From Geosiphon pyriformis uo1 (Eukaryota; Fungi; Glomeromycota), in contig JAAOMT010000473.1 of NCBI GenBank assembly GCA_016748015.1, forward strand, positions 13,182 to 39,164: a stretch of 25,983 bases of DNA, read 5' to 3'. This document shows positions 1-25,983 of this stretch, piece by piece. Each line of letters begins with the position of its first letter. Within the stretch, counting starts at the first letter, position 1. Under the pieces are notes generated by a model. The model worked only from the letters and a program-made list of their open reading frames with translations. It had not been told where the DNA came from and made no database searches. A program made the translations under genes and the position numbers.

Positions 1-2
1 GT

Positions 3-2114
3 GGTGATGTTCGGAGGGGATTTGTTCTTCCCATCAGAGCAGATGCAATTCTCAGCGTCAAAGGGTTGCACTTACAGCCAGGGGGGATGGTCCGACAGCT
101 CAGTCTAAAGGCTGATGGATCCAGACAGCCAAAGAGCAGGTTTACCCATGACCTGTCTTTCTCAATTACTTCTAATGATGCCTCAGTGAATGCAAGAGTC
201 GATATGTCCCGGCACCCAGAGATGGTCTACGGCTGGTGCTTGCTCCGATTGCTTCACTACATTGCGGCATTAAGAGCAAGGAATCCTGGCGTGCGAATAT
301 TCATTTCTAAATTTGATTACTCTGACGCCTACAAAAGGATCTCACAAAGTCCGCAGTCGTCAGCCGCCTCAGTCATTTGCTTTGGGGAGGTAGCGTACAT
401 TTGTTGGAGGATGGTCTTCGGAGGATCTCCAAACCCCGCGGGCTTCAGTGGTTTTTCCGAAGTGTTAACAGACCTAGCAAATGAGATTGCAATGTCCGAC
501 TACTCGCCAGAGGACTACGTGAGCCCGACTGTCAGGACATCCCACCTGGAGGTCAGAGAGACAGAGGAGCAAGATGCCAAGTTTGCAGCATCCATTATGC
601 CAGCATTCGAGGTTCCAACGCGCTCGAACAGTATCCGAGATTGTTTCATAGATGACATCATCGATTGCCACCTCGACATGGGAGAGATCAGGCGCAGATC
701 AGGACACATTGTTCAGATGGCTGTCCATGTGATGAGCAGACCGCACGCCGGAGAGGATCTCGAACCAGTACCAAGGAAGCCTCTCCTTGGCCCAGATAAA
801 TTGGAGGCGGAGGGACGGAGCTCGGAACGACAGATTGTCCTGGGATGGGAGATCCGAACAAGGAGCCTCACAGTCGCTCTACCTTATGATAAACATCTAG
901 CCTGGAGAGAGGATCTGGTCTCAATGATCAAGGCATCGAGAGTGAGCAGGAAAGACCTAGAATCCATGATAGGTCGACTAAATCATGCCTCCTTCTTGAT
1001 ACCTTTGAGCCGTCATTTCTTGAACGAGATTCGAAAGAAGTGCGATACGACGCAAGTCGGCCAAGCGGCGCGACAGACGGTGAGGTTGAACGGACATGAA
1101 ATCGAAGATCTGAAACTATGGGTCGAGTTCCTAGATCTTGCAAGGAAGGGGATCTCCATCAACATACTGACCATCCGCACACCGACCCGCATGGCCTGGT
1201 CAGATTCCTGTCCATTTGGACTTGGAGGGTATTCACTGCAGGGAAGAGCATGGAGGATCAGAGTCCCACGCGATTGCCCTTTCTATGGAGACGACACGGC
1301 AAACAATGTGCTGGAGTTCCTAGGCATGGCGATCTCAATCATGCTACTCTTGAAAGAGGCATCGGAGGATAAGGAAGACCACCCTTGCCTCCTCGTCCTT
1401 GGGGACAACACATCAGCTGTATCCTGGATCTTCCGTTCAGGTCGTGTTTCCAAAAACTCACGCTACTACCCAGCGGTCAAACTCATCGCACGAACGATAG
1501 CATTCCAAGCGCTAAACTCAGGTGCCCAAATATGCTCTCAGCATCTGGCGGGGGTGACCAACATAGTAGCCAATCTCCTCAGTTTCGAAGGAGACTGTCG
1601 AGGCGCCACAAACCCGATTACAATCGACTGCCCACCAGATGACGTACTAACCAAACGTGTTCATGAATTCTACTCGCAGGTAGTTCCAAGTGGTTTCCAA
1701 ATTCGCCATCTTCCAGACGAAATCGAATTCTTCGCGCTATCGGTCATGCAGTTAGCAGCGAAATCTTGGATTCGAAAGGCGAAGCAGCCTTCGAAAAAGG
1801 GGACAGACATTGGAGAAGATGGGAATGCTTCCTCCGCGAGTGGGGAGTGGTCGGCGACCCCCTCCTCGATTCGGTTCCCAGCGCAGAGGAAAGACTGCTC
1901 TTGGCAAGGGGGTACGTGTCCTACCATCGATCCTTTGACTTCAACCCACAGGGAGAAGCTACTACAGAGCGTCAGAAACCCATGGTATCGGCGACTCTTC
2001 GAGACGCCATTAGCAGTGTGGCATCGACGTTCAGGAAACGTGGAAGGCCCAGCCCCTTCCACATCCAGAACGGAGTCCATGAGGCAGGGTCGATACACCC
2101 AAGAATTCGACTGA
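3..2114 (+). CDS. Reverse transcriptase / RNase H of YR retrotransposon (5' partial)
   Basis: Frame is open from base 3 (GDVRRGFVLPI...). RT motifs: KFDYSDAYKRI, RMVFGGSPNP, FIDD, VLGWEI, LESMIGRLNHA. RNase H motifs: WSDSC, NVLEFLG, GDNTSA, HLAGVTNIVANLLS. Confidence 0.9.
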   Translation, partial: GDVRRGFVLPIRADAILSVKGLHLQPGGMVRQLSLKADGSRQPKSRFTHDLSFSITSNDASVNARVDMSRHPEMVYGWCLLRLLHYIAALRARNPGVRIFISKFDYSDAYKRISQSPQSSAASVICFGEVAYICWRMVFGGSPNPAGFSGFSEVLTDLANEIAMSDYSPEDYVSPTVRTSHLEVRETEEQDAKFAASIMPAFEVPTRSNSIRDCFIDDIIDCHLDMGEIRRRSGHIVQMAVHVMSRPHAGEDLEPVPRKPLLGPDKLEAEGRSSERQIVLGWEIRTRSLTVALPYDKHLAWREDLVSMIKASRVSRKDLESMIGRLNHASFLIPLSRHFLNEIRKKCDTTQVGQAARQTVRLNGHEIEDLKLWVEFLDLARKGISINILTIRTPTRMAWSDSCPFGLGGYSLQGRAWRIRVPRDCPFYGDDTANNVLEFLGMAISIMLLLKEASEDKEDHPCLLVLGDNTSAVSWIFRSGRVSKNSRYYPAVKLIARTIAFQALNSGAQICSQHLAGVTNIVANLLSFEGDCRGATNPITIDCPPDDVLTKRVHEFYSQVVPSGFQIRHLPDEIEFFALSVMQLAAKSWIRKAKQPSKKGTDIGEDGNASSASGEWSATPSSIRFPAQRKDCSWQGGTCPTIDPLTSTHREKLLQSVRNPWYRRLFETPLAVWHRRSGNVEGPAPSTSRTESMRQGRYTQEFD

Positions 2115-2475
2115 TGCTCCGAGGGTATGAGAAGGAGGACCCGCCACCACGGCGACAGAAAGCAGTCACACCAGTCCTATTGCTAGATCTAGTGCAATAC
2201 GCGAGTTGTCTCTCTCTTTGGGCACAACATGCAGCCGATTTGATCGTGGGAGGATACTTCTTTGCGATGCGAGTGTGCGAGTTCTGTAGTACAGAGAGAC
2301 CAGGACGAACTCGGAAGCTAACTCTCGGAGATGTCGTTTTCCGAGACCAGGACAGCCGTGTAGTGGATCAAACATATCCGAAACTAAACGAGAAAGCAAT
2401 GTTTGTCACCATTTGCTTCTCGGACCAGAAAAATGGGACCAAGATGGAGAGGCGCTCCCACAAGAAGACGGGAGA
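1766..2475 (+). CDS. Tyrosine recombinase (3' partial, start uncertain)
   Basis: Motifs LRGYEKEDPPPRRQKAVT, GYFFAMRVCEF (first catalytic Arg box) and FSDQKNG (catalytic Lys). Overlaps the RT ORF in the -1 frame and ends at a gap. Confidence 0.85.
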
Positions 2476-2495
2476 NNNNNNNNNNNNNNNNNNNN

Positions 2496-2741
2496 TATGC
2501 CACTCCAGGCCAAGTTGCTGGTTCAGGTACTGCCTCGATGCAGTTTGGAGGCACGGGCCGTCGTCAGCTTCGTGCAGAGCGTGACTTGCAAGCGGCCGAT
2601 TCGGCTGGTACAGCAGAGTTTGATTTGAACTTTCAAGTTGCTCAAGCAGCAGCCCAAAGTGACTCTGGTGCTGGATCGACGTCAATGGGTGCCGCGATGA
2701 CAATGGTGGCTGCACTTGCTGCTGTGGCCGCTTTGTTATAA
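2496..2741 (+). CDS. Secreted/GPI-anchored surface glycoprotein family, copy A (3' end only)
   Basis: YATPGQVAG...RRQLRAERDLQ...SDSGAGSTSMGAAMTMVAALAAVAALL-stop is nearly identical to the C-terminus of 6836-7987. Confidence 0.85.
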   Translation, partial: YATPGQVAGSGTASMQFGGTGRRQLRAERDLQAADSAGTAEFDLNFQVAQAAAQSDSGAGSTSMGAAMTMVAALAAVAALL

Positions 2742-3636
2742 ACGTGGACTGCGACTGTTTAAGAGATCTTTGTTCACAGTCAGATCATTGCCAAATCCAT
2801 CATGGACGTCATGGACTGAGGCGTAGCTAATAACAACTGTATCATAGGGTATACCTTGTAGACGTGCAAAAAACTGTTGTATCTATCTATTTTCATAAGT
2901 TTTTGTCGTGTATTGGGCGTTCTCCTTTCTCAGAAAGCCCCACTGTGGATTCGGAATCTTGAACTTGTAAATTTGCAAAATTGCGACTCGAGGGCCTTCT
3001 TAGAACTTGGAAGTCATAATGTTCGATGTAGAATACTTGAAAGCACCAAAACACAGTCAGCTGCATAACGTTCTGGCAAATCTGTCACACATGTCATGAA
3101 GCACAACATATTTCACAGCGCTTATTAATTTCTATCATACTAACGTACACGTTCGTATAATGTTGTCTCTACCAGTTTGCCCTTGTAGATAGTACTCGTG
3201 CACATCAGACAAGAATTGTCAGAATAGTTCTTCACTTTCAATAAAGATCCTTGTAGGTACTGTGCGTCTTATTGATGTATTTCGCACGAGGTACCGGTAA
3301 CCGGTAGGTAACACGGCATTTGACGGCGATTTATGATAACATTTACGGTCATCATTACGTACCAGGTAACTAGCGGTAAACAGAGCGAGGAATGTCTTCG
3401 GCAAATCTATTTTCTTCTCGCATTTTGCTTTTACTTCTACCAGCAAGTCCTTCGTCATTCTGCCTCATATATACACGTTGAGGACAAAGAGACCGATGAT
3501 GAGTTCCGAAATGACCTCGTTGTCACATGACTAGAATGCCGTGTATTTTGCGAATGGCTGATATGCAGTTAGAATTTGACATCGCACTTTTCAAAGAAGA
3601 AGGAAGGATCGCTCCTGCCCATTTGGGAAAAAAGAC

Positions 3637-3645
3637 TATATATAT
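3637..3645 (+). promoter_or_regulatory. Putative TATA box of copy B
   Basis: TATATATAT lies ~225 bp upstream of ATG 3867, before a CA-rich leader. It is also present in the homologous upstream region of copy D (21224-21231, minus strand). Confidence 0.35.
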
Positions 3646-3866
3646 TGACAGAGAGTTTTTCCGAATGACCCAGTAGAAAGCGAACCAACAAACCATATCC
3701 ATGGACTACATTCACAAACTCATAATTTTCAACTGTCGAACCCAACAAGGCTGACGACCATTCGAAACATCAACCAAACAATTACTACACAAAATACAAT
3801 ATAATACAAACTCAACTCGACTCAACTTCTCTAAACAAGAAAAGCAAACAATACAATACATTCAAG

Positions 3867-4583
3867 ATGAAGACTACCGCTATTCTATTTGCTGCTCTAG
3901 CTTCTGCTTCTGCTGTCGCAGCTCAAGGCGACCAACAACGACTCCTCGCTACTCTAGCCGAGAAATGGAACCTCACTGACCCATCCTTTGCCTATGACTC
4001 AAACACATTCAACCTCACATTCCCTGTAACTGACTTCATCGGCACCGGAATGTCCAACTTTTCCTTGTGGACTGCTCCTGGATGTCAGTCCGATGGCGGA
4101 ACCTCACTCACTAACGATGATGTATGGTCCAGCTCTCCTCGCCTTGTGGAGAATAGTGCTCTCACCAGTGGATCGTCATTGGACAGCGGTGCTTTCAATG
4201 GACGAAGTGCCACCATCGTCGCCGCATTTGATCCACAGAAGGTTTCTACATCAGTCATCTACAATGATACATCTGTAACTGGACAAGGAGCATCTGCCCA
4301 AATCCGTTTCTGCATGCGCTTTGGAGTGTGGACTACAGAAGCAATGGGTGTGACGACTCCGGTCGAAGTCAACTTTTTGGAGACACTTGTGACACTGACA
4401 GTCAACTTGACTAGTGGTTTCCAGATTGGTGCTATCAATGTTGCACCAAAGAACCGTCTTGTTCGAACTGCCAACCAAGCCTACGAAGTTCGTGGATACG
4501 AGTGCAGCGCCGGCAGCTTCAACGAATTGAGTACTGCCGACAAGGATCGTCCTCGCAACCAGGGTGAAATCATCCATGTTTGT
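3867..4583 (+). CDS. Surface glycoprotein family, copy B (3' truncated by gap)
   Basis: Signal peptide MKTTAILFAALASASAVAA, then QRLL. Collinear with the complete copy C, with mostly synonymous differences. Confidence 0.9.
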
Positions 4584-4745
4584 NNNNNNNNNNNNNNNNN
4601 NNNCTTTTGGGGGCAGGGTTGGGGAGCAATTTAGGACGAGATGGACGTCAGGCATGGATGGCAAGTATGGACGGGGGGAGTCAAAGTTAGCGACTTGAGG
4701 TCATTTTTCATTGGACTATTTTTTTCCAAAGAACACATGGCAATC

Positions 4746-5332
4746 TAGATAGATTTACGTATGAACGACTCGACCGGGAATCGACCGATTCGACCCAGCA
4801 CCGATTCTAGCCTCCGTCTAGGGAAATGACCGGAGGTCAACTGAAGAAGAGACACAACATTGTCGTTTCTTGACGAAATCGTTGTCTTTTCAAGCTAAAC
4901 CAGCAGTAGTCTACGTAGCTTTTTAAATCCCACCCTCCCACACCGTGGTATTGGTTTGCAAGGGAGGGGGTCGCGCTTGGATCTAAGACCAGGCCCGACC
5001 AACTTAGCCACTACAAGAACAAACACAACAACAGTCTGATATTTGCTAGTACTACTCAAGCATTCAGAACTAGGGGAGAGCGTGAAGAGTAAAGAATCTT
5101 CGATGCGGAGAAACGGAGCATCGTAGATAGATTTACGTATGAACGACTCGACCGGGAATCGACCGATTCGACCCAGCACCGATTCTAGCCTCCGTCTAGG
5201 GAAATGACCGGAGGTCAACTGAAGAAGAGACACAACATTGTCGTTTCTTGACGAAATCGTTGTCTTTTCAAGCTAAACCAGCTTAGTCTACGTAGCTTTT
5301 TAAATCCCACCCGCCCACACCGTATTGGTTTG
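4746..5332 (+). repeat. 378-bp-period direct repeat (blocks P-Q-P-q)
   Basis: TAGATAGATTTACGTATGAACG starts at 4746 and 5124. Block P = 4746-4945 and block Q = 4946-5123; Q restarts just before the gap. Confidence 0.9.
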
Positions 5333-5485
5333 NNNNNNNNNNNNNNNNNNNNTGTCAAAGACCAAATCATTCCTTGATGTGGGAAAGTTTCACAGAGAGG
5401 CCGAGACAGGACCAAACCCCCTTCCAAACAGTCAGACAGAAGAAGAGATCCCTTCACTCACCTTTCCCCTGTCTCGACAACAAAA

Positions 5486-5759
5486 TGGTATTGGTTTGCA
5501 AGGGAGGGGGTCGCGCTTGGATCTAAGACCAGGCCCGACCAACTTAGCCACTACAAGAACAAACACAACAACAGTCTGATATTTGCTAGTACTACTCAAG
5601 CATTCAGAACTAGGGGAGAGCGTGAAGAGTAAAGAATCTTCGATGCGGAGAAACGGAGCATCGTAGATAGATTTACGTATGAACGACTCGACCGGGAATC
5701 GACCGATTCGACCCAGCACCGATTCTAGCCTCCGTCTAGGGAAATGACCGGAGGTCAAC
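5486..5759 (+). repeat. Further copy of blocks Q-P
   Basis: Matches 4946-5219 at an offset of 540, but is preceded by different sequence (5353-5485). Confidence 0.9.
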
Positions 5760-5779
5760 NNNNNNNNNNNNNNNNNNNN

Positions 5780-6043
5780 ATAGTCCGTTTCACCAAACCC
5801 GTAAGAGGGATATGCATCGCGGATCATTGCCTCGTAATCAGCAGAAGTAAAAGGAACAACATCAGTATCCCAAACTTCATCGAAGGTGGCGTAATAAGTA
5901 CCCTTCTTTAGTTGCCTTTCAGCTTCCAGCTGTTCCTCTGCCTCTCTTGCTCGTTCTCGCAAGCGTTTTCTCCGTCGCTTATTCCTTTTAGTTTTTGCCT
6001 TTTGCTTCTTGCTGCTCTCACCAATTGTATCGTGAAACGACAT
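5780..6043 (-). CDS. Hypothetical protein N-terminus with basic NLS-like/coiled-coil stretch (3' truncated by gap)
   Basis: ATG at 6043 gives MSFHDTIGESSKKQKAKTKRNKRRRKRLRERAREAEEQLEAERQLKK..., open to the gap. Divergent from copy C. Confidence 0.45.
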
Positions 6044-6418
6044 GATGATAAGAAATCCTTTGCGACAAAGTAATGAGCTTGCCACGGACAGAGATGGATC
6101 GACCAAAAAAACGATTCCAACTTGCAAACTCGTTGAGTTTCTGGATTGTATTTTATCGTACAGGCGGTACACGTGTACCTGTCTTCCGCGAAATACGAAA
6201 TACCGATATTTTAGTGCAAAGAATGAGCCGTATATCGTACTTATGAGGTATGTACCAGGTATATGTTGGTACATTCGACAGTGTCTACCGGTGGCAAGCA
6301 ACGGCGAATCCTACCAGCGTTGATTGCGAAAAACGGCATTATTGTGTGTAATAGACGCGGCATATTCGGTGAATCATTGTGCTTGCAGCACGATGACTGG
6401 GAATCAGAATAATGTTTT

Positions 6419-6758
6419 GCCGATAAATGACACTGGCAATAATCGACATCAAGGCGAACCACGGAGTGCCTAACAACTAACACCATCACCGTCACATTTC
6501 ATATCGGCACCTTTCCCTTCATGTGCCAAAGGTTTGGCCGATAAATGACACTGGCAATAATCGACATCAAGGCGAACCACGGAGTGCCTAACAACTAACA
6601 CCATCACCGTCACATTTCATATCGGCACCTTTCCCTTCATGTGCCAAAGGTTTGGCCGATAAATGACACTGGCAATAATCGACATCAAGGCGAACCACGG
6701 AGTGCCTAACAACTAACACCATCACCGTCACATTTCATATCGGCACCTTTCCCTTCAT
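6419..6758 (+). repeat. 118-bp perfect tandem repeat, ~2.9 copies
   Basis: GATAAATGACACTGGC starts at 6422, 6540 and 6658. Confidence 0.95.
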
Positions 6759-6835
6759 TCTCACAATTTTCAAACGTCGTGTGCCAACAAGCATAAAACT
6801 CGACTCAACAAAACACAACAAGCCACAAAGTGACA

Positions 6836-7987
6836 ATGAAGATCTCCGCTATCCTCTTTGCCACACTCACTTCTGCTGTCTCTGCTAACAGCGACCAGCG
6901 CCTCCTTGCAACTTTGGCTGAGAAATGGAACTTGACAGACCCAACCTTTTCCTATGACTCGAACAGCTTCAACCTCACATTCCCTGTTACTGACTTCATC
7001 GGCACCGGAATGTCCAATTTTTCGTTGTGGACTGCTCCTGGTTGTCAGTCCGACGGAGGAACCTCCCTCACTACTGATGATGTGTGGTCCAGCGCGCCTC
7101 GCCTTGTAGAGAATACTGATCTTTCCACTGGAAGTTCACTCGATAGTGGTGCTTTCGCTGGGCGCAATGCTACCATCGTCGCTGCATTCGACCCACAGAA
7201 GGTTTCTACATCTGTCATTTACAATGATACATCTGTAACGGGACAAGGAGCTTCTGCCCAAATCCGTTTCTGCATGCGCTTTGGAGTGTGGACTACAGAA
7301 GCAATGGGTGTGACGACTCCGGTCGAAGTCAACTTTTTGGAGACACTTGTGACACTGACAGTCAACTTGACTAGTGGTTTCGAGATTGGTGCCATCAATG
7401 TTGCACCCAAGAACCGTCTTGTTCGAACAGCCAACCAAGCCTACGAAGTTCGTGGATACGAGTGCAGCGCCGGCAGCTTCACCGAATTGAGTACTGCCGA
7501 CAAGGATCGTCCTCGAAACCAGGGTGAAATCATCCATGTTTGTGTGACACCACAAGCAGATGCCCTCACCGATGGTATCTTCATGCGATCCGTCGATAAG
7601 TTTGAATTCAATCGTGACACTACTATCCGTCAATCGGCCATTGAGGATAACGCAGCAGCCGGTAACCTATTGACGACGTACACCCCCGCGGATTGCCAAG
7701 GAGCGAAGGTGTGCCGTTTCTCGACGATTTTGTTTGCACAGTTTTATGCCACTCCAGGCCAAGTTGCTGGTTCAGGTACTGCCTCGATGCAATTTGGAGG
7801 CAATGCCCGTCGTCAGCTTCGTGCAGAGCGCGACTTGCAAGCGGCTGATGCGGCTGGTACAGCCGAGTTTGATTTGAACTTTCAGGTTGCTCAAGCGGAA
7901 GCCCAAAGTGACTCTGGTGCTGGCTCGACGTCCATGGGTGCTGCAGTGACAATGGCTGCAGTTGCAGCAGTTGCCGCTTTGTTGTAA
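6836..7987 (+). CDS. Surface glycoprotein family, copy C (complete, 383 aa, intronless)
   Basis: Signal peptide, QRLL motif, 6 Cys, six N-x-S/T sequons in the N-terminal half, RRQLRAERDLQ basic site. Ends in a small-residue SDSGAGS segment and a hydrophobic tail with no cytosolic extension (GPI-signal-like). Confidence 0.92.
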   Translation: MKISAILFATLTSAVSANSDQRLLATLAEKWNLTDPTFSYDSNSFNLTFPVTDFIGTGMSNFSLWTAPGCQSDGGTSLTTDDVWSSAPRLVENTDLSTGSSLDSGAFAGRNATIVAAFDPQKVSTSVIYNDTSVTGQGASAQIRFCMRFGVWTTEAMGVTTPVEVNFLETLVTLTVNLTSGFEIGAINVAPKNRLVRTANQAYEVRGYECSAGSFTELSTADKDRPRNQGEIIHVCVTPQADALTDGIFMRSVDKFEFNRDTTIRQSAIEDNAAAGNLLTTYTPADCQGAKVCRFSTILFAQFYATPGQVAGSGTASMQFGGNARRQLRAERDLQAADAAGTAEFDLNFQVAQAEAQSDSGAGSTSMGAAVTMAAVAAVAALL

Positions 7988-8152
7988 GGCAGAAGGTTTC
8001 TATTGCTTGGACACGATGCATNNNNNNNNNNNNNNNNNNNNTCCTATGTGCCCACCACTTGATTGGCGATGGAATGACCCAATGATGACCTGGTATGTCG
8101 TACGTTAGTACTAGGTACGAGGTAGAGCTGTACTACCGCTTGGAATCGCCTG

Positions 8153-8411
8153 TGAGGGATTCCGTAGATTTCGTACGTGCGAAATATTCCAGAATACGAA
8201 GAGGCAAACGATCCTACGCAGTGGTGGGTATTTGCTGTTTAGAAATTAAGTGATCTATAAAAGAACTGCCGTGATAGATACCCTGTAGTGTCAGAATCAT
8301 GGGTCCTCTTTATATCTGTCGTGTTAGAACTTGTAGGGTTCTTCAAATTATATGTATTCGTACTTATCGAATCGTAGTGTACGTATGAAGGTATGTCCGG
8401 GATTTCCCTCA
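8153..8411 (-). repeat. 3' LTR (259 bp) of CoDi-like Copia
   Basis: Bounded by a 7-bp inverted repeat TGAGGGA...TCCCTCA (TG...CA). Directly follows a polypurine tract and has an internal TATAAA on the minus strand near 8310. Confidence 0.85.
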
Positions 8412-8420
8412 CTCCCTCGT
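8412..8420 (-). promoter_or_regulatory. Polypurine tract
   Basis: ACGAGGGAG lies immediately 5' of the LTR TG, 46 bp after the pol stop. Confidence 0.75.
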
Positions 8421-8466
8421 CATTCGTACAAGTAGATTGATATATGTTTGTGTCGTTCTGTAATTG

Positions 8467-8823
8467 TCACCATCCCATGATGAGCCCTCGAAACTTTAAG
8501 AAGAGATCCCGACTCACAGCCTTGGTAAACACGTCCGCTAGTTGGTCCAAAGTGTTGATAGGTTCGATCTTGATAAGTTTTGCAGCAACGTGCTGGCGGA
8601 AGTGGTGATATTTAATGTTGATGTGTTTGGTGCGTGGACGCATGCGTGGGGTTCGTGCAAGTTCCAGTGCGCCAGAGTTGTCCTCAAATGCAGTGCACTT
8701 GACAACTGGTTGTAGGTCGTCGTTAAGTAATTTGCGGTCGCGAAGTTCCGTAATAATGTTCATAAGAGGTATGACTTGTCGTAGTGCCTCCGATAAGCAA
8801 CAATATTCGGCCTCGGTAGTGCT
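8467..8823 (-). CDS. Copia pol C-terminus (RNase H), intact end
   Basis: STTEAEY, FEDNSGA, RTKHINIKYHHFR, QLADVFTK, then stop. DNA matches 15631-15836. Confidence 0.92.
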   Translation of the reverse strand, partial: STTEAEYCCLSEALRQVIPLMNIITELRDRKLLNDDLQPVVKCTAFEDNSGALELARTPRMRPRTKHINIKYHHFRQHVAAKLIKIEPINTLDQLADVFTKAVSRDLFLKFRGLIMGW

Positions 8824-8843
8824 NNNNNNNNNNNNNNNNNNNN

Positions 8844-10170
8844 TCCCATCGTGGTTGTCCCTTGACGGGATGTTCCCAAAATCGTTGGGATTTGCCAATG
8901 GTAGACAAGTGAATGGGAGTGGGGGATTGAAACATCATACTCGACACATCATGATCTTCATGTCCTTCCAAATATCCCCCGGGAGCAATTTTGGTCGCTG
9001 CGACACTGGCTTCGCTGGCCACGACCCGACAAATATCCAAGGTCATAAAGTAACATTGTCCAGCCAAATACAAATGGACTCCGTCGTATTGTTCTTCCCA
9101 ATACGATTCCAAACGAATCGAATCGTGAGATTGGGGGGTGGCGGCCAAAACGCCTTGTGACGCAGAGCCCCGCCCGCCATGCCCTGGGCCCAGGGTCGGG
9201 GTGGCAAATGATAATGAGCAAAGAGAAACCAATCATGCAAATGCAAAATGGAATCTCCATCCAACTTCATGGCATAATCCAAATCGTATTCCCCCAATAC
9301 CTTTGATGCAAAGTAAAAGAAAGCGGGAGATTCTGGAGGGTCCAAACAAAGTAAAAAGAACCATTGTGGATGAGTCTAGGACCATCGACAAAATGGGGAA
9401 AAGGTGGAACGTTTCCTGTCCAAGGTCATAAACAACAGCGATTGTCGTAGGTTCCACGTACTTCCTTCATTCGTATTCTCTCTGCGTTTCCATGTGTCAC
9501 GATTGAAAACAGGAGGAGAGTGAGCATCGAGTAGAGAAATGGCATCGACACTAGTGTGATACCTTGATAAAAATATTAGTAGTACGTACTTGATATTGAA
9601 ATTGAGCAAAGTCACGTCGGAATCATTGACATCTGGGGGGTTTGCTCGGAAAGGCACTTTTGGAATAATGGCATGTCAGGGGTAGTATGACGAGTAGTGG
9701 GGGGCTCTTTGGATCAGTGGCCGCCCCAATGACAAAGGTATAGACTAATTGGCATTGATTGCGTTTCAAGGCTGGCATCTGTCGTAGATCCCTCAAACTG
9801 CAAACGCGCGTATCATTCCAAACTTGGATAAATGTCGATGCCGCCGACGGTAGGTATAATCCGGACGGGTATTGGCAGTGAGAATGCCCACCAAGGTGCG
9901 AGAGCGTCGAAATTCCTCGATGGGATTGGTGGCGGTGGTAGTATAGCTGTCGGAGGCGAAGGAACCGACTTTTTTAGGATTGACGGTAGCAGGTTGCCCG
10001 AGGGTGAGGCTTGTTCGTAAAGGAAACTCGTACGGCCCTATGCTCACGATGATGCAATCATAAAAGGAATGGCACTGATCCGAATCGAAAACTGGAATAT
10101 GGCGGGTTGTCCCACCAGAACCACACTCTCCATCGACCAACATGGTTTCGTCCATTAGAATCCGGTACAT
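8844..10170 (-). pseudogene. GT31-like glycosyltransferase, frameshifted (pseudogene or consensus errors)
   Basis: Motifs LVGILT..YRRRHR, RVCSL..CQLVYTFVIG, DVTLLN..ENTNEGKS, MKLDGD (DxD), YLAGQCY, EDHD and WEHPVK are spread over several frames. GT-AG introns at 9482-9589 and 9333-9461; frame changes near 9825, 9660-9700 and 9135. 5' boundary uncertain. Confidence 0.75.
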
Positions 10171-10370
10171 CTCAGAACCAAGATATATTAGTCAAAAGTC
10201 CAAGATCTCGATCCAGATTTGGACAGGAAGCAATTAAGAGTCGGCACTCATATATGCTTTAGCTCCGCGAGTCATCAGAAACGGATACCCGAGAAAGGGG
10301 GAAACTGCGAAAGCATTTTTGTGCCAAACCTATTGTTTCTCTTGAAATCCNNNNNNNNNNNNNNNNNNNN

Positions 10371-13300
10371 TCCTGTGTCGCAGGCTTCCGCTAAGTATCG
10401 GTGGCTCATCGTTGCCTCGTCCCATAGTATCAATTCGGCCTCGCGGAGCTGTTGAGCTTGTTCACTTTGAGCTGTGATGTGCCATGTGCAATTTTCTTCT
10501 GTTCGAATTGGTAGATGTAGGGCGGACTGAGCGGTTCTCCCGTTTTTTAATTGAGTGGAGGCTATACCTGTTGTGGCTAGCCCAAAAGCAATTTTTTTTC
10601 GAGCTCGTGATCGCGAGAGTAAGATATTTTCACAGAAGGTCTTACCTGCACCTGCCACAGCATCAAGGAAGAAAATTTTGCTCGTTGCTCTTGATCTAAT
10701 TTCCTGTAGTTCTCTTCGAAGGCAGCTGCTTCTTCTTCGTGATTGTAGTGAGTTTCTATAACTCGGAATGGCGATTGTTGTTCTTGGTCAGTTGATGTAC
10801 TACATATTTGACGTGCCTCTTTTGGTACATTGAGAAAGTTGTAGTTTTCTAGGGTGATGTTTCTGTCTTTCAGACGTTGTTCAATGTCTAACGCGAGCAT
10901 GGCAACTTTGATGTCGTTCGAAAATTCTTGATGGTTGTTATATGATCGTTGGTAATCTTCCGTCATTTGGTCTTTGAATTCTTGGAAAAGTGCTGTTGGA
11001 TTTGATGGGTTGCACCATTCTAATATTGTGCAAAACAGCTGTCTTATTGTTTGGGGCAGCTCGATGTGCACTGCTTCTTGCATAGCTTGTCGCCATTCAC
11101 CGTCATCCTCCAAAATACCAAGTCGGAGACAAATGTCTCTGTATGTAGTAGCAGGAGGCTGATTGGTTGGTATTGTTATTCGCTTCAAGTCAGAAAAGCT
11201 TGTTGCTCCAAGTGAATGTTGATCATGTAGAAGAAGTCGCAAGTAGTATAACTCACCCATTAGAGGGTGAACATTGTAAACTCGTCCAATTGTCTTCATT
11301 GCTTGTTGTCTCTTACGTCTTGTCCACGTTTTGGATGATTTATTCCAAACATGATCTTTTGGGAAATCCGGATATAATGCTGGTTGTTCTGAAGTATCTG
11401 CTGTTCGATTGTAGTGAAACCACATTGTCAACTGCGTCTCCGGTGGACCGGCTTCTGCTGCTAGTCTTTCTTCACCTTCTTGGAATGGTATGCGTTGTCC
11501 GCTTTCAAGATGAATTGGTAGTGCTTGCACATTGGGGCACACTTCGTTTGTTTCGAACATGAACGTTCGCCAGCATGCTTCACTTGCTCCAATGCTGCGT
11601 AGATCTTGATACTCTTCAATTTCATTTTGGACCATATCTGCTTCATTGTTGTCATCAATCTTTGCCATTGCTCGGTCGGGTCCTTTAGTAATATATTTGA
11701 ATAGGTACTTAGAGGCGATTGCTGTGTTGCACATTTCAACATTGATGTGCATTCGATATTTCTTGAGGAGGTACGGGTTATATGGTACAACCCATCCATT
11801 GTTGAGAATCCTTGTCAACTGAGGACTTCGCTGATGATAAATATGGGTTTCAAACCAAGGATGACCATCATCTACTGGTCGTCGTCTGTATACAGGGTAG
11901 TTCATTGTCCCCGTCCACATTGTTTCTGGTGAGAGTGGCCTTGGATAGTGTTTTGAACATTCTCCTTTTATCATGCATGGAGCAACTGGATTCAAAGCAC
12001 CACACGGACCATGACACATGAAGCGGGTAACTAATTCTCGCAATCCATGTTCCTCTGGAATTTCAGCACAGACGACACGGTCTATGTCATCGCTTGTGTT
12101 GAATTTATCTTGAGGTGAAAGAAATACTAATATGTGCGCGTGTGGAAGGCCTCGTGCTTGGTACTCAACAGAATACACAAATCCAACCATCTGTCCAAAT
12201 ATGCCATCCTTTATGTCTTGAATCATCATGTCTAACATTCCCTTGAAAACTCTTGATATTATATCCGGTCGGTCAGATGGTGTTTGTCTAGGAAGTAGAG
12301 CTGCTAGAACATCAGCATGATTTGGATCCATGGTCATTGTGATGAATAAATCTGGCTTTCCATGAGCACGGACAATGGCCATTGCATCTTGGTATCTTGC
12401 ATTCATATACCGCAAACTTCCAACATGTGTTCCAGGCAGGATCACTACTTTACCCAAACGCTGTTTCTCATGCACAGCATCCATTCTATTAATGTGATCT
12501 TGAAGCACATTATAGCTTTCAGCACGGAGTGTCTCTTGGTTTTGCATTAAGTAGAATAGGCGCTGTCTTTCTATTCTTGACCATGCACAGCAGCAGTATT
12601 CTTGAAAAAGTCTGGCACTTCTGAAGAGTGTGTCACGTTCATCACTGCGTTGATGTAAGTGGTAGGCATAGAAATCACGTACACTAAGTTTCTTTGGTGG
12701 TTGTCCAGTTGTGTTTGTTGTTGATGATGGCATTCCAGCATACCAACTGTCTTCCCCTTGTGGGAACAGAAGTGTGTAATGCAATGCATCAAATGCTCTA
12801 TGGATATCAGAGACAAACTGTGGTGCTCCATCTTGTCTTCGATTCCGTATCATGATGCTGTGTTGTTTGTTACTTGGACTATCTTCCATGAGTATTTGCA
12901 CTTCTTTTAATCCAGTTGGCTCATTATATACACCTCCGTGGTCATGTCTTCGTTTGGTTGTCGGACTAATACTTAACTGCATCGTTTCAACTTGGTCAGC
13001 AGGTATTTCGCAAACTTGAATGCAGTCTTGGACGTATGGATTGCATCTTTTTAACCAATCCTGCAGTTTGATAAGTAATTGTAATAATCTGTCTTTTGTT
13101 ACCATTGTTGTTCCTGATGGTAGTCTCATGTGTCCTAATCGAATATGTGCCTCGGCGCCTTCATCTTGTTCTGGGTCGTAGACATATATTTGCACAAAAC
13201 GGGGTGTATTCCCTTGGGGTGGCATCAATGAATATGGCATTTTGTGGAATAATTTTCCCTTTACTACTACGTTTGGTCTCCATGACTGGTTACCTGATGT

Positions 13301-13753
13301 GCCATATTTTTCTTCAACAACTTGTGATGCTAAAGCAAGTGCATTATTGAGAGGCCTGGCAAACTTCCTTAATAATTGTCCGTCTATTGTATCATCTTTC
13401 CACATATCATGGATCCTTGCGGCATACGATTCTGATTCATTCTGTGATTCTCTTTGTTGTTCTTTCCATATTTCTAGTTTGATTTTTCCTTTTCTACAAC
13501 ATAGACTTGTTCGTCGTTTTTCTTGGTTCCATAGCATTGCTTTGCAGTATATGCATGGTGTTCTTGCTCCCATTGAACATGCAATGATGGTTTGTTGGCC
13601 AGAAAGAATTGCGTTTGTATTGTTGACGGCTGATCTTGTGACTTGTGATAGCCGTCTTCGCCGAGCTGCTCGTTGGTGCTCCCGTTGATCTTCTGTAAGT
13701 CTTCGCCGTCCTGCTCTGTGTTGTTCAGTGTTCTGCTGTTGAATAACATCTCG
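10371..13753 (-). mobile_element. Helitron Rep/Pif1 helicase gene, partial and frameshifted
   Basis: CxxC..CC zinc motif and Rep motifs PDLFITMT, VEYQARGLPHAHIL (HUH), KYLFKYITKG. Pif1 motifs AGAGKTF, ATTGIAS, ILWDEATM continue in another frame below ~10678. Both ends are at gaps. Confidence 0.95.
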
Positions 13754-13774
13754 NNNNNNNNNNNNNNNNNNNNT

Positions 13775-14701
13775 GGACCACAACGTGCAGCAACGGTCCG
13801 TCATTTGTTGGAAGGGCAGGCGCTCGATGATTTTGAGAACTATATGCGCCCAAACGACGTCGCAGAGACAGTGGACAATGTCAACAAAGCTTTGAAGATG
13901 GTGGCGGTTGCTATTTTTCCAGCGGATGCAGTCACGAGCATGAAGCATTACCTAAATTTTGAGTTGAAGAAACCCAAGGCACTTACGGCACGCGCTTTGA
14001 AGACCAGATTGGAAAGGCTTAACAACTGGTTCGACTATTTTCCTGCTGATGGAGCTGGGCGTACTGGACAAGTAACTAAGCTCACGGAGAACGAACTGCG
14101 AGGAATCTACTACCGAATGTTACCTGCAAGTTGGAGGCGCAAGATGGACGAGAATAACACGTTCTCGCAATACGAGACCCCGCTGAAGGATATGGTGGAC
14201 TACGCAGAACGATTGGAGGTAACCGAAGACAGATACGAGAAAGCGACCAGGAATGGTTCGGCTCATGTTCGCCAAGGCCAAGCTGGCAAAGCGAAGGGCG
14301 GTAGCCCCAATCACGGCACACCTGAATCGGGTGTCGCTAAGGGAGGCGTTGTCTCTAAGTTTTCGAAAAATCGTGACTGTCTAATCCACGGAGTGGATTG
14401 CGGTCACAACAGTCATCAATGCAAGGTGCTGAAAGCACATGCAACCAAGGTAAAGGCGCAATTTGAGGCGCAACCACGCAAATTCGTCCATAAGAAGAGT
14501 CAAAATTACAAACGTCCCGGTGGAGAAAATCAGTTTACTACCGGCACGGAGCGAAAATACACTAAAGCCGAAGTGCAACAGCTCATGAAAAACTTCAGTA
14601 CCAAGCTCAACGTGGAAAATTTCAATATGGAAGTCGAACCCGAGACCATGGGCGAGGAAATGGAAGTCGATCAGGCCCTGGAGGAGCTCCTAAACAAGTG
14701 A
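13775..14701 (+). CDS. LTR-retrotransposon Gag, probably Ty3/Gypsy-like (5' partial)
   Basis: Helical capsid-like region (LKKPKALTARALKTRLERLNNWFDYFP...MLPASW), a basic linker and a CHHC knuckle CLIHGVDCGHNSHQC. Confidence 0.7.
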   Translation, partial: GPQRAATVRHLLEGQALDDFENYMRPNDVAETVDNVNKALKMVAVAIFPADAVTSMKHYLNFELKKPKALTARALKTRLERLNNWFDYFPADGAGRTGQVTKLTENELRGIYYRMLPASWRRKMDENNTFSQYETPLKDMVDYAERLEVTEDRYEKATRNGSAHVRQGQAGKAKGGSPNHGTPESGVAKGGVVSKFSKNRDCLIHGVDCGHNSHQCKVLKAHATKVKAQFEAQPRKFVHKKSQNYKRPGGENQFTTGTERKYTKAEVQQLMKNFSTKLNVENFNMEVEPETMGEEMEVDQALEELLNK

Positions 14702-15342
14702 CAAATCCAGCAAGTTGTTTGTGTGCCATTGAAAAATAAATGTAGCAAGTTAGTAAATGTACGAAAATGTATTCGCAAATTCAAGAGAAAACACATTAAA
14801 AAAACACCACACGACGACGTAGAAATGACGACAACACCAGTGAAAGCAAAGTGTCAAAATCACAGAGTAACCANNNNNNNNNNNNNNNNNNNNGGAGCTG
14901 TCAGGCGACATGATGCTCTGGGTTAGTAGGAACAGGGGTAGGAGGGTGTGGTTGATCTTTAGCAATCTCTGCTAAAATCACGGGGAATTGCAGGTGACAA
15001 GAAACGTGAGATTGCTAAATAATGAGAATGATTTAGCTATTGGGAATGGTTGTCGGGCGCGGCGGGCGCGTGATGGAAACGGCCGGCAATGGTTGGCAAT
15101 GGCGAATGACGGCGCAGGCGGGCGCTGGATGCATCTGGGGATCAACAACTTGTACTGTACCGACAATGGAAGAACGGAAGAACCATGTAGCTACAACTAC
15201 CGTCGCATTCAATTATGCGTTTCCGGGAAATGTGTGAAAGTCAGCACCATGCGGACATTTGTCTCCAACGCGTGATGTAAGCGCAAGGTCGTGGATAAAT
15301 GATACTGTGCCAACGTCATGTCNNNNNNNNNNNNNNNNNNNN

Positions 15343-15630
15343 TTCTCATAAATTAATTCCTACTACTGCCCTGTTCCTACTACAGCCCTACAGCCCTGTT
15401 CTTACTACAGCCCTGTTCGTGCAGCAACATCCCGAGGTGGCGGTGGTCGACGGAGAAACAAACGGTTCTCATAAATTAATTCCTACTTCAGCCCTGTTCG
15501 TGTAGCAACATCCAGAGGTGGATACGGTACACACCAACGAACCTACTACAGTGCATGCTGACGTCGTTGTCCAGTTGTGGTGAATTCCCGGGACGCACGG
15601 ACGGATGACAATGCAAAATTATTATAAAGA
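15343..15630 (-). mobile_element. Probable Helitron 5' terminus with nested minisatellites
   Basis: Minus strand begins TCTTTATAATAAT directly after an A of the Copia. Contains a 123-bp-period repeat (15343, 15466) with variable CTACAGCCCTGTTC subunits. Confidence 0.55.
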
Positions 15631-18600
15631 TTGATGTGTTTGGTGCGTGGACGCATGCGTGGGGTTCGTGCAAGTTCCAGTGCGCCAGAGTTGTCCTCAA
15701 ATGCAGTGCACTTGACAACTGGTTGTAGGTCGTCGTTAAGTAATTTGCGGTCGCGAAGTTCCGTAATAATGTTCATAAGAGGTATGACTTGTCGTAGTGC
15801 CTCCGATAAGCAACAATATTCGGCCTCGGTAGTGCTCAGGCAAATCTCTCGCATTAGGCGTGATGCCCACAATATCGGACAACCCGCAAGTCGAATAAGG
15901 TATCCTGCGCGAGATTGCGCTGTCGCAGGGTCGTTCTCGGCAGTATCTTTATTCCAAGTGCCCGCAAAGTCTGCGTCAGCATACACTTCAAATCCTAGAT
16001 TGTAGTCTGGTTTCATGTAGTAACCCTTGTCTCGTGATCCAACTAGGTAGCGGCAGATACGTTTGACAGCATCAGAATGAGGCTCCCTCGGATCGATTGA
16101 AAACCTTGCAGCGTTGTGGACTGCAAAAGCCAAATCTGGTCGAGTGCTTTTCTCGAGGTAGTTCAGTTTTCCAATAATAGAGCGATAGTGCCAATCCGCC
16201 TTGTGTTCGTCTGAATCTGTGTTCTTCGATAATACTTCTCCAATTCGTGCTGGACAAGGTACCGATGAAGTGTTGGTTTGAAAATTCATGTCGTTAAGAA
16301 TTTGTTCGATCAATTTTGACTGAGAAAGATGCAGTGATCCATCTGGTTGTGGTGAGATGTCGACCCCAAGATAATCTTTGAGATCTCCCTCATCAGTGAC
16401 GTCGAAATTGTGTGCTTTAAATTCTTCAAATATTGCGTCGATTCGTGCTCGATCGCTATCGATGATTATGCCATCGTCCACATATACGAGAAACATCGTG
16501 GTTCCTCGGTAGTAGAGGCATTCGTCGATATTTGATTGTTCAAATCCCATGTCGATGAGTCCTTTGTGAAGGTATTGATTCCAAATGCGCCCGGCTTGTT
16601 TCTGTCCGTACACATTTTTCTTTAGTTGTAAACAATAATCCTTGGCATTATAGCCTTCAGGTAGTGAGAACCCTCGGGGAATAGCCATATACATATCGCA
16701 CTCCACGTCGGCTTGCGGAAAGGCCAGAACAAAATCGATCTGTCGCGTGTGCCAATTATACATGAGAGCCAACGTCAAGAAGAGTCGAATTGTAAACCAA
16801 TTTACAACTGGTGAATATGTTTCCCAAAAATTGACTCCATGTTCTTGTTTATGTCCACCGACATTAAGCCGTGCTTTATGCTTGTAGACTTCGCCTGTTG
16901 CGACTCGTCGTTTTCGTTTCATACTCCAGACCGCTGGTAGTACCGTCGTTCCATCAGGTACTTCCGATCTTAGAATCATTATCCAGTGACCTCGTTCTTC
17001 GTGTTGTGACACCTCGTACGCCATCGCTTTAATAAATTCGTCACGATCGGGTGATTTGAGAGCGTCGTCAAGATACATAGTATCTGGGTCGCCGGACTTT
17101 GCCATGCAGGCAATAGGATCATCGGATTCGAAATCCCACAAACCAATCTCTGCTAGTGACTCAAACGCAATCGGGAAAGCCAGATCTCTTGTCTCCAAGT
17201 ACGATCTCATTGCTTCCGTTGGTCGTCGTGTTCTAGTTGTACGTCGTAGAGGTGTCTGTTTGGTTTGCTGTTGTGGTAATTCGTTATGATCTGGTTCGTC
17301 GTTGTCAAATTCGTTGGCAGTGTCGTCAATTTCATTGACTCCCTCGGGAACAGTGATGTTTTCGTCATCAACTATAGTTGTTGGCACCACCGGCTCTGTG
17401 AACAGGTGCTCCCTCGGAAAAGCTGATGTGATAGTCGTGGTGATGTTCTCCACTGGTTTGACATTAATCACAACGCCATCGTGTCGTTCCTTGAAACCTG
17501 CCTTGACTTGCCAAGCAGCTAGGTCAACAGCATTGTTTCGCGGATTTCGTGTAGTTTCGAATAGGTCGTCGAATTGGACATGGTACTGTGGTGATACGAG
17601 CCCAGTAACCGGATTTAGCACCAACGCGACGTTTCGTGCATGATTGGTAGAAAAACCAAGGTAGATACCAAGTCTTGCTCGGGGCATCCATTTCGGAATG
17701 GTCTTACCACTGGCAAGATTGTCCTCCAAGACAAAGATCGGGCATCCAAATGGATGAAAGTCCTTAACGTTTGGTCGTACCGATGAATTCACAAAGATTT
17801 CGTAAGGCGTTCGTCCTCCATGATGTTTGGTGCGACTTGGTGTTTGTGCATGTGCATGGTTGGCATGTCGAAGTGCATATGGCCATAGGCAAGCTGATAT
17901 TGCTTTTGGCCATCGACTCTTGGCATCGAGCAAGATTGTCCTTGCTGCCTCCTGTAAGTCTCGAATTCGTTTCTCGGCAACGCCGTTTTGGAAATGCGCA
18001 TTGACTCCGCAAAACGATATTGACTGTCCTCTGTTTGCTATGTCAGCAAGCCAAAGGTTATCTGCGAATCGTCCGTTGTCGGCATGATAGTGCTTGACTT
18101 TGATAGCATGGGCAGCAGCATATTTTTCGAATGCTCGCTTTGCTTCCAATGTCTCGATAGCGGAATTGGTCTGTTGCAGATGGACGTAGGACAATCGACT
18201 CCAGTGATCGACAAAGACAGTTGCGAATTTATACCTTTTAATTGTTAACGCGCCTTTCATTTGCCCAATGAATCCGGGGCTTGTCGACTCCAGTTGATCC
18301 ACCGATACACAGTCGCCCGGCGCCGTGATGGTTGCCGGCTCGACTTTGGAGGGTTTTTGTTTAGTTCGCCATGCTCTTCGAGTCATTTTCCCATACAGGC
18401 ACCCCGCACATTTTGGTATCTTGCAGGTTGCTAGTCGTTTGGGAATATCCGAATTGTTCGCCATGACTCTCAACTTGTCGAATGACGTGTGTCCAAGTCT
18501 AAGATGCCATCTCATCAACTCCGCCTCATCGTCACTAAGAGCACGCTCGGGGAAGTTGCTGTTTTCGTTGGAATCCACATTGTCATCGTGAAAGTCAATT

Positions 18601-19688
18601 GTTGTAGGCTCTGCTGACGCTGTAGTTTCATCGTTGGTTCGATTAGATGCTAAAATCGTGGCATCGTCATCATCGTTGTCCGAATCAGTAGTTGCTGTAG
18701 TTTCCTCCAATCCCTCGGTAGCTGGGAAGCAAGTAGCTTCTGCAAATGGGTTTGGAATCGTGGTGTTTGTGACTTCAGCAATGAATGATGTTGCTCGGGA
18801 ATAGCTGGGTGCCGACTTCAATATTCCTACGTTGGAATTACTTGAGAGCCTTATCGTGCGCTTGTTATCCCCCCCATTCCACGTTAGGAGTATTGAATCT
18901 CTGAACGTTGTGCAATGTGATGGGCGAGATAGTGTCTGCGACCAATGTTGTGGCGACAGAACTCGAAACGGAAGGTTCGGTAGTAGCAGCACTCCTGGTA
19001 TAGTGAACGCATGAACTTTTCCATCGTCATCGGTGATGTGCCATTTGACAGTTCCTGTTTTGGTTGCTGTTTGTTGGCCAAGTCCTGTGACATGTCGATT
19101 AATAGTTTTAGGTTCATCTATAAAGTCGTCCTCGCAATTTGTCATGCAGTAACTTGCGCAGTTATCGATGGCGATCTGGAAAGAATCGCTGTCAAATGAG
19201 GCAGGTAAAGCATGTGTGCGAGCATTTTCATCTGTTGCATTAGTTGCAGTGTATGTCCGTGCAGCAAAGTTATAATCAGTTGTCGGTGCAACTGGCGATG
19301 GCGACGTGCGACGTCTAACTTTGTTGATGACGACTGCTCCCCCTTTTCGTGGAGAGTAGATGCGGCGACAGTAGTGGGATGTTCGTTTTGTGTTTCGTGG
19401 TCGTTGTCTCGATTTGGTAGTTCGAGAGAGGTTGTAGTGCGCGTTGTCCATGGCAATCGATATTGCTTTTAGCCAAGATTTTGCCCATAGCGAAAGGTAT
19501 CCATTCCGTTTGCGACGTCGACGACACATCCAATGGACAATCTTCATTACAAGCAACACAAAGACAATCGTGGCAGCGACACTCTCAACGATCCACAATA
19601 TTCCGAATAGGTATGCCAGCAGAATCCATATCGGGAATGGTAGATAGAGGAGTGGCCTGCAGAGTCTTAGGAGACTCAGGCCGACTCT
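15631..19688 (-). CDS. Copia Pol frame (hydrophobic linker, protease, integrase, RT, truncated RNase H)
   Basis: IAIDNCAS protease, WHLRLGH..CAGC, VSVD/HADNG/NGVAEKRIR DDE triad, VYVDD, YADADFAG. Frame is open right up to the gag stop. Confidence 0.92.
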
Positions 19689-20828
19689 TCAAAAGTCGTC
19701 ACCAGTGGAAAGTGCAGCGAGGTTCCTGTTGATGTGGAGTTTTGCAATTTCCTTGGTGTTGATCGTTGTCGGAGGTGCACCCGTTGTAGTGCCTTTCGCC
19801 TTGCGGCATTCCTCCTCCTTGTGCTCGCACCATAACTCGTGGTGTTTGCACCAGTAGAACTGCTTTCCCTTGATGGATTTGGCCCTGGTTTCGTTGCCAG
19901 TAGGTGCCTTGTATTTCCAATCAGGGTACTTGCGATTCTTGGTCGCTTTGGTGTCCTTGCCCTTGTAGACGGGCTTGGGCTTTGCATCCTTGTTGTTGGG
20001 GGTCGGTTTCTTGTTCTTTTCCCCAATCAACCTTTGCACCTGTGCGTTGAGTGCGACGATCTGTTTCTGCTGCGAAGACTCCTGGTTCCAAGCATTGTCG
20101 TCAATCAAAGTTCTATACTTATTAACCGCTAGTGACATTAGCCTTTCTGGCGTCAGATTGATGAGCGTCCCATCGTTGTAGTCGTCCTCGCGATCACAAA
20201 TGTACTTGCGAAAAGTCTCGTCAGAAGTACTCTTGTAACCACGGAAAAGGTTGACGAGAAGATCCGAAGTAGTTTGGCCACGTGCTTCAAGTGCCATCAC
20301 GTTGGTTTGAACATCGATGTTGAACTGTTCGATGTCTGAACCAACGTCCTGCATGTGTTGCGACAAGTTCATTAACTTCTGCCGAATCTGTGAAACAGTT
20401 GCTGGTGTGTCGACCTGGGCAGTCGCGATGATCGCTTTGAAGAACAGCAATCCATCGGGTTGGTCCAACACGGTGTACTCGTTGAATCGGGTCGCGACTT
20501 TGATCCTTGCCTCATCAGTGAGCGTTGCGAAGAGACACTCGTAGATCTGATAGGCGTTTTGATAATTTCGCGTTTGCGTGTTGATGTAAGTCAATGCGTG
20601 AGCGCGAATTTGATCATATGTGACGAAGCCGTAATTGTCAGTTAAATCGAAGTTATGACCGTTAACTGGTATCTGCAAAGTAGTTGTCCAATTTGCCGAA
20701 TTGGCTCGTTTGCGAAAGGTATCCACAAAGAGCCGAAGTTTGTCAGGCTTGAGGTCGTACTTGGTCTCCAATGCCTGGGTTGCCATCTCATAGACTCGTT
20801 GTCCATACCTAGAGGTGTAGTCGATCAA
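19689..20828 (-). CDS. Copia Gag (5' partial)
   Basis: Capsid-like helical region, basic linker and WCKHHELWCEHKEEEC (CHHC knuckle). TGA at 19689-19691. Confidence 0.88.
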   Translation of the reverse strand: MIDYTSRYGQRVYEMATQALETKYDLKPDKLRLFVDTFRKRANSANWTTTLQIPVNGHNFDLTDNYGFVTYDQIRAHALTYINTQTRNYQNAYQIYECLFATLTDEARIKVATRFNEYTVLDQPDGLLFFKAIIATAQVDTPATVSQIRQKLMNLSQHMQDVGSDIEQFNIDVQTNVMALEARGQTTSDLLVNLFRGYKSTSDETFRKYICDREDDYNDGTLINLTPERLMSLAVNKYRTLIDDNAWNQESSQQKQIVALNAQVQRLIGEKNKKPTPNNKDAKPKPVYKGKDTKATKNRKYPDWKYKAPTGNETRAKSIKGKQFYWCKHHELWCEHKEEECRKAKGTTTGAPPTTINTKEIAKLHINRNLAALSTGDDF

Positions 20829-20848
20829 NNNNNNNNNNNNNNNNNNNN

Positions 20849-21025
20849 GCCGATGAAGTCAGTTACAGGGAATGTGAGGTTGAATGTGTTTGAGTCATAG
20901 GCAAAGGATGGGTCAGTGAGGTTCCATTTCTCGGCTAGAGTAGCGAGGAGTCGTTGTTGGTCGCCTTGAGCTGCGACAGCGGAAGCAGAAGCTAGAGCAG
21001 CAAATAGAATAGCGGTAGTCTTCAT
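20849..21025 (-). CDS. Surface glycoprotein family, copy D (5' end only)
   Basis: 59 codons, differing from copy B by one synonymous change (TCT/TCC). Confidence 0.9.
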
Positions 21026-22011
21026 CTTGAATGTATTGTATTGTTTGCTTTTCTTCTTTAGAGAAGTCGAGTTGAGTTTGTATTGTATTGTATTTTGTGT
21101 AGTAATTGTTTGGTTGATGTTTCGAATGGTGGTTCGAAAATTATGAGTTTGTGAATGTAGTCCATGGATAGGGTTTGTTGGTTCGCATTCTACCGGGTCA
21201 TTCGGAAAAACTCTTTGTCAATGTATATATAGTCGTAAAGGGGAAGGGCGATCCTTCCTTCTTCTTTGAAAAGTAAGTGCGATAGGAAATTCGAACTGCA
21301 TACAGCAGCCATTCGCAAAACACACGGCATTCTATTCATGTCACAACGTGGTCATTTCGGGGTCTCTTTGTGCTCTACGTGTACATAGATTATATGAGGC
21401 AGAATGACGAAGGACTTGCTGCTGGTACAGTAGAAGTAAAATGCGAGAAGAAAATAGATTCGCCGAAGCCAATCCTCGCTCTGTTTACCGCTAGTTACTT
21501 CATGATGACCGTAAATATTATCGTAAATCGCCTTCAAATGCCGTGCTACCGGTTACCCGTACCTCGTACAAGTACGAAATACATCAATAGAACGCACAGG
21601 ACCTATGAGGATCTTTATTGAAAGTGAAGAACTATTCTGACAATTTTTGTCTGATGTGCACGAGTACCGAATAGGGCAAACTGGTTGAGATATCATTATA
21701 CTAACGTGTACGTTAGTACAATAGAAATTAAGCGCTGAAATATATTGTGCTTCATGACATGCGTGACAGACTTGCCAGAACTTTATACAGCTGACTGTGT
21801 TTTGGTGCTTTCAAGTATTCTATATCAAACATTATGACTTCCAAGTTCTAGGAAAGCCCTCGAGTCGCAAATTACAAGTTCAAGATTCCGAATCCACATG
21901 GGGGTTCTCTGAGAAATGAGAACAGACAAAACACGACGCACAAAAACTTATGGAAATAGATACAACAGTTTTTTGCTCATCTACAAGGTAGTATACTCTA
22001 TGATAAAGTTA
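21026..22011 (-). repeat. Diverged copy of the intergenic spacer 2835-3866
   Basis: Reverse complement aligns collinearly with the spacer between copies A and B, with many substitutions and indels. Confidence 0.9.
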
Positions 22012-22031
22012 NNNNNNNNNNNNNNNNNNNN

Positions 22032-22689
22032 GTAGGACAATCGACTCCAGTGATCGACAAAGACAGTTGCAAATTTATACCTTTTAATTGTTAGCGCGCC
22101 TTTCATTTGCCCAATGAATCCGGGGCTCGTCGACTCCAGTTGATCCACCGATACACAGTCGCCCGGCGCCGTGATGGTGGCCGGCTCGACTTTGGAAGGT
22201 TTCTGCTTAGTACGCCATGCTCTTCGAGTCATTTTCCCATACAGGCACCCCGCACACTTTGGTATCTTGCAGGTAGCTAGTCGTTTGGGAATATCCGAAT
22301 TGTTTGCCATGACTCTCAACTTGTCGAATGACGTGTGTCCAAGTCTAAGATGCCATCTCATCAACTCCGCCTCATCGTCACTAAGAGCACGCTCGGGGAA
22401 GTTACTGTTTTCGTTGGAATCCACATTGTCATCGTGAAAGTCAATTGTTGTAGGCTCTGCTGACGCTGTAGTTTCATCGTTGGTTCGATTAGATGCTAAA
22501 ATCGTGGCATCGTCATCATCGTTGTCCGAATCAGTAGTTGCTGTAGTTTCCTCCAATCCCTCGGTAGCTGGGAAGCAAGTAGCTTCTGCAAATGGGTTTG
22601 GTATCGTGGTGTTCGTGACTTCAGCAATGAATGATGTTGCTCGGGAGTAGCTGGGTGCCGACTTCAATATTCCTACGTTGGAATTACTT
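22032..22689 (-). mobile_element. Second copy of CoDi-like Copia pol fragment (linker and integrase N-terminus)
   Basis: Matches ~18186-18843 with identical protein translation. Confidence 0.95.
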
Positions 22690-22709
22690 NNNNNNNNNNN
22701 NNNNNNNNN

Positions 22710-25700
22710 CCTTAAAGTCCCTCGGCTTCATCAATCGAAGTTCAATCTCATCTTGTCCTGCGATGTAACCAACAAGTCGACCCATTGCACGCCAGTGTTC
22801 CTCTCCTGGATTGTCCATGTACATAGCCAATTCTCGAATGGTGTTGAGTGCCTCGGGCATCAACTTGCGAACGAACCACATCAGGCGACCAAGTAGCTTC
22901 CGGTAGTTCTCCTTGTCCACTTCATCGCCTTGGTTCTTGGAGAGAGATTCTCCTGGAAATCCTGGAGTCTTAGCATGTTTAGGGTCCTTTCCGGTGATCT
23001 CTTTCCAGTCGTTGAGTATATCATTCTTGTAACCTTCCATGGTCATCCGAAAATATTCTTGCCCACTTTCATTCTTATGATGCTCATACCACACACCAAG
23101 ATGTTTCTTGATAGGTCCAAGGTCAGTGATGTTGAATCGTTCCTTGACTCCTTTCTTGAAAGATTCAACTTCCTCCTTTGTTCCAGCGATGATGCAGTCA
23201 TCGACATAGACGGCAACAAGAAGTATCAAGTTCTGGTTCGCATCATGTTTGAACCAAATACATGGGTCGGCAAGGCTTTGCGTCAAGCCCATACTCTCAA
23301 GGTGTCTCGAATAGGTGATAAAGAACATGCGAGGACTTTGAACGCACCCGTACATGGCCTTCTCCAACTTAAGACAGCTTCCATCCGTTTCGGTCTCTGA
23401 AAAGTATCCGAATTCTTTGGCACCGGGTGGCCATTCGATGTAGATATCTTCGTCCAACTCTGCCTCCAAGAACGCTGCCTCAATATCAATCATTTCGACT
23501 GTCCATCCCTCAAGCATCATGGCGATTGCTAGGGTGACCTTGATTGAGTTGTCTTGGGCCACTGGGGAGTGAGTGTTAGTGTAATCAACACCGGGAATCT
23601 GGGCATACCCTTTTACCACAACTCGTCCCTTGTGTCGGGTTGATCCGTCTTGTTCTTGCTTCTTTTTGAAGACCCATTTCACCTTGATAGGCTTCTGACC
23701 CTCACGTAGCTTTGTCAACTTAGTTGGGGTCCAGACTTTGCGTTTTATAAAGTTCTCAAGTTCACCCTTGATCGCTTTGATCCACTTTACTCTGTCAGTG
23801 CAACTGATTGCTTCTTGGTACGACTTGGGCTCGCCTGGGTCTGAAGACAACTGAACGTTAAAGACTTCTTGCACATCGGCATTAGCATTCTCTTCCGTTG
23901 CTTCGGCATTTGTATTTGCTGCAGCTGCACCGGTCGTTGTAGGGTTGTAATATGTGTTGAGCTTGGCAAGTTCTCTTGAAAGTCTGTTGGGACGAGGGCT
24001 TGCTGCTGGAGGACCTGGAGGAGGATTCTCGGGTGGAGTATCATCATCGTTCCTCCCTGCTCCAGCCGGGGAATCATCCTCATCGTTGTCCGGAACGGCA
24101 ATTGAGGTTGGGCATGGTTTAGGTGGTGCCGGAGGTGGCTCGTCCTCCCCAATGTGGTCATCGGTTATATCAACTTGTTCATCACCAGCAAACATCTTCA
24201 GAGACGTTGGGATTGCTTGGGAACCATGCCAGTCCGCCCATGTGATGTCGCGAGATGCAATTACACGTCCTGTGTCTGGATTGAACATTCGATACACGTC
24301 ACCGGCATGATCGTCGGCATAGCCCATGCACACCATCTTGGTACTCTTGGGTGACAACTTGTTGACATGCCCCCGCTCCTTCACGTAACCGATTCGTCCC
24401 CATTGGACGAGATGATCCAGAATGCGTGGATGCTGGCCATACCAAAGTTGATCGGGACTGTTAGGACTGCTTGCCACGTTTGGTACCGCGTTGTGGAGCT
24501 TGGTTGCCGTCATCACTGCCTCGGCCCACAACTGTGCCTGATGCTCGTCGCTCAATTGGGCACCAAGCATCATTGCTTGTGCACGATCTCGAATGGTAAC
24601 GAACTTCCTTTCGACGACTCCATTGGTCTGTGGAGTGTAAGGAGCAGTAAGTTCCAATTGAATACCATGATCACGACATACTTCACCGATACCTTTCAGG
24701 TTCTCTCCTGCGTTGTCGCAACGGAGATACTTTACTGCAATGGTGGCTCCCTTAAGCTTGAGGACCAGATGTTCGAATGCCTTCCTTGCATCCGTCTTCC
24801 TTGGGACAAAGAAGCTCCAGGCCTTCCTGGTTTTGTCATCAACCACCAGGACCCAGAACTGATTACCTTTGACTGTTTTCTTGTAAGGTCCACTGATGTC
24901 GATGTACAATCGTTCCCCTTTGGTGTCGGCGGGTTTGCTTGGAGTCTTCGACACTCCTTTGGCCTTGGCCTTGGCATAGGCGCAAGCCTCGCAGCTTCGA
25001 CGGTCTCCAATGATCACATAGTTCAAGTCGCGAAGTAGGGTCTTCAATGGTCCGTCGCTGATGTGGCCAAACAGTTCATGAGCATCGTTGATGTCGATTA
25101 TCTTATTGAACTTTGAGGAACCCTTGCCTTTGGTGACCTTGGTCCATCCTGACCCATCCTTGTCAACCTTAGTGCTGGGGTTGCTCGACTTCAAGATCGG
25201 AAACACGTTGTGACGGTCTAGCCCAGGCGTTGCTTTCCTTGCCTCGAGGTAGAAGAGCGGTTGATCACGTTGCTCAATCAAGATCTTGCTTCCCAACGGG
25301 TTTCGAAGTAGCATTTGTCCTCTGCCCATTTCGACCTTGTTGCCTGCCTTGACGAGCTGTCCGATGCTGATGATGTTCTTTGCGATACCAGGGACGACCT
25401 TGACTTGTTCCAAACGGATGAGGACCTTGTCTTTGGTCTCCAGATAGAGAGTGCCTTCGAGTTTTGCTTCCATTGCGCTGTTATCTCCTATCACGACTTG
25501 GTCCTTGCAGCTGCGGGTGTTCACAAGTCCCTCCTTTGTGCCAACAACATGACATGAGGCACCCGAGTCCATGAGGTACTTTCCAAACTGACTTCTTGCC
25601 GCCTCTTCCGACTTGATAGTCTTGGAGTCAGCGATGGTTTGGCACCATAGCATGCCAACAAACATTCCGGTCTCACTCTTGGTCTTGGAGGTACAGTCCC

Positions 25701-25983
25701 TTGCAAAGTGACCCTCCTTGCCGCACTCAAAGCAAACCTTCTTGGTACTACGACACTCGGTGGCCTTGTGCCCTTGCTGGCCACACTTGCGGCACTTCCC
25801 TTTGAACTTTTTCGCCCCAAACCACTTGGTCTTGGCAGGTCCTCTTGCATTGCCTGCGCGGCGGTCTTCCACATTAAAAGCAACATTGGTCTGCTTGATA
25901 GTTGACTTGGTGTTGCTTCCCGGATCTGCAAAGTCTCTCTTCCACTTCTTTGCAATCTCGCGCTCAATGTCCCGGACCGAATA
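22710..25983 (-). mobile_element. Second Ty1/Copia lineage, single gag-pol ORF (partial at both ends)
   Basis: Frame is open from the window end. Two CCHC knuckles, LMDSGASCH protease, HELFGH..CEAC, YIDISG/RCDNAGE/NGVVER integrase and VYVDD RT. Confidence 0.95.

Follow-up and report, generated by a model that had tools for sequence, protein, structure and literature searches.

What does the intact open reading frame at positions 6836-7987 of this locus encode, and to which organism does it belong? ZP modules are the building units of egg coats, the tectorial membrane, cuticle layers of insects and nematodes, and the urinary filaments of uromodulin, and we know of no description of the ZP polymerisation module outside animals. 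In the literature its conservation is said to run "from hydra to humans" (PMC7737619). A sequence-only reading of the window, by which we mean the whole 25,983-nucleotide stretch of DNA analysed here, had proposed that this frame encodes a ZP-module-like, GPI-anchored, protease-released surface protein of a non-animal. Our analysis indicates that the gene most likely comes from a diatom and that its product may be the precursor of a ZP-module-like extracellular protein. For this reading, taken through the full chain to cleavage and filaments, we estimate a probability of roughly one in two.

The frame, on the plus strand, encodes 383 amino acids from an ATG at 6836 to a TAA at 7985-7987, with no intron and no internal stop. 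Its ATG lies six bases inside a mechanically delimited GTG ORF, and homologues of the 383-residue protein share its start Met. RNA support comes from near-identical pieces in poly-A and metatranscriptome runs from seawater and fresh water, and near-identical pieces are also present in DNA runs of two organisms. The RNA-run contigs start at 6788/6789. A 13-nt motif, AACTCGACTCAAC, at 6797..6809 (+) recurs upstream of a truncated paralogue and is a possible initiator or 5'-UTR element. The upstream region also holds a tandem repeat of 118 bp (6414..6758, +; 2.9 copies, 99% identical), which ends 78 nt before the ATG.

The source of the gene was examined next to its genomic surroundings. The contig belongs to the assembly of the fungus Geosiphon pyriformis, and the truncated paralogue (3867..4583, +; residues 1-236, 89% identical) is annotated there as GenBank KAG9295266.1, as would be the case for a true gene of this fungus. 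Against such an origin, the GC content of the window is 47%, versus 32% in another contig of the same assembly, and a search of the 128-Mb assembly finds the ZP-like family confined to this one contig. Bacillariophyta is the main label of the family's ESM Atlas clusters where the phylum is known, and a neighbouring copia element has just one organism-named relative, which belongs to the diatom Fragilaria crotonensis. Equally at odds with a fungal gene are the near-identical pieces, whose run sources include seawater, freshwater, soil, and biofilm. A search for silicon transporter (PF03842) and light-harvesting (PF00504) genes found none in the readable part of the assembly, which is a weak result. 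We conclude that the contig is most likely diatom contamination of the Geosiphon pyriformis assembly, a true fungal gene being very improbable, and that KAG9295266.1, labelled Geosiphon pyriformis, is probably a truncated diatom gene on a contaminant contig. The earlier suggestion of a non-animal source holds for a diatom and for a fungus alike.

Two further paralogous fragments are found in the window, a C-terminal one (2448..2705, +; residues 288-373, 79% identical) and an N-terminal one (20849..21025, -; residues 1-56, 73% identical), for which a longer match at 20813-21025 includes one TGA. The transposon neighbours of the ZP-like gene are a Helitron (10577-13948) and copia elements (15546-19598 and 22684-25872).

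The protein opens with a predicted signal peptide, read from its hydrophobic N-terminus (residues 1-17, 6836..6886), followed by a putative short RxL propeptide recognised from the sequence and a literature motif (residues 18-24, with R22-L-L24; 6887..6907). Domain 1, a predicted Ig-like beta-sandwich in the ZP-N position (residues 25-191, 6908..7408), carries C70, C146, and the N32 sequon. An interdomain linker, marked by its conservation and its low model confidence (residues 192-204, 7409..7447), connects it to domain 2, a ZP-C-like sandwich with C210, C236, C287, and C293 (residues 205-320, 7448..7795). Then come a basic loop in which the RxL motifs R326-x-L328 and R332-x-L334-Q335 are conserved and which is the predicted proteolytic site (residues 321-339, 7796..7852; basic stretch at 325-335), and a strand resembling the external hydrophobic patch (EHP), which is predicted to complete the domain 2 sandwich (residues 340-351, 7853..7888; AEFDLNFQV at 343-351). 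The GPI-signal-like end consists of a polar spacer with a conserved S-G-A (352-366), a hydrophobic tail (367-383), and the stop (7889..7987). All these parts lie on the plus strand, and the features listed in the sequence-only reading (signal peptide, domains, Cys residues, basic site, AEFDLNFQV, and GPI-like tail) were all found in the translation.

Across 61 homologues of 39-89% identity, C70, C146, C210, C236, C293, and R326 are invariant, and C287 of domain 2 is found in 66% of aligned rows. Because of the invariant Cys residues and R326, and of the conserved RxL loop, the listed features stand above what chance would give. The Cys pattern had been called non-canonical, and so it is, with two residues in domain 1 and four in domain 2. 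There are six N-x-S/T sequons, all in domain 1, and N32 alone is conserved (54/61 members). The mature part has 6 Lys and a pI of 4.6. A GPI signal is suggested by the small residues S-G-A in the spacer and by a 17-residue hydrophobic end with no charge after it; the last 15 residues are hydrophobic in 60/61 members. This ZP-like protein is, on such a reading of the sequence, probably GPI anchored.

The family is large, with 743 clusters at 50% identity (E<=0.001) and at least 140 clusters at 90% identity. Nearly all members are environmental sequences without a name, and a search for organism-named orthologues, including any from a reference diatom, gave none, returning only environmental 'hypothetical protein' entries. 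The protein itself has no Pfam match at E<=10, and among the 61 members no Pfam family recurs, the matches being scattered and due to chance; PF00100, PF23344, and the CUT/VERL families match none of them. Searched with the sequence or with the family profile, the PDB yields nothing relevant, and the profile matches no ZP chain. Larger relatives always have domain 1 coupled to domain 2 in that order. Of the long members, 42 in number, most carry the two at the C terminus, 30-45 residues ahead of a hydrophobic end and preceded by CUB, VWD, Kringle, or DUF7640 domains; in a minority the arrangement is D1-D2-D2(-D2), with a long, charged tail. A module at the C-terminal end of mosaics with CUB or VWD is something that the larger relatives have in common with animal ZP proteins.

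To relate the protein to known folds, a template-free AlphaFold2 model was built on the 61-sequence alignment. With a mean pLDDT of 83.6 and a pTM of 0.50, it comprises two beta domains, at residues 36-191 and 205-351, in keeping with the two tandem Ig-like sandwiches proposed from the sequence; the geometry between the modelled domains is uncertain. Confidence falls below a pLDDT of 50 at residues 194-200, is 63-69 in the loop at 321-339, and reaches ~93 at the strand 341-351. The segments that had been assigned by eye to ZP-C strands (YEVRGYEC, QGEIIHVCV, QSAIED, CRFSTILFAQF, and QVAGSGTASM) fall on predicted strands at 205-210, 232-239, 264-270, 293-298, and 308-320.

Searched against the PDB with Foldseek, the model matches first the polymerisation region of uromodulin (E 1.5e-7) and second the ZP module of endoglin, followed by uromodulin filaments and two-domain antibody fragments. 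When model residues 200-354 were compared with structures by VIA-align, the highest value was obtained for the ZP-C domain of ZP2 (Z 12.8, 3.5 A, 129/159 residues), followed by endoglin (Z 12.2), betaglycan (Z 10.8; 10.4-10.8 across searches), uromodulin (Z 10.8), ZPD (Z 10.5), ZP3/ZP1 (Z 9.9), and ZP3 (Z 9.0). Identity in these structural alignments of domain 2 to ZP-C is 7-13%, and the best non-ZP chain in the comparison that followed Foldseek is a nanobody with Z 8.7. A search of 48,161 PDB representatives that was independent of Foldseek gives the same ranking. Eight chains reach Z>=8 here, seven of them ZP proteins; the remaining one, TEP1r, scores Z 8.5 in a two-domain alignment, and single-domain non-ZP matches are all at Z <=7.7. 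In the ESM Atlas, a shape search finds the protein's own diatom clusters and then ZP proteins only (uromodulin-like, GP2, ZPD, and cuticlin-type), with 190-229 residues aligned that span both domains. Language-model features likewise return ZP families as every named match, the best score being 0.87 with 173 shared features, which is a lead and not proof. As modelled, then, domain 2 has a ZP-C-like fold and is a specific match to ZP-C domains, as had been surmised: the seven ZP entries range from Z 12.8 to 9.0 against the ceiling of 7.7 for single-domain non-ZP structures.

A closer look at where these alignments end bears on the strand behind the basic loop, which had been expected to complete the second sandwich. 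Precursors or propeptide-bearing forms of ZP-C (ZP2 ZP-C, endoglin, betaglycan, and the uromodulin crystal form) align with the model through residues 353-354. With the cleaved filament forms (uromodulin, ZP3/ZP1, and ZPD) the alignment ends at 339-340. In ZP proteins the external hydrophobic patch is the last ZP-C strand, contained in a polymerisation-blocking propeptide (PMC7737619). Since strand 341-351 is aligned only with uncleaved ZP precursors, it can be placed at the external hydrophobic patch position, and from its pLDDT and the alignment ranges it is predicted to pack as the last strand of domain 2, in agreement with the earlier expectation. The order of the C-terminal propeptide, namely cleavage site, EHP strand, and anchor, is matched at the level of model and sequence. 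We also considered FEF 256-258 as the ZP 'FXF' motif and rejected it on its position inside strand 248-260. A short helix at 301-304, within the conserved ILFAxFY motif and directly ahead of the last core strand, appears in the model to be a better positional counterpart.

Domain 1 is less telling. Modelled alone, it is an Ig-like sandwich with a pLDDT of 90.7, and it aligns with ZP-N1 of ZP1 at Z 6.8-7.4 (2.8-3.3 A, 97-98 of about 106-110 residues). This match ranks 2-3, with IgM-Fc, HAP2 domain 3, and antibody V domains scoring equally well. The domain has two conserved Cys residues versus the four of ZP-N, and from its model we regard it as only generically Ig-like. Of the proposed pair of ZP-N and ZP-C, the second has a specific counterpart in domain 2, and for the first domain 1 is a possible counterpart, tied with generic Ig folds.

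The linker between the domains draws attention for its conservation. The hairpin at 163-191 and the linker at 192-204 together form the most conserved segment of the family (mean top-residue frequency, 0.82). Within the linker T198, A199, and Y203 are invariant, yet model confidence is low. In uromodulin, the linker acquires structure in the assembly (PMC7737619), and a conserved yet poorly modelled linker fits a segment of this kind, one that would be structured only in an assembly. From one strand to the next, the linker spans 10-13 residues; if its start is set where the core that aligns to ZP-N ends (about residue 177-181), the length becomes 24-28. Linkers in polymerising ZP modules have 22-26 residues, while endoglin and betaglycan are short-linker ZP proteins that do not polymerise (PMC7737619).

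The basic site had been read as the cleavage site of a ZP precursor, and its conservation was followed in domain 2, of which 203 full-length copies were compared. Their loops share the consensus R-R-x-L-R-x-x-R-x-L-Q, with R326 present in 193/203, L328 in 190/203, R332 in 188/203, and Q335 in 190/203 copies. At least one RxL is found in 201/203 loops and two in 177/203. A furin-type R-x-K/R-R is present in 14/203 copies only, for which reason a furin site was rejected as the cleavage signal. The protein contains three RxL motifs in total, where 1.3 would be expected by chance, and all three are at predicted processing points. The third, R22-L-L24, lies directly behind the signal peptide, and 55/61 members have an RxL at that place. 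Documented cleavage at RxL concerns mainly N-terminal propeptides. Cell-wall proteins of diatoms are known to be cut at RxL motifs, by a protease that is yet to be identified (PMC5525289, PMC5647440). We read the double-RxL loop, by its sequence, as a predicted cleavage site of the RxL type and not of the furin type. What stands of the original claim is a conserved basic loop ahead of the capping strand.

In its processing motifs the protein resembles silaffins, cingulins, frustulins, silicanin-1, and SAPs, which come from the same taxon and likewise have a signal peptide, a short propeptide with RxL at its end, and further RxL motifs. Unlike silaffin-type proteins, it lacks lysine/serine-rich or NQ-rich low-complexity regions and is predicted to be a folded two-domain beta protein. 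Association with biosilica is a feature of silaffin-type cell-wall proteins, whereas the diatom ZP-like protein is known from sequence and model alone.

How far does the likeness to polymerising ZP proteins extend? Uromodulin, ZP2, ZP3, and ZPD share with the diatom protein a common order of parts, from an Ig-like domain to a cleavage loop, a strand at the EHP position, and a membrane anchor, and they match its ZP-C fold at Z 9.0-12.8. The differences are as follows in kind: there is no detectable sequence similarity, and the host is a diatom and not an animal; the Cys residues number 2+4 as opposed to 4+4 or more; domain 1 has about 155 residues and is not ZP-N-specific; a double RxL stands where polymerising ZP proteins carry a furin or hepsin site; and the linker is shorter than theirs if counted strand to strand. 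Three hallmarks of ZP proteins are thus missing, namely a match to the sequence profile, the Cys arrangement, and a furin-type site, for which reason we speak of a ZP-module-like family and not of a member of PF00100.

The mechanism that we propose takes these parts in turn. A GPI anchor would keep the precursor on the outer face of the membrane, and the secretory RxL protease of diatom cell-wall proteins would cut the loop. The capping strand would remain on the anchor side, exposing a groove on domain 2, and this groove might be filled by an adjacent subunit with its conserved linker or hairpin, as in uromodulin and egg-coat proteins. Ectodomains joined in this way would form filaments of an organic cell-surface layer, for example, a frustule coat, mucilage, or an adhesive matrix. 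Donor-strand exchange in bacterial chaperone-usher pili, where an Ig-like domain that is without its last strand or gives it up receives one from the next subunit, offers an analogy of mechanism only. The comparison of ZP modules with donor-strand exchange has been drawn before (PMC7737619). The pili belong to an unrelated fold family, and the ZP-like system is eukaryotic and secretory, with neither chaperone nor usher.

We favour a polymer-forming precursor as the best explanation because the ORF is intact and the family large, domain 2 is ZP-C-like, a capping strand and a conserved RxL loop are in place, mosaic relatives carry the D1-D2 pair at the C terminus, 60/61 members have hydrophobic tails, and the linker is conserved. 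It is weakened by the lack of a sequence link to ZP proteins, the generic domain 1, the short strand-to-strand linker, and a pTM of 0.50. Among these weaknesses, the linker also suits a different protein, a ZP-like, GPI-anchored receptor, co-receptor, or adhesin that does not polymerise and in which the RxL loop would serve shedding or remain uncut. Endoglin (Z 12.2) and betaglycan (Z 10.4-10.8), vertebrate transmembrane TGF-beta co-receptors that share with the diatom protein both the ZP-C fold and a short interdomain linker, are among the best structural matches, and a span of 10-13 residues from strand to strand is like that of non-polymerising ZP proteins (PMC7737619). Relatives of the D1-D2-D2(-D2) type, with their long charged tails, resemble transmembrane receptors as well. 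However, the linker and hairpin are the most conserved segments of the family, which a passive tether would not require, and the linker has 24-28 residues if counted from the ZP-N-aligned core. In the diatom family, unlike in the two co-receptors, the cleavage loop is strictly conserved and the linker is conserved as well; in 177-201 of 203 copies the double RxL falls precisely where the last core strand has ended and the capping strand has yet to begin, a placement that parallels how polymerising ZP proteins are activated. On balance we consider a non-polymerising receptor or adhesin unlikely.

Slightly less probable again, in our view, is that the resemblance is convergent and that the family comprises tandem Ig-like surface proteins in which the C-terminal strand is permanent and the basic loop just a surface loop. 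The absence of sequence similarity to ZP families and a structural identity of 7-13% would agree with this, as would a domain 1 that is not ZP-N-specific and a Cys pattern that is not canonical. Ig-like sandwiches are, moreover, very common, and middling Z scores can arise by chance. The scores of domain 2 do not look like that kind of background, as the ZP-C domains of seven proteins exceed all single-domain non-ZP matches by 1.3 to 5 Z units, and the searches by shape and by language model lead independently to ZP families. Convergence would also have had to reproduce the whole order of Ig domain, linker, ZP-C, basic site, capping strand, and anchor.

For the precursor reading, the wider implications reach beyond this locus. 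The literature was searched for ZP modules in diatoms and no report was found, the algal papers mentioning zona pellucida only in passing. A bolder proposal is that the ZP module is not an animal invention and that diatoms hold true homologues, activated by the diatom RxL protease in place of furin or hepsin and using the same strand replacement to form filaments in their organic covering. We put this forward tentatively, as a possibility that we would sooner doubt than accept. If they are true homologues, either an ancient eukaryotic origin or a transfer would follow. Hundreds of ZP-like precursors in diatoms would place the beginnings of this mode of assembly beyond the animals or else show striking convergence. 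For the diatom RxL protease there would be a well-defined structural substrate, and cutting it would have a predicted effect. The hypothesis lends itself to direct tests in tractable diatoms, whose organic casings, mucilage, or adhesion have a poorly known protein component for which the family would be a candidate.

The contig carrying the gene for the ZP-module-like surface protein (6836-7987, + strand) is probably diatom contamination in a public fungal genome record. The GC content of the window is 47%, compared with 32% in another contig of the fungal assembly, which marks its composition as foreign. The transposons on the contig include a Helitron and copia elements of diatom type; just one copia relative has an organism name, and it comes from Fragilaria crotonensis. 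Amid these transposons, the gene's own contig also holds three broken paralogue pieces, which are 89% (3867-4583, + strand), 79% (2448-2705, + strand), and 73% (20849-21025, - strand) identical to the gene product. The first of these corresponds to GenBank protein KAG9295266.1, which is labeled Geosiphon pyriformis and has additional residues at both ends.

A closer look at the 5' flanks shows that the upstream regions of the gene and of the truncated paralogue at 3867 have in common a 13-nt motif, AACTCGACTCAAC (6797-6809 at the gene), set in surrounding sequence that cannot be aligned. RNA-run contigs start at 6788/6789, immediately ahead of AACTCGACTCAAC, a possible initiator or 5'-UTR element. 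The sequence directly 5' of the gene contains a tandem array of a 118-bp unit (6414-6758; 2.9 copies, 99% identity) that ends 78 nt before the ATG; the truncated paralogue (3867-4583) has no such array in its upstream region. The array may represent a recent duplication of promoter sequence. The window contains 260 N in short runs, which interrupt neighboring ORFs and the sequence just 3' of the gene (one at 8022-8043), leaving the gene with an incomplete 3' flank in the window.

Among larger members of the protein family (P0085, P0183, P0210, P0185, P0127, P0166, and P0199), mosaic and repeat architectures are found. The mosaic members have CUB, VWD, Kringle, or DUF7640 domains N-terminal to the module formed by domain 1 (Ig-like) and domain 2 (ZP-C-like). 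In other members, domain 2 is present in as many as three copies and the C-terminus is a long charged tail. CUB and VWD combinations also occur in animal ZP proteins, as in CUZD1/DMBT1 and alpha-tectorin.
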